Source: Mobula hypostoma
Taxonomy: Eukaryota
NCBI RefSeq assembly: GCF_963921235.1
Contig: NC_086097.1
Location: forward strand, 4,154,001 to 4,218,000
Length of the DNA stretch: 64,000 nt
Direction of reading: 5' to 3'
Shown: positions 1 through 64,000 of the stretch, piece by piece
Layout of the letters: every line of letters starts with the position of its first letter
Position numbering within the stretch: position 1 is the first letter of the stretch
Notes under the pieces: model-generated
What the model was told of the DNA's origin: nothing
What the model saw: the letters and a program-made list of their open reading frames with translations, nothing else
The model's database searches: none
Position numbers and translations under genes: made by a program

Positions 1-1418
1 CTATCTCAGTATCATCTGCATACTTACTAATCCAATTTACCACCCCATCATCCAGATCATTAATGTATATGACAAACAACATTGGACCCGGTACAGATCC
101 CTGAGGTACACCACTAGTCCCCGGCCTCCAATCTGACAAACAGTTATTCACCACTACTCTCTGGCGTCTCCCATCCAGCCACTGCTGAATCCATTTTACT
201 ACTTCAATATTAATACCAAACGATTGATCCTCCCTAACTAACCTTCCATGTGGAACCTTGTCAAAGGCCTTACTGAAGTCCATATAGACAACATCTATCG
301 CTTTACCCTTGTCAACTTTCCTAGTAACCTCTTCAAAAAATTCAATAACATTTGTCAAACATGACCTTCCACGCACAAATCCATGTTGACTGTTCCTAAT
401 CAGGCCCTGTCTATCCAGATGATTATGTATACCATCTCTAAGAATACTTTCCATCAATTTACCCACCACTGACGTCAAACTCACAGGCCGATAATTGCTA
501 CGTTTACTCTTAGAACTCTTTTTAAACAATGGAACCACATGAGCAATACGCCAATTCTCTGGCACCATCCCCGTATCTGATGACATTTGAAATATTTCTG
601 TCAGAGCCCCTGCTATTTCCACACCAACTTCCCTGAAGGTCCTAGGGAATATCCTGTCAGGACCCGGAGACTTATCCACTTTTATATTCCTTAAGAGCGC
701 CAGTACTTCCTCTTCTTTAATCATCATAGATTCCATAACTTCCCTACCTGTTTCCCTTACCTTACATAATTCAATATCCTTCTCCTTAGTGAATACTGAA
801 GAAAATAAATTGTTCAGAATCTGCCCCATCTCTTTTGGCTCCACACATAGCTGTCCACTCTGATTCTCTAAGGGACCAATTTTATCCCTCACTATTCTTT
901 TGCTATTAATATAACGGTAGAAACCCTTGGGATTTATTTTCACCTTACTTGCCAAAACAACCTCATATCTTCTTTTAGCTTTTCTAATTTCTTTCTTAAG
1001 ATTCTTTTTACATTCTTTATATTCCTCGGACACCTCATTTACCCCAAACTGCCTATATTTATTGTAGATATCTCTCTTTTTCCGAACCAAGTTTCCAATA
1101 TCCCTTGAAAACCATGGCTCTCTCAAACTTTTAACCTTTCCTTTCAACCTAACAGGAACATAATGATTCTGTACTCTCAAAATTTCACCTTTAAATGACC
1201 TCCATTTCTCTATTACAGCCTTCCCATAAAACAAATTGTCCCAATCCACTCCTTCTAAATCCTTTCACAGCTCCTTAAAGTTAGCCTTTCTCCAATCAAA
1301 AATCTCAACCCTCAGTCCAGACCTATCCTTTTCCATAATTATATTGAAACTAATGGTATGTGATCACTGGACCTAAAGTGCTCCCCAACACATACCTCCG
1401 TCACCTGACCTATCTCAT
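1..1418 (-). mobile_element. CR1 LINE 'A', ORF2 downstream part (EN end, tether, RT), degraded; continues beyond window start
   Basis: Minus strand reads CR1 RT motifs ([32 protein letters not shown]). It joins 5390 onward once the inserted element B is removed. Confidence 0.9.
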
Positions 1419-1514
1419 AGAAACATAGAAACATAGAAAATAGGTGCAGGAGTAGGCCATTCGGCCCTTCGAGCCTGCACCGCCATTTATTATGATCATG
1501 GCTGATCATCCAAC

Positions 1515-4500
1515 TCAGAACCCCGCCCCAGCCTTCCCTCCATACCCCCTGACCCCTGTAGCCACAAGGGCCATATCTAACTCCCTCTTAAACATAGCCA
1601 ATGAACTGGCCTCAACAGTTTGCTGTGGCAGAGAATTCCACAGATTCACCACTCTCTGTGTGAAGAAGTTTTTCCTAATCTCGGTCCTAAAAGGCTTCCC
1701 CTCTATCCTCAAACTGTGACCCCTCGTTCTGGACTTCCCCAACATCGGGAACAATCTTCCTGCATCTAGCCTGTCCAATCCCTTTAGGATCTTATACGTT
1801 TCAATCAGATCCCCCCTCAATCTTCTAAATTCCAACGAGTACAAGCCCAGTTCATCCAGTCTTTCTTCATATGAAAGTCCTGCCATCCCAGGAATCAATC
1901 TAGTGAACCTTCTTTGTACTCCCTCTATGGCAAAGATGTCTTTCCTCAGATTAGGGGACCAAAACTGCACACAATACTCCAGGTGTGGTCTCACCAAGGC
2001 CTTGTACAACTGCAGTAGTACCTCCCTGCTCCTGTACTCGAATCCTCTCGCTATAAATGCCAGCATACCATTCGCCTTTTTCACCGCCTACTGTACCTGC
2101 ATGCCCACTTTCAATGACTGGTGTATAATGACACCCAGGTCTCGTTGCACCTCCCCTTTTCCTAATCGGCCACCATTCAGATAATAATCTGTTTTCCTAT
2201 TTTTGCCACCAAAGTGGATAACTTCACATTTATCCACATTAAATTGCATCTGCCATGAGTTTGCCCACTCACCCAACCTATCCAAGTCACCCTGCATCCT
2301 CTTAGCATCCTCCTCACTGCTAACACTGCCGCCAAGCTTCGTGTCATCCGCAAACTTGGAGATGCTTCATTTAATTCCCTCATCCAAGTCATTAATATAT
2401 ATTGTAAACAACTGGGGTCCCAGCACTGAGCCTTGTGGTACCCCACTAGTCACCGCCTGCCATTCTGCAAAGGTCCCGTTTATTCCCACTCTTTGCTTCC
2501 TGTCTGCTAACCAATTCTCCACCCACACCAATACCTTACCCCCAATACTGTGTGCTTTAAGTTTGCACACTAATCTCCTGTGTGGGACCTTGTCAAAAGC
2601 CTTTTGAAAATCCAAATATACCACATCCACTGGTTCTCCCCTATCCACTCTACTAGTTACATCCTCAAAAAATTCTATGAGATTCGTCAGACATGATTTT
2701 CCTTTCACAAAGCCATGCTGACTTTGTCCGATCATTTCACCGCTTTCCAAATGTGCTGTTATCACATCCTTGATAACTGACTCCAGCAGTTTCCCCACCA
2801 CCGACATTAGGCTAACCGGTCTATAATTCCCCGGTTTCTCTCTCCCTCCTTTTTTAAAAATTGGGGTTACATTAGCCACCCTCCAATCCTCAGGAACTAG
2901 TCCAGAATCTAACGAGTTTTGAAAAATTATCACTAATGCATCCACTATTTCTTGGGCTACTTCCTTAAGCACTCTAGGATGCAGACCATCTGGCCCTGGG
3001 GATTTATCTGCCTTCAATCCCTTCAATTTACCTAACACCACTTCCCTACTAACATGTATTTCACTCAGTTCCTCCATCTCACTGGACCCTCTGTCCCTTA
3101 CTATTTCTGGAAGATTATTTATGTCCTCCTTAGTGAAGACAGAACCAAAGTAATTATTCAATTGGTCTGCCATGTCCTTGCTCCCCATAATCAATTCACT
3201 TGTTTCTGTCTGCAGGGGACCTACATTTGTCTTTACCAGTCTTTTCCTTTTTACATATCTATAAAAGCTTTTACAGTCCGTTTTTATGTTCTCTGCCAGT
3301 TTTCTCTCATAATCTTTTTTCCCCTTCCTAATTAAGCCCTTTGTCCTCCTCTGCTGAACTCTGAATTCCTCCCAGTCCTCAGGTGAGCCACTTTCTCTGG
3401 CTAATTTGTATGCTACTTCTTTGGAATTGATACTATCCCTAATTTCTCTTGTCAGCCACGGGTGCACTACCTTCCTTGATTTATTCTTCTGCCAAACTGG
3501 GATGAACAATTGTTGTAGTTCATCCATGCAACCTTTAAATGCTTGCCATTGCATATCCACCGTCAATCCTTTAAGTGTCATTTGCCAGTCTATCTTAGCT
3601 AATTCACGTCTCATACCTTCAAAGTTCCCCTTCTTTAAGTTCAGAACCTTTGTTTCTGAATTAACTATGTCACTCTCCATATTAATGAAGAATTCCACCA
3701 TATTATGGTCACTCTTACCCAAGGGGCCTCTCACGACAAGATCGCTAATTAACCCTTCCTCATTGCTCAAAACCCAGTCCAGAATAGCCTGCTCTCTAGT
3801 TGGTTCCTCGACATGTTGGTTCAAAAAACCATCCCGCATACATTCCAAGAAATCCTCTTCCTCAGCACCTTTACCAATTTGGTTCACCCAGTCTACATGT
3901 AGATTGAAGTCACCCATTATAACTGCTGTTCCTTTATTGCACACATTTCTAATTTCCTGTTTAATACCATCTCCGACCTCACTACTACTGTTAGGTGGCC
4001 TGTACACAACTCCCACCAGCGTCTTCTGCCCCTTAGTGTTACGCAGCTCTACCCATATCAATTCCACATCTTCCTGGCTTATGTCCTTCCTTTCTATTGC
4101 ATTAATCTCTTCTTTAACCAGCAACGCCACCCCACCTCCCCTTCCTTCATGTCTATCCCTCCTGAATATTGAATATCCCTGAACGTTGAGCTCCCATCCC
4201 TGGTCACCCTGGAGCCATGTCTCTGTGATCCCAACTATATCATAATCATTAATAACAATCTGCACTTTCAATTCATCCACCTTATTACGAATGCTCCTTG
4301 CATTGACACATAAAGCCTTCAGGCGCTCTTTTACAACTCTCTTAGCCCTTGTACAATTATGTTGAAAAGTGGCCCTTTTTAATGCTTGCCCTGGATTTGT
4401 CGGCCTGCCACTTTTACTTTTCTCCTTTGTACTTTTTGCTTCTATGCTCACTTTACACCCCTCTGTCTCTCTGCACTGGTTCCCATCCCTCTGTTGTGAA

Positions 4501-4562
4501 CTAACCTCCTCACGCCTAGCCTCTTTAATTTGATTCCCACCCCCCAACCATTCTAGTTTAAA
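1515..4562 (-). pseudogene. CR1 ORF2 (APE endonuclease + reverse transcriptase) with two in-frame stops and no frameshift
   Basis: ORFs 2367-4547, 2088-2297 and 1515-2084 share one frame, broken by TGA at 2367-2369 and TAG at 2088-2090. Motifs NARS, ETW, GDFN, SDH, PGPDG, FADD. Confidence 0.92.
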
Positions 4563-5389
4563 GTCACCTCAGTAGCCCCCGCTAATCTCCCCGCCAGGAT
4601 ATTGGTCCCCCTAGGATTCAAGTGTAACCCGTCCTTTTTGTACAGGTCACGCCTGCGCCAAACGAGGTCCCAATGATCCAAAAACTTGAATCCCCGCCCC
4701 CTGCTCCAATCCCTCAGCCACGCATTTATCCTCCACCTCATCGCATTCCTACTCTCACTGTCGCGTGGCACAGGCAGTAATCCCGAGATTACTACCTTTG
4801 CGGTCCTTTTTCTCAACTCCCTTCCTAGCTCCCTATATTCTCCTTTCAGGACCTCATCCCTTTTCCTACCTATGTCATTGGTACCTATATGTACCACGAC
4901 CTCTGGCTCCTCACCCTCCCACTTCAGGATATCTTGGACACGATCAGAAATATCCCGGACCCTGGCACCAGGGAGGCAAACTACCATCCGGCTCTCTGGA
5001 CCGCGTCCACAGAATCGCCTATCTGACCCCCTTACTATCGAGCCCCCTATCACAACTGCCCTCCTCTTCCTTGCCCTACCCTTCTGAGCTACAGGGCCAG
5101 ACTCTGTGCCGGAGGCACGGCCACTGTCGCTTCCCCCGGGTAAGCTGTCCCCCCCAACAGTACTCAAACAGGAGTACCTGTTGTTAAGGGGCACAGCCAC
5201 CGGGGTACTCCCCATCACCTGACTTTTCCTCTTCCCCCTCCTAACCGTGACCCACTTGTCTGCCTCCCGTGGCCCCGGCGTGACCACCTGCCTTCCACTC
5301 CTCTCTATCACCTCCTCGCTCTCCCTGACCAGACGAAGGTCATCGAGCTGCAGCTCCAGTTCCGTAACACGGTCCCTTAGGAGCTGCAC
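4553..5389 (-). pseudogene. CR1 'B' ORF1 (coiled coil + SGNH/GDSL esterase-like domain), 5' truncated
   Basis: VIGGSIVR, CLPGA, HIGTND and DGLHLN motifs typical of CR1 ORF1 esterase. Confidence 0.88.
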
Positions 5390-7040
5390 CTCATTCCCTA
5401 ACAGGAGATCCAACACTGCCCCTTCTCTAGTTGGTACCTCTATGTGTTGCTGTAAAAAAACCATCCTGCACACATTTTACAAACTCCAAACCATCCAGCC
5501 CTTTCACAGTATGGGCTTCCCAGTCTATGTGTGGAAAATTAAAATCTTCCACAATCACAACCTTATGCTTACTACAAATATCTGCTATCTCCTTACAAAT
5601 TTGCTCCTCCAATTCTCACTCCCCATTTGCTGGTCTATAATACACCCCTATAAGTGTTACTACACCTTTCCCATTTCTCAATTCCACCCAAATAGCCTCC
5701 CTAGACGAGCCCTCTAATCTATCCTGCCAGAGCACCACTGTAATATTTTCTCTGACAATCAGTGCAACACCTCACCCTCTTGTCCCTCTGATTCTATCAC
5801 ACCTGAAGCAATGAAATCCAGGAATATTTAGTTGCCAATCACACCCCTCCTGTAACCATGTTTCACTAATAGCTACCACATCGTACTTCCAGGTATCAAT
5901 CCATGCTTTAAGCTCATCCACCTTTCTTATAATGCTCCTAGCATTAAAGTAAATGCATTTAAGAAATTTTCCACCTCTTACTCTCTGTTTACCACTAACG
6001 GTGCAAACAACTTTACTATTTTCTTTTTCTTCCTTCTCCCACACATCTGTTCCTACACTCTGGTTCCCCTCCCCCCCCCCCCCCACCGTATCTAGTTTAA
6101 ATCCACTGGAGCCTCTCTAGCAAACCGACCTGCAAGAATATTTGTCCCCCTCCAGTTCAGATGTAGACCGCCCTGCCGGAACAAGTCCCACCTTCCCTGG
6201 AAAACTGCCCAATTATCTATAAATCTGAAGCCCTCCCTCCTGCACCATGTCTTCAGCCATACGTTGATCTGCGCTATCTTACTATTTCTAAACCCACCTG
6301 CACGTGGCACTTGTAGGAATCCTGAGATTGCTATCCTCGAGGCCCTGTCCTTTAACTTGGCGCCTAACTCCCTAAACTCACCTTACAGGACCTCCTCACT
6401 CTTCCTACCCACGTCATTGGTCCCTACATGGACCACAACATCCGGCTGCTCACCTTCCCTCTTGAGAATACCAAGAACTCGATCCAAGATATCGCGGACC
6501 TTGGCTCCAGGGAGGCAACAGACCATCCGGGATTCTCAATCTCTTCCACAGAACCTCTTATCTGTCCCCCTAACTATCAAATCCCCTATCATTACTGCTG
6601 TCCTCTTTTCCCCCCTTCCCTTCTGAGCTGAGGGTCCCAGAGACACAACCACTGCAACTTGTCCCTGGTAGGTCATCCCCCTCAACAGTATCCAAAATGA
6701 TGTACTTATTGGTGGAACGGCCACAGGGGTGCTCTGCTCATTCTGTCTATTCCCCTTCCCTCTCCTGACCATCACCCAGCTACCTGTCTCCTGACCCTTA
6801 GGGGTGACTATCTCCCTGTAACTCCTGTTTATTTCTGCCTCTGCCTCCCGAATGATCCGAAGTTCATCCAGCTCCAGCTCCAGTTCCCTAACTTGGTTTG
6901 TCAGGAGCTGCAGCTGGATGCACCTTTTACAGGTGTAGTCATCAGGGACGATTGTGCTCACCCTGGCTTCCCACATCCTGCAAACGAAGCACTCAACTGC
7001 CCTAACTGCTGCCTCCATTACCTACTCCTAAGGTAATTAG
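5390..7040 (-). mobile_element. CR1 LINE 'A' 5' part: ORF1 (CxxC zinc finger, esterase) and ORF2 endonuclease, degraded
   Basis: ORFs 6536-7018 (CFVC...CKRC), 6092-6310 (GLHLN) and 5772-6086 (YFNARS, SETW). Confidence 0.9.
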
Positions 7041-7045
7041 ATTTA

Positions 7046-8290
7046 TTAATGGAACTTACACCGCCTTACCTCACTTGTTATTAGGCTGCCAAGGTATCTG
7101 AATTTGTTGACTTGTTTGATGTTTGTATTTCCGATCTTGATCACACATTGTGGGATGTTTGTCTTTCTGAAGATGACCGTACTTTCTGTCTTTTTGGTGT
7201 TGATTGAGAGGCCTCTGTGATTACTTTCTGCTGCCACTAGAGTGAGTAGTTCTTGAAGTTTTGCTTCTGAGTCAACTATTAGTACGATGTATTCAGCATA
7301 GCTGATGTTATTTATATAATGGCCTCCAATTGTGAATCCTTTGATGTCTTTGATATTTCTCAAGATATTTTCACTATACAGGTTGAATAAGTCTGGTGAA
7401 AAGACACAACCTTGCCTGACTCCTCTCATGATATTCACATACTCACTCACTTCTCCTTCTATTCTGATCGATGCTGTCTGGTCCCAGTATAAGTTTCTTA
7501 AGAAACGTATATCTTTCCCATCTATGTCAAGATATTGAAGCATTTCCAGAAGACCTTGGTGTCTGACAGTGTCAAAAGCTTTTGTATAGTCAATGAAACA
7601 TAGGTAGATGTCTTTTTGTGCCTGGATAGCTCGTTCACAGATCATCCATAGCATGAAAATTACATTTCTGGTTCCAGTGTTTTCCACAAAACAGCATTGT
7701 TCTTTATTGATTTCTGGTTTTATACAGCGTCTTGCTCTCATCGTGATTACTCTGAGAATAATTTTTGCCACGTGGCTCATCAGGCTTATTGTACGATGTA
7801 ACTCACATTCTGTTGCTCCCTCTTTCTTTGGAAGTGTGATGAACACTGATTTACTTAAATCATCAGGTATCTCCCCATGATCATAGATTTCATTTGCTGT
7901 TTCTGTTATTTTCTCTATTCTGAAATCTTCTAAGGCCGGTATCATTTCAACAGCGATGTTGTCTGGATCAGTTGCTCTGTTATGTTTTGTTTTATTTATG
8001 GGCTAGGTCCTTCAAGATTTTTTTGATGTTCAGGTTTTCTCCTCTTTGGTCTTCAAAAAGTTCTTTTACATATTCTGTAAAATCTGTTTAGGATTTCCTC
8101 TTTGCTCATAATTAAGTTGCCGTATTTTGCCTTGATGCATCCACTTGCTGAGCAAGGTAATTTCCCCGTTAGTTCTTTAATCTTACCTTGCATCAACTTT
8201 GTTGCAGGGTTATGGGTTTGTAGCATTTCTATCTCTGAGCATTTCTCATTTAGCCATCTGTCTTTAGCTTCTCTGCATTTTCCTCCTGGG
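7046..8290 (-). mobile_element. RTE-clade LINE reverse transcriptase fragment
   Basis: ORF 7046-7945 contains ECELHRTISLMSH, FIDYTKAFD, GVRQGCVFSPDLFNLYSE and FRYLGS, typical of RTE. Confidence 0.85.
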
Positions 8291-8324
8291 TATGAGGGTA
8301 AACTACATCCGGCTCTGGAGCATT

Positions 8325-8741
8325 TGCTTTGGGTGACAATCTCCATCAGCACAGGAGCACAGCAGGGATGTGTACTTAGCCCCCTGCTCTACTTGCTTTA
8401 CATCTATGACTGTGTGTCTAAGTACAGCTCCAACACCATATACAAGTTTGCTGATGACACAACTGTTGGCTTTATCAAACGGGGTGATGAATCAGCATAC
8501 AGGAGGGAGATTGAAAACTAGGTTGAGAGGTGTAATAACAACAGACTCGCTCTCAATGCCAATAAGACCGAGGAACTGATTGTAGACTTCAGGAGAGACA
8601 AACCAGAGGTCCATGAGCCAGTAATCATCAGAGGATCAGAGATGGAGCAGGTCGGTAACTTTACATTCCTGGGGTCACTATCTCAGAGGACCTGTCCTGG
8701 TCCCATCATATAAATATTATTGCGATGAAAGCACGACAGTG
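8325..8741 (+). mobile_element. Rex1/Babar-like LINE fragment, 5' part, split by the L1 insertion
   Basis: GAQQGCVLSPLLY, YKFADDTT, DESAYRREI; resumes at 14550. Confidence 0.8.
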
Positions 8742-8775
8742 ACTTCCGGGTCATCAAGGGAATGGCGGCGTAAGG
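8742..8775 (+). promoter_or_regulatory. Putative L1 internal promoter: ETS-like ACTTCCGG and YY1-like AATGGCGGC motifs
   Basis: Both motifs lie in the first ~30 nt of the element; function is inferred from motif identity only. Confidence 0.5.
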
Positions 8776-8871
8776 AAAAGGTCTCTCGACAAAAAAGAAG
8801 GTAAACTGCCCCAAAATCGAATTTAGACAAATACTTAATATTGCATAACTATATTAATAAAAGGGGCAAGG

Positions 8872-9858
8872 ATGATGTCTAAGAACAAGAATAAAAAGTC
8901 CGCTTCGAAGGCTGATAAACATAAAGAGATGCAGCAAGGCGACGGGCCTAGCTCCCCCACGGCAAGCCAGGACGGAGATAATGAGGGGGAATCGGTGACT
9001 CTGTCTTTGATTCTCGGAGAGATTCGTGAGTTCCGACAAGATAACAGCAAACAGCTGGAAGATATTAAAGGAGAAATAGTAAAAACTAACTCGCGGATAG
9101 ATGAAGCCGAAGCGAGGATTGTTGGAATTGAAGAGAAGCTACAAAACGCCGAGGAAGTGATAGCAGAAATGCTGAAGCTACAAGACCAGCTCCAGTGGAA
9201 ACTAATAGATCAAGAAGGCCGCTCGAGAAGGGAAAATGTGAGGATCTACGGAGTTCCCGAAGGAACCGAAGGTAAACCCGGATTGATGATTCCCTTCGTG
9301 GAGAAGCTGCTTAGAGAGAACCTTGATATACCGGCCGCAAAAGACCTACAGATAGAAAGGGCTCACTGCGCGTTGGCACCACAGCCTCCGGCAGGCGCCC
9401 AGCCCAGATCGATTCTGATCAGATTTCTCAGTTACAGAACGAAGGAAGAGGTGCTTAAAAGGGCATGGCAAAAGAAAGGTTTCATGTGGAACAACTGCAA
9501 AATCAGTTTAGACCACGACTACGCACCGGGGATTCTTGCCAAACGGAAGGAATATACGGAAACACGGAGAGTCCTGAAGGAAAACAACATCAGATTCCAG
9601 ACCCTGTATCCAGCTCGGCTGAGAGTCTTTTACGACGAAGGGACAAAAACTTACGCTACGGTGGAGGAGGCAACGTTGGACCTGGCGGACCGGGGACTAC
9701 CTATTAAAGTTATCACCCAACCGGAGTCGCTACTGGAGAGGATTCGGCAGAAGTCGTGGCAGTTAGTGGGGCGAGGACACTCCACTCGAACCAGAGTGTC
9801 AAACTACAAGGAAAAGCTGCAAATATTCAGACGCGAATGTACAGAGAATACAGATTAA
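8872..9858 (+). CDS. L1 ORF1p (coiled coil, RRM, CTD), intact 328 aa
   Basis: EGRSRRENVRIYGVPE, IERAH, PRSILIRF and LYPARL motifs. Confidence 0.9.
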   Translation: MMSKNKNKKSASKADKHKEMQQGDGPSSPTASQDGDNEGESVTLSLILGEIREFRQDNSKQLEDIKGEIVKTNSRIDEAEARIVGIEEKLQNAEEVIAEMLKLQDQLQWKLIDQEGRSRRENVRIYGVPEGTEGKPGLMIPFVEKLLRENLDIPAAKDLQIERAHCALAPQPPAGAQPRSILIRFLSYRTKEEVLKRAWQKKGFMWNNCKISLDHDYAPGILAKRKEYTETRRVLKENNIRFQTLYPARLRVFYDEGTKTYATVEEATLDLADRGLPIKVITQPESLLERIRQKSWQLVGRGHSTRTRVSNYKEKLQIFRRECTENTD

Positions 9859-10220
9859 TTAAGAGAAATGACTGAAAAGAGTAAATCGGACTTAAAAGTA
9901 AAATGAAAACTGGTAACTGAAAATAAACTAGGCGGAATAACTTGAATGATAGCAATATGGTCGAGACATAAATAGGAGAAAATTCTCTATGATTATTCAA
10001 ACTGCTGAGGGCCCTCTAACACAGGGTGAAGATAGAGGTTATCCCTCTGAACTGAGGCGGGTCGGTGCTCAGGCCTCACTGTGGGAAGTCGGGAAAAATT
10101 TTCAAATGTTATACGTTCAGAAATGTCTAGGGTGTGGTTATATGTCTTGGTTTACTGTTGAGAAGGGATTGCTTACTGTTTGGTTAGAAAAGGAGAGTGC
10201 TTTTTTTCTACTAGTGAAAA

Positions 10221-13200
10221 ATGCAAACTGAATTGGTAAAAATAATTTCCTATAATGTTAATGGGGTTTTGAATCCAATTAAAAGAAATAAGATTATGTC
10301 TAAATTGAAAAAAGAGAGGGCACAAATAGCTTTCCTCCAGGAAACACATATGAGCCAATCTGAACTAAAAAGAATGGGCTTTAAGCATGTATTTTATTCA
10401 TCATATAAATTGAGTCACAAAAGAGGGGTAGCTACTTTAATATCAAGTACTCTTAATTATGAACATATTTCAGAGACTAGAGACAAAGAAGGACGGTTTG
10501 TAAAAATCACAGGAAGAATAGAAGGTACAGAAATAACATTGCTGAATGTTTATGCTCCTCCAGGTAGTGAATGGTCATTTTATAGACACATTTTTGACCT
10601 AATGGTCAGTTCTCGAGGGGTAGTAATTTGTGGAGGGGATTTTAATATTAGATTAAATCCTATATTAGATTCTTCAAGAATAGTTACTCAGAATAAACCT
10701 CTGACTCGGAAAGTGAATTCATTGATGGAGAAGTTGGGAATTATAGATGTCTGGAGGGAATTACACCCTACTAGTAAAGATTATACATATTACTCTTTCC
10801 CTCATTCAGCCTATTCAAGGATAGACTATTTCTTTATCTTTAATACAGATAGACTCAGGATAAAAAACTGTAATATTGCAACAATTGATCTGTCGGATCA
10901 TAGCCCAGTCTCTATGTCTCTAATCCTGGAAAGGAAAATGAGGAAAACACTATGGAGGCTAAACTCACATATACTCAATAACCCGAAAGTAATGGAGAGA
11001 TTAAGGGGAGAAATCAAAGAATATCTAGACCTTAATGACATGGGAGAAACATCACCAGTGATTTTATGGGATACATTGAAAGCTGTACTGAGAGGGAAAA
11101 TTATTTCCATTACTACTCACATGAAAAAAATCAATGCACAAAAATTAGCAGACCTTCAAGGAAAATTAAGACAACTTCAAGCTGTAGATAGCAACAAAAG
11201 TAATTCAAATCGAAAACAGGAAATTAGGAAATTGCAAAGTGAAATTGATGATATTTATACGTTAGAAACTCAAAGAAATTTTCTTTACCTGAGACAAAAG
11301 AATTATGAAGTAGGAGGTAAATCAGCTAGATTATTAGCATATAAATTACGAAAACAACAAGCAGACAATACAATTCATAAAATAAAGAATCCAAAGACAA
11401 AGCTTGTGGAGAGTACAATAGGGAAAATTCAAGAGAGTTTTGAAACATATTATCGAGAGCTGTACTCCCAACCCCGGGCCCCCAATGAGCCCTATATAGA
11501 CAGTGTATTGAATTTTTTAGATCTACCTAAACTTACAGATTTACAAAATGAAAGTTTATTAGAACCAGTAACTGTCAAAGAACTGAACGTGGCCATCTCT
11601 AGGTTAAAGGCTGGAAAGTCCCCGGGTTCTGATGGGTTTACCTCAGAGTGGTACAAGTCCCTGAAGACACAGTTAGCCCCATTACTACTTAACACCTTTA
11701 ATTGGATCTTGCAGAGAGGAGAAACTCCACCTTCCTGGAGAGAAGCGATTATTTCAGTTATTCCTAAAGAGGGTAAAGATAAACTAGAATGTGGCAATTA
11801 TCGGCCAATTAGTGTTCTTAATTTAGATTACAAACTATTTACATCTATATTAGCGCGCAGATTGGAAAAGCTTTTACCTGGCCTAATCCATTTAGACCAG
11901 ACTGGATTTATTCAACAAAGACAAACACAGGACAACATAAGGAGAACTCTGCACATATTAGAACAGGTTAATAAGAACGAGACAGAGACAATGGTAGTAG
12001 GATTGGACGCTGAGAAAGCTTTTGATTCGGTTAGTTGGGCATTCCTATACAGAGTGTTAGGAAGATTCGGCTTTCAAGAAAGGTTTATTAAAGTAATTCA
12101 GACTCTATATGACAGCCCTACAGCCCGAATTAAGATAAATGGGGACCTCTCTGACTCCTTCATTTTAGAGAGAGGCACTAGACAGGGATGCCCAATTTCT
12201 CCTCTCCTTTTTGCGCTATATATTGAACCACTTGCCCAACTAATAAGACAGAGCGAAATCGTAAAAGGTATCAAGGTGGCAGGGATTGAACAGAAAGTGG
12301 CGTTATTCGCAGATGATGTTTTGGTCTATCTGAGTGAACCAGAAAAATCATTTATAGGATTGTTTACACTGTTGGATGACTTTGGGAAAATATCAGGTTA
12401 TAAAATAAATGTAAAGAAAACGCAGGTTATGTCCCTAAATTATACACCATCCAAAAAATTGCAGGATACATACGATCTTAAGTGGGAAGCTAAATCATTA
12501 AAATATTTAGGAATAACCCTGCCGAAGGATCTTTCAACACTGTCACAGGTAAATTATGGGCCATTAATCTCAGAGATAAAAACAGATATGCATAGATGGA
12601 ATCTTATCCCCTTTTTAAGTTTAAATTCAAGGATAAATACTATAAAAATGAATATTCTTCCTCGGTTATTATATCTTTTCCGTACTTTACTAGTGGAGGT
12701 GGATGATAATCAATTCAGGGAATGGGACAAATGGATTTCCCGCTTCATTTGGCAAGGAAGGAAACCTAGAATTCGATATAACACCTTACAGTTAGGGAAG
12801 GAAGGAGGAGGTATGGTTCTTCCTTGCCTGACAAATTATTTTTATGCCTCACAGATAACCCCTCTGTTATATTGGTGTAATAGGGAATATAAGGCTAGAT
12901 GGAAGGAAATAGAATTTGGATTAGTTGACAGTTTTCCTCTTCAGGCCTCAATAGCTGACAAAGGATTGATGGCCCAGTTGGAAAAATTTAATAATGCTTG
13001 GATAAATCTTACATTAAAAGTATGGCAGAAGGTGGTTAATTCATGTGGAATTAATAACATGTTAAAGCTCTTTAGATGGTGTGCATATGATACCGAATTC
13101 CTTCCCAACAGAGGAGATAAAAGATTTGAGCTATGAATAAAGAAAGGTCTTACAACCTACCTCTCATTTATAGATAAAAGAGTATTACAAAGTTTCCAAA

Positions 13201-14000
13201 TCCTGCAGGACAAACATGGCCTAGAACATAATGACTTTTTTAGGTACCTTCAAATACAAAACTATGTTAACCAGAGTTGTAGATATACAGACCTATCAAC
13301 AGTAGAATTAGAATTTTTCAAGATTCTGAATTTGGCTTGCAGTTCAATACCTAGTAAATCAGTTTCTCGCCTATATAATGCACTCTCCCATGCTAAAAAT
13401 GTAAATACACTGTATATTAAAGAGAAGTGGGAGAAAGAAGCGGGGTTGGTACTTTCAGAGGAGGCTTGGGGGAAAATCTGCAGCTTTCAATGGTCCTCGA
13501 CTAATTCTTTGACTTGGAGAGAACATTGTTGGAAAAACATTATAAGATACTTCAAGACCCCATATCAGGAAAAATATAAAGATACAAATGTGATATGTTG
13601 GAGAAGGTGTGGCTCCAAGGAGGCAAATCATTTTCATATTTTCTGGGATTGCCCTAAATTAAGTCTATTTTGGGAAGGTATTCATAGAACATTAGTTAAG
13701 GTACTTAGGTCCCAGATACCTCTGAACTTTGAGACGCTCTATTTGGGGCATGTATTGTTCCTTGAACAGAAGGAAGATATAAAGTTGCTGCAGGCCCTCT
13801 TAGCGGCAAGTAAGAAATCAATCACTAGAAAATGGCTAAATCCAATACCACCTACATTCGAAGATTGGTACAAAATTATCTTGGAAATATTTAAAATGGA
13901 AAAGTTGACTTACTCCCTGAGAACTCAAAAAGAAACATTTTATCAAATCTGGAATAAATGGATTGAATATATAACCCCAATGCGAGCAGACTTTAGATGA
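10221..14000 (+). pseudogene. L1 ORF2p (EN-RT-CCHC) interrupted by a single TGA at 13134-13136
   Basis: ORFs 10221-13136 and 13332-14000 are in the same frame with open sequence between them. Motifs SYNVNG, LQETH, SRIDY, SDH, FADD, CWRRC..H..WDC. Confidence 0.93.
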
Positions 14001-14549
14001 CTCTCCCAATGATTTATATTGCTCTTCTCATCAACACAGTAATATTGCTAACGTAAGCACCCCAGTCTAAATGTTTGTTTCTTTTTGGAAAATAGAGAAT
14101 TAACACAAGTAAAGGGAAAGATTTGGGAAAGGGATAAAAAAAAATGAAAAAATTAAGTAAATAAGTACATAGGGATTGGATAATTATGTCTGCGGGCAGG
14201 AACAAGCACGAACAAATTGGGATATAAACACCTACAATGGTTGGTATATAGGCTTGTATGCAACATTTTGGACCAGTGGAAATGGTCCAGAAGGGTTGTA
14301 TGGAAACTTTGATTACCATTTTTCTTAACAACTAATTTCATTACTTAGCCTAATAGGTTAGATTTACCACAGTACATAATTATCTATTTATATGTTTATT
14401 TTCCTTTTATATCATCTCAATGTGTACTTAAGAATGTATAAATAATTGTAGTTTTATACATATAAAAAAATGGAAAAGGTTATATGTGTGAAAAAAGTAC
14501 ATGATAATTGTGAATTCCTTATCCAAATAAAAATAAAATTAAAAAAAAA

Positions 14550-15197
14550 GAAAGCGCGACAGTGCCTCTACTTCCTCAGGAGTTTGCGGAGGTTTGGCAT
14601 GTCATCGGAAACCTTGGCAAACTTCTATAGATGTATGGTGGAAAGTCTGCATTACAACCTGGTATTGGAACATCAATGCCTTTGAGTGGAAAATCCTACA
14701 AAAGGTAGTGGATTCAGCCCAGTGCAATATGGGTAAACTTCTCCCAAACATTGAGCACATCTACAGGAAATGTTGCTGTAGAAAGGTCCTCAAAGATCCT
14801 CACCTCCCAGGCAATGTTATTTTCTTGCTGCTGCCATTAGGTAGAAGGTACAAATACCCCAGGACTTGCACCACCAGGTTCAAAAACAGTTACAAGCCTT
14901 CAACCATCAGGCTCTTGAACAAAAGCAGACTTTGAACACTTATTTAAGGATGCAAACATGAGGAAATCTGCAAATGCTGGAATTTCAAGCAATACACATA
15001 AAAATTGCTGGTGAACGCAGCAGGCCAGGCAGCATCTATAGGAAGAGGTACAGTCAACGTTTCGAGCTCTTGATGTTTACAGTTTACACTTATTGTTCTA
15101 TAGATTAGCGAGGTATGCCTGCAGAAAAAGAATCTCTGGATTGTATGTGGTGACATATATGTACTCTGATAATAAATTTTACTTTGAACTTTGAACT
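14550..15197 (+). mobile_element. Rex1/Babar-like LINE 3' part and tail; contains a minus-strand Penelope terminal fragment (~14953-15067)
   Basis: KARQCLYFLRSLRRFG, TTRFKNSY; tail AATAAA..(TTTGAAC)n. Confidence 0.75.
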
Positions 15198-16935
15198 GGA
15201 GGCCGATGAGAGGCGGATTTCGAACCAAAGCTGCATAATATGGAAGCAAAACTGGCAATTTATTCATCAGGATCACTCTGTTCAGCACTGGCATCCTAAT
15301 GCCAATGGAAGGTGGAGTTCTTGTGCTTCTCTTGCATAACCGCTTCTGTATCTCTCATGGATGCTGTTACGAGTTTTTTGAGTTACATCAGATAAGCATC
15401 CGAGCCCCTCAAAGACTTCAAAGTACTCTTTCATGAGTATTGGGTGATCATCTTTGATCTGTGAAGCCACTACAAAGACTCTTTTCACCAGACTGAACTT
15501 TTCACATGGACGCAGACCTAATATTGGCTGTACTTGCTTTTCTACAACCATTCACTGTGTCTTTAGGTGCTGCCCCTTGTGCTTGAAGGTCACCACTATA
15601 CAGCCCCCTTTTACTGGAACATTCTCTCCAGTATAGCCTGTCACCTTTAACTGTACTGGGTAAATCTTGCTCTTTACTTTGAGAGTCTTGTAATCCTCTA
15701 TGGATAACAAATTCATCTGGGCTCTGGTGTCAAGCTTCAATAGAATTACTGTCTCATTCTCAGTCTCTGGAATAATCCATTTTGTTTTACCAGCTCCAGA
15801 AGTCTGTAGAGAATCCACACAGACTTCCTCAATTTCTTCACCAACAGGGTGCACCTTTCTCTTGGTAGCTGCAGCTTTGCAGCACTTTGCAAAATGATTC
15901 TTCTCCCAAATTATTGCAGGACATTCAATAAGCAGGACATGACTTTGGAATGTGATTACCTCCACGTTTGCTGCATTTGCTGTTTGAGCCTATCTCTTTG
16001 CTTTGCTGTTGATTTGGGAAATGATTTGTGCACAGCTCTTCTGTTTTACAGCATACACTGTTGTGTCTGTCCTGTGTAGCTCCTTGGCTTGTGCTCGTGT
16101 GGTCTCTTCTGCCCTACACATGTCCATAACCTTTTCCAGTGTCAAAACATTTTCATGGAGCAATTTTTCTCTGAGCCCATTATCTGGGTTTCCATGAACT
16201 ACTCTGTCTCTTACTAGTGAGTCTCTCAAACCTCCAAACTCACAGGACTTACTCAATGTGTGAGCCTCAGCTAAGTATTGGTCAAAGCTAACACCTTGTT
16301 TCTGATCCCAGGAAAAGAAATTATGTATTTACTTGGGACAGACTACTCCTCAAATTTTGTCATCTGTGTCCAATGTAAAAGCTATCTCATCAATTTGAAG
16401 GCTGTTATAGATGTCCAAAGCATCTTCGCCAATTACAGAAAAATAGACTGTTCCAATTTTTCATCAACAACCTCCCTTGCTCTGCCAGCCACTAAATATG
16501 TATTGAATTGCTGTTTGAAGTATTTCTAGTTATCAGTTAGATTGGTGGTAAACTACATAGGTGTGGGAGGACTTCGGTTATCCATGATGGGAATTCTTGT
16601 CCTCTCACCAGAATTTCTTGGTGGATTCGGTGACTGCTGAACTTTGGGAACATATGTTGTTTTGCCTCGCTGGCCAGCTTTTCCCGTCATTAGTATCATC
16701 AGTTGCAGACAGTATTCATTTACTGTCAATGTTTAGGCCTTACACTGACTTCTGGCACCATGTTATGTTTAATGAAACCAAATTTGGCACAGGTATTGCT
16801 AGAACTTTTAATTACTCAACAGTGTTCAACACTAAGCACGTGCAACCCGCTCACCATTGAAGCTTCTGGTTCTGGGTGAATCACTTGCATTGCCCACTAG
16901 GAACTAAAGTTCTTTTATTATGCAAGTACATAATA
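15198..16935 (-). mobile_element. Gypsy/Ty3 LTR retrotransposon remnant: 5' LTR (16761-16935), PBS, gag, protease
   Basis: CEFGGLRDSLVRDRVV (gag), degenerate Zn knuckle NHFAKCC, protease LKLDTRAQ (from DTGA). LTR termini TGTTATGT...ACATAATA. Confidence 0.82.
16748..16760 (-). promoter_or_regulatory. Primer-binding site TGGTGCCAGAAGT (tRNA-Leu-like)
   Basis: Directly follows the LTR end ...ACATAACA on the minus strand. Confidence 0.7.
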
Positions 16936-16949
16936 ACTGAGGTGGATCT

Positions 16950-17390
16950 CCATTTAATTTCTGTCCTCACCTTAAACCTGTGCCCTCCGGTTCTTGACAT
17001 CCCTACCTTGGGAAAAAGATTCTGATTACCTATCCTATCCATGTCCTTTATAATTTTATAAATCTCCATTAGGTCAGCTCTCTGAATGGGTTGGTGGAAA
17101 AGGAATTTGTTATTCTTGCCATCATAGGAATAGGCAAAGTATAAAAGTTGGGATGTCATGTTGCATTGGTACAAAATATTGGTTAGACTGCACTTGGGCT
17201 AATGTGTGCACTTCCTGCCACCATATTGCAGGAAAAAAGTGATAACACAGGAGAGAACTCAGGATAGATCAACCAGGATGCTGCCGAGAATGTAGGGTTG
17301 TAGGTACAAGGAGAGATTAGACAGGTTGGGCTTATTGTCTCTGGAACATAAGAGAAAGAGGGGATACCTTATGAAGATTTACAAAATTCT
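16950..17390. mobile_element. Degraded CR1 3' fragments in opposite orientations
   Basis: Minus piece DLMEIYKII..LFPKVGMSRTGGHRFKV; plus piece is a decayed 'LVRPHL' region. Confidence 0.6.
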
Positions 17391-18110
17391 AGATTCAAGA
17401 TTGTTTAATGTAATTTCCCGTACACAAGTTTAAGGAGAACAAAATAATTGTTACTCCTGATTCAATGCAGCACAAAAAATACAAAAGATAAAGCACACAA
17501 CAATAGTAATAATAAATACACAATAAATATAAATACACAGGATAGCTTATATATAAATAGATTGATTGTGTGTCCATAAAATGACGCTGGGTTGTACATA
17601 AGGTGACTGACAGGAAATAATAAAGGTGGAGTTAGTACATGGAGAGGTTGATCTGCCTTATTGCTTCAGCAAAATAACTGTTTTTGAGTCTGGTTATCCT
17701 CGTGTGGATGCTACATTGCTTCCTCCCTGATGTGAGTGGGACAAACACTCCATGAGCTGGGTGTGTGGGATCCTTCATGATGCTACTAGACCTTTTCCAG
17801 CACCTTTCTGTATATATGTCCATGGGGGGGATGGGGAGGGTAGTTTTGTAGAGTCTTCCTGTCTGCCACAGTGTAATTTTGCACCAAGCAGTGATGCAGC
17901 TTGTTAGGATGCTCCCTGCTGTGCAACTGTAGAATAAGGTGAGTATAGATGTGCAAAGTCCAGCTCTCTTGAGCCTCCTCAGAAAGCCAAAGTGTTGGTG
18001 AGCTTCCTTAGCTATGTAGGATGTGCTTTGGGACCATGAGAAGTTGTGCGAGATGTGCACTCCCAGGAATTTGAAACTGCTTGTCGTTTCCACTGCTGTG
18101 TCCCTGATGT
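17391..18110 (-). mobile_element. Rex1/Babar-like LINE 3' fragment
   Basis: ORF 17632-18093 SFKFLGVHIS..SILTSCITAW..DPTHPAH. Confidence 0.8.
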
Positions 18111-18559
18111 AAAGGGGGTGGGGTATGAAAAGGAGGAATTAGGAAGGACATAGGCAGTTTCGGTAGTCAGTAGTAACTTTTTCCCAAGGCTGGGGAGTTG
18201 AGAACCAGACAGCCGAGGTTAAAGGTGAAGGTGGATCTAAGGGGTACGTTTTTCACATATATCTGTAACGAGTATCCAGAGGATGTGTAGAGGCTGATAC
18301 AAATACAGTGTGTAAAAGGTGTTTGGAGTAGTATGTGGATAGGAAAGGCATAGGGCAAAATAACTGTTTTTGAGTCTGGTTATCCTCGTGTGGATGCTAC
18401 ACAGCTTCCTCCCTGATGTGAGTGGGACAAACACTCCATGAGCTGGGTGTGTGGGATCCTTCATGATGCTACTAGACCTTTTCCAGCACCTTTCTGTATA
18501 TATGTCCATGGGGGGGAGCAAATGGGATTAACACAGATAGGCATCAGGTGAACCGTAAA

Positions 18560-18860
18560 TCCCATTCCTGTGCTCTCCATTTCTAAGTTGATATTGACCT
18601 GCAAAGTGCTCAGATGGAAGGTGAGATGTTGTTTCTCAACTTGTGCTATGTCTTGTTTGAACATTGCAGGAGGCCACAGAGGAGAGATCAGACTGTGAGT
18701 GGGATATTGAATGATAGCAGCAGGCAACAGGCAACCAGCAGCTCTGGGTCACTCTTGTGGATAGAATGCAGCCTCTCCACTGAACTGCTGCCCAATTTGC
18801 ATTTAGTTTCTCGTTGCCCATTGTAGAGAGAGCCAAATAGTGAACGTTGAATACAGTGCA
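18560..18860 (-). mobile_element. Old Penelope GIY-YIG C-terminal remnant
   Basis: EKQHLTFHLSTLQ resembles EEQHLIFRLGSLQ of the adjacent Penelope. Confidence 0.55.
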
Positions 18861-18910
18861 CTAGATTAAAGAAGGTGCTCTGCTACCTAAACTAGCTTGT
18901 TTTCTCCCTT

Positions 18911-20779
18911 CTTGTTCAATCTCTTCCTACCTATGTTGGTGACACTTCTCACGCTCTTAGACTTTTCGATGATTTTAAGTTCCCTGGCCCCCACCACTTT
19001 ATTTTCACCATGGATGTCCAGTCCCTAAAGTCCAGTCCCAAAGCTCTCGGCTTCTTTTTGGATTCCAGACCTAACCAGTTCCCCTCTACTACCACTCTGC
19101 TCTGTCTAGTGGAATTAGTCCTTACCCTTAATAATTTCTCCTTTGGCTCCTCCCACTTCCTCCAAACTAAAGGTGTATCTATGGACACCCGTATGTGTCC
19201 TAGCTATGTCTGCCTTTTTGTTGGCTTTGTGGAACAATCTATGTTCCAAACCTATTCTGGTATCTGTCCCCCACTTTTCCTTCACTACATCGACGACTGT
19301 ATTGGCACTGCTTCCCGCACGCATGCTGAGCTCGTTGACTTCATTAACTTTGCCTCCAACTTTCACCCTGCCCTCAAGTTTACCTGGTCCATTTCCAACA
19401 CCTCCTTCCCCTTTCTAGATCTTTCTGTCTCTATCTCTGGAGACAGCTTATCTACTGATGTCTACTATAAGCCTACTGACTCTCACAGCTATCTGGACTA
19501 TTCCTCTTCTCACCCTGTCTCTTGCAAAAATGCCATCCCCTTCTCGCAATTCCTCCGTCTCTGCCGCATCTGCTCTCAGGATGAAGCTTTTCATTCTAGG
19601 ACGAGGGAGATGTCCTTTTTTAAAGAAAGGGGCTTCCCTTCCTCCACCATCAACTCTGCTCTCAAATGCACCTCCCCCATTTCACGCACATCTGCTCTCA
19701 CTTCATCCTCCCGCCACCCCACTAGGAATAGGGTTCCCCTTGTCCTCACCTACCACCCCACCAGCCTCCGGGTCCAACATATTATTCTCAGTAAATTCCG
19801 CCACCTCCAACGGGATCCCACCACTAAGCACATCTTTCACTCCCCCCCCCCCCGCTTTCTGCAGGGATCGCTCCCTACGCGACTGCCTTGTCCATTCGTT
19901 CCCCCCCCCATCCCTCCCCACCGATCTCCCTCCTGGCACTTATCCTTGTAAGCAGAACAAGTGCTACACATGCCCTTACACTTCCTCCTTTACAACCATT
20001 CAGGGCCCCAGACAGTCCTTCCAGGTGAGGTGACACTTCACCTGTGAGTCGGCTGGGGTGATATACTGCATCTGATGCTCCAGATGTGGCCTTCTATATA
20101 TTGGCGAGACCCGACGCAGACTGGGAGATCGTTTCGCTGAACACCTACGCTCTGTCCGCCAGAGAAAGCAGGATCTCCCAGTGGCCACACATTTTAATTC
20201 CATGTCCCATTCCCATCCTGATATGTCTATCCATGGCCTCCTCTACTGTAAAGATGAAGTCACACTCAGGTTGGAGGAACAACACCTTATATTCCGTCTG
20301 GGTAGCCTCCAACCTGATGGCATGAACATTGACTTCTCAAACTTCCACTAATGCCCCGCCTCCTCCTCGTACCCTATCTGTTATTTATTTATTTATATAC
20401 TCACATTCTTTCTCTCTCTCTCTCCTTTTACTCCCTCTGTCCCTCTCACTATACCCCTTACCCATCCTCTGGGCTTCCCCCTCCCCCTTTTCTTTCTCCC
20501 TAGGCCTCCTGTCCCATGATCCCCTCATATCCCTTTTGCCAATCAATTGGCTCCATCCCTCCCCCTCCTGTCTTCTCCTATCATTTTGGATCTCCCCCTC
20601 CTCCTCCCACTTTCAAATCTCTTACTAGCTCTTCCTTCTGTTCGTTCTGATGAAGGGTCTCGGCGCGAAATGTCGACTGTACCTCTTCCTAGAGATGCTG
20701 CCTGGCCTGCTGCGTTCACCAGCAACTTTGATGTGTGTTGCTTGAATTTCCAGCATCTGCAGAATTCCTCGTGTTTGCG
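18911..20779 (+). mobile_element. Penelope-like retroelement (RT + GIY-YIG endonuclease), 5' truncated and disrupted
   Basis: YIDD and FLDL RT motifs; VIYCI..C..C..YIGET..LGDRFAEH nuclease; 3' terminal repeat. Perfect 14-bp TSD TTGTTTTCTCCCTT at 18897-18910 and 20780-20793. Confidence 0.92.
20644..20678 (+). ncRNA. Minimal type-I hammerhead ribozyme motif in Penelope terminal repeat (some helix mismatches)
   Basis: CTGATGA-agggtctcggcgc-GAAA-tGTC-gac. Confidence 0.7.
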
Positions 20780-20845
20780 TTGTTTTCTCCCTTTCTCAGC
20801 ACTAACAAAGAGTCCTGGACTTGAAACATAAACTGCTTGGTTTTA

Positions 20846-21945
20846 AGAACATAAGAACATAAGAAATAGGAACAGGAGTTGGCCATCTGGCCCAGTGAGC
20901 CTGCTTCACCATTCAATAAGTTCATGGCTGATCTGGCCATCTCCACCTCTCTGCCTTTTCCCCATAACCCTTAATTCCCTTACTATGCAAAAATCTATCC
21001 AACCTTGTCTTAAATATATTTACTGAGGTAGCCTCCACTGCTTCATTGGGCAGAGAATTCCACAGATTCAACACTCTCTGGGAGAAGCAGCTCCTCATCT
21101 CCATCCTAAATCAACTCCCCTGAATTTAGAGGCTATGTACCCTAGTTCTAGTCAACTACCAGTGGAAACAACTTTCCTGCCTCTATCTTATCTATTCCTT
21201 ACGTAATTTTATATGTTTCTATAAGATCTCCTCTCATTCTTCTGAATTGCGGCTAGTACAGTCCCTCATAGTCTAACCCCCTCATTCTGGAATCAACCTG
21301 GTGAACCTCCTCTGCACTGCCTGCAAAGCCAGTATATACTCCTCAGGTAAGAAGAACCTGAGCTGCACGCAGTGCTCCAGGGGCAGCCTCACCAGTACCT
21401 TTTACAGTTGCAGCATAACCTCCCTGCTCGTAAATTCAATCCCTCTAGCAATGAATGCCAACATTCCATTTGCCTTCTTGATAGTCTGCTGTACCTGCAA
21501 ACCAACCTTGTGTGATTCATGCACAAACACTCCCAAGTCCCACGACATAGCACCATGCTGCAATTTTTTACCATTAAAATAATAATTCACTTTTCCTTCC
21601 AAAGTGGATGACCTCGCGTTTACCAACATTGTACTCCATATGTCAGACCCTTGCCCACTCACTTAACCTATCTATATCTCTCTGAAGACTCCTCGTATCT
21701 TCTACACAATTTCCTTTTCTGCTCAATTTAGTATCATCAGCAAACTTAGATGCAGTACACTCGGTCTCCTCTTTCAGATCATTAATGTATTTCGTGAACA
21801 GTTGCGGGCCCAGCACTGACCACTGTGACACACCACTCACCACTGATTGCCAACCAGAGTAACACCAATGTATTCCAACTCTCTGGTTTCTGTTAGTTAA
21901 CCAATCCTCTAATCATGCTAATACATCATCCCCAACTCTACGGGT
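20846..21945 (-). mobile_element. CR1 LINE 3' fragment, degraded
   Basis: (CATAAGAA)n tail; SKFADDTKL, KKANGMLAFIARG. Confidence 0.85.
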
Positions 21946-22241
21946 GCTATTTGACCTACTGAATGTTTCTGGCATTTTCTATTCTGTAGTTACTGTTGTT
22001 CGGAGTATATGAAATAAACAATATAAATGAACTTTTAATCCCCCTATATTTTGTTAAATGCTTCAAGGAATCATGTAAAGGTTCCATACCCATTCTTATT
22101 TCCGATAAAATGTGAATTTTTTAACTCTGTACTTATTGGTACAGTCAACAACTGAACGGATTGGGGATAAAAATCAAATATTTACCTAACAAGGAATCAA
22201 TACATTATCTGCAGTGAAATTACCAAAAGAGTGTCATGAGA

Positions 22242-22473
22242 CACAAAATGCTGGAGGAACTCAGCAGTCCAGGCAGCATCTATGCAAAAGAGTATAGTCG
22301 ACACTTTGGGCTGAGACCCTTCAGCAGGACAGTCCTGATGAAGGGTCTCAGCCCGAAACATCGACTATACTCTTTTCCATACACTATATTCTTTTCCATG
22401 CCTGACCTGCTGAGTTCCTCTAGCATTTTGTGTGTGTTGCTTGGATTTCCAACGTCTGCAGATTTTCTCTTTG
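22242..22473. mobile_element. Palindromic Penelope-derived mini-element with two opposed hammerhead motifs
   Basis: Inverted repeat centred at 22331; 14-bp TSD AGAGTGTC(A/T)TGAGA at 22228-22241 and 22474-22487. Confidence 0.85.
22331..22366 (+). ncRNA. Minimal hammerhead ribozyme with intact core
   Basis: agtc-CTGATGA-a-ggg(tctcag)ccc-GAAA-cATC-gact; helix I agtc/gact, helix II ggg/ccc. Confidence 0.75.
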
Positions 22474-22799
22474 AGAGTGTCTTGAGAATTATGTGTTTAA
22501 ATGGAATGTATACCAATGTATGTGATATTTTTGTAATGTACATTGAAAAAGAATCCTACTTAATTCAATTAAGAAGCAAAAGTTTCAGTTACCTGCAGCT
22601 GAGACAATTACAGGTATAGTGACATTGTTTTGTTATTGTAGTTATGTATTTGAAATGTGTAAAGGCCTATAATTTTTATTAAATCAGAAATATGTTTATT
22701 TCAACAAAAGCATTGTTAAAATATTAACCACTGATTAGTGTCAGTTATTAATATTAACAGTTAACCCACAATGATATTATTATTTATAATTTACAGAAA

Positions 22800-25700
22800 T
22801 TTAGTATGCACCAGTGGAGGGACCTTGATGAACATTAGGTCAATGTAGAACAGACTAATGCACATTGAGATTAAAAAAGAAGTAGTGTTGGAGCTTTTGA
22901 CAGATATTAGTATCAGAGGATTGGAGGATGACAAATATTGTACCTTTGTTCAAGAAGGGTAGTAGGGATAATCCTGGGAATTTTAGAGCAGTGAGTCTTA
23001 CAGTATATCAATAGCTGGTAGACTAATGGAGATGATTCTTAGGGACAGGATTAGTAAGTATTTGGAGAGGCAAAGTGATTACAAGGCATGTTTAATAATC
23101 TCAGCATAGTTTTATGAGGGACAGGTCATGCCTGACGAGTCTGATAGACTTTTTCGAAGAAAAAATAACAAATTGATGAAGGTAGAATGGTAGATATAAT
23201 ACACAGTGTCTATAAAAAGTATTTACCCACTTTGGAAGTTTTCAGGTTTTATTGTTTTACAACATTGAATCACAGTGGATTTAATTTGGCTTTTTTGACA
23301 CTGATCAACAGAAGAAGTCTGTTTTTACAAATTACAAATTTACAATTTTTTACGAATCTTTATTAATTACAAATGTAAAACACAAAATAATTGCATAAGA
23401 ATTCACCCCCTTCATATCAGTATTTAGTTTATGTACCTCTGGCAGCAATTACAGCCTTGATTCTGAGTGGATAGATCTCTATCAGCTTTGCATATCTGGA
23501 CACTTCTATTTTTCTCTATTCTTCTTTACTAAACTGCTCAACCTCTGTCAGATTGCATGGGGATCATGAGTGAACAGCGCTTTTCAAGTCTGAATTCTCA
23601 ATTGGATTGAGGTCTGGACTCTGACTTGGCCACTCCAGGACATTAACTTTGTTGTTTTTAAGCCATTCCTGTGTAGCTTTGGCTTTATGCTTGGTGTCAT
23701 TGTCTTGCTGGAAGACAAATCTTCTCCCAAGTTGCAGTTCTCCTGCAGACTGCATCAGGCTTTCCTCCAGGATTTCCCTGTATTTTGCTATGTTCATTTT
23801 ACCCCCTACCTTCACAAGCTTTCCAGGGCCTGCTGCAGTGAAACATCCCCACAGAATGATGGAGCCACCACTGTGCTTCATGATAGGGGTGGGGTGTTTT
23901 TGATGATGTGCGGTGTTTGGTTTATGCCAAACATACTGATGGCTAAAAAGCTCAAATTTGGTTTCATCAGACCATAGAACCTTCTTCCAGCTGAATTCAG
24001 AGTATCTCACATGCCTTCTGGCCGAGATTTCATGTGAGTTTTTTTTTCAATAGTGGGTTTCTCTTTGCCACTCTCCCATAAAACTTGACTGGTGAAGCAC
24101 CTGGACAACAGTTGTTCGTGAAGCCACTCCCACCTCAGCCACTGAAGCTTGTAACTCTTCCAGAGATGTCATAGGTCTCTTCTCTTGGTGGCTTCCCACA
24201 CTAGTCACTTCTTGCATGGCCACTCAGTTTTTGTGGATGGCCTGCTCCAAGCAGGGTTACAGTCATGTTCTTTCCATTTCTCGATGACTGAATTAACTGT
24301 ACTCCAAGAGATTTTCAGTGACTTGGAAATTTTCTTGTATCTATCTCCCCTGATTTGTGCTTTTCAAAACTTTTTCCTGGAGTTGCTTGGAGTCTTCTTT
24401 TGGCTTCATGATGTAGTTTTTGCCAGGGTACTGACTCACCAGCTGTTGGACCTTCCAGATACAGCTGTATTTTTACTACAGTTAATTGAAACACCTTGAC
24501 TGCACACAGGTCTTGAAAAATAGATCTCCATTTAACTAATTATGTGACTTCTAAAACCAATTGGTTTGGTGTGTCATATTAAGGAGGGGGCGGTGAATTC
24601 TTAGGCAATCAATTATTTTGTGTTTTATATTTGTAATTAATTTAGATCACTTTATAGAGATCTGTTTTCACTTTGACACGATAGTCTTTTTCTGTTGATC
24701 AGTGTTGAATGGTGGAGAAGACTCGATGGGCCAAACGGCCTACTTCTGCTTCCATATCTTATGATCTTAATTTCAAACAAGCCCAATTAATCCACTGTGA
24801 TACAATGTTGTAAAACAATAAAATATGAAGACTTCCAAGGGGGGTGAATTCTTTTCATAGGCACTGGTATATGAATTTTAGTACAACATTTAACAAGGTT
24901 CCTTTGGAAGGCTGTTCCGGAAAGAAATGAGGCATGAGATCCATGGAAGCCTGACAGCATGGATTCAAAATTGGCCAGTCCACAGAAGGCAGAGGGTGAT
25001 AGTAAATGGAACATATTGTGCCTGGAGATTGTTGATTGGTAAATCTGTTCTGGTACCACTGCTGTTTGTGATTTTTATAAATGACTTGGATGAGAAAATG
25101 GAAGGATGGGCAGACGGTGGTGTTGGGGATAGTGTAGAATGTTGTTGGACAGAGACAGATGTGTTACAAGATTAATGGTAGAATTTTTTGCAGTGTGGGT
25201 GAACAAAAGGACCTTGGATATGAAGTCTGTAGATTCCAAGAAGTTGCTGCAAAAGTTGATAAGGTGTTAAGAAGGTGTATGGTGTATTGTCCTTCATTAG
25301 TTTGAGGGATAAGTTAAAGATTCAGAAGGTAATGTTGCAGCTTTATAAAACCCTGAACAGACCACACAGAGCATTGTGTTCAATCCTGGTTGCTTCATTG
25401 TAGGAAGGCTGTGGAATCATAAGAGAGGTTGCAAAGGAGATTTATCCAGATGCTGCCTGGATTAGAGAGGATAGGATGAGCAAGACAGAGTTCTTCTCTT
25501 TGGAGCAAAGGAGAGTGAGAGGCCAATTGATAGAGGTCTATACAATGATAAGAGGCACAGAGAGTTGACAGTCAGTGCCTTTTACCAGGGTGGCAATGGC
25601 TAATAGTAGATGACATCCTTTTAAGGTGAGTGGAGCAAGGTTTAGGGGAGATGTCAAAGGTAGGTTTTTTAACACACAATATTAAACGTTAGGAATGCAC

Positions 25701-25895
25701 TGTCCGAGGTAGTGGTAGAAGCAGATACATTAAGAACAGTTCGAGACTCTTTGATAGCATATAAATGAAAGAAAAGTGGAGGGCTATGGGTAGTATAGGA
25801 GGGAAAGGTCAGATTGATCAGGGAGTATATTGAAAGGTCAAAGCAACCAGAGGCGAGAGGGCCCGTACAGTGTTGTACTCTTCTATGTTCTATGC
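22800..25895 (+). mobile_element. Old CR1 ORF2/3' remnant interrupted by Tc1
   Basis: Decayed RT motifs on both sides of the Tc1; (TTCTATG)n tail near 25881-25895. Confidence 0.75.
23204..24866 (-). mobile_element. Tc1/mariner DNA transposon with long TIRs, degraded transposase
   Basis: CAGTG...CACTG termini with ~200-bp inverted repeats; WSDETK, FQQDND, SPDLNPIEN (DD34E). Confidence 0.9.
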
Positions 25896-25965
25896 TCTAA
25901 ATGAGAAAATTCAGATATTTTCCAGGAATCCAGTCAATTCTGATATAAAAAATTATTTGTTGTAG

Positions 25966-26113
25966 GAGGTACTCCATGTTGCAGGGGTGGAGATGCAGTT
26001 AGTTGCTGCAGTTTCATTTCTTACCATCCTACAAGAAGAGTTGGTTTCCACGGCAGCTTATATCCACTCTTTTCTCCCGATTATATTGGTAAACCTAGAT
26101 CACAAAGATACAG
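25966..26113 (+). CDS. PPP4R4: PPP4R4 coding exon (148 nt, phase 0 to 1)
   Basis: ag|...|gt; EVLHVAGVEMQLVAAVSFLTILQEELVSTAAYIHSFLPIILVNLDHKDT matches my recollection of vertebrate PPP4R4. Confidence 0.93.
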
Positions 26114-27048
26114 GTTAGTTACAATACTGAACTGAATCCTTCAGCATTGCATGCTTGTAATAGTAGTTTTAAAATCGGATTTTTACTCTTAATATCTCAT
26201 CTGTTGGACTGATAAGTAATCATTTTTGGAAAATTATGATAAAGTGTATTGGAATAATGGGGATAATGTGAATTTGAAAGTGTCTTGTTTTCTTGGTGAA
26301 ATATGTTGTTTTTTAAGTGTTGGCTTGAAGGGGATCGGATGAGGTAGAGGCCAAAGATTATCCATTTAAAGCTCCAGATATTGAGCAGCATGTGATCAGT
26401 AATTTGTATAATTTTGTTTAGTAGTGTTTAATAGGTATAGTTACAAAGAAACACTCCACAATTGTTCTTTTTGTGTGTGTGTGAGGGTGGGGGCTGTGTG
26501 CGTGACAGGCAGAAATGACTGTTTCATAAGACCATCAAAGAAGATGTACATTATAGAGATGGTCAAGGAATTGTAATTGACTGTGAGATTTGGAGTACTG
26601 GTAATTGTTTTATTATTGTCACGTGTACCGACATATAGTGAAAAGCTTTCATGTACTCTACATGCCATCCAGACAGATTATTCCACGCAAAATTATTTTG
26701 AGGTAGTACAAAAGGAAAAGAGATACTACAAGATACTGCTTTTTATAGAGCATAAACTCATCTGTTTTTTTCCCCTGGTAATAAGTTCTGCAGCATAATC
26801 TCTTGGAAGGTTGAAAAATTCAACTGACTAATATGAAAATAATTTAGATCAGTACAGTTCTTTTCTAAGACCCAAATAAATGTCTCTAATTTATTACTTC
26901 ATAATAAGACTATTTTGTTTCAGGCAAAAAAAATAAAGAAGCATAGCTCATGTGTTAGGTTACAGAACTAGACGATGGACTTCATTATGTAATATGTTAA
27001 TTTTGTAGATTAATTTGTCACAGTTTATTATGTTTGTATTTTGGCCAG

Positions 27049-27122
27049 TGGTCAGCAATGCATGGTTGGAGACTCTCCTGGCTGTAATCAATGCTTTACC
27101 AAAGGAAACCATCAGGCAAGAG
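27049..27122 (+). CDS. PPP4R4: PPP4R4 coding exon (74 nt, phase 1 to 0)
   Basis: cag|...|gtaatg; VSNAWLETLLAVINALPKETIRQE. Confidence 0.93.
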
Positions 27123-27242
27123 GTAATGTAAAAGTAATCCATGTATTTACTTTCTGATTGCACAAACATGAATATCTTGATGAATATGTGTATATAATTA
27201 AAGTGAGAACATCTCAAAGAAAGATGGTAGATGCTTGCATTT

Positions 27243-27335
27243 GAGTCCTGCCGAAGGGTCTCAGCCCAAAACGTCAACACTGCTCTTTTCCATAGATGCT
27301 GCCTGGCCTGCTGAGTTCCTCCAGCCTTTTGTGTG
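27243..27335 (+). mobile_element. 93-bp Penelope-derived mini-element starting at the hammerhead motif (core mutated)
   Basis: Perfect 14-bp TSD AGATGCTTGCATTT at 27229-27242 and 27336-27349. Confidence 0.85.
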
Positions 27336-27569
27336 AGATGCTTGCATTTATTTACAGACATTCATTCAAGTGGCAAGAATAACATTGAAGTGCTATCCCT
27401 TATACCTGCTCTAGTTAAAGCAGAAATGCTGCATCAGTCATGGAACATGGGAGAAGGCTGTATGATTAATCATGATTATGCCAGCTCTTTATTACACCTG
27501 TCCAATTTCAGAATCAGATTCAGGTTTAATAGCACTGGCATATGTCAGGAAATACTATATATATATATA

Positions 27570-27798
27570 GGTTGTATGGAAGACCAGCAGTTGCCCATGC
27601 TGCAAGTCTCCCCTCTCCAAGCCACCGATGTTGTCCAAGGGAAGGGCATTAAGTTCCATACAGCTTGGCACCGGTGTCGTCGCAGAGCAATGTGTGGTTA
27701 AATGCTTTGCTCAAGGACACACACACTGCCTCAGCCAAGGATCGAACCAGCAACCTTCAAATCACTAGACGAACACCTTAACCACTTGGCCACGCGCC
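27570..27798 (-). mobile_element. tRNA-derived SINE with CORE-like segment
   Basis: A box TGGCCAAGTGG, B box GGTTCGATCC, then GTGTCCTTGAGCAAAGCATTTAACC. Confidence 0.75.

Positions 27799-27799
<1 letters not shown>

Positions 27800-27845
<46 letters not shown>
27800..27845. repeat. (AC)n microsatellite
   Basis: Uninterrupted AC run of about 46 bp. Confidence 0.97.
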
Positions 27846-29410
<1,565 letters not shown>

Positions 29411-29669
29411 AGAAAAATACTGTGCACATAGGTTCATTTTCCATTTAGGAATCTGATGGCGATGGGGAAGAAGCTGTTCCTAAACTTTGAGTGTATGTCT
29501 CCACACTTCCGTGCTGCCTCTTTGATGGTGGCAATGACAAGAAGGCATGTCCTGGGTAATGGGGTTACTGAATGATAGTGAGCCATTTATCCCAATACCC
29601 TCCACGTCTCCTGCTTGTTTTTCCCCTTTTGGTTATTTATCCACTTGTCAATATGGATCCACATTGAGC

Positions 29670-31500
29670 TGCCAGAGGACTGAAGAATAGTAAATGTTGG
29701 TCTGTTGTTTAGGGAAGGCTCTAAAGATAAGCCAGGAAGTTATAGGTCAGTGAGCCTGACCTCAATAGTGGGTAAGCTATCAGAAGGTATTCTATAGAAT
29801 AGAAACATAGACACACCTATTTTCTATGTTTCTATATAGAATAGATAAATAAGTATTTGGAAAGAAAGAGCCTGATCAGGGATAGTCAACATGGCTTTTG
29901 CTTGGTAGCTAGTGTGTAACCAATCTTATAGAGTTTTTTGAGGAAGTTACCAAGAAAGTTGATGAAGACAAGGCAGTGGATCAGGTCTACATGGACTTCA
30001 ACAAGGCTCTTGACAAGATCCGTGTGAACAGGTTGGTCAGGAAGGTTCAGTTGCGTGGCATTCAGGATAAGGTAGTAAATTGGATTAGTCATTGGCTACA
30101 TGGGAGAAGCCAAGGAGTGGTAAAATTTTGTTGCCTCTCTGACTGGAGGCCCGTAACTAGTGGTGTGCCGCAGGGACTGGTGCTGGAAATGTTGTCGTTT
30201 GTTATCTATATCAATGATCTGGATGATAATGTGGTAAACTAGATCAGGGAATTTGTGAATGACACCAAGTGAACGACGAAGATGACTATCAAAGCGGGGT
30301 TTGGACCAGCTGGAAAAATGGGCTGAAAAATGGCAGATGGAATTTACTATAGACAAGTGCAAATGATAGGGCACTTATGAGTATGGTAGAACAGTGTGTT
30401 CTGAGAATAGTGATCCATAGTCTAAAAGACGTTAGTGAGGCCTTATTTGGAGTATTGTGTGCAATTCCAGTCACCTACAGTACCTGCAGGAAAGATGTAA
30501 ATAAGATTGAAAGAGTACAGAGGAAATTTACAAGGATGTTGCCAGGACTGGAGGACTGAGTTATAAGGAAAGGTTGAATAGGTTAGGAGTTTATTCCCTG
30601 GAGCATTCAGTATTCTGCCAAAGTCTTAGGCATATATATATATAGTTAGGGTGCCTGAGACTTTTGCACAGTACCGTACTTGTCAACGTGGAGAGTGAGT
30701 TTGTAAATCTGGTGGGAGGAAAGGATATTGGGAATAGTAGGGTGGCGTGCCATGGGAGGGGTATGAGACAGATGGTAGAGAAGGAGTGCCAAGGTAGGAT
30801 GGTGGTGCGGGTGTAGACACACCCAGCCCTGAGACACCAGACAGGGATATTTGATTCCAAACAATTGGTTATTGATCACTACAGGATGTTTCTTTGGTGC
30901 TTCCCGCTGCCTCCCCTCTCCATTCCCCCTTTTCCAAGCATGATTACCCTCTCCCTGCCCTCTTCCCACTCTCAGTCCACAATAGAGACCCATAGCAGAA
31001 TCAGATTTATCATTACTCTCATATGTCATGAAATTTGTTTTTTTTGTGGCAGCAGTACAGTACAATACATAGAAATACTATGTGTATACCTAACACTTTT
31101 GCATAGTACTGTAAGTGAATGAGGGAAGACTTGATAGAGGTATACAAAATTATGAGGGGTATAGATGTGGTAAATGCAAGCAAGTTTTTTCCACTGAGGT
31201 TAAGTGAGACTAGAGCTAATGGCTTAAGGGTGAAAGGACCAATGTTTATAGGGAACATGAGTGGGAGCTTCTTCACTCAGAGGGTGGTGAAAGTGGGGAA
31301 TGAGGTGCCAATGGAGACAGTGGATGCGGGTTTCATAACACAAGAGAAATTTCTATAGGTACATTGGTTCGAGGGGATGACGGTATATGACCTGAGTGCA
31401 CATCAATGGGACTAGGCATATTAATAGTTTGGCAAAGAGTAGATGGGCCAAAGGGCCTGTTTCTGTGCTATAGTGTTCTAAGACTGCATGGTTTTCTATA
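29670..31500 (+). mobile_element. Degraded CR1 RT/3' fragment hosting a MITE
   Basis: [25 protein letters not shown]. Confidence 0.8.
30608..31111. mobile_element. Tc1-type MITE, copy 1
   Basis: TIR resembling CAGTACTGTGCAAAAGTCTTAGGCAC; homologous to 33792-34323. Confidence 0.8.
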
Positions 31501-31574
31501 TATTAAAGACAGGGGATAACTTGGGAAAGTGTGGGGTTCATTTTGGTCCTAAATAGCAATCTTCTCTTGGAGCC

Positions 31575-32270
31575 AGAGTAGCAACAAATAGTTTGCTGGA
31601 GGAACATCTGTGGAGGGAGAGAATTTGTGAATATTTCAGGTCAAAACCGTACAGCAGGACTGAGGGTGGAGAGGTGAGATGGCTAGTATAAAGAGAAGGG
31701 GAGGGTTGAAATGAGTCCAAGGCGATTAGTGGACAGAGGAGGGATGCAAAATGACAGGCAGGTTATTCTGGGTAGGAATGAGGTACAGACATGGACTTGG
31801 GGACAAAGACAGCTGAAATATAGATCTGGGGTAGATTAAAAGTGGAGAAAAGTGGAGTGAGGTGGGGGATAGGGACTGTGAAGATTGACGAAGAGCACAA
31901 AAAGGGGGTGATAATGGGGAAGCATTAGGGGAGAGGAAACGGCCAGTGGAAGCAGAACCAGATAGGGGGTGGATAGAGTCAGGAATCAGAGTGGGATGCT
32001 GGGAAGGGAGTGTTAGGAAAATCGGTCAATAGTGGGGGGACCAGAGTAGGAGTGGAAGTTGGGGGCAGTTGTGGGGGAAGGTGGAAAATAACTAACAGAG
32101 GGAAGGGTGGTTAAAATTGGAAAAGTCAATGTTAATGCCATAGGATTTTGGACTACCCAGGTGGAGTATATGTAATGTTCCTTCAGTTTGTATCGAATCT
32201 CTCCCTGGTAGTGGCGAAGGATGAATATGTACATTCAGAGGATGTAGAATACTTCTCATCTATATTCACT
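31575..32270 (-). mobile_element. Old Penelope 3' remnant with decayed hammerhead region
   Basis: Purine-rich tract on + strand and degenerate terminal repeat similar to 20400-20779. Confidence 0.55.
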
Positions 32271-33337
32271 ATGAAGGACACCCTATTGCTGGAGAAATCA
32301 GGGAGTGGGTGGTGAGAACTCTAGAACACTGGGCCAGAAACGCTGCCCTGGGTGGCAAGGGAGAGTTTGCTTGGGGCCATGTTAGAGAGTTGTATATCCT
32401 TACCGGCCACCGGTGAAGTACCTACTGTATGACTCAGACAGCTACTGTGATACCCCAACTATTAGTGTTAAGAAATTTATTTGGGGAGAAAAATTATGAA
32501 AGAAAAGATTAGTCTGAATTTACAAAAGGCAAAGATAAGCGAAGATGATCAGAATTGTTTTATTATTGGGAGATCCTGTCTGATCAATTTGATCAATTTT
32601 GTGAAGAGACCACAGAAGATATTGATGAGGGCAATGTGATAAATATAGTGTCAATGGACTTCATTGGTCCTTTGTGTCCCTTGAGAGATTGGTGCAAAAA
32701 GTTAGAGCCAATGGGATCCGGGACAAATTGGCAAAAAGGTATGATAATATTCGCAGAAGCTGATGGTGGAGGGTTAGTTTTATAACTGTAGGTGAGAGGA
32801 TGATATCATTGCTAAAATGGGCAAAGCAATGGCAGATGGGATTTAATCCTGATAAGTTTGAGGTGAAGCATTTTCAGAGGACTAGTAAGAGCAGAGAATA
32901 CACAATGAATGTTAGAACCTTGCAGAGCATTGAGGAACAGAGAAAGCTTTTGTACAAGCCCAATGATCCCTGAAGATGGCAGCATTGGTCGCTAACAAAC
33001 CAAAGAAGGCATATACGATACTTCTGTTTGTCAGCCAAGACATAATTGTGCTTATCATCAACCAGTTATTATTTCAACAACGAGTGTCAGCGTGTAAAAT
33101 ACAGTTTGCTTTCAAAAGCTTTGCACTAACTCTGCCCATGCTTGTCCTAATGTTATGGGTTAATAAATCATTGACTGTAAAGGTTTGCCTCCTTTTCCTA
33201 GCATACAAAATAGAACTCTGAATGAACTTTCTATAAGAGACTAAAATTGCACATCTTAAGCTATTGTTGAAAACATCATAGTTGTCTTCTAGTGCTTAAA
33301 ATGTTTCTATTTTCAGTAAGCTTTTGTTCTTGTTTAG

Positions 33338-33444
33338 ATTTTGTCTCCACTGGTTTCAAAGGCTCAATTATCACAGACAATCCAGTCACGTTTAGCCAGT
33401 TGCAAAATTCTGGGCCGAATTGCCAGGAAGTTTGAATCTCATAT
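33338..33444 (+). CDS. PPP4R4: PPP4R4 coding exon (107 nt, phase 0 to 2)
   Basis: tag|...|gtaagt; ILSPLVSKAQLSQTIQSRLASCKILGRIARKFESH. Confidence 0.94.
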
Positions 33445-33791
33445 GTAAGTGAAAGGAATGTTTCAGTGGTGATTGCTTGCTAAATGCATTAATCTGATTG
33501 TACATATAACCTAAGATGCTGTCATAATGTTATGACTAAATATTTCAATTTAACATAAACTGAAAAATTGTTTTCTGAAATGATTTGTCATTATTGTATT
33601 TTTACAGTAATACTGATGTTTATTGTATAGCAAACATACATCATATAAATAATATGGGCTATAATCTTTTCACTCCAGTTTTTACTCATTAAATTTTCTG
33701 TGGTTTTATCGAAACTTGTTCATAGAACAGTGTTATCTGTAACTTATAAAACATTATTAGCTTCTTAAAATATATGAATAACCACATATAC

Positions 33792-34323
33792 AGCACTGTG
33801 CAAAAGTCTTATGCACACACACATATATAGCTAGGGTGCCTAAGACTTTTGCACAGTACTGTATTTGTCCACTTCGAGTGAACAGCGAGTTTGTAAATTT
33901 GGTTGAAGCAAAGGATGTTGGAAATTGCAAGGGTGGAGTGCCGTGGGAGGGGTGTTGCTTAGGTGGCAGAGGAGGAGAGCTAGGGGCGGTGTACGTGGAG
34001 ACATACCCAGCCCTGAGACACCAGGAAACGTAATTTGATTCCAAACAATTGGTATATTGATCATTACAGAATGTCTCTCAGGTGCCTCCTGCTCCTTCTC
34101 CTTTCCCTTCTCCTTTTCCCAACCATGATTCCCCTCTCCCAGTCCTCTCCCACTCACAGTCCACATTTGAGACCCATGTTAGAATCGGGTTTATCATCAC
34201 TCAACTGTATGATGAAATTTTTTTTTGCAGCAGTACGGTGCAATACATAAATTAGTATGTTCTATGCAAAAGTCTTACGCACCCTAGCTATATGTTTGTG
34301 CCTAAGACTTTTGTACAGTACTG
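33792..34323. mobile_element. Tc1-type MITE, copy 2, flanked by TA
   Basis: TA|CAGCACTGTGCAAAAGTCTT ... AAGACTTTTGTACAGTACTG|TA. Confidence 0.85.
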
Positions 34324-34327
34324 TATT

Positions 34328-36185
34328 TAGACCATAAGACCATAAGATATAGGAGCAGAATTAGGCTATCGGTCCTCCGCCACTTCATTATGGCTGATCC
34401 ATTTTCCCTCTCAGCCCTAATCACCTGCTTTCTCCCTATATCCCTTCATCTACTGACTAAACAAGAATTTATCAACCTTTGCCTTAAATATACCCAATGA
34501 CTTGGCCTCCACAGCTGCCTGTGGCATTGAATTCCACAGATTCACCAATCTCTGGCTAAATAAATTATTCTTCATCTCTGTTCTAAAAGGACGTCCCTCA
34601 ATTCGGAGGCTGTGTCCTCTCCATAGAAACCATAGAAACTACAGCACAGAAACAGGCCTTTTGGCCCTTCTTGGCTGTGCCGAACCATTTTCTGCCTAGT
34701 CCCACTGACCTGCACACGGACCATATCCCTCCATACACCTCCCATCCATGTATCTGTCCAACTTATTCTTAAATGTTAAAAAGCAACCCACATTTACCAC
34801 CTCGTCTGGCAGCTCATTCCATACTCCCACCACTCTCTGTGTGAAGAAGCTCCCGCTAATGTTCCCTTTAAACTTTTCCCCCCTCACCCTAAACCCATGT
34901 CCTCTGGTTTTTTTCTCCCCTTGCCTCTGTGGAAAAAGCCTGCTTGCATTCACTCTATCTATACCCATCATAATTTTATATACCCCTATCAAATCTCCCC
35001 TCATTCTTCTACGCTCCAGGGAATAAAGTCCCAACCTATTCAACCTTTCTCTGTAACTGAGTTTCTCAAGTCCCGGCAACATCCTTGTAAACCTTCTCTG
35101 CACTCTTTCAACCTTATTTATATCCTTCCCGTAATTTGGTGACCAAAACTGAACACAATACTCTAGATTTGGCCTCACCAATGCCTTATACAACCTCATC
35201 ATAACATTCCAGCTCTTATACTCAATACTTTAATTAATAAAGGCCAATGTACCAAAAGCTCTCTTTACGACCCTGTGACGCCACTTTTAGGGAATTTTGT
35301 ATCTGTATTCCCAGATCCCTCTGTTCCATTGCACTCCTCAGTGCCTTACCATTAACCCTGTATGTTCTATGTTGGTTTGTCCTTCCAACGTGCAATACCT
35401 CACACTTGTCAGTATTAAACTCCATCTGCCATTTTTCAGCCCATTTTTCCAGCTGGTCCAAGTCCCTCTGCAGGCTCTGAAAACCTTCCTCACTGTCTAC
35501 TACATCTCCAATCTTTGTATCATCAGCAAACTTGCTGATCCAATTTACCACATTATCATCCAGATTATTGATATAGATGACAAATAACAATGGACCCAGC
35601 ACTGATCCCTGTGGCACACCACTAGTCACAGGCCTCCACTCAGAGAAGCAATTCTCTACCACCACTCTCTGGCTTCTTCCATCGAGCCAATGTCTAATCC
35701 AATTTACCACCTCTCCATGTATACCTAGCGACTGAATTTTCCTAACTAACCTCCCATGCGGGACCTTGTCAAAGGCCTTACTGAAGTCCATGTAGTCAAT
35801 ATCCACTGCCTTCCCTTCATCCACTTTCCTGGTAACCTCCTCGAAAAACTCTGATAGATTGATCAAACATGACCTACCATGCACAAAGCCATGTTGACTC
35901 TCCCTAATAAATCCCAGTCTATCCAAATGCTTGTAGATTCTGTCTCTTAGTACTCCCTCCAATAACTTACCTACTACTGACGTTAAACTCACCAGCCTAT
36001 AATTTCCCGGATTACTTTTCGATCCTTTTTTAAACAACGGAACAACATGAGCCACTCTCCAATCCTCCGGCACCTCACCTGTAGACAGCGACATTTTAAA
36101 TATTTCAGCCAGGGCCCCTGCAATTTCAACACTCGTCTTAGACTCCCCCACCATGGGAAGCATCTCCACATCCACTCGATTTATA
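34328..36185 (-). mobile_element. Nested CR1s: a younger RT/3' copy (~34621-36133) inserted in an older CR1 3' fragment
   Basis: Tails (ACCATAAG)n and (CCATAGAAA)n; ORFs 34696-35202 and 35234-36175. Confidence 0.88.
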
Positions 36186-36797
36186 AGAAAACATAAATTT
36201 CTGTCCCAACTCTACATCTAATTGAACAATTCCAAGGTGTGAATTGATTATTCCTGTTGATGTTATGGCAATCTGTAAATAGTTAATCCCTAAAGATCTA
36301 AATGCAGTGCTTTGTGTAGTATTAAATCACTGTAATCTTGAACCTTTCTTTAAGAACAATCTGTTCTCGTTTTACCTGGGCTAATAAACATTTTAGTACA
36401 GAGTTTCCCATTAACAGCAACTTGTTCCTGCAATGGACATCCTCGTATATTCCATGTAATTGGAGTGAATATGCTGGACATAAATTCTGAAACCAGATTA
36501 AGCTGTTTCCAAAATGCACAATATATATCTTTTCACCACAAGTACATTCGGTCATTCAAATATCGGTTAAATAGCTGAAACATTTCACTGCCATATAGAT
36601 ATTCCCATTGTTTTTGACCATATTTCATTGTACTGGATTTAGGATTTTGTGCATGGTATCATCTTTCTGCAACAAAAAAGAACATTTTTCTCTTTTTCAC
36701 TTGGTTTTATACACAAATGCTGCTTTTGCATTGATTCATATTACATCTTGAAGTGTGCTTTATGTTTTGTTTCTGTAAACAATAATTTAGTCTTTAT

Positions 36798-36967
36798 CAA
36801 CATACACAAAATGCTGGAGGAACTCAGCAGGCAGGACTTGCTGAAGGGTTTTGGCTTGAAACGTTGACTGTACTTCTTTCCATAGATGCTGCCTGGTTTG
36901 TTGAGTTCCTCCAGCATTTTGTGTGTGTTGCTCAGATTTCCAGCATCTGCAGATTCTCTCTTGTTTG
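36798..36967 (+). mobile_element. Penelope-derived mini-element with partial inverted 5' arm and decayed hammerhead
   Basis: Perfect 15-bp TSD TAATTTAGTCTTTAT at 36783-36797 and 36968-36982. Confidence 0.85.
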
Positions 36968-37031
36968 TAATTTAGTCTTTATGTTGTACATGGTAATTAG
37001 TAGAGATAATGCTGTCTATCAGAGAAGTTAT

Positions 37032-37550
37032 TGAATTGAATTGAATTGACTTTATTTCTTACATCCTTCACATACATGAGAAGTAAAAATCTTTACGTTA
37101 CATCTCCATCTAAATGTGCCATATGCAATCATAGTAATTTATAATAATTTATAATAAATTGAACAGTCAAAGTTACATAGAAGTACACTCAAATCAGCGT
37201 GAGTTAATCAGACTGATGGCCTGGTGGTCCTGGCATTTATACTGCAGTACTCTTTCCCGGATGGTAGCAGCTGGAATAGATTGGGGTTGGAGTGACTTGG
37301 GTCCCCAGCGATCCTATGGGCCCTTTTTTCACACCTGTCTTTGTAAATATCCTGAATCATGCGAAGTTCACAACTGCAAATGCGCTGGGCTGTCTGCATC
37401 ACTCTTGCAGAATCCTGCGATTAAGGGAGGTACAGTTCCCATACCAGGCAGTGATGCAGCCAGTCAGGATGCTCTCAATTGTACCCCTGTAGAAAGTCCT
37501 TAGGATTTTGAGGCCCATACCAAATTTCCTCAATTGTCTGAGGTTGAACA
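37032..37550 (-). mobile_element. Rex1/Babar-like LINE 3' fragment
   Basis: RTFYRGTIESILTGCITAWYG; (TTGAA)n tail. Confidence 0.8.
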
Positions 37551-38516
37551 GGGAAATTCTACCTAGTATATGTCCAAAGTGTCTCATGTGCTATTTAACT
37601 GTGGTTATCTTTTATTTTGCATTCATGATTGTAGTTCAAAAGTGCTTTTAGACATCCCAAGAGTATGAAAGGCAGAATATTAATGGTATCTTTTCTTCTC
37701 CTTGTTTTTCACATTCTTGTTTTTAGCCCTCCTTCATCTTTGCACTTCCCTTTCTGCTTTCATCAATCTTTGGTAGTAAAACTTTTAGCTCCCTCTATTT
37801 TAATTGCTGAATTCCCTTCTACCATTCAAAATGAATGTTTTTTATCCACAGTTTTAGTTTGCTTAAAATTTTCCCATTCTGGCACAATTACCATTCTTTT
37901 ATCTCTTTAAATTCTTTGGCCTACTTCAGTGAAGTACTTAGGTGCATTTCCAATTTTAAGGAAACTGTATGGATATAACTCGTTGTTGTAAATGATTGAC
38001 TATATTAAGTGTGGTAGCTCTTTCTGCTCTCAGATCATATAGATTATAATACAGTATGAAGAAGAGTTCAGTATGAACTAGATGGGCCAAAGGACCTGTT
38101 TCTTTGCTGTAATACTCTATGACTCAATAGCGCTATAGCTCTATGAATTCTGTTATTACAAATATGAGCAATTTGCTTCATCTTTACTGGAATGTGAAGT
38201 AAGAATTTGTCATGGAAATGATTCTTGCTTGAGGGCTGCCTCCTCCACACCACTTGTGAATACCAGAATTGTAAATTGCTGATTTTTAAACTGTCAGGGT
38301 TGCAGGTCTGTCAGCTAACAGGAGAGAAGCATTAATATGTTTGTGTTGGTATGTGACAACAATAAAATAGCCTGGGATAATAATAAATGGTTTGTTTATT
38401 TTACATTTTCGACCATTCTTTTATTAACTGCAAGGCACAACACACTAATGTTATTTATTTATTATGATTATATTATAAAATTCAGAAGCATCTAAATAGT
38501 TGTATTATCTTTGCAG

Positions 38517-38624
38517 AATTAAACGGGATATTTTGCCTCTAGTGAGATCACTTTGCCAGGATGTTGAATATGAAGTTCGCTCCTGTATGTGCCGACAGCT
38601 GGAATACATAGCACAGGGAATTGG
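38517..38624 (+). CDS. PPP4R4: PPP4R4 coding exon (108 nt, phase 2 to 2)
   Basis: cag|...|gtaaat; IKRDILPLVRSLCQDVEYEVRSCMCRQLEYIAQGIG (HEAT repeat). Confidence 0.96.
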
Positions 38625-39627
38625 GTAAATATGGTAACTTACAATTACAATACGTATAAATTCATGTCAACTTGAAATAGAATTTCAGTACAACCAATAA
38701 AATCATAAATACCATAATTGAACATGTACAATGAATTTAACCAAGTTTTTCTTCCAATTAGGCAACTCAGTGCAACATTACACAAAGAAAAATATTGAAA
38801 GAAGATGGTATTCATAAACATGGTGCATGTTGATTTAAAATAGGTTTGGGTATTATCAAATAGATTAGATTATGAATTTAATATGTGTGTGCTATAGCAT
38901 TTAATCTGCATGTCTGTTACTCTAAGCTTTGCTTTTTGTTGTAACTAAGGGAAAACCTTTATGAAAATGCCTAAATCTTTAACAGATAAGTATCTTTCAT
39001 GAATTATATTTGTAATTTTTGATATTTTGTGATAACATTTTTAATTTTCATACATTGATGTGAAATAGATCGATTCGCTATTTCATATAGTGTTTCTGCA
39101 AAAGCTTTTCATTTTACTTGTACCTTACCATGTTTGTTCATATGACAATAAACTTGACATGATTCTTATTTCAAAACTAAATTTAAATTTTATCCTACAA
39201 AGTAGTATTTCCTCCATTGCAGGGAGGATTAGTAAGCAGGAACATTTTGAAATGATGATTATTCCAGGAAATGAAATAATTTCAATATATAGTAAGTTCT
39301 AAGTATTGAATTTTGATGGTAATATTTTAGCCCATTTTCTTTCAATTGATAGATTTTAATGGAACTTGCAATTCTACCATGTGTTTTGTAATAAATGCCA
39401 AGACTTTGCTGTCAGTAGTGAAGTAGTAGCACTCATTGCTCTTCTGGAGAAAGCTGCTTGCAAAAACTAAGACGATGCACTCCTTTCCCAAAACAATTGT
39501 TGCTGGACATGACTTCCAGGATCTTTGATATCTAGCACTAATGAAATTAGCCAACTGACCAAAGAACAAGTTTCAATGAAGAATTTTCATAGATAGCAAA
39601 TTGTGAAGTAAAAAATACAATGTTTAG

Positions 39628-41720
39628 GGCATAAGATAATTGAACAGAATTAGGCCATTCAGCCTTTGGAGTCTACTCTGCCACTTCATCATGGCTCATC
39701 CATTTTCCCTCTCAGTCCCAATCTCCTGCCTTCTCCCCATACGCTTTCATGCCCCGACTAACTAATCAAGAACCTATTAACCTCTGGCTTTACCAATAAC
39801 TTTGCCTCTACAGCTGCCTGTGGTAATAAATTCCACAGAATCACCACTCTCTGGCTAAAGAAACTCCTCCTCATCTCCACTCTAAATGCACGTCCCTCTA
39901 TTCTAAGGTTGTGTCCTCTGGTCTTAGACTCCTATATCATAGGAAACATCCTGTCCACTTCCACTCTATCGAGGCTTTTCAACATTGATAAGTTTCAATA
40001 AAATCTCCCCTCATTCTTTTGAATTGCAGAGAGTACAGGTCCAGAGCCATCAACCTCATATGACAAGCCTTTCAATCCCAGAATCATTTTCATAAAACTC
40101 CTTTAAACCTCATTGTCAGCATATCCTTTCCTAGACAAGGGGCCCAAAACTACTCACAATACTCCAAGTAAGGCTGCACCAGTGCTTTATAAAGCCTCAA
40201 CATTACATCCTTGCTTTTATACTCTAGTTATCTCAAAATGAATGTAACATTGCATTTGCCTTCCTCACCACTGATTCAACCAGCAAATTAACTTTTAGTG
40301 AGGACTCGCAAGTTGCTTTGCACCTCAGATTTTCGAATTTTCTCTCCATTTTGAAAATAGTCCATACTTTTATTTCTTTTACCAAAATGCATGACCATAA
40401 ACTTCCCAACACTGTATTCCTCCTGACACTTCTTTGCCCATTCTCCTAATTTGTGTAAGTCTTTCTGCAACCTCTCTGCTTCCTCAACACTACCTGCTCC
40501 TCCACCTATCTTCATATTGTCCTCAAACTTAGCCCTAAAGCCACCAAATCCATCATCCAAATCATTGATATATAATGTAAAAGAATCAGTCCCATCATAG
40601 ATCCCTGTGGAACACCACTAGTCACTGGCAGCCAACCAGAAAAGGCTCTCTTTATTCCCACTCTTTGCCTCCTGCCAATTAGCTAATGCTCTATCCATGC
40701 TAGTATATTTCCTGTAATATCACGGGTTCTTAACTTGTTAAGCAGCCTTGTCAAAAGCTTTCTGAGACTCCAAGCACACAACATCAGTCAATTTTCCTTT
40801 GTCTATCCTATTTATCATTTCCTCAATGAATTTCAACAGATTTGTCAGGGAGGATTTCCCCTTAAGGCAATCATGCTGACTTCCAGCCTTTTGATTACGT
40901 GCCTCCAAGTACCCCGAAACTACATCCTTAAATATCGACTCCAACATCTTCTCAATCAGTGAGGTCAGACTAACTGCTCTATAATTTCCTTTCTTCTGCC
41001 TCTCTCCCTTCTTGAAGAGCGGAGCGACATTTGCAATTTTCCAGTCCACTGGAACCATGCCAGAATCTATTGATGCTTAAAAGATCATTACTAATGTCTC
41101 ATAATCTCTTTATCCATTTCTTTTAGAAACCTAGGTTGTACACCATCTGGCCCAGGTGACTTATCTACCTTTAGACCTTTCTGTTTCCCAAGCATCTTCT
41201 CTATAGTAATGGCAATTTCACTCACTTCTGTTCCCGGACACTCTTGAACCTCTGGCATACTGTTAGTGTCTTCTACTGTGAAGACTGATGCAAACTAATT
41301 ATTTAGTTCATCCACCATTTCCTGGTCCCCCATTACTACCTCTCTAGCATCATATTCCAGTGGTCCAATATCTACTCTCGCCTCTCTTTTACACTTTCTG
41401 TATCTGAAGAAACTTTTGATATCCTCTTTAATATTATTGGCCAGCTTACCTTTCTATTTTTTTCCTCCTTTATGAACTTTTAAAATTGCTTTTTGTTGTT
41501 TTTTAAAAGCTTCTCAATACTCTAGCTTCCCACTAATTTTTGCTCCATTATATGCCCTTCCTTTAGCTTCAATATTGGTTTTGATTTCTTTTGTTAGCCA
41601 CAGTTTTGCATCTTCTCCCTTTAGAAGACTTCCTTTTCAGTGGGATGTATCTATTTTGTGCCTTCCTACTTGCTGCTTTGTCATTATCCTTGCTGATATT
41701 TCCTTTAAGCCAAGTTTGGC
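39628..41720 (-). mobile_element. Degraded CR1 ORF2/3' fragment
   Basis: VPVDWKIANVAPLFKKG, KAFDK. Confidence 0.85.
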
Positions 41721-43042
41721 CATCTCCTCTCTCATTGAATTGAATTGAATGATCTTTATTGTCATTATACATAGGTACGATGAAACTCTGTCTGGCATCC
41801 TCTCAGGCAATTAACTAAAGCGGTAGATAAAAAACAAGACAGAAATAGAAAAACAGTATTAAATAGATAAGTAGCAGAAAATAAATTGCAGCAGCACCAG
41901 TCTATCACAGTAATGCACAAAGTGTCGTTAGTGCAAGTATTTGAGTCCTTGTGTGATGCCTTTGTAATTCCCTTTACTCCACTGTAATATTGATACATCT
42001 GACTTAGCTTCTTCTCAAATTGCAAGGTGAATTCTATCATATTATGATTCCTTTACCTTAAGATCTCCAAACAATTCTGGCTTAGCTTAAATATTTAACA
42101 GAATATAAATAAATTATGGAAAAATGCACATAGAAATAAATTAAACTGCTTTGTCTTGAACTTTAAAAATAATTGATAAATCCACGTTTGTCAAATTTTG
42201 GAATATTAGTCTGCAGTAAAAGAAATCAACAAAATATTTGGATTTTATGGCTCAGGAATTATGATGGTTTAGCTCACCACCAAAAATTTTACAATATCCC
42301 ATATTACAAAGAAAATTCCATTTTTAAAAACAAAATTAATGATTTATAAACATCTCATGTTCTCATCAATTACTGATCTCTACAAATTATGTTTGAGGTG
42401 ATTGTTACCTAATACATGAGCAGGGAATATTAAGACCTTAGATGTTTTGAAGTTCTGTTGTTAGATTTCCTGGCGGCCTTGCTATTACTGTGCTGACAAA
42501 AAGTATTCACCTCACCCACCCCCCCCTGGAAGTTTTCATGTTTTTTTGTTTTACAGCATTGAATCACTGTGGATTTAATTTGACTTTTTTAACACTAATC
42601 AACAGAAAAAGACTCATGTCAAAGTGAAAACATCTCTGCAAAGTGGTCTAAATTAATTACAAAGATAAAACACAAAATAATTGATTGCATAGGTATTCCC
42701 CACCATTCTTTAATATGACACACTGAATCATCACTGGTGCAGCCAATTGGTTTTAGAAGTCACATAATAAGTTAAATGGAGATCTGTTTTTGGAGACCTA
42801 TGTGTATTCAAGGTGTTTTAATTGATTGTAGTAAAAACACACCTGGATCTGGAAGATCCAGCTGCTGGTGAGATGGTATCCAGCAAAAACTATACCATGT
42901 GGACAAAAGAATACTCCAAGCAACTCTTGTGAAAAGTTTATTGAAAAGCACAAGTCAGAAGATGGATGCAAGAAAATTTCCAAGTCACTGAATATCCCTT
43001 GGCATAGAGTGAAGTCAATCATCAAGAAATGGAAAGAATATG

Positions 43043-45745
43043 TGATAGAGAGGGTGGAAAAGGGGGAGGAGGGGTGGCATTACTGGTCAGGGATACTATT
43101 ACAGCTACAGAAAGGGTGGGTAATGTAGCAGGATCCTCTTTTGAGTCAATATGGGTGGAAGTCGGGAACAGGAAGGGAGCAGTTACTCTACTGGGGGTAT
43201 TCTATAGGCCCCCTGGTAGCAGCAGAGATACAGAGGAGCAGATTGGGAGGCAGATTTTGGAAAGGTGTAAAACTAACAGGGTTGTTATCATGGGTGACTT
43301 TAACTTCCCTAGTATTGATTGGCACCTGATTAGTTTGAAGGGTTTAGATAGGGCAGAATTTGTTAAGTGTGCCCAGGATGGATTCCTGTCACAGTATGTG
43401 GACAGACCGACCAGGGGGAATGCCATACTAGATCTAGTACTAGGTAATGAACCGGGTCAGGTCACAGATCTCTCAGTGGGTGAGCATCTGGGGGACAGTG
43501 ACCACCGCTCCCTGGCCTTTAGCATTATCATGGAAAAGGATAGAATCAAAGAGGACAGGAAAATTTTTAATTGGGGAAAGGCAAATTATGAGGCTATAAG
43601 GCTAGAACTTGCGGGTGTGAATTGGGATGATGTTTTTGCAGGGAACTGTACTATGGACATGTGGTCGATGTTTAGAGATCTCTTGCGGGATGTAAGGGAT
43701 AAATTTGTCCTGGTGAGGAAGATAAAGAATGGTAGGGTGAAGGAACCATGGGTGACAAGTGAGGTGGAAAATCTAGTCAGGTGGAAGAAGGCAGCATACG
43801 TGAGGTTTAGGAAGCAAGGATCAGATGGGTCTATTGGGGAATATAGGGAAGCAAGAACGGAGCTTAAGAAGTGGCTGAGAAGAGTAAGAAGGGGCTGAGA
43901 AGAGCAAGAAGGGGGCATGAGAAGGCCTTGGCGAGTAGGGTAAAGGAAAACCCCAAGGCATTCTTCAATTATGTGAAGAAAAAAAGGATGACAGGAGTGA
44001 AGGTAGGACAGATTAGAGATAATGGTGGGAAGATGTGCCTGGAGGCTGTGGAAGTGAGCGAGGTCCTCAATGAATACTTCTCTTTGGTATTCACCAATGA
44101 GAGGGAACTTGATGATGGTGAGGACAATATGAGTGAGGTTGATGTTCTGGAGCATGTTGATATTAAGGGAGAGGAGGTGTTGGAGTTGTTAAAATACATT
44201 AGGACAGATAAGTCCCCGGGGCCTGACGGAATATTCCCCAGGCTGCTCCACGAGGCGACAGAAGAGATTGCTGAGTCTCTGGCTAGGATCCTTATGTCCT
44301 CGTTGTCCATGGGAATGGTACCGGAGGATTGGAGGGAGGCGAATGTTGTTCCCTTGTTCAAAAAAGGTAATAGGGATAGTTCGGGTAATTATAGACCAGT
44401 GAGCCTTACGTCTGTGGTGGGAAAGCTGTTGGAAAAGATTCTTAGAGATAGCATCTAGAGAATCATGGCCTGATCAGGGACAGTCAGCATGGCTTTGTGA
44501 AGGGCAGATCGTGTCTAACAAGCCTCATAGAGTTCTTTGAGGAGGTGACCAGGCATATAGATGAGGGTAGTGTAGTGGATGTGATCTATATGGATTTTAG
44601 TAAGGCATTTGACAAGGTTCCACATGGTAGGCTTATTCAGAAAGTTAGAAGACATGGGATCCAGGGAAGTTTGGCCAGGTGGATTCAGAATTGGCTTGCC
44701 TGCAGAAGGCAGAGGGTGGTGGTGGAGGGAGTACATTCAGATTGGAGGATTGTGACTAGTGGTGTCCCGGAAGGATCTGTTCTGGGACCTCTACTTTTCG
44801 TGATTTTTATTAACGACCTGGATGTCGGGGTAGAAGGGTGGGTTGGCAAGTTTGCAGATGACACAAAGGTTGGTGGTGTTGTAGATAGTGTAGAGGATTG
44901 TCAAAGATTGCAGAGAGACATTGATAGGATGCAGAAGTGGGCTGAGAAGTGGCAGATGGAGTTCAACCCGGAGAAGTGTGAGGTGCTACACTTTGGAAGG
45001 ACAAACTCCAAGGCAGAGTACAAAGTAAATGGCAGGATACTTGGTAGTGTGGAGGAGCAGAGGGATCTCGGGGTACATGTCCACAGATCCCTGAAAGTTG
45101 CCTCACAGGTGGATAGGGTAGTTAAGAAAGCTTATGGGGTGTTAGCTTTCATAAGTAGAGGGATAGAGTTTAAGAGTCGCGATGTAATGATGCAGCTCTA
45201 TAAAACTCTGGTTAGGCCACACTTGGAGTACTGTGTCCAGTTCTGGTCACCTCACTATAAGAAGGATGTGGAAGCATTGGAAAGGGTACAGAGGAGATTT
45301 ACCAGGATGCTGCCTGGTTTAGAAAGTATGCATTATGATCAGAGATTAAGGGAGCTAGGGCTTTACTCTTTGGAGAGAAGGAGGATGAGAGGAGACATGA
45401 TAGAGGTGTACAAGATAATAAGAGGAATAGGTAGAGTGGATAGCCAGCGCCTCTTCCCCAGGGCACCACTGCTCAATACAAGAGGACATGGCTTTAAGGT
45501 AAGGGGTGGGAAGTTCAAGGGGGATATTAGAGGAAGGTTTTTTACTCAGAGAGTGGTTGGTGCGTGGAATGCACTGCCTGAGTCAGTGATGGAGGCAGAT
45601 ACACTAGTGAAGTTTAAGAGACTACTAGACAGGTATATGGAGGAATTTAAGGTGGGGGCTTATATGGGAGGCAGGGTTTGAGGGTCGGCACAACATAGTG
45701 GGCCGAAGGGTCTGTACTGTGCTGTACTATTCTATGTTCTATGTT
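43043..45745 (+). mobile_element. Young 5'-truncated CR1 (EN part, RT, 3' UTR)
   Basis: ORFs 43029-43898, 43871-44458 and 44497-45681; (TTCTATG)n tail. Confidence 0.92.
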
Positions 45746-46490
45746 GTATGTAACCGGTGTAAATCAGCCTCAAGCAGGCCGTCCTCAGAAACTGAGTGAC
45801 TGTGCAAGAAGGGGACTCGTGAGGGAGGCCACCAAGGGACCTATGATAAATCTGGGGGAGTTACAAGCTTCAGTGGCTGAGATGGTTGAGAGTGCTCATA
45901 CAACAACTGTTGCTCGGGTGCTTCACCAGTTGCAGCTTTAAGGGAGAGTGGCTTGAGAAAGGCACTGTTGGGGTAAAAAAAAAATTCACATGAAATCTCA
46001 GCTGGAGTTTACTAGAAGGCATGTGGAAAACTCTAAAGTCAGCTGGAAGTAGGTTCTATGGGCTGATGAAACCAAAATTGAGCTTTTTGGCCATCAGACT
46101 AAGTACTATGTTTGGCATAAGCCAAACACCACACATCATCAACAACACACCATCCCTACTGTGAAACATGGTGGTGGCTGCATCATGCTGTGGGGATGCT
46201 TCTCTGCAGCATGCCCTGGAAGGCTTGTGAAAGTAGAGGGTAAAATGAATGCTGCAAAATACAGAGAAATCCTGGAGGAAAACCTGATACAGTCTGCAAG
46301 AGAACTGCAACTTGGGAGAAGATTTGTTTTCTAGCAAGACAATGACGCCAAGCACAAAACCAAAGCTACACAGGATTGGCTTAAAAACAACAAAGTTGAT
46401 GTCCTGGAGTGGCCAGATCAGAGTTCAGACATCAATCCAATTGAGAATTTGTGGTTGGACTGGAAGAGGGCTGTTCACTCACTATCCCCA

Positions 46491-47700
46491 TCCCTATCAT
46501 CACCTGCTGAACTGTGTCTACGCCCACCTGGACAAGCCAGCGAGCACTGTGAGGGTCATGTTTTTTGACTTCTCCAGTGCGTTCAACACCATCCGCCCTG
46601 CTCTGCTGAGGGAGAAGCTGACAGCGATGCAGGTGGATGCTTCCCTGGTATCATGGATTCTTGATTACCTGACTGGCAGACCACAGTACATGTGCTTGCA
46701 ACACTGTGTGTCCGACAGAGTGATCAGCAGCACTGAGGCTCCACAGGGGACTGTCTTGTCTCCCTTTCTCTTCACTATTTACACCTCAGACTTCAACTAC
46801 TACACAGAGTCTTGTCATCTTCAGAAGTTTTCGGACGATTCTGCCATAGTTGGATGCATCAGCAAGGGAGATGAGGCTGAGTACAGGGCTACGGTAGGAA
46901 GCTTTGTCACATGGTGTGAGCAGAATTATCTGCAGCTTAATGTGAAAAAGACTAAGGAGCTGGTGGTAGACCTGAGGAGAGCTAAGGTACCGGTGACCCC
47001 TCTTTTCATCCAGGGGGTCAGTGTGGACATGGTGGAGGATTACAAGTACCTGGGGATATGAATTGACAATAAACTGGACTGGTCAAAGAACATTGAGGCG
47101 GTCTATAAGAAGGGTCAGAGCCGTCTCTATTTCCTGAGAAGACTGAGGTCCTTTAACATCTGCTGGACAATGCTGAGGATGTTCTATGAGTCTGTGGTGG
47201 CCAGTGCTATCATGTTTGCTGTTGTGTGCTGGGGCAGCAGGCTGAGGGTGGCAGACACCAACAGAATCAACAAATTCATTCGTAAGGTCAGTGATGTTGT
47301 GGGGATGGAACTGGACTCTCTGTCAGTGGTGTCCGAAAAGAGGATGCTGTCTAAGTTGCATGCCATCTTGGTCAATGTCTCCCATCCACTACATAATGTA
47401 CTGGGTGGGCACAGGAGTACATTCAGCCAGAGACTCATTCCACCGAGATGCAGCACTGAGCATCATAGGAAGTCATTCCTGCCTGTGGCCATCAAACTTT
47501 ACAACTCCTCCCTTGGAGGGTCAGACACCCTGAGCCAATAGGCTGGTCCTTGAATTATTTCATAATTTACTGGCATAATTTACATATTACTATTTAACTA
47601 TTCATGGTTCTATTATTAGTTATTATTTATGGAGCAAATGTGACGAAAACCAATTTCCCCTGGGATTAATAAAGTAGGACTATGACTATGACTATGACTG
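46491..47700 (+). mobile_element. Rex1-like LINE RT/3' fragment
   Basis: VRVMFFDFSSAFNTIRP, PQGTVLSPFLF, KFSDD; tail AATAAA..(GACTAT)n. Confidence 0.88.
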
Positions 47701-48204
47701 ACAGAGCTTGTGCAGTTTGGTAAAGAAGAATGGGGAAAAATTGCAGTGTCCAGATGTGCAAAGCTGATAGAGACCTATCCACAGAGACTCAAGGCTGTAA
47801 TTGCATCTACTGAATATTGACCTGAAGGGGGTGAATACTCATACAATCAATTATTTTGTGTTTTATATTTGTAATTGATTTAGATCACTTTGTAGAGATC
47901 TGTTTTCACTTTGGCATGAAAGAGTCTTTTTCTGTTGATAAGTGTCGGAAAAATCAAAATAAAATCCACTGTGATTCAATGTTGTCAAATAATAAAACAT
48001 GAAAACTTCAAGTGGGGTGAATACTTTTTATGGACACTGTATTTGATTTTGCAAATTTGTGGATTGGCTTTGGATGCAATTTTCTGCACTTATTGTTTTC
48101 TGTGCAATGGGTTAAATTGTTAAAATTCTACAGAACTTTTACAGCTCGAAACACGTAATCAGTAAAAAATTATCTCTTCTGTTTTATGGAATTTATGTAA
48201 GATT

Positions 48205-50735
48205 AAGCAGTTAACACAGCTCAGGGCGAGAGAGTTTGGAGCTCAGCTCTGGCGTCTTCCGTAAGAAAGTTTATTCATTCTTCCAGTGTATGCGTGGGTT
48301 TCGTCCAGAGTTCTGGTTTCCTCCCACTGTCCAAAGACGTACTGGTTAGTAGGTTAATTGGTATTGTAATTTGTCCTGGAAAGATACCCTAGCAGGGATG
48401 ACAGTGGAACAACAATGGCAGGTATTTCTGGGAATAATGCAGAAGGTGCAGGATCAGTTCATTCCAAAGAGGAAGAAAGATTCTAAGGGGAGTAAGGGGA
48501 GACTGTGGCTGACAAGGGAAGTCAAGGACAGTATAAAAATAAAAGAGAAGTATAACATAGCAAAGATGAGCAGGAAGCCAGAGGATTAGGAAACTTTTAA
48601 AGAGCAACAGAGGATAACCAAAAAGGCAATACGGGGAGAAAAGATGACATACGAAGGCAAGCTAGCCAAGAATATAAAGGAGGATAGTAAAAGCTTCTTT
48701 AGGTATGTGGAGAGGAAAAAATTAGTTAAGACCAAAGTTGGGCCCTTGAAGACAGAAACGGGTGAATTTATTATGGGGAACAAGGAAATGGCAGACAAGT
48801 TGAACAGGTACTTTGGATCTGTCTTCACTAGGGAAGACACAAACAATCTCCCAGATGTAATAGTGGCTGGAGGACCTAGGGTAACGGAGGAACTGAAGGA
48901 AATTCACATTAGGCAGAAAATGGTGTTGGGTAGACTGATGGGACTGAAGGCTGATAAATCCCCAGGGTACTTAAGGAGGTGGCTCTAGAAATTGGGGAGG
49001 CATTGGTAATTATTTTCCAATTTTCTATAGATTCAGGATCAGTTCCTGAGGACTGGAGGGTAGCTAATGTTATGCCACTTTTTAAGAAAGGAGGGAGAGA
49101 AAAAACAGGGAATTATAGACCAGTTACCTTGACATCAGTGGTGGGGAAGATGCTGGAGTCAATTATAAAAGATGAAATAGCGGCACATTTGGATAGCAGT
49201 AACAGGATCGGTCCGAGTCAGCATGGATTTACAAAGGGGAAATCATGCTTGACTAATCTTCTGAAATTTTTTGAGGATGTAACTATGAAAATGGACAAGG
49301 GAGAGCCAGTGGATGTAGTGTACCTGGGCTTTCAGAAAGCCTTTGATAGGGTCCCACATAGGAGATTAGTGGGCAAAATTAGAGCACATGGTATTGGGGG
49401 TAGGGTACCGACATGGATAGAAAATTGGTTGGCAGACAGGAAACAAAGTGTAGGGATTAACGGGTCCCTTTCAGAATGGCAGGCGGTGACTAGTGGGGTA
49501 CCGCAAGACTCGGTGCTGGGACTGCAGCTATTTACAATAGACATTAATGATTTAGATGAAGGGATTAAAAGTAACATTAGCAAATTTGCAGATGACACAA
49601 AGTTGGGTGGCAGTGTGAAATGTACAGAGGATGTTGAGATAGTGCAGGATGACTTGGACAGGTTGGGTGAGTGGGCAGATGCATGGCAGATGCAGTTTAA
49701 TGTGGATAAACATTTGTTGTTTTGTTGGGGGTTTTTGTATTGCTATATTTACGTTCTATTCTTGGTTGGTGCGGCTGTAACGAAACCAAATTTCCCTCGG
49801 GATTAATAAAGTATATCTATCTATCTATAAATGTGAGGTTATCCACTTTGGTGGCAAGAACAGGAAGGCAGATCACTATTTGAATGGTGTCAAGTTAGGA
49901 AAAGGGGAAGTACAATGAGATCTAGGTGTCCTTATTCATCAGTCACTGAAAGTAAGCATGCAGGTACAGCAGGCAGTGAAGAAAGCTAATGGCATGCTGG
50001 CCTTCATAACAAGGGGAGTTGAGTGTAGGAGCAAAGAGGTCCTTCTGCAGTTGTACAGGGCCCTGGTGAGACCACACCTGGAGTATTGTGTACAGTTTTG
50101 GTCTTCAAATTTGAGGAAGGACATTCTTGCTATTGAGGGAGTGCAGCGGAGGTTCACGAGGTTAATTCCGAGGTGGCGGAACTGTCATATATTGAAAGAT
50201 TGGAGCGACTGGGCTTGTATACACTGGAATTTAGAAGGATGAGAGTGGATCTGATTGAAACATATGAGATTATTAAGGGATTGGACACGCTAAAGGCAGG
50301 AAACACGTTCCTGATGTTGGGGGAGTCCAGAACCAGAGGCCACAATTTGAGAATAAGGGGTCGGCCATTTAGTACGGAGTTAAGGAAAAACTTTTTCACC
50401 CAGAGAGTTGTGGATCTGTGGAATGCTCTGCCTCAGAAGGCAGTGGAGGCCAATTCTCTGGATGCTTTCAAGAAAGAGTTAGAGTTAAGGAGTTCTTAAT
50501 GATAGCGGAGTCAAGGGATATGGGAAGAAGGCAACAACGGGGTACTGATTGTGGATGATCAGCCATGATCACAGTGAATGGCGGTGCTAGCTCGAAGGGC
50601 CGAATGGCCTACTCCTGCTCCTATTGTCTATTGTCCTGTGATTAGGGTTAAATCAGTGGGTTGCTGGACTGTGCAGCTCATTGGGTTGGAAGGGCCTGTT
50701 CAGTGCTGTATCTCTAAATAAAATAAAATAAAATA
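48205..50735 (+). mobile_element. V-SINE-like element split by a CR1 insertion (48379-50630)
   Basis: V-domain GCGTGGGTTT..GGTTTCCTCCCACTGTCCAAAGAC; TTGTCCTG duplicated at 48371-48378 and 50631-50638; (TAAAA)n tail. Confidence 0.75.
48379..50630 (+). mobile_element. CR1 RT/3' fragment containing a ~118-bp Rex-type tail insertion (49711-49828)
   Basis: ORFs 48644-48988, 48979-49806, 49958-50242 and 50173-50499; ATAAA duplicated around the small insert. Confidence 0.88.
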
Positions 50736-50924
50736 AACCTAAATAGAAGTTGTCACCATGCAAGTTTAATCTATTCGTGACATTTTTGATCAAATATATT
50801 CGTCTGCAGGTTACTGCTGCAATTTACATGCAAGTTATTTTGTTAGGAATTGAAATAATGAAATGCTTAGGAAACAAAAATTTTCACACAAATGTCTGTT
50901 TTTTTATTTATTTTCATTACACAG

Positions 50925-51046
50925 TGTTGAACAGACAAAAACTGCAATACTTCCAGAGTTAGTGGAGTTGGCTAGAGATGAAGGGAGTACTGTACGTGTT
51001 GCTGCATTTGACACCATTGTTAACCTGCTCGTGATGTTTGACAGTG
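50925..51046 (+). CDS. PPP4R4: PPP4R4 coding exon (122 nt, phase 2 to 1)
   Basis: cag|...|gtaagt; VEQTKTAILPELVELARDEGSTVRVAAFDTIVNLLVMFDS. Confidence 0.95.
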
Positions 51047-51255
51047 GTAAGTTAATATGAGAAAGTAAATTAGTATGTTTTGAAATCATGGCAAATTCTA
51101 AATGTTGAATATTGATAACTATAAAAGGAACATTTTCACTCCAATTTACACATCAACAAATTTCAAGTGAAATTTCAAATGATACTAATTATCATATGAT
51201 CTATGAATCTATCATATATGAGACTGTGCTTATTTGGTGTAATCTTATGAAACTG

Positions 51256-53235
51256 AAACATAGAAACATAGAAAACCTACAGCACAATATAGGCCCTTTG
51301 GGCCACAAAGTTGTGCCATGCATGTTCCTACTTTAGAAATTACCAGTGTTACCCATAGCCCTTTATTTTTCTAAGCTCCATGTACCTATCCAAAAGTCTC
51401 TTAAAAGACCCTATCGTATCTGCCTCCACCTCCGTTGCCGGCAGCCCATTTCACATACTCACCACTCTGTGCGTAAAAAAGCTTACTCCTGACATCACCT
51501 CTATACCTACTCCCAAGCACCTTAAACCTGTGCCCTCTTGTGGCAGCCGTTTCAGCCCAGGGAAAAAGCCTCTGACTACCCACATGATCAATGCTTCTCA
51601 TCATCTTATGCTCCTCTGTCAGGTCAAATCTCATCCTTCATCGCTCCAAGGAGAAAAGGCCAACTTCACTCAACCTGTTTTCATAAGGCATGCTCCCCAA
51701 TCCAGGCAACATCCTTGTAAATCTCCTCTGCACCCTTTCTATGGTTTCCACATCCTTCCCGTAGTGAGGCGACCAGAACTGAGCACAGTACTCCAAGTGG
51801 GGTCTGACCAGAGTCCAATGTAGCTGCAACATTACCTCGCGGCTCCTAAATTCAATTCCATGATTGATGAAGGCCAATACACCGTATGCCTCCTTAACCA
51901 CAGGGTCAACCTGCGCAGCTGCTTTAAGTGTCCAATGGACTCAGACCCCAAGATCCCTCTGATCCTTCACATTGCCAAGAGTCTTACCATTAATACTATA
52001 TTCTGCCATCATATTTGAACTACCAAAATGAATCATTTCACACTTATCTGGGTTGAACTCTATCTGCCACTTCTCAGCCCAGTTTTGCATCCTATCAATG
52101 TTCCGCTGCAACCTCTGACAGCCCTCTACATTATCCACAACACCTCCAACCTTTGTGTCATCAGCAAACTTACTGACCCATCCCTCCACTTCCTCATCCA
52201 GGTCATTTATAAAAATCACAAAGAGTAAGGGTCCGAGAACAGATCCCTGAGGCACACCACTGGTCACTGACCTCCATGCAAAATATGACCCGTCTACAAC
52301 CACTCTTTGCCTTCTGTGGGCAAGCCAGTTCTGGATCCACAGAGCAATGTCCCCTTGGATCTCATACTTCCTTACTTTTTCAATAAGCCTTGCATGGGGT
52401 ACCTTATCAAAAGCCTTGCTGAAATCCATATGCACTACATCTACCGCTCTTCCTTCATCAATGTGTTTAGTCACATCCTCAAAAAATTCAATCAGTCTTG
52501 TAAGGCATGACCTGCCCTTGACAAAGCCATGCTGACTATTCCTAATCATATTATACCTCTCCAAATGTTCATAAATCCTGCCTCTCAGGATCTTCTCCAT
52601 CAATTTACCAACCACTGAAGTAAGACTCACTGGTCTATAATTTCCTGAGCTATCTCTACTCCCTTTCTTGAATGAGGGAACAACATCTGCAATCCCCCAA
52701 TCCTCTGAAACCTCTCCCATCCCCATTGATGGTGCAAAGATCATCACCAGAGGCTCAGCAATCTCCTCCCTCACTTCCCACAGTAGCCTGGAGTACATCT
52801 CATCCGGTCCCGGTGACTTATCCAACTTAATGCTTTCCAAAAGCTCCAGCACGTCCTCTTTCTTAATATCTATATGCTGAAGCTTTTCAGTCCACTGCAA
52901 GTCATCACTACAATCACCAAGATCCTTTTCCATAGTGAATACTGAAGTATTCATTAAGTACCTCTGCTATTTCTTCCGGTTCCGTACACACTTTCCCACT
53001 GTCACACTTGATAGGTCCTATTCTTTCACGTATTATCCTCTTGCTCTTCACATACTTGTAGAATGCCTTGGGGTTTTCCTTAAACCTGCCTGCCGAGGCG
53101 ATCTCATGGCCCCTTCTGTCTCTCCTAATTTCCTTCTTAAGCTCCCTCCTTTTAGCCTTATAATCTTCTAGATCTCTAACATTACCTAGCTCTCTGAACC
53201 TTTCGTAAGCTTTTCTTTTCTTTTTGACTAGATTT
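51256..53235 (-). mobile_element. CR1 RT/3' fragment
   Basis: ORF 51941-52954 with FADD; (CATAGAAA)n tail. Confidence 0.9.
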
Positions 53236-54270
53236 ACTGATTCCTTATTTGATTACAAAATACTGCAGTTCATGTGTATTTTATTTAAAAAGTATTCATA
53301 TGGATAATTTGAGTCTACCAATACTATGTACTATCCCATTGTGCATTTTATGTACTTTAAAATTACTAATATACATAATAAACCGGATTTTGAAAATCTA
53401 AGCTTCCCAAGGTAACTATTCAAGGTAAGTAACTGCAGAATAAGAATACTGACTTCTTCAGAAAATGCATAATTAAACACTATATCTTATAATGAATAAG
53501 TTATTCTACTTTTTATATTGCAAAGGCCAAATTTTAACTGCAAATGTTCATTCACTTTGTTCTTAGCAAGTCATAATGACTTGACCCAACCTTTTAAATG
53601 TGACTTGGTCAAAGTAATGAAAGATTGTAAATGCCTTATTTTGTGAACAGAGGAACTATTTCATAATTAGGAAAGTGAGTAATTATCAAGGGAGTTGGTA
53701 CGTACTGTACATATTCTTGTTTATAATACTGATTTTCAGATTTTTATTTGAAAGCAATGTACTTTCATGGTTTATTCTTGCCTTGAAGTTTGAGAATTGT
53801 TCTTAATCAATTGTTAGCACACTTTTGTTTAATTTGTGTCATCTGTTCATTAGAACTTTCATCACTACAAAAATAGCATTCAGGATCTTGTTTGATTTTC
53901 CAGTTGGATGCAAGCTTCAATCTAAGTGATTCATGTAATAAAGAAGTATATCCAAAATGATTGAATGTCTTTTATTATATTGTTTGAAAGTACATCTCAC
54001 TACTGTATGAAGTTAGAAGTGAACATAGAACAGTATAGCACAGGAACAGGCCCTTAAGTCCACAATATTATAGCCAACTAAACTAATCTCTTCTCCCAAC
54101 CAATGTCCATATCCTTCCAGTTTTCTCACATTCAAGTGTCTTTCTAAATATCTCTTGTAAGTCTCTAATGTGTCTGCCTTCACCACCACCCCAGGCAATG
54201 CATTCCAGCCACGCATTAGTCTGTATGAAAGAAAACTTGCCCTTTACATATCTTTGAAATTACCCTCTCA

Positions 54271-54676
54271 AAGGGTCGAAGCGCTCGGCGGGGCTGGTTG
54301 GAGGCTCGAAGTTTTCGGACGAACTCAGAGTCGGCTGCGTTCAGGTGCTTCCAATGCATCGGCAAGTTGCCAGCGCTTGGAGGTTCATGGCAGGGAGAGT
54401 TTCTACCTTCTGCCGCCTGCGTTAGATGCGTTAGATCAGGACTTTGAGACTTTTTTTAAATTGTGCCCATGGTCTGCTCGTTATCAAATTATGGTATTGC
54501 TTTGCACTGTTGTAACTATATGTTATAATTATGTGGTTTTGTCAGTTTTAGTCTTGGTTTGTCCTGTTTTTTTTTGTGATATCATTTTGGATGAACATTG
54601 TATCATTTTCTAATGCATGCATTTCTAAATGACAATAAACGTGGACTGAGTGTCCTCATAATCTAATCTAATCTAA
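54271..54676 (+). mobile_element. Unclassified non-coding retroposon with (AATCT)n tail
   Basis: TCTCA duplicated at 54266-54270 and 54677-54681; AATAAA before the tail. Confidence 0.65.
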
Positions 54677-54766
54677 TCTCACTTTAAGTATGTACCCTCT
54701 GGTATTTCAACCCTGAAAGAGATACTATCTGTCTACTCTATCTATGCCTCTCATCATCTTATAAAC

Positions 54767-56108
54767 ACCATCGTTCCTGTGCCTAAAAAGGCCAAGGTAA
54801 CATGTCTGAATGACTGGTGTCCTGTCGCACTCACCTCAATAATAAGCAAATGCTTTGAGAGGCCGGAAAAGGACTACATCTGCAGCACGCTGCCACCCAC
54901 ACAGGACCCCCTACAATTCGCCTACTGATCAACAGATGACACAGTAGCCACAGCTCTACACACCATCCTTACACATTTGAAGAAGAAGGATGCTTATGTC
55001 AGAATGCTGTTCTTGGACTACAGTTCAGCATTCAACACCATAATTCCCTCCAAGCTTGACAAGAAGCTCAGAGACCTCAGCTTTCACCCTGCCTTGTGCA
55101 GCTGGATCCTGGACTTCCTGTCAGATCACCAGCAGGTGGTAAGAGTGGGCTCCTTCACCTCTGCTCCTCTGACCCTCAACACAGGAGCCCCTCAGGGCTG
55201 TGTCCTAAGCCCCGTCCTTTACTCTCTGTGTACCCATGACTGTGTCCCACCTATAGCTCCAACCTGCTAATTAGATTTGCTGATGATACTACATTGATTG
55301 GACTTATCTCAAATAATAACGAGGCAGCCTACAGAGAGGAAGTCATCATCCTGACACAGTGGTGTCAAGAGAACAACCTCTCCCTCAATGTTGCAAAAAC
55401 AAAAGAGCTGGTTGTGGACTACAGCAGGAATGGAGACAGGCTAACCCCTATTGACATCAATGGATCTGGAGTTGAGAGGGTGAACAGCTTTAAGTTGCTC
55501 GGCATAAGCGTCACCGAGGATCTCACGTAGTCTGTACACATTGGCTGTGTGGTGATAAAAGCACAACAATGTCTCTTTCACCTCAGACGGTTGAAGAAGT
55601 TTGGCATGAATCCCCAGATCCTAAGGACTTTCTACAGGGGCATAATTGAGAGCATCCTGACTGGCTGCATCACTGCCTGGTATGGGAACTGTACTTCCCT
55701 CAATCGCAGGACTCTGCAGAGAGTGGTGTGGAAAGCGCAGCACATCAGTAGATGTGAACTTCCCACTATTCAGGACATTTACAGAGACAGGTGTGTCAAA
55801 AGAGCCTGAAGGATCATTGGGGATCAGAGTCATCCCAACCACAAACTGTCTTAGCTGCTCCCATCTGCAAAATGATACCGCAGCTTTAAAGCCAGGACCA
55901 ACAGATTCCAGGGCAGCTTCTTCCACCAGGCCATCAGACTGATTAATTCATGCTGATACAATTGTATTTCTATGCTATATTGACTGTCCTGTTGTACATA
56001 CTATTTATTACAAATTACTATGAATTGCACATTGCACATTTAGACGGAGATGTAAATATTTTTACTCCTTATATATGTTAAGGATGTAAGAAATAAAGTC
56101 AATTCTAT
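54767..56108 (+). mobile_element. Rex1/Babar-like LINE RT/3' fragment
   Basis: [28 protein letters not shown]. Confidence 0.88.
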
Positions 56109-57289
56109 TTGTATCAGTTCTCTCCATAGCTTCTGCCGCTCCAGAGAAAACAACCCAAGTTTGTCCAACCTCTCATTATAGCAGACACCCTCTAATCTAG
56201 GCAGCATCCTGGTAAACCTCTTCTGCGCCCTCTCTAAAGCCTCAGCATCCTTGCTATAAGGGATGACCAGAACTGTATGCAATACTCCAGATGTGGCCTA
56301 ACTAAAGTTTTATAAATCTGTGACATAACCTGCTGACTTTTGAACTCAATACCTTGACAAATTAAGGCAAGCATGCCATATGCTTTTTTAACCACCCTGC
56401 CAATCCGTATAGCCACTCTCAAGGAGCTATGAACTTGGACTTCAAGATTCCTCTGCTGATCAACACTGTTATAGGTCTTTCACTCAACAGTATACTGCCT
56501 CTTTGCATTTAACTTACCAATTTGCAACATTTCACATTTGCCCAGGAGAAACTCCATCTGCCATTTCTCCATCCATTTCTATAACCCAATGTATTCTTTG
56601 CCAGTTATCTGTGCTATCCACAACATAACCAATCTTCATATTATATGCAAACTTTCTCACCCACCCATCTACATTTTCATCCGGGTAGTTTACGTATATG
56701 TGATTATGAGAGGTGCACTGTAGACTGTAGGATTTCATACCCCACTTCAGAGGTAGATAAAACTAGAGCGCATAAGTGCAGGGTAAATATGAAGAAACTT
56801 AGATGGAATATTAGGAATACCTTCCTCATCCAGAGAGTGGCAAGACCCTGGAACCTGAGAGTGTGGTTGAAGCTTGGTCACATGAAGCTTAATATTTTTA
56901 CCTCTTTCATTTTAGCACATATTATCTCACAAGTTAGTAAAACCTTACCCGTGATCAATTCAAAAATCTCATACATAATGAATCAACCCTTTCATTGATT
57001 GAAGGTATCCAACTTTTTCCATAATTAAAATGATCCCTATTGATTTAGGATTCAGTTTTCATTGAGGAAATACATCTTCAGACAATGACATTAACGTATC
57101 TTTCACAATCCATCAGCAAACAAATTAGGAAAATTATTTTCCTTCGTGCTATTGGGTGGTCTTCAATTTTTTTAACCTTCAATGAGAAATTTGTGCTTTT
57201 GGGTCTTGAAACCTCTGCAAATTCCTAAGAATGAAACTTTTTCTCCATTAGAACTAGACTTTTTTTAAGCTCTTCTTCAAAAGTCAAGT

Positions 57290-57825
57290 CATGTATGGAC
57301 TGCAGGAATTGGAATGTTATGTTGACATTGCATAAGATGTTGATGAGGCCTAATTCGGAATATTGTGGACAGCTTTGGTTACTTACCTACAGGAATGATG
57401 TAAATAGTATTGAAAGAGTACAGAGAACAATTATAAGGATGTTGCCACAAGTTAAGGAACTGAGTTATAGGAAAAGGTTGAATAGATTACAACTTCATTT
57501 CCTGGAATGAGAGGAGATTTAGGAGAGCTGTTCAAAAATATGAGGGGTATAGATAAATTCAGCTAGGCTTGGGTGAGAGTAGAACTAGAGGTCATGGGTT
57601 AAGGGTGAAAGGTGAAAAGTTTAAGGGGAGCATGAATGGGAGCTTCTTCACTCTGAGGGTGGTGAGAGTGTGGAACAAACTGCCAGTGCAAATCGTGGGT
57701 GCAGGCTTGATTTCAACATCAAAGAGAAATTTGGATAGGAACATGTATGAGAGGGGTATGGAGGGCTATGGTCCGAGTGCAGGTTGATGGGACTAGGCAG
57801 ATTAACTATGACTCTGTGACTCTAT
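57290..57825 (+). mobile_element. Degraded CR1 3' fragment
   Basis: ERVQRTIIRMLP, SRTRGHGLRVKG. Confidence 0.8.
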
Positions 57826-58334
57826 GTCCTTCATTCTGTGTTGTTTGTCCATCATTTCCAATAATGATGTTTGCCTGTGCAACTGCTGCACGGAGAAAAA
57901 CCTGTGCAGGATGAGTTTTAGAGTGAAAAACCCGGTTGCACTGGGGCAGTTCCACTCTCTCGCCTCAAAAATCTCGGTCCAATGTTATGAAAATTGTCAC
58001 ATCTGGAGACTTCCTCAGCTGTAATGGATAACCATAGCATCTTCTCTGCCTTATCATGCCCTTCGTTCTCCATGAAGCATTGCAGCACTGCCTTCTTGGC
58101 CGTTGGATCTTGTAGTTGGTTTCATCGGTCCAGTCCACCAGAACGGTTTTCGCCTGCTGGGGTAGGCATATCCCTTTCTCACTGGCATTGGAGGTTCCCA
58201 GCTACCCTCACCTGGTTTAGCCCACCTGTCAAAATGGTGCACCAGGGTGTGGCCACTGTCACGTGCGAACAGTTACTTGGAGCCACTAGAATAATAGTTA
58301 AATGATTCTTCCTCTTGGGAGCTTCTTCAAAATC

Positions 58335-59110
58335 ATGATTCAAGATTGTTTAATGCCATTTCCAGTACTCAAGTGTAAATGAGAACAATATAATTGTTGC
58401 TGTGGATCTGGTTCAGCACAAAAAACAGAATAATAAAAAAAACAATAAATATAAATACATAAGCTAGCCTATATACATAGATTAATTGTATGTCCATCAA
58501 AAGTGACACTAGGCACAGGAGTGTCTGTACCTAACGTGACTCTGATGTGACCAGCTGTGTGGCAAAAGGCACAACAGCGCCTCTTTCACCTCAGACAGTT
58601 GAAGAGGTTTGGTGTGGGCCCCCAAATTCTAAGAAATTTCTATAGGGGCACAATTGAGAGCATCCTGACTGGCTGCATCACTGCCTAGTATGGGAACTGT
58701 TCCTTCCATCGCAATATTCTGCAGAGTGTGGTGTGGACAGCCCAGTGCATCTGTAGATGTGAACTTCCCACTATTCGGGACTTTTACAAAGATAGGTGGG
58801 TAAAAAAGGCCTGAAGGATCATTGGGGACCTGAGCCACCCCAAACACAAACTGTTCCAGCTGCCACCATCCGAGAAACAGTACCACAGCATAAAAACCAG
58901 GAGCAACAGGCTCCGGGACAGCTTCTTCCACCAGGCCATCAGACTGATTAATTCATGCTGACGCAACTGTATTTCTATGTTTTATTAATGATCCTGTTGT
59001 ACATAATATTTATTATAAATTACTATAAATTGCACATTGCACATTTGAACGGAGACGTAATGTAAACATTTTTACTCTTTATGTGCATGAAGGATGTAAG
59101 TCAATTCAAT
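58335..59110. mobile_element. Rex-type fragments: minus-strand tail (58335-58545) and plus-strand 3' fragment (58546-59110)
   Basis: Similar to 17391-17620 and 55540-56105 respectively. Confidence 0.78.
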
Positions 59111-59249
59111 CCAAAATGATAAAGTAGTGGTTGTGGGCGTGTGGTCCACCACAGATGCTTCAGCTCTTGAGAGCAGCAAAAGTGAAGAGGGAGTTAACCT
59201 TCAGAGGAACTAAAGGTCATTTACCTTCAGTGATGGTTGAAACAATCAT

Positions 59250-59945
59250 AAGCATAAGTGATTCTGCAAATGCTGGAAATCCAGAGCAACATACACGCAT
59301 TGCTGGAGGAACTCAGCAGGTCAGGCAGTGTCTATGGAAATGAATAAATATTCAACATTTTGGGTTGAGGCCCTTCATCAGGTGGAAAGGAAGGAGGAAG
59401 ACAACAGAATAAAAAAGGTGTGGGGAGGGGAAGGGTGATAGCTATAAAGTGATAGATGAAGCCATGTGGGTGAGAAAGGTCAAGAACTGGAAAGGAAGAA
59501 ATCTGATGGGAGAGAAGGGTGGGCCATAGGGGAAAAGAGGTAACAGGCAGAAATTGGGAATAGAAGAGGGTAGTGGGAGGGAATTTTTTTTAACTGGAAG
59601 GAGAAGTCGATATTCATGTCAACGGGTTGGAGGCTATCCACATGTTGCTTCTGCACCCTGAAGTGGTGGCCTCATTGCGGCACAAGATGAGGCCGCGGAC
59701 TGACATGTCAGAACAGGAATGGGAATCAGAATTAAAATGTTTGCCCACCGGGAAGTTCTGCGTTCGGCAGATGGAGTGAAGCTGCTTGACAAAGTGTTCA
59801 AAGTTCAAAGTGGTCCCCCAACTTGTGACGAGTCTCACCAATATGTGGAAGACGCTGCACCAGGAGCACTGGATACAATAGAGGACCCCAGCAGATTCGC
59901 AGGTGAAGTGTTGCCTCAGCTGGAAGGACTATTTGGGGCCCTGAA
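59250..59945 (-). mobile_element. Penelope 3' remnant (GIY-YIG, terminal repeat with hammerhead-like motif)
   Basis: HIGETRHKLGDHF; minus strand CTGATGAagggcctcaacccAAAA. Confidence 0.75.
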
Positions 59946-60407
59946 TAAAACAAATTATTTTGTTCTCCTTTACACCTGTGTACTGGAAATGACATTAAAA
60001 AACCTTAATACTTAGCTATCAAATGCTATTGTGCTTCAGAGGTAAGAAACACCACATTGTTTTGCTGAATCACTTTGAAGTATTGTGTTGTCAGATATGC
60101 TAATTTATTTGCAACAATTCTTCAACAGGTGCCCGACAACTATAATAGTAGTTGACTTAGTAACCTTTGCAAATGGAATGTCTACAAACTTTAAGCATTT
60201 AGGAGTAAACAAGGTCATACAAATCTCATTGACCAAAGATTGTGTGGGTTCTGAGAATGCTGAAGACTCACTTCCATGAGCAAAGCTTGTTAAAGATGTC
60301 AACATAAACTGATATTTATGATAGATAGGTGCTTGAAGGTATTTGTGTAAACCTTTCCTGATAAGCCTCTTTGAAAAGGCATGAAATATGGAAATGAGTA
60401 ATATGAA

Positions 60408-62143
60408 CACAGAACATAGAATAGTACAGCACAGTACAGGCCCTTCGGCCCACTATGTTGTGCCGACCTTCAAACCCTGCCTTCCATATAAGCCCCCACC
60501 TTAGATTCCTCCATATACCTGTCTAGTAGTCTCTTAAACTTCACTAGTGTATCTGCCTCCACCACTGACTCAGGCAGTGCATTCCACGCACCAGCCACTC
60601 TCTGAGTAAAAAACCTTCCTCTAATATTCCCCTTGAACTTCCCACCCCTTACCTTAAAGCCATGTCCTCTCATATTGAGCAGTGGTGCCCTGGGGAAGAG
60701 GCTCTGGCTATCCACTCTACCTATTCCTCTTATTATCTTGTACACCTTTATCATGTCTCCTCTCATCCTCCTTCTCCCAAAGAATAAAGCCCTAGCTCCC
60801 TTAATCTCTGATCATAATCCATACTTTCTAAACCAGGCAGCATCCTGGTAAATCTCCTCTGTACCCTTTCCAGTGCTTCCACATCCTTCCTATAGTGAGG
60901 TGACCAGAACTGGACACAGTACTCCAAGTGTGGCCTAACCAGAGTTTTATAGAGCTGCATCATTACATCGCGACTCTTAAACTCTATCCCTCGACTTATG
61001 AAAGCTAACACCCCATAAGCTTTCTTAACTACCCTATCCACCTGTGAGGCAACTTTCAGGGATCTGTGGACATGTACCCCAAGATCCCTCTGCTCCTCCA
61101 CACTACCAAGTATCCTACCATTTACTTTGTACTCTGCCTTGGAGTTTGTCCTTCCAAAGCGTACCACCTCACACTTCTCTGGGTTGAACTCCATCTGCCA
61201 CTTCTCAGCCCACTTCTGTATCCTATCAATGTCTCCCTGCAATCTTTGACAATCCTCTACACTATCTACAACACCACCAACCTTTGTGTCGTCTGCAAAC
61301 TTGCCAACCCACCCTTCTACCCCCACAGCCAGGTCGTTAATAAAAATCACGAAAAGTAGAGGTTCCAGAACAGATCCTTGTGGGACACCACTAGTCACAA
61401 TCCTCCAATCTGAATGTACTCCCTCCACCACCACCCTCTGCCTTCTGCAGGCAAGCCAATGCTGAATCCACCTGGCCAAACTTCCCTGGATCCCATGCCT
61501 TCTAACTTTCTGAATAAGCCTACCGTGTGGAACCTTGTCAAATGCCTTACTAAAATCCATATAGATCACATCCACTACACTACCCTCATCTATATGCCTG
61601 GTCACCTCCTCAAAGAACTCTATCAGGCTTGTTAGACACAATCAGCCCTTCACAAAGCCATGCTGACTGTCCCTGATCAGACCATGATTCTCTAAATGCC
61701 TATAGATCCTATCTCTAAGAATCTTTTCCAACAGCTTTCCCACCACAGACGTAAGACTCACTGGTCTATGATTACCCGGACTATCCCTACTACCTTTTTT
61801 GAACAAGGGAACAACATTCGCCTCCCTCCAATCCTCCGGTACCATTCCCGTGGACAACGAGGACATAAAGATCCTAGCCAGAGGCTCAGCAATCTCTTCC
61901 CTCGCCTCATGGAGCAGCCTGGGGAATATTCCATCAGGCCCCGGGGACTTATCTGTCCTAATGTATTTTAACAACTCCAACACCTCCTCTCCCTTAATAT
62001 CAACATGCTCCAGAACATCAACCTCACTCATATTGTCCTCACCATCATCAAGTTCCCTCTCATTGGTGAATACCGAAGAGAAGTATTCATTGAGGACCTC
62101 GCTCACTTCCACAGCCTCCAGGCACATCTTCCCACCTTTATCT
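60408..62143 (-). mobile_element. Young CR1 copy, near-identical to 44015-45745
   Basis: Translations almost identical (ORFs 60763-61641 and 61642-62208 vs 44497-45681 and 43871-44458). Confidence 0.92.
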
Positions 62144-62144
62144 A

Positions 62145-63030
62145 TATAGAACATAGAACAGTACAGCACAGGAAGAGGCCTTTCAGCCTGCAATGTTGTG
62201 CCGAACAAATTAAATTAGTAATCAAATAGCCAACTGAACTACTGTAATCTCGTCTATCTACACAATGTCCATGTCCCTCCATTTTCCTCACATTCATGTG
62301 CCTATTGAAGCAATTCTTAAAAATCCCTAATGTATCTAATGTCCCTGATGTAATGTGTGGGGTGGCACGGTGGCAGTAGTCACCATATCGCTTTACAGTA
62401 CCAGCAGTTCCCAATGGTGCCTATAAGAAGTTTGCACATTCTCACAGCAGCTGTATGGGTTTCCTCTAGGTACTCCAATTTCCTCCCACAGTCCAAAGAT
62501 GTACTGGTTGGCAAGTTAAATTGTCATTGTAAATTGTCCTGTGATTAAGCTATGGTTAAATTGGAGGACTGCTGGGCAGTGTGGTTCAAAGAGCTGGAAG
62601 GACCAGTTCCGCTGTATCTCAATAAATAAATACAATAAGTACCTCTGTTACCACCCTAGGTAGTGCATTCCAGGCATCGACCGCTTTTTGAGTAAAAAAA
62701 CGTCCTAACATTTCTTTTAAAATCACTCCCCTCTCATATTAAATGCATCCCCTCTGGTATTAGACATTTCTACCATGGGGGGAAAAGATACTGTCTGTCT
62801 ACTCTGTCTATGCCTCTCATAATCTAATAAACCTCTATCAGATCTCCCCTCAGCCTCCACTGCTCCAGAGTAAACAATCCAACCTCTTGTTAAAATACAT
62901 ACCCTTAAATCCAGGCAGCATCCTGGTAAACCTCGTCTGCACCCTCTCCAAAACCTTGACATCCTATAATGAGGCAACCAGAACTATATACAATACTCTT
63001 GATGCAGCCTAACTAGAGCTTTATAAAGGT
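62145..63030 (-). mobile_element. Older CR1 3' fragment containing a V-SINE-like insertion (62357-62634, + strand)
   Basis: CR1 tail and ORF2 end; V-domain TGGGTTTCCTCTAGGTACTCCAATTTCCTCCCACAGTCCAAAGA. Confidence 0.78.
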
Positions 63031-63649
63031 GACGATCAATATCGTCTACTTCTGACCTCTTTCTGTACCAACCTGTCAAACCTTCATTGTATGATTATAC
63101 CTGGAAAAGTGGTAAATGGAGTCTACTATAAGTACCATAGCAGCTATTACTTTTCAAGATTTTACCACAGTAGTTTGCATTTATTTCACGATACTAATAT
63201 AGTAAAAAGCTCACAGAAGATTTCTGAGAGTAGAAATCAAAATTGTATGAAAGTTCAGCAAGCTGTACAGTGATACTTGACCACAAAATCATCGAACAGA
63301 GAAGACTTTTTCCTACTTTGATAGCAAATCTCTTGGCTTACATGATGGTCTCACCAGAATTGCAATCTGTAGTCTCCTCTTCTGATTTACTTGTCTGGTA
63401 AAAATTTGGAGGCCTGTCTCACTTCCCCAGAATTGTTCTGAACTCCCACAGTATGCCCAACTAATAGCAGATCCTTTAGCTTTCTACTGAGGAAGCCCTG
63501 CTCCTAATACTCCCCAAACAGATTTGACATGTGGTAAATCCTCCATCCCTAATTTTGCCAACAGTTAAATTTGCAACATCGAACTGCCTCAGGGATTCCA
63601 GCTCTGGATTCATCCTGGACTTCCTTTTCTCCTGAAGCCTTCCCTATGA

Positions 63650-63840
63650 ATGCATATAACCCCAAGGTAGCAGAGGTTTGAGATCAGAGTTTTCCTTCTC
63701 TTAGATGAGCTGCCAACCACAGCCGATGAGCCTCTTCTGCCTGAAGCAACTGGTTTTAAGGTGCCTTTGCCCCTTTCCTGTCAGTAGAAATGGTTCCGCT
63801 GGACATAGTAGCTAAACTATATGTGAAGGCAGCTAGGACG
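63650..63840 (-). mobile_element. Probable RTE 5'-UTR-derived fragment
   Basis: Minus strand GGCAGCTCATCTAAGAGAAGGAAAACTCTGATCTCAAACC resembles a motif I recall from RTE 5' UTRs. Confidence 0.45.
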
Positions 63841-64000
63841 CAATATCCATAGTCGACATTGACCAACAGAGAGCCTCCTCCTCTAAACTTAGAAAGGTTA
63901 TTTGGTAGGTTTTGAATGTATCTGAAATAATTGTAATTTAAGTCCTTACATTCTTAAGGTGAACTGTGTATTTGAAAAATAATTTAATTCGGCAGTTCCC

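Follow-up and report, generated by a model that had tools for sequence, protein, structure and literature searches.

The CR1 elements at the locus

The window (the whole stretch of DNA that was analysed, 64,000 nt) carries on its minus strand a 5'-truncated retrotransposon copy, element B, which spans approximately 1417-5389 and is nested inside another CR1. A second, diverged CR1, element E2, contributes a comparable junction. The features discussed below are as follows.

4556..5389, minus strand: ORF1 remnant of element B (coiled coil plus GDSL/SGNH esterase), 5'-truncated
4572-4570, minus strand: TGA of element B in the frame of ORF2 (-1), bounding the shift window into ORF2 on its 5' side
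4556..4562, minus strand: slippery heptamer U_UUA_AAC, made up of the third base of a Thr codon followed by the ORF1 Leu and Asn codons
4555-4553, minus strand: ORF1 stop codon TAG, adjoining the heptamer without a gap
1515..4562, minus strand: ORF2 frame of element B (APE endonuclease plus reverse transcriptase), read from the heptamer
4536..4549, minus strand: G-rich tract GGTTGGGGGGTGGG, with the core GGGGG-NN-GGG beginning 10 nt 3' of the heptamer
1417..1514, minus strand: 3' UTR of element B, ending (TTTCTATG)x3, with an approximate 3' boundary
6092..6101, minus strand: junction GAT TTA AAC TAG of element E2, the second, diverged CR1 (ORF1 56% identical)
6066..6087, minus strand: G tract of element E2 (GG T G14 A G4), beginning 7 nt 3' of the E2 heptamer

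Element B is labeled CR1 because it combines an esterase-bearing ORF1, homologues among bird CR1-like proteins, and 3' octamer repeats, which we take to be a CR1 trait. At the protein level, its ORF1 matches Lipase_GDSL_2 (E 4e-16), and its ORF2 matches Exo_endo_phos (E 8e-12) and then RVT_1 (E 3e-25) in Pfam, with the endonuclease motifs NARS, ETW and YRPP at codons 86, 113 and 186. A full-length ORF1 homologue, P0001, is 94% identical to element B ORF1, and its residues 145-302 match residues 7-164 of the PDB 4c1b chain (E 9e-28). Premature stops interrupt ORF2 at 2369-2367 and 2090-2088, ahead of the natural stop at 1517-1515. The element B copy is dead, but the layout of its junction is a property of the family. 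All 40 of the scored junction matches in the genome are 99-100% identical. TTTAAAC is kept in 29 of 30 fetched copies, the heptamer and TAG are both intact in 28, the -1 frame is open over all 537 codons retrieved in 21, and seven copies retain the full 311-aa ORF1 that characterizes intact members of the family. Because near-identical copies share it, the junction layout is not a mutation of the element B copy.

Anatomy of the ORF1/ORF2 junction

Read on the minus strand, element B ORF1 ends with ACT (4564-4562), TTA (4561-4559), AAC (4558-4556) and TAG (4555-4553). The heptamer T4562..C4556 stands in the X_XXY_YYZ phase of ORF1, with UUA and AAC as 0-frame codons, and the -1 frame reads TTT AAA CTA GAA TGG TTG GGG GGT GGG before running on into ORF2. 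The original prediction had placed U_UUA_AAC at 4562-4556, in the correct phase just before the ORF1 stop, and every detail of this claim agrees with the sequence. It had also assigned ORF2 to the -1 frame from the heptamer, and that frame indeed continues into the ORF containing Exo_endo_phos and RVT_1 (Pfam). Because of the -1-frame TGA at 4572-4570, a shift into ORF2 is possible only within 4569-4556, a window of 14 nt closed by a -1-frame stop on its 5' side and by the 0-frame stop on its 3' side.

The "TTG start" of element B ORF2 (4547) is only a convention of the ORF lister. The first in-frame AUG is codon 215 (3917-3915), downstream of NARS, ETW and YRPP as had been claimed, and the AUG within UAGAAUGG lies in the third frame. 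The heptamer alone is not rare, since TTTAAAC occurs nine times in the 64,000-nt window against 14 expected; TTTAAACTAG occurs twice against 0.25 expected, and both occurrences are CR1 ORF1 ends. The significance of the heptamer comes from its place, phase and conservation, and not from its occurrence.

Conservation among CR1 subfamilies

Junctions were aligned from eight CR1 subfamilies of this genome, with pairwise ORF1 identities of 42-67%; these families share ancestry and are therefore not independent trials. The heptamer TTTAAAC is identical in all eight and always in the phase of ORF1, with ORF2 at -1. A stop codon, TAA or TAG, abuts it in seven of the eight family representatives, the L079 copy reading CAG there. 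In six of the eight, 3-15 nt separate TTT from the closest -1-frame stop on its 5' side, and the ORF2 frame is likewise open from near the heptamer to the endonuclease domain in six of the eight. A genome search with P0064 returned no closer subfamily, its best matches being family B at 46%.

Conservation of the heptamer goes beyond what the encoded amino acids need. Among 42 amino-acid-invariant columns with degenerate codons, five keep a single codon in all eight families, and these include the terminal TTA and AAC. A single codon is used throughout in one of ten invariant Leu columns and in one of three invariant Asn columns, in both cases at the terminal position; TTA represents 17% of Leu codons. 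The codon before the heptamer is ACT, GAT, GGT, TGT, GAT, GCT, GAT or GCT, which amounts to five amino acids with a third base T in 8/8 families; of the 110 columns in which at least three amino acids occur, only 8 keep the third base. A rough joint chance for the frozen TTA, AAC and preceding T is (3/40)^2 x 7/109, or about 4e-4. This alignment is the check that had been proposed with the original prediction, namely whether conservation of the heptamer exceeds what the codons require and the preceding T is fixed. Its outcome was positive across the eight diverged subfamilies, and no synonymous change in the heptamer is tolerated at the family level.

Families differ in whether ORF2 has an AUG of its own. 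B (whose first AUG is codon 215), E2 and GCTTAG have no AUG ahead of the catalytic endonuclease motifs. In P13, a UAAUG stop/start overlap places an AUG in the ORF2 frame at the junction (codon 3) in 5/5 copies; REGLN has an in-frame AUG at codon 38, upstream of the endonuclease, and one decayed P60 copy has an AUG at codon 59. An AUG overlapping or abutting the ORF1 stop is absent in seven of the eight families, element B included, and present only in P13. The description of ORF2 as AUG-less consequently holds for element B and at least two other families, and fails for P13 and REGLN, where an in-frame AUG precedes the endonuclease. An AUG in that place was among the grounds for refutation named with the original prediction, and this one applies in part.

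Beyond this genome, Leu-Asn C-termini of ORF1 extend from sharks to birds. They are found in 53/61 ORF1 homologues covering the C-terminus in an elasmobranch-led set, which includes a few Callorhinchus, Xenopus and hummingbird entries, and in 91/120 bird/turtle homologues. A residue without an NNU codon (K/E/Q/M/W) precedes the terminal Leu in 1/53 of the elasmobranch-led and 0/91 of the bird/turtle proteins; one position further upstream, residues of this type are present in 30/53 of the elasmobranch-led set. For the distant species (sharks, birds, turtles) the evidence consists of protein termini, and nucleotide evidence outside this genome comes from near relatives (contigs with 80% or more likeness). 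In contigs of four organisms covering the junction, variants occur at 4529, 4526, 4563, 4566 and 4569 and none reaches 10% within 4530-4562, a gap that is weak evidence, as 4440-4489, at the low-depth end of the covered region, is also variant-free. A metagenome contig search with a second alignment found no relative, and one with a third alignment found 7 loci at 21-31% identity with other junction types, which were left out of the CR1 junction test. Genome and viral contig searches for distant relatives returned bacterial GDSL lipases only, or nothing.

The region downstream of the heptamer

A G-rich tract had been noted shortly 3' of the heptamer, and GGTTGGGGGGTGGG is found at 4549-4536. 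The pattern G GGG G NN GGG recurs in the same register in seven of the eight families, with two wobble positions fixed as G while the preceding amino acid varies (L/R/Q/G), and GGGGG-NN-GGG is the only conserved element found downstream of the heptamer in the eight families. Selection at the protein level may also act on the G run, because it encodes a conserved G-x-G peptide. The idea that the G run stands in differing codon phases between families, which would have demonstrated selection on the RNA, was rejected, the register being the same (NNG GGG GNN GGN); the fixed wobble positions are what is left of that argument.

Conserved Watson-Crick pairing was sought as hairpin or pseudoknot, and RNAalifold gave 0 pairs across the eight families. 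The 100 nt 3' of the heptamer fold no better than shuffled sequences (MFE z +0.54), and an Rfam search of the junction returned no match. Pairing of the G tract with distant parts of the element was also considered and rejected, the best duplex reaching -20.8 kcal/mol where shuffled queries averaged -19.6. With the G-quadruplex option of Vienna, a two-tier G-quadruplex is predicted in the B, REGLN and P13 representatives and a four-tier one in the G14-bearing, expanded E2 copy; the GCTTAG, P36, P60 and L079-type representatives yield no such prediction. A 3' stimulatory structure is usual in -1 frameshift signals but not strictly required. The first invariant G lies 10 nt from the heptamer, a longer distance than the 6-8 nt optimum given in the available part of PMC3919603. 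The G tract is conserved in 7/8 families, a conserved hairpin or pseudoknot is absent, and the tract stands as a candidate stimulator.

Probable programmed -1 frameshifting and alternative readings

The CR1 ORF1/ORF2 junction is probably a programmed -1 ribosomal frameshift site at which an ORF1-ORF2 fusion would be made, and comparative sequence evidence supports the fusion by -1 frameshifting that had been predicted. Most ribosomes on ORF1 would read UUA and AAC, reach the abutting stop and release ORF1p. A minority may slip when UUA occupies the P site and AAC the A site, both tRNAs re-pairing with UUU and AAA, and the shifted ribosomes would go on in the ORF2 frame (CUA GAA UGG...). An intact copy would be expected to give an ORF1p-ORF2p fusion of about 1,300 aa, and rare shifting could set a low ORF2p:ORF1p ratio. 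Within such a fusion, the ORF1 coiled coil would tether the endonuclease/reverse transcriptase to the ORF1p particle on its own RNA. The sole conserved candidate for a stimulator is GGGGG-NN-GGG, at a constant distance of 10 nt 3' of the heptamer, which might work by folding into a small G-quadruplex or by binding a protein; the stop adjoining the heptamer may contribute to shifting as well. More tentatively, and with doubt prevailing, this reading could be widened to all jawed-vertebrate esterase-ORF1 CR1 LINEs, from sharks and rays to turtles and birds. These elements would make their endonuclease/reverse transcriptase solely as a fusion, through an invariant U_UUA_AAC-stop several hundred million years old, whose stimulator would be a short G-run element, either a minimal G-quadruplex or a G tract bound by protein, and not a hairpin or pseudoknot.

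A stop abutting the heptamer fits a termination-coupled mechanism equally well. The small subunit could stay on the RNA after the ORF1 stop and restart on ORF2 a few bases away, at an AUG or near-cognate codon, to yield free ORF2p, the conserved bases then being a tethering or restart signal. The SART1 UAAUG with downstream structure, as cited in the available part of PMC3894237, would be a precedent, and P13 has a UAAUG whose AUG is in the ORF2 frame in all five copies. Several families also carry a near-cognate codon no more than four codons from the stop (UUG in B and GCTTAG, AUU in REGLN, ACG/GUG in the E2 copy), and the position of the ORF1 stop is constant across families, with the LN terminus in 53/61 and 91/120 homologues. 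However, seven of the eight families have no junction AUG, P36 and P60 also being without a good near-cognate, and no conserved structure was found near the junction. Moreover, such a restart does not need X_XXY_YYZ and leaves the frozen TTA, AAC and preceding T unexplained while the stop varies between TAA and TAG. We regard this mechanism as unlikely.

Translation of ORF2 independently of ORF1, through internal entry, leaky scanning, a non-AUG start or a downstream AUG, is a quite improbable reading, in which the heptamer would be kept as a protein-binding or packaging site or to satisfy a need for Leu-Asn at the ORF1p C-terminus. Mammalian L1 ORF2 is thought to initiate unconventionally and independently of AUG (PMC5009743, available part), AUGs precede the endonuclease domain in REGLN and one P60 copy, and the CR1 junction has no classical stimulator structure, all of which would suit it. 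Yet a protein-level need for Leu-Asn fixes neither the codons nor the preceding wobble T, and B, E2 and GCTTAG are without an AUG ahead of the catalytic endonuclease motifs. The opening of the ORF2 frame within 3-15 nt of the heptamer in 6/8 families, and its continuation to the endonuclease domain, also speak against it, and a canonical heptamer in the right phase at the sole workable place for a shift would be an unlikely coincidence. It is extremely improbable that the arrangement is an artefact of decay, that is, a one-base deletion in a dead copy which originally had one continuous ORF or another junction. The element B copy is indeed truncated and has two premature ORF2 stops, but the same frame arrangement is found in 28-29 of 30 near-identical copies, seven of them with an intact 311-aa ORF1, and in eight subfamilies, and in many species the annotated ORF1 protein ends at the same residue. 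Transcriptional slippage was set aside, the ORF1 stop lying upstream of the G run and the T3/A3 runs being presumably too short.

Comparison with known systems

How ORF2 is translated from bicistronic LINE RNA is a long-standing question, studied almost only in L1 and SART1. The conserved slippery site suggests how abundant vertebrate CR1 elements make their copying enzyme, and CR1-group elements are described as the dominant retrotransposons of most vertebrate species in the available part of PMC13343379. If frameshifting is the correct reading, it would offer a ready mechanism for cis-preference and ORF2p dosage, as well as an annotation rule for joining CR1 ORFs. No proposal of frameshifting for CR1 was found in the literature covered, older CR1 papers lying outside that coverage, and the word "frameshift" is absent from the available text of PMC3894237 and PMC13343379.

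Several LINEs share parts of this organization. Like CR1, mammalian L1 is a two-ORF LINE whose ORF2 product is rarely made from a bicistronic RNA (PMC5009743, available part); L1 differs in having an inter-ORF spacer and no conserved slippery site, whereas the CR1 ORFs overlap by a heptamer-sized window. In SART1, a silkworm telomeric LINE, the ORF1 stop adjoins the entry into ORF2 (as cited in the available part of PMC3894237), and CR1 P13 even has UAAUG, but seven of the eight CR1 families are without this AUG and conserve the slippery heptamer instead. Drosophila HeT-A is a telomeric non-LTR element whose expression is stated to need frameshifting in the available part of PMC5009743; there, however, the shift occurs inside gag, in an element without its own reverse transcriptase, and not at an ORF1-ORF2 junction. 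ZfL2-1 ORF1p (PDB 4c1b), the type member of the esterase-class LINE ORF1 proteins, combines a coiled coil with an SGNH esterase as does CR1 ORF1, but ZfL2-1 is an L2-clade zebrafish element, and the comparison covers the ORF1 protein; "frameshift" and "overlap" are both absent from the ZfL2-1 ORF1p paper (PMC3905857).

Synthetic constructs provide the nearest parallel for the G run. According to the available part of PMC3919603 (Yu, Teulade-Fichou and Olsthoorn), G-quadruplexes placed 5-8 nt after UUUAAAC gave up to 7% -1 frameshifting, and natural cases "remain to be investigated". In CR1, UUUAAAC is likewise followed by G tracts, and in B, REGLN and P13 the pattern GG-NN-GG-G-GG-NN-GG starts 6 nt after the heptamer, inside the 6-8 nt optimum of those constructs (same part of PMC3919603). 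The constructs carry four G3 tracts, whereas CR1 has only two-tier predicted quadruplexes, and these in roughly half the families. As a candidate natural case of a G-quadruplex frameshift stimulator, the conserved G run bears on the question left by the available part of PMC3919603. Should the broad jawed-vertebrate reading hold, the junction would be the first natural G-run-stimulated recoding site, and CR1 the first LINE clade with a Gag-Pol-like strategy.

U_UUA_AAC is used at the coronavirus 1a/1b junction and at some retroviral gag-pro and pro-pol junctions. It is listed among the shiftiest heptamers on mammalian ribosomes in the available part of PMC5009743. The CR1 junction has the identical heptamer in the identical phase, a polymerase ORF at -1, which in B, E2 and GCTTAG has no AUG ahead of the endonuclease motifs, and an expected fusion of structural protein and polymerase at a low ratio. 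It differs from viral -1 frameshift signals in having a G run in place of a hairpin or pseudoknot, in the 0-frame stop that abuts the heptamer, and in its carrier, a non-LTR retrotransposon. If frameshifting is indeed the mechanism, a LINE can use the retroviral Gag-Pol solution.

Element B and its ORF1/ORF2 junction

Element B is a CR1-type LINE with a GDSL/SGNH esterase domain in ORF1 (Lipase_GDSL_2, E 4e-16) and Exo_endo_phos and RVT_1 domains in ORF2. The ORF1p esterase of zebrafish ZfL2-1, known from a crystal structure (PDB 4c1b), is matched at E 9e-28 by P0001, a full-length homologue 94% identical to this ORF1. The original prediction had placed the slippery heptamer U_UUA_AAC in the ORF1 phase directly 5' of the stop, ORF2 in the -1 frame of that heptamer, the first ORF2 AUG about 200 codons in, and a G-rich tract shortly downstream, and this description of the junction is exact. 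ORF1 ends in ACT TTA AAC TAG, and the -1 frame (TTT AAA CTA GAA TGG TTG GGG GGT GGG) is continuous into the endonuclease and reverse transcriptase. The earliest AUG in the ORF2 frame is codon 215, preceded by the NARS (86), ETW (113) and YRPP (186) motifs. Because a TGA interrupts the -1 frame just upstream, ORF1 and ORF2 of element B can be joined only by a shift inside 4569-4556.

Features of element B (window positions)
~1417-5389, minus: element B, CR1-type LINE
4572-4570, minus: TGA in the -1 frame
4562-4556, minus: heptamer (T4562-C4556)
4555-4553, minus: TAG stop of ORF1
4549-4536, minus: G-rich tract GGTTGGGGGGTGGG

The copy in the window is a dead one: 30-odd codons are missing from the start of ORF1, and ORF2 has premature stops at 2369-2367 and 2090-2088. 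The 3' tail of element B holds three units of the octamer TTTCTATG, microsatellite-like (1417-1440, minus). Element B is nested within the endonuclease region of E2, an older CR1 (1-1360 and 5390-6800, minus), whose ORF2 match breaks off near 5390 and picks up again at 1360. The ORF1 of E2 is 56% identical to that of element B and ends in GAT TTA AAC TAG, with GG T G14 A G4 7 nt further on and ORF2 likewise at -1. In the window, TTTAAACTAG occurs only at these two junctions (0.25 occurrences expected), and both E2-like copies found elsewhere in the genome keep the heptamer.

Conservation of the heptamer among CR1 subfamilies

The genome (3.48 Gb, 200 contigs) was searched with the 251-base junction of element B, and all 40 matches scored, of 335 candidates, were 99-100% identical. 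Among 30 family B loci fetched, including the window's own copy, TTTAAAC was found in 29 (TTTAAAT in the other), heptamer and TAG were jointly intact in 28, the -1 frame was unbroken across all 537 codons examined in 21, and an ORF1 of 311 aa with an AUG start was present in seven. The closest named protein is an uncharacterised Mobula hypostoma protein of 311 aa, 94% identical to element B ORF1. The near-identical copies and 311-aa ORF1s indicate that the two-frame layout belongs to a young family, probably recently active, and is not an accident of one copy. Six further subfamilies were found by probing the genome with ORF1 proteins of other species and fetching short junction stretches.

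Junctions of the six further CR1 subfamilies (ORF1 end; copies with TTTAAAC)
P60 (old, decayed): GCT TTA AAC TAA; 16/30 (manual reading)
REGLN: GGT TTA AAC TAA; 16/17
GCTTAG: GCT TTA AAC TAG; 7/8
P36: TGT TTA AAC TAA; 5/5
P13: GAT TTA AAC TAA; 5/5
L079 type: GAT TTA AAC; 1/2 (stop mutated in the heptamer-bearing copy)

The remaining P60 copies have scattered, differing single changes in the heptamer, matching the expectation for neutral decay. One copy without subfamily placement (L107) has TCTAATC at this position. Another variant junction, TGT GGT TTA AAC TAG followed by GCAGGGGGATGG, lies at L036:2452-2558 (minus), about 1 kb from a P60-type junction of the same locus.

The last ~225 ORF1 codons were aligned using one copy from each of the eight families (pairwise identity 42-67%). 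The amino acid is invariant in 45 columns, 42 of them with degenerate codons, and in just five of the 42 is the codon itself uniform across all eight families. Two of these five are the terminal TTA and AAC; the others encode Gly, Cys and Ile. The terminal column is the only one of ten invariant Leu columns with a single codon (17% of Leu codons are TTA), and likewise the only one of three for Asn. The codon before the heptamer stands for T, D, G, C, D, A, D and A in the eight families, always with T as third base, and only 8 of 110 columns with at least three amino acids keep their third base. At these background rates the joint chance of a frozen TTA, AAC and preceding T is ~4e-4, a guide and not a P-value since the families are related. 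The alignment thus shows seven consecutive bases frozen amid saturated synonymous sites, a positive outcome of the check originally proposed, namely whether the heptamer is kept beyond codon needs. Elsewhere in it, column 45 has a third-position T in all eight families with six amino acids (S, P, I, D, T, V).

In distant species, ORF1 protein termini give an indirect read-out of the junction. Among 61 C-terminus-covering homologues from rays, sharks, Callorhinchus, Xenopus and a hummingbird, 53 end exactly in Leu-Asn; residues without an NNU codon (K/E/Q/M/W) precede the Leu in 1/53, versus 30/53 one position upstream. Of 120 bird and turtle homologues, 91 share the terminus, preceded by A (82), S (5), C (2), D (1) or V (1), with K/E/Q/M/W in 0/91. 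The terminal Asn is among 12 invariant columns of a 17-sequence alignment, the rest of the tail being variable. For near relatives, contigs of four organisms with at least 80% likeness were aligned on the junction; variants occur at 4526, 4529, 4563, 4566 and 4569, and none of at least 10% over 4530-4562 (heptamer, stop, spacer and G tract). This gap is taken as no more than consistent with constraint because the low-depth end of the aligned region has another variant-free stretch.

Some CR1 ORF1 sequences are misnamed in public records (P0018, P0167, P0014, P0050, P0054). The 'SGNH/GDSL hydrolase' records of Pseudomonas aeruginosa and Klebsiella pneumoniae are likely vertebrate contamination of bacterial assemblies, and likely transposon exons inside gene models account for the Pristis pectinata entry '40S ribosomal protein S24 isoform X2' and the Mobula birostris isoforms labelled 'transmembrane protein 204'.

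Downstream element

RNAalifold found no base pairs downstream of the heptamer across the eight families, the 100 nt 3' of the stop showed no excess folding relative to shuffles (z +0.54), an Rfam search of the junction gave no match, and no complement to the G tract was found elsewhere within the element. The one conserved downstream feature is G GGG G NN GGG, starting 10 nt 3' of the heptamer. In seven of eight families its codon register is identical (NNG GGG GNN GGN, peptide x-G-x-G), and two wobble Gs are fixed in all seven, that of the first Gly codon and that of the codon before it (Leu, Arg, Gln or Gly), which speaks for some RNA-level constraint on the run; a conserved G-x-G peptide may be an alternative reason for it. 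In B, REGLN and P13, ViennaRNA with its quadruplex option predicted a two-tier quadruplex starting 6 nt 3' of the heptamer; for representatives of four other families it predicted none. Run length is unstable among E2-type copies (G14 in the window at 6071-6084 vs G6 in L104 and L105), so that quadruplex potential would vary from copy to copy. In a study of constructs, quadruplexes 5-8 nt past UUUAAAC gave -1 frameshifting of up to 7%, and the authors left open the existence of natural quadruplex-stimulated cases (PMC3919603). Given the conserved run, the predicted quadruplexes and these published results, the G run is a candidate frameshift stimulator.

Expression of ORF2

By sequence, the junction has the defining features of a programmed -1 ribosomal frameshift site, with the exception of a classical 3' structure. 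Ribosomes would undergo tandem -1 slippage on U_UUA_AAC to give an ORF1p-ORF2p fusion, and most would terminate at the adjoining stop. Comparative evidence for this interpretation is strong, and it is the best supported. Decay as the source of the two frames is excluded by the shared frame arrangement in 28-29 of 30 family B copies and across the subfamilies.

The main rival is termination-reinitiation at the ORF1 stop. The fixed position of that stop fits it, as does P13, where in 5/5 copies (L093-L097) an AUG in the ORF2 frame overlaps the stop of ORF1 as UAAUG, next to an intact heptamer; however, it leaves the frozen heptamer unexplained, and seven of eight families have no junction AUG. 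P13 could use frameshifting, reinitiation or both. Independent initiation of ORF2 is possible for REGLN, with an ORF2-frame AUG at codon 38, and perhaps for P60, one copy of which has an AUG at codon 59, but in B, E2 and GCTTAG it would give a protein without the endonuclease. Distant LINEs with an esterase ORF1 (21-27% identical) on metagenome contigs L081 and L085 show no change of frame from ORF1 to the endonuclease ORF, with one TGA between the two (stops at 1262 and 1226, respectively), which suggests readthrough or reinitiation in that lineage rather than frameshifting.

Comparison with known systems

In the portion of a recoding review consulted, the non-LTR elements mentioned are HeT-A, TART and L1 only (PMC5009743). 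The word 'frameshift' is absent from a review of non-LTR protein biogenesis (PMC3894237), and a 2026 survey of the vertebrate CR1 group contains none of the terms frameshift, overlap, slippery, stop codon or translation (PMC13343379). A full-text literature search, whose scope did not extend to the original CR1 descriptions of 1997-2003, returned no proposal of CR1 frameshifting. Early papers on Jockey-type LINEs reportedly described -1-frame overlap between ORFs, and with the older CR1 papers outside the search, frameshifting in CR1 may therefore have been mentioned before.

Follow-up and report, generated by a model that had tools for sequence, protein, structure and literature searches.

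The boundary between the two open reading frames of a CR1-type LINE carries a slippery heptamer with a directly abutting stop codon, and is probably a programmed -1 ribosomal frameshift site that would give an ORF1-ORF2 fusion and has been inherited by vertebrate CR1 LINEs. Two copies of this junction, in elements here called A and B, lie on the minus strand of the window, by which we mean the whole stretch of 64,000 nucleotides that was analysed; the window is eukaryotic and rich in LINE fragments. CR1 is the dominant LINE in most vertebrates, and the heptamer at its junction is a slippery signal familiar from coronaviruses. To our knowledge, the way ORF2 is translated is settled for very few LINEs, reinitiation being the usual explanation. 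If CR1 has a conserved slippery site, a main vertebrate LINE clade would be relying on the strategy of retroviruses.

Element A comprises the following features:
6092 to 7018, minus strand: ORF1 of element A, with a Cys motif, a coiled-coil-like region and a C-terminal SGNH esterase, ending in Leu-Asn-stop
6095 to 6101, minus strand: slippery heptamer T TTA AAC of element A, in X XXY YYZ phase with ORF1
6092 to 6094, minus strand: ORF1 stop TAG of element A, abutting the heptamer; the -1 frame here reads CTA (Leu)
6061 to 6084, minus strand: G-rich patch of element A, G14-A-G4-AACCA, starting 10 nt after the heptamer
5390 to 6101, minus strand: first part of ORF2 of element A in the -1 frame, a Met-free linker of 50 codons leading into the APE endonuclease (two stops, one indel)
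1 to 1413, minus strand: continuation of ORF2 of element A behind element B, from the endonuclease end to the reverse transcriptase (RT), with 45% identity to ORF2 of element B

ORF1 starts with a Met at 7018 and, when re-read on the minus strand, ends in GAT TTA AAC TAG with the heptamer at 6101-6095, as the first-pass annotation of this DNA had given it. The -1 frame reads F-K-L-D-T-V-G-G-G-G-E-G-N-Q and continues open through YFNARS (Y at 5951) and SETW without a Met. The annotation had placed this frame at 5772-6086; its Met-free course into YFNARS and SETW was borne out, but the start given there is merely a GTG, and from stop to stop the frame spans 6116-5772. The G14 run occupies 6084-6071 and is followed by A, GGGG and AACCA. 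In neither element does an in-frame AUG lie between heptamer and endonuclease, where out-of-frame AUGs occur at 6046 and 5958 in A and at 4551 and 4486 in B. Element A extends on the minus strand beyond the left edge of the window. Its ORF1 is interrupted by two internal stops and briefly leaves the frame, and its ORF2 is damaged by stops and an indel; element A is a dead copy, and its junction signal is a relic of an active parent.

The second copy interrupts the first:
about 1414 to 5389, minus strand: element B, a 5'-truncated CR1 of another subfamily inserted into the endonuclease region of A, with ATGAG on both sides and an (TTTCTATG)n tail
4553 to 4562, minus strand: heptamer and stop of element B, ACT TTA AAC TAG
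4531 to 4545, minus strand: G-rich patch of element B, G6-T-G3-AATCA, starting 10 nt after the heptamer, as in A
2367 to 4568, minus strand: ORF2 of element B in the -1 frame, 733 open codons (endonuclease, RT), with the first in-frame Met near residue 218, deep in the endonuclease

ORF2 of element A resumes at 1413, beyond the TTTCTATG repeats at the 3' end of B. Both elements have the make-up of CR1. The ORF2 combines an APE endonuclease with an RT, recognized by Pfam in B and by alignment of A to B in both domains. The ORF1 contains the SGNH esterase typical of CR1 (Lipase_GDSL_2 in Pfam at 8.8e-16 for element B; a match of the ORF1 profile to the ZfL2-1 ORF1 esterase 4C1B at 9e-37). A 3' tandem-repeat tail and 5' truncation of the CR1 type are present in B, the 3' end of A lying beyond the window. 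The best named homologue of the ORF1 of B is a ray protein with 94% identity and the other named matches are from rays and sharks, which makes a batoid the most likely host; by eye the context of both junctions resembles the available 5' portions of published ray and shark CR1 consensuses.

At its junction, element B carries the same TTTAAACTAGA as A (4562-4552), a G6-T-G3 tract and GGGAATCA; the earlier observation that heptamer, G-tract and a GGGAAxCA-type motif are kept in both elements thus holds at both junctions. The accompanying claims that the flanks are strongly diverged and that the conservation is independent went too far. The elements are homologous by descent and their divergence is moderate, with 55% identity over 280 amino acids of ORF1, 39% in the endonuclease part, and identical bases at 15 of 31 fourfold third positions (Leu codons: 4/12). 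Since A and B are kin, the pair taken alone is only suggestive; we estimate that the chance of the heptamer being common to both by descent alone is small. The only exact matches to TTTAAACTAG in the window are the two junctions. With one mismatch allowed, this 10-mer is not enriched (6 found against 7.66 expected), and the junction signal is therefore one of position and phase, not of count.

Several other features of the window were recorded alongside. An RT fragment at 7046-8002 on the minus strand, with 24% identity to ORF2 of B and RTE-like by our reading, abuts A just upstream of the ORF1 start, and hence the 5' UTR of A is missing or displaced. A near-complete L1-type element lies at 8839-14000 on the plus strand, with an ORF1 of 339 codons (weak match to the Pfam L1 ORF1 family, E 0.023) and an endonuclease-RT frame of 972 codons that is followed by one stop and a continuation of 287 codons. 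At 27873-29409 a long inverted repeat aligns over 1.5 kb to its own reverse complement at 85%, and two LINE RT-region copies in opposite orientation (44014-45745, plus strand; 60406-62146, minus strand) are 96% identical. Two overlapping open frames on the plus strand, 18896-19951 and 19419-20033, comprise 351 and 204 codons and have no Pfam match up to E 1.

The frame relation at the junction extends to other subfamilies. Three database proteins of such subfamilies (P0029, P0231 and P0043) have ORF1 fused by an indel to the -1 frame of the junction; P0029 and P0231 read F-K-L-x-x-x-G-x-G through N-A-R-S in one frame, and P0043 begins alike. Compared with B and with the subfamilies of these three proteins, element A has three additional Gly codons (9 nt), and judged by this register, its G14 has probably grown from a G5, either in this copy or in its subfamily. 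The long G-run noted earlier is thus present in A and particular to it, B having G6-T-G3 instead. Elements A and B are deeply covered by contigs of the sequencing runs X1 and X17, the latter possibly RNA; among the rows listed, these contain no indel of at least 5% at 5075-6532, where depth dips over the G run and a run shorter by 9 nt could be clipped. With no frequent indel spanning the junction, the contigs agree with a -1 frame in the subfamily of A. Poly-G artefacts may account for the few raw reads from X21 and X22 at this place. An ORF2 frame other than -1, which the first-pass annotation had named as evidence against recoding, was not encountered: A, B and two further subfamilies all have ORF2 in the -1 frame. 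Of the features that mark a -1 site, an X XXY YYZ heptamer in phase with ORF1 is present in A and B, and an open downstream -1 frame in A, B, P0029 and P0231. Nucleotide conservation beyond coding need was also found, mostly from the protein ends and the by-eye reading of consensuses described below.

From the observed sequence, phase, frame, lack of an AUG and conservation, we infer the following course of translation. Ribosomes on ORF1 would meet U_UUA_AAC with the Leu tRNA in the P site and the Asn tRNA in the A site. The majority would read the abutting stop and release ORF1p, and a minority would slip one base back, onto UUU AAA, and go on via C-U-A into ORF2. The product would be a fusion of ORF1p, linker, endonuclease and RT made at a set low ratio, like retroviral Gag-Pol. 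With mammalian ribosomes, U_UUA_AAC ranks among the heptamers most prone to shifting (PMC5009743; here and below, papers are cited from excerpts unless a term match is mentioned). The missing AUG of ORF2 is in itself no proof of frameshifting, because the ORF2 of mammalian L1 is thought to start without its AUG as well (PMC5009743).

If the heptamer is used, its trace should be legible in the ends of ORF1 proteins, which in the data used here derive from gene callers. Among 60 close ORF1 homologues, the His motif lies within 40 residues of the end in 34, and 31 of these 34 end in LN. A larger set of 227 proteins was assembled from the close homologues, the best 150 of 6963 profile matches and further homologues; 151 end 15–45 residues past the His motif, leaving 102 after dereplication (80%, last 30 residues), and 76 were dropped (fragments, other ends, motif unmatched). 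In the dereplicated esterase ORF1 homologues, LN is terminal in 47 and GN in 11 of the 102, and a tripeptide compatible with X XXY YYZ-stop is found at 59/102 ends versus 241/4284 internal positions (5.6%). Eleven different residues occur directly before LN, but never E, Q, K, M or W (0/47, versus 16/47 and 13/47 at the neighbouring positions; Fisher p 3e-4 on rows that are not independent). The codons of these five residues cannot end in T. Residues with codons ending solely in T or C are enriched at the same position (18/47 versus 29/282), and Q precedes GN in 11/11 proteins, permitting G_GGA_AAC. Such a pattern would be expected if TTA AAC were always preceded by T, and GGA AAC always by G, though because the homologues are related, the p values overstate the case.

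A quick tree of ORF1 was calculated with the last four residues left out; its split between A and B lacks support of 95 or more. In this tree, LN and GN reappear in clades far from one another. The vertebrate-type CR1 clade that holds A and B ends in LN in 38 of its 47 rows; absence of the motif from most subfamilies, the other outcome that had been named as evidence against recoding, was accordingly not seen. No compatible end is present in 43/102 homologues, and two clades (9 and 7 rows) are without a conserved end. Distant esterase ORF1s (P0103, P0109, P0111, P0113, P0147, P0165, P0184, P0130 and P0146) end in QGN, SKN, xEN or FF-x, which suggests other slippery heptamers in what are probably invertebrate elements. 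One CR1 ORF1 in the set, P0015, bears the label of an SGNH hydrolase from Pseudomonas aeruginosa; host contamination of the database record is the most likely reason.

The rival that best survives these data is an AUG-free termination-reinitiation as in L1, in which ribosomes would restart near the TAG at a near-cognate codon of the -1 frame, with TTTAAAC and the G patch holding or repositioning them. The ORF2s of L1 and SART1 do rely on ORF1 translation and reinitiation (PMC2881922; PMC3708506; PMC5009743), and near-cognate codons in the ORF2 frame lie just past the stop, namely ACG at 6089 and GTG at 6086 in A and TTG at 4547 in B. Furthermore, P0029 and P0231 contain an in-frame Met in the linker, by which reinitiation is a possibility for their subfamilies. 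We nevertheless consider this route unlikely for the junction as a whole: the near-cognate codon differs between A and B, out-of-frame AUGs (4 nt past the heptamer in B, about 50 nt in A) would capture scanning ribosomes, and both the X XXY YYZ fit in several forms (LN, GN, KN) and the third-base rule before LN would be left unexplained.

Less probable still is that the heptamer is a by-product of shared descent and of a need of ORF1p for a C-terminal Leu-Asn. LN is nearly invariant in the shark-type ORF1 alignment, and about half of the fourfold sites are still identical between A and B. However, given L-N, the codon usage of the element itself yields T-TTA-AAC with a probability of only 0.015 (its Asn codons are AAT in 28 and AAC in 13 cases), and the residue before LN is free save for its third base. 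The distance of LN from the fold also varies, from 18 to 35 residues past the His (22 in 35/47), and LN lies past the part that aligns to the solved ZfL2-1 esterase; judged from these alignments, the position of LN tracks the stop, not the fold. Moreover, protein constraint does not explain an ORF2 without AUG.

Frameshifting is further supported by published CR1-group consensuses, surveyed in the supplement of PMC13343379 over their 5'-most 400 nt. There are 44 places with TTTAAACT, and 19 of these are, by eye, at an ORF1 end (PMC13343379). At these 19 junctions the stop behind the heptamer is TAG in 11, TAA in six and TGA in one, and absent in one (PMC13343379), and in 15 the stop is followed, at most 12 nt on, by a G run of at least four, usually as G4–6, one or two bases and G3–5. 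Six near-miss synonymous patterns gave no hit at an ORF1 end among the matches listed (21 of 37; PMC13343379). One part of the supplement holds 14 stingray CR1 entries, a single one of which reached the ORF1 end within the 400 nt, and this one has the motif. In SquAca_CR1-3 and CR1-18 of the dogfish, TTTAAACTA and a G-rich stretch are located away from any ORF1 end, in the 5' UTR (PMC13343379). The search was biased in that the query asked for the heptamer itself, and the consensuses cannot test the frame because they are gapped; the survey therefore shows breadth, not frequency or frame. We take the consensus labels to denote alligator, crocodile, bearded dragon, bullfrog, coelacanth, bowfin and halosaur, and further ones presumably elephant shark, stingray, sawfish, catshark and spiny dogfish. 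Since the layout recurs from sharks to crocodilians, the CR1 copying enzyme is probably made by a one-base backward slip. The cis-acting recoding signal proposed in the first-pass annotation thus gains support as a -1 frameshift site across many lineages, which the pair of A and B would not have sufficed to give; the comparisons point to a signal that is real, ancient and probably functional, preserved here in a dead copy.

The same consensuses bear on the idea of a DNA or RNA-processing signal, either an internal TATA-like promoter or a splice acceptor, from which a separate ORF2 message would arise. TTTAAA is TATA-like, TAG could serve as the acceptor AG, and TTTAAACTA with G-rich sequence is found in the two CR1 5' UTRs mentioned above (PMC13343379). 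Such a signal would have no need of phase with ORF1, and the separate message would still be without an AUG, so that the idea has at best a very slight chance of being correct. In its splice acceptor form it was rejected because the AG is not kept (TAA or TGA at 7/19 consensus junctions). Stop-codon readthrough was likewise rejected because ORF2 is not in frame 0.

Returning to the frameshift, most -1 sites have a hairpin or pseudoknot 5–8 nt downstream (PMC3919603). The 100 nt behind the heptamer do not fold better locally than shuffled sequences (z -0.95 in A, +0.54 in B), and Rfam has no match to the junction sequence there. One 76-nt window of B reached z -2.0, but it pairs sequence upstream of the heptamer, which the ribosome would occupy. 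Nor is there a run of at least four C within several hundred bases of either junction. What recurs at this place is the G-rich patch: in element B and the consensuses, two short G tracts follow about 10 nt downstream of the heptamer. The first Gly is encoded by GGG and preceded by a codon with G in its third position (GTG GGG in A, TTG GGG in B), the linker being otherwise unconserved, and the patch looks conserved at the RNA level. GGGATGGGAACCAG, the G-rich motif of the junction, is repeated in the linker of B about 60 nt downstream (about 4475-4495, minus strand), and A aligns to either copy.

The G-quadruplex that had earlier been suggested as the stimulator is poorly supported. A three-tier motif is present only in the long G run of A (G4Hunter-type score 3.0, against 1.48 in B), and with quadruplex folding allowed, A forms a multi-tier structure and B only a weak two-tier one, which makes a two-tier quadruplex in B possible. 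By eye, none of the 19 consensus junctions within the surveyed 400 nt has four G3 tracts (PMC13343379). As the usual form has two G tracts, a quadruplex is not likely to be the conserved stimulator, and fewer tiers gave less -1 shifting in engineered reporters (PMC3919603). Ranking the candidates, we place a bound protein and a pause at the stop above a quadruplex and a distant partner. Tentatively, and at less than even chances, a protein bound to the G-rich patch about 10 nt downstream might act as the stimulator, by analogy with PRRSV, whose layout fits in motif and spacing, the binding protein in CR1 being putative. It is also possible, with somewhat greater doubt, that a pause at the abutting stop acts with little else. 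A quadruplex appears rather unlikely, and a distant base-pairing partner more unlikely still.

If frameshifting is correct, the esterase ORF1p forms the N-terminal part of the CR1 RT, and the ORF2 starts annotated for CR1 are wrong. This matters for studies of CR1 mobility in culture, because the signal would be lost if the end of ORF1 were codon-optimised. More speculatively, the CR1 RT might have been a Gag-Pol-like ORF1p-ORF2p fusion since before the split of sharks and amniotes, with ORF1p itself or a host protein that binds G tracts, rather than an RNA structure, tuning the shift from the G-rich motif 10 nt downstream. We regard this extended version as doubtful; if true, it would be a case of protein-stimulated frameshifting beyond RNA viruses and would provide feedback control of retrotransposition.

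A statement of frameshifting in CR1 was not found in the literature covered, in which subscription papers are thinly represented; the 1997 descriptions of chicken and turtle CR1 and Repbase may remark on an overlap or a frameshift. In its excerpted parts, a 2016 review of frameshifting covers HeT-A, TART and L1 and does not mention CR1 (PMC5009743). By term match, PMC3905857 and PMC4316615 do not mention frameshifting and the main text of PMC13343379 contains neither frameshift, slippage, overlap nor translation, and the excerpts of PMC11835228, PMC2881922 and PMC5006619 do not link CR1 to frameshifting. Searches with the junction DNA retrieved no CR1 from viral contigs (6 unrelated chance matches to the motif pattern), metagenome contigs (13 loci, being bacterial-type SGNH hydrolases or chance matches), prokaryote genomes (3 bacterial hydrolases) or plasmids.

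Among known systems, L1 and SART1 have a bicistronic LINE message whose ORF2 depends on ORF1 translation (PMC2881922; PMC3708506). SART1 does so through an overlapping UAAUG, whereas CR1 has no in-frame AUG (A, B) and its ORFs overlap across the slippery heptamer; some CR1-group elements use 2A recoding (PMC3708506). Viral frameshifting of the infectious bronchitis virus type shares the heptamer U_UUA_AAC, its phase and a polymerase ORF in the -1 frame (PMC5009743), but CR1 is a non-LTR retrotransposon, its 0-frame stop abuts the heptamer, and local folding and Rfam gave no hairpin or pseudoknot downstream. In engineered G-quadruplex reporters, UUUAAAC is combined with G tracts and gives up to about 7% shifting at the best spacer of 6–8 nt (PMC3919603); these have four G3 tracts, in CR1 found in copy A alone, while B and the consensuses have two tracts. 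The -1/-2 frameshift in PRRSV nsp2, which is stimulated by nsp1beta and PCBP, has a slippery site, no predicted structure and a short, conserved low-complexity motif about 11 nt downstream (10 nt in CR1), a likeness that is one of analogy only, as the motif is C-rich there and G-rich in CR1 (PMC7939443). Two-ORF Penelope-like elements, which are not LINEs, have a frameshift between ORF1 and RT like that proposed for CR1, together with a pseudoknot of which local folding and Rfam gave no counterpart here (PMC8557442). Finally, the Dictyostelium elements TRE5-A and TRE3-A, which belong to another clade and have another type of ORF1, possess an APE-RT ORF2 that is stated to need a -1 frameshift (PMC5911963), as proposed here for CR1.
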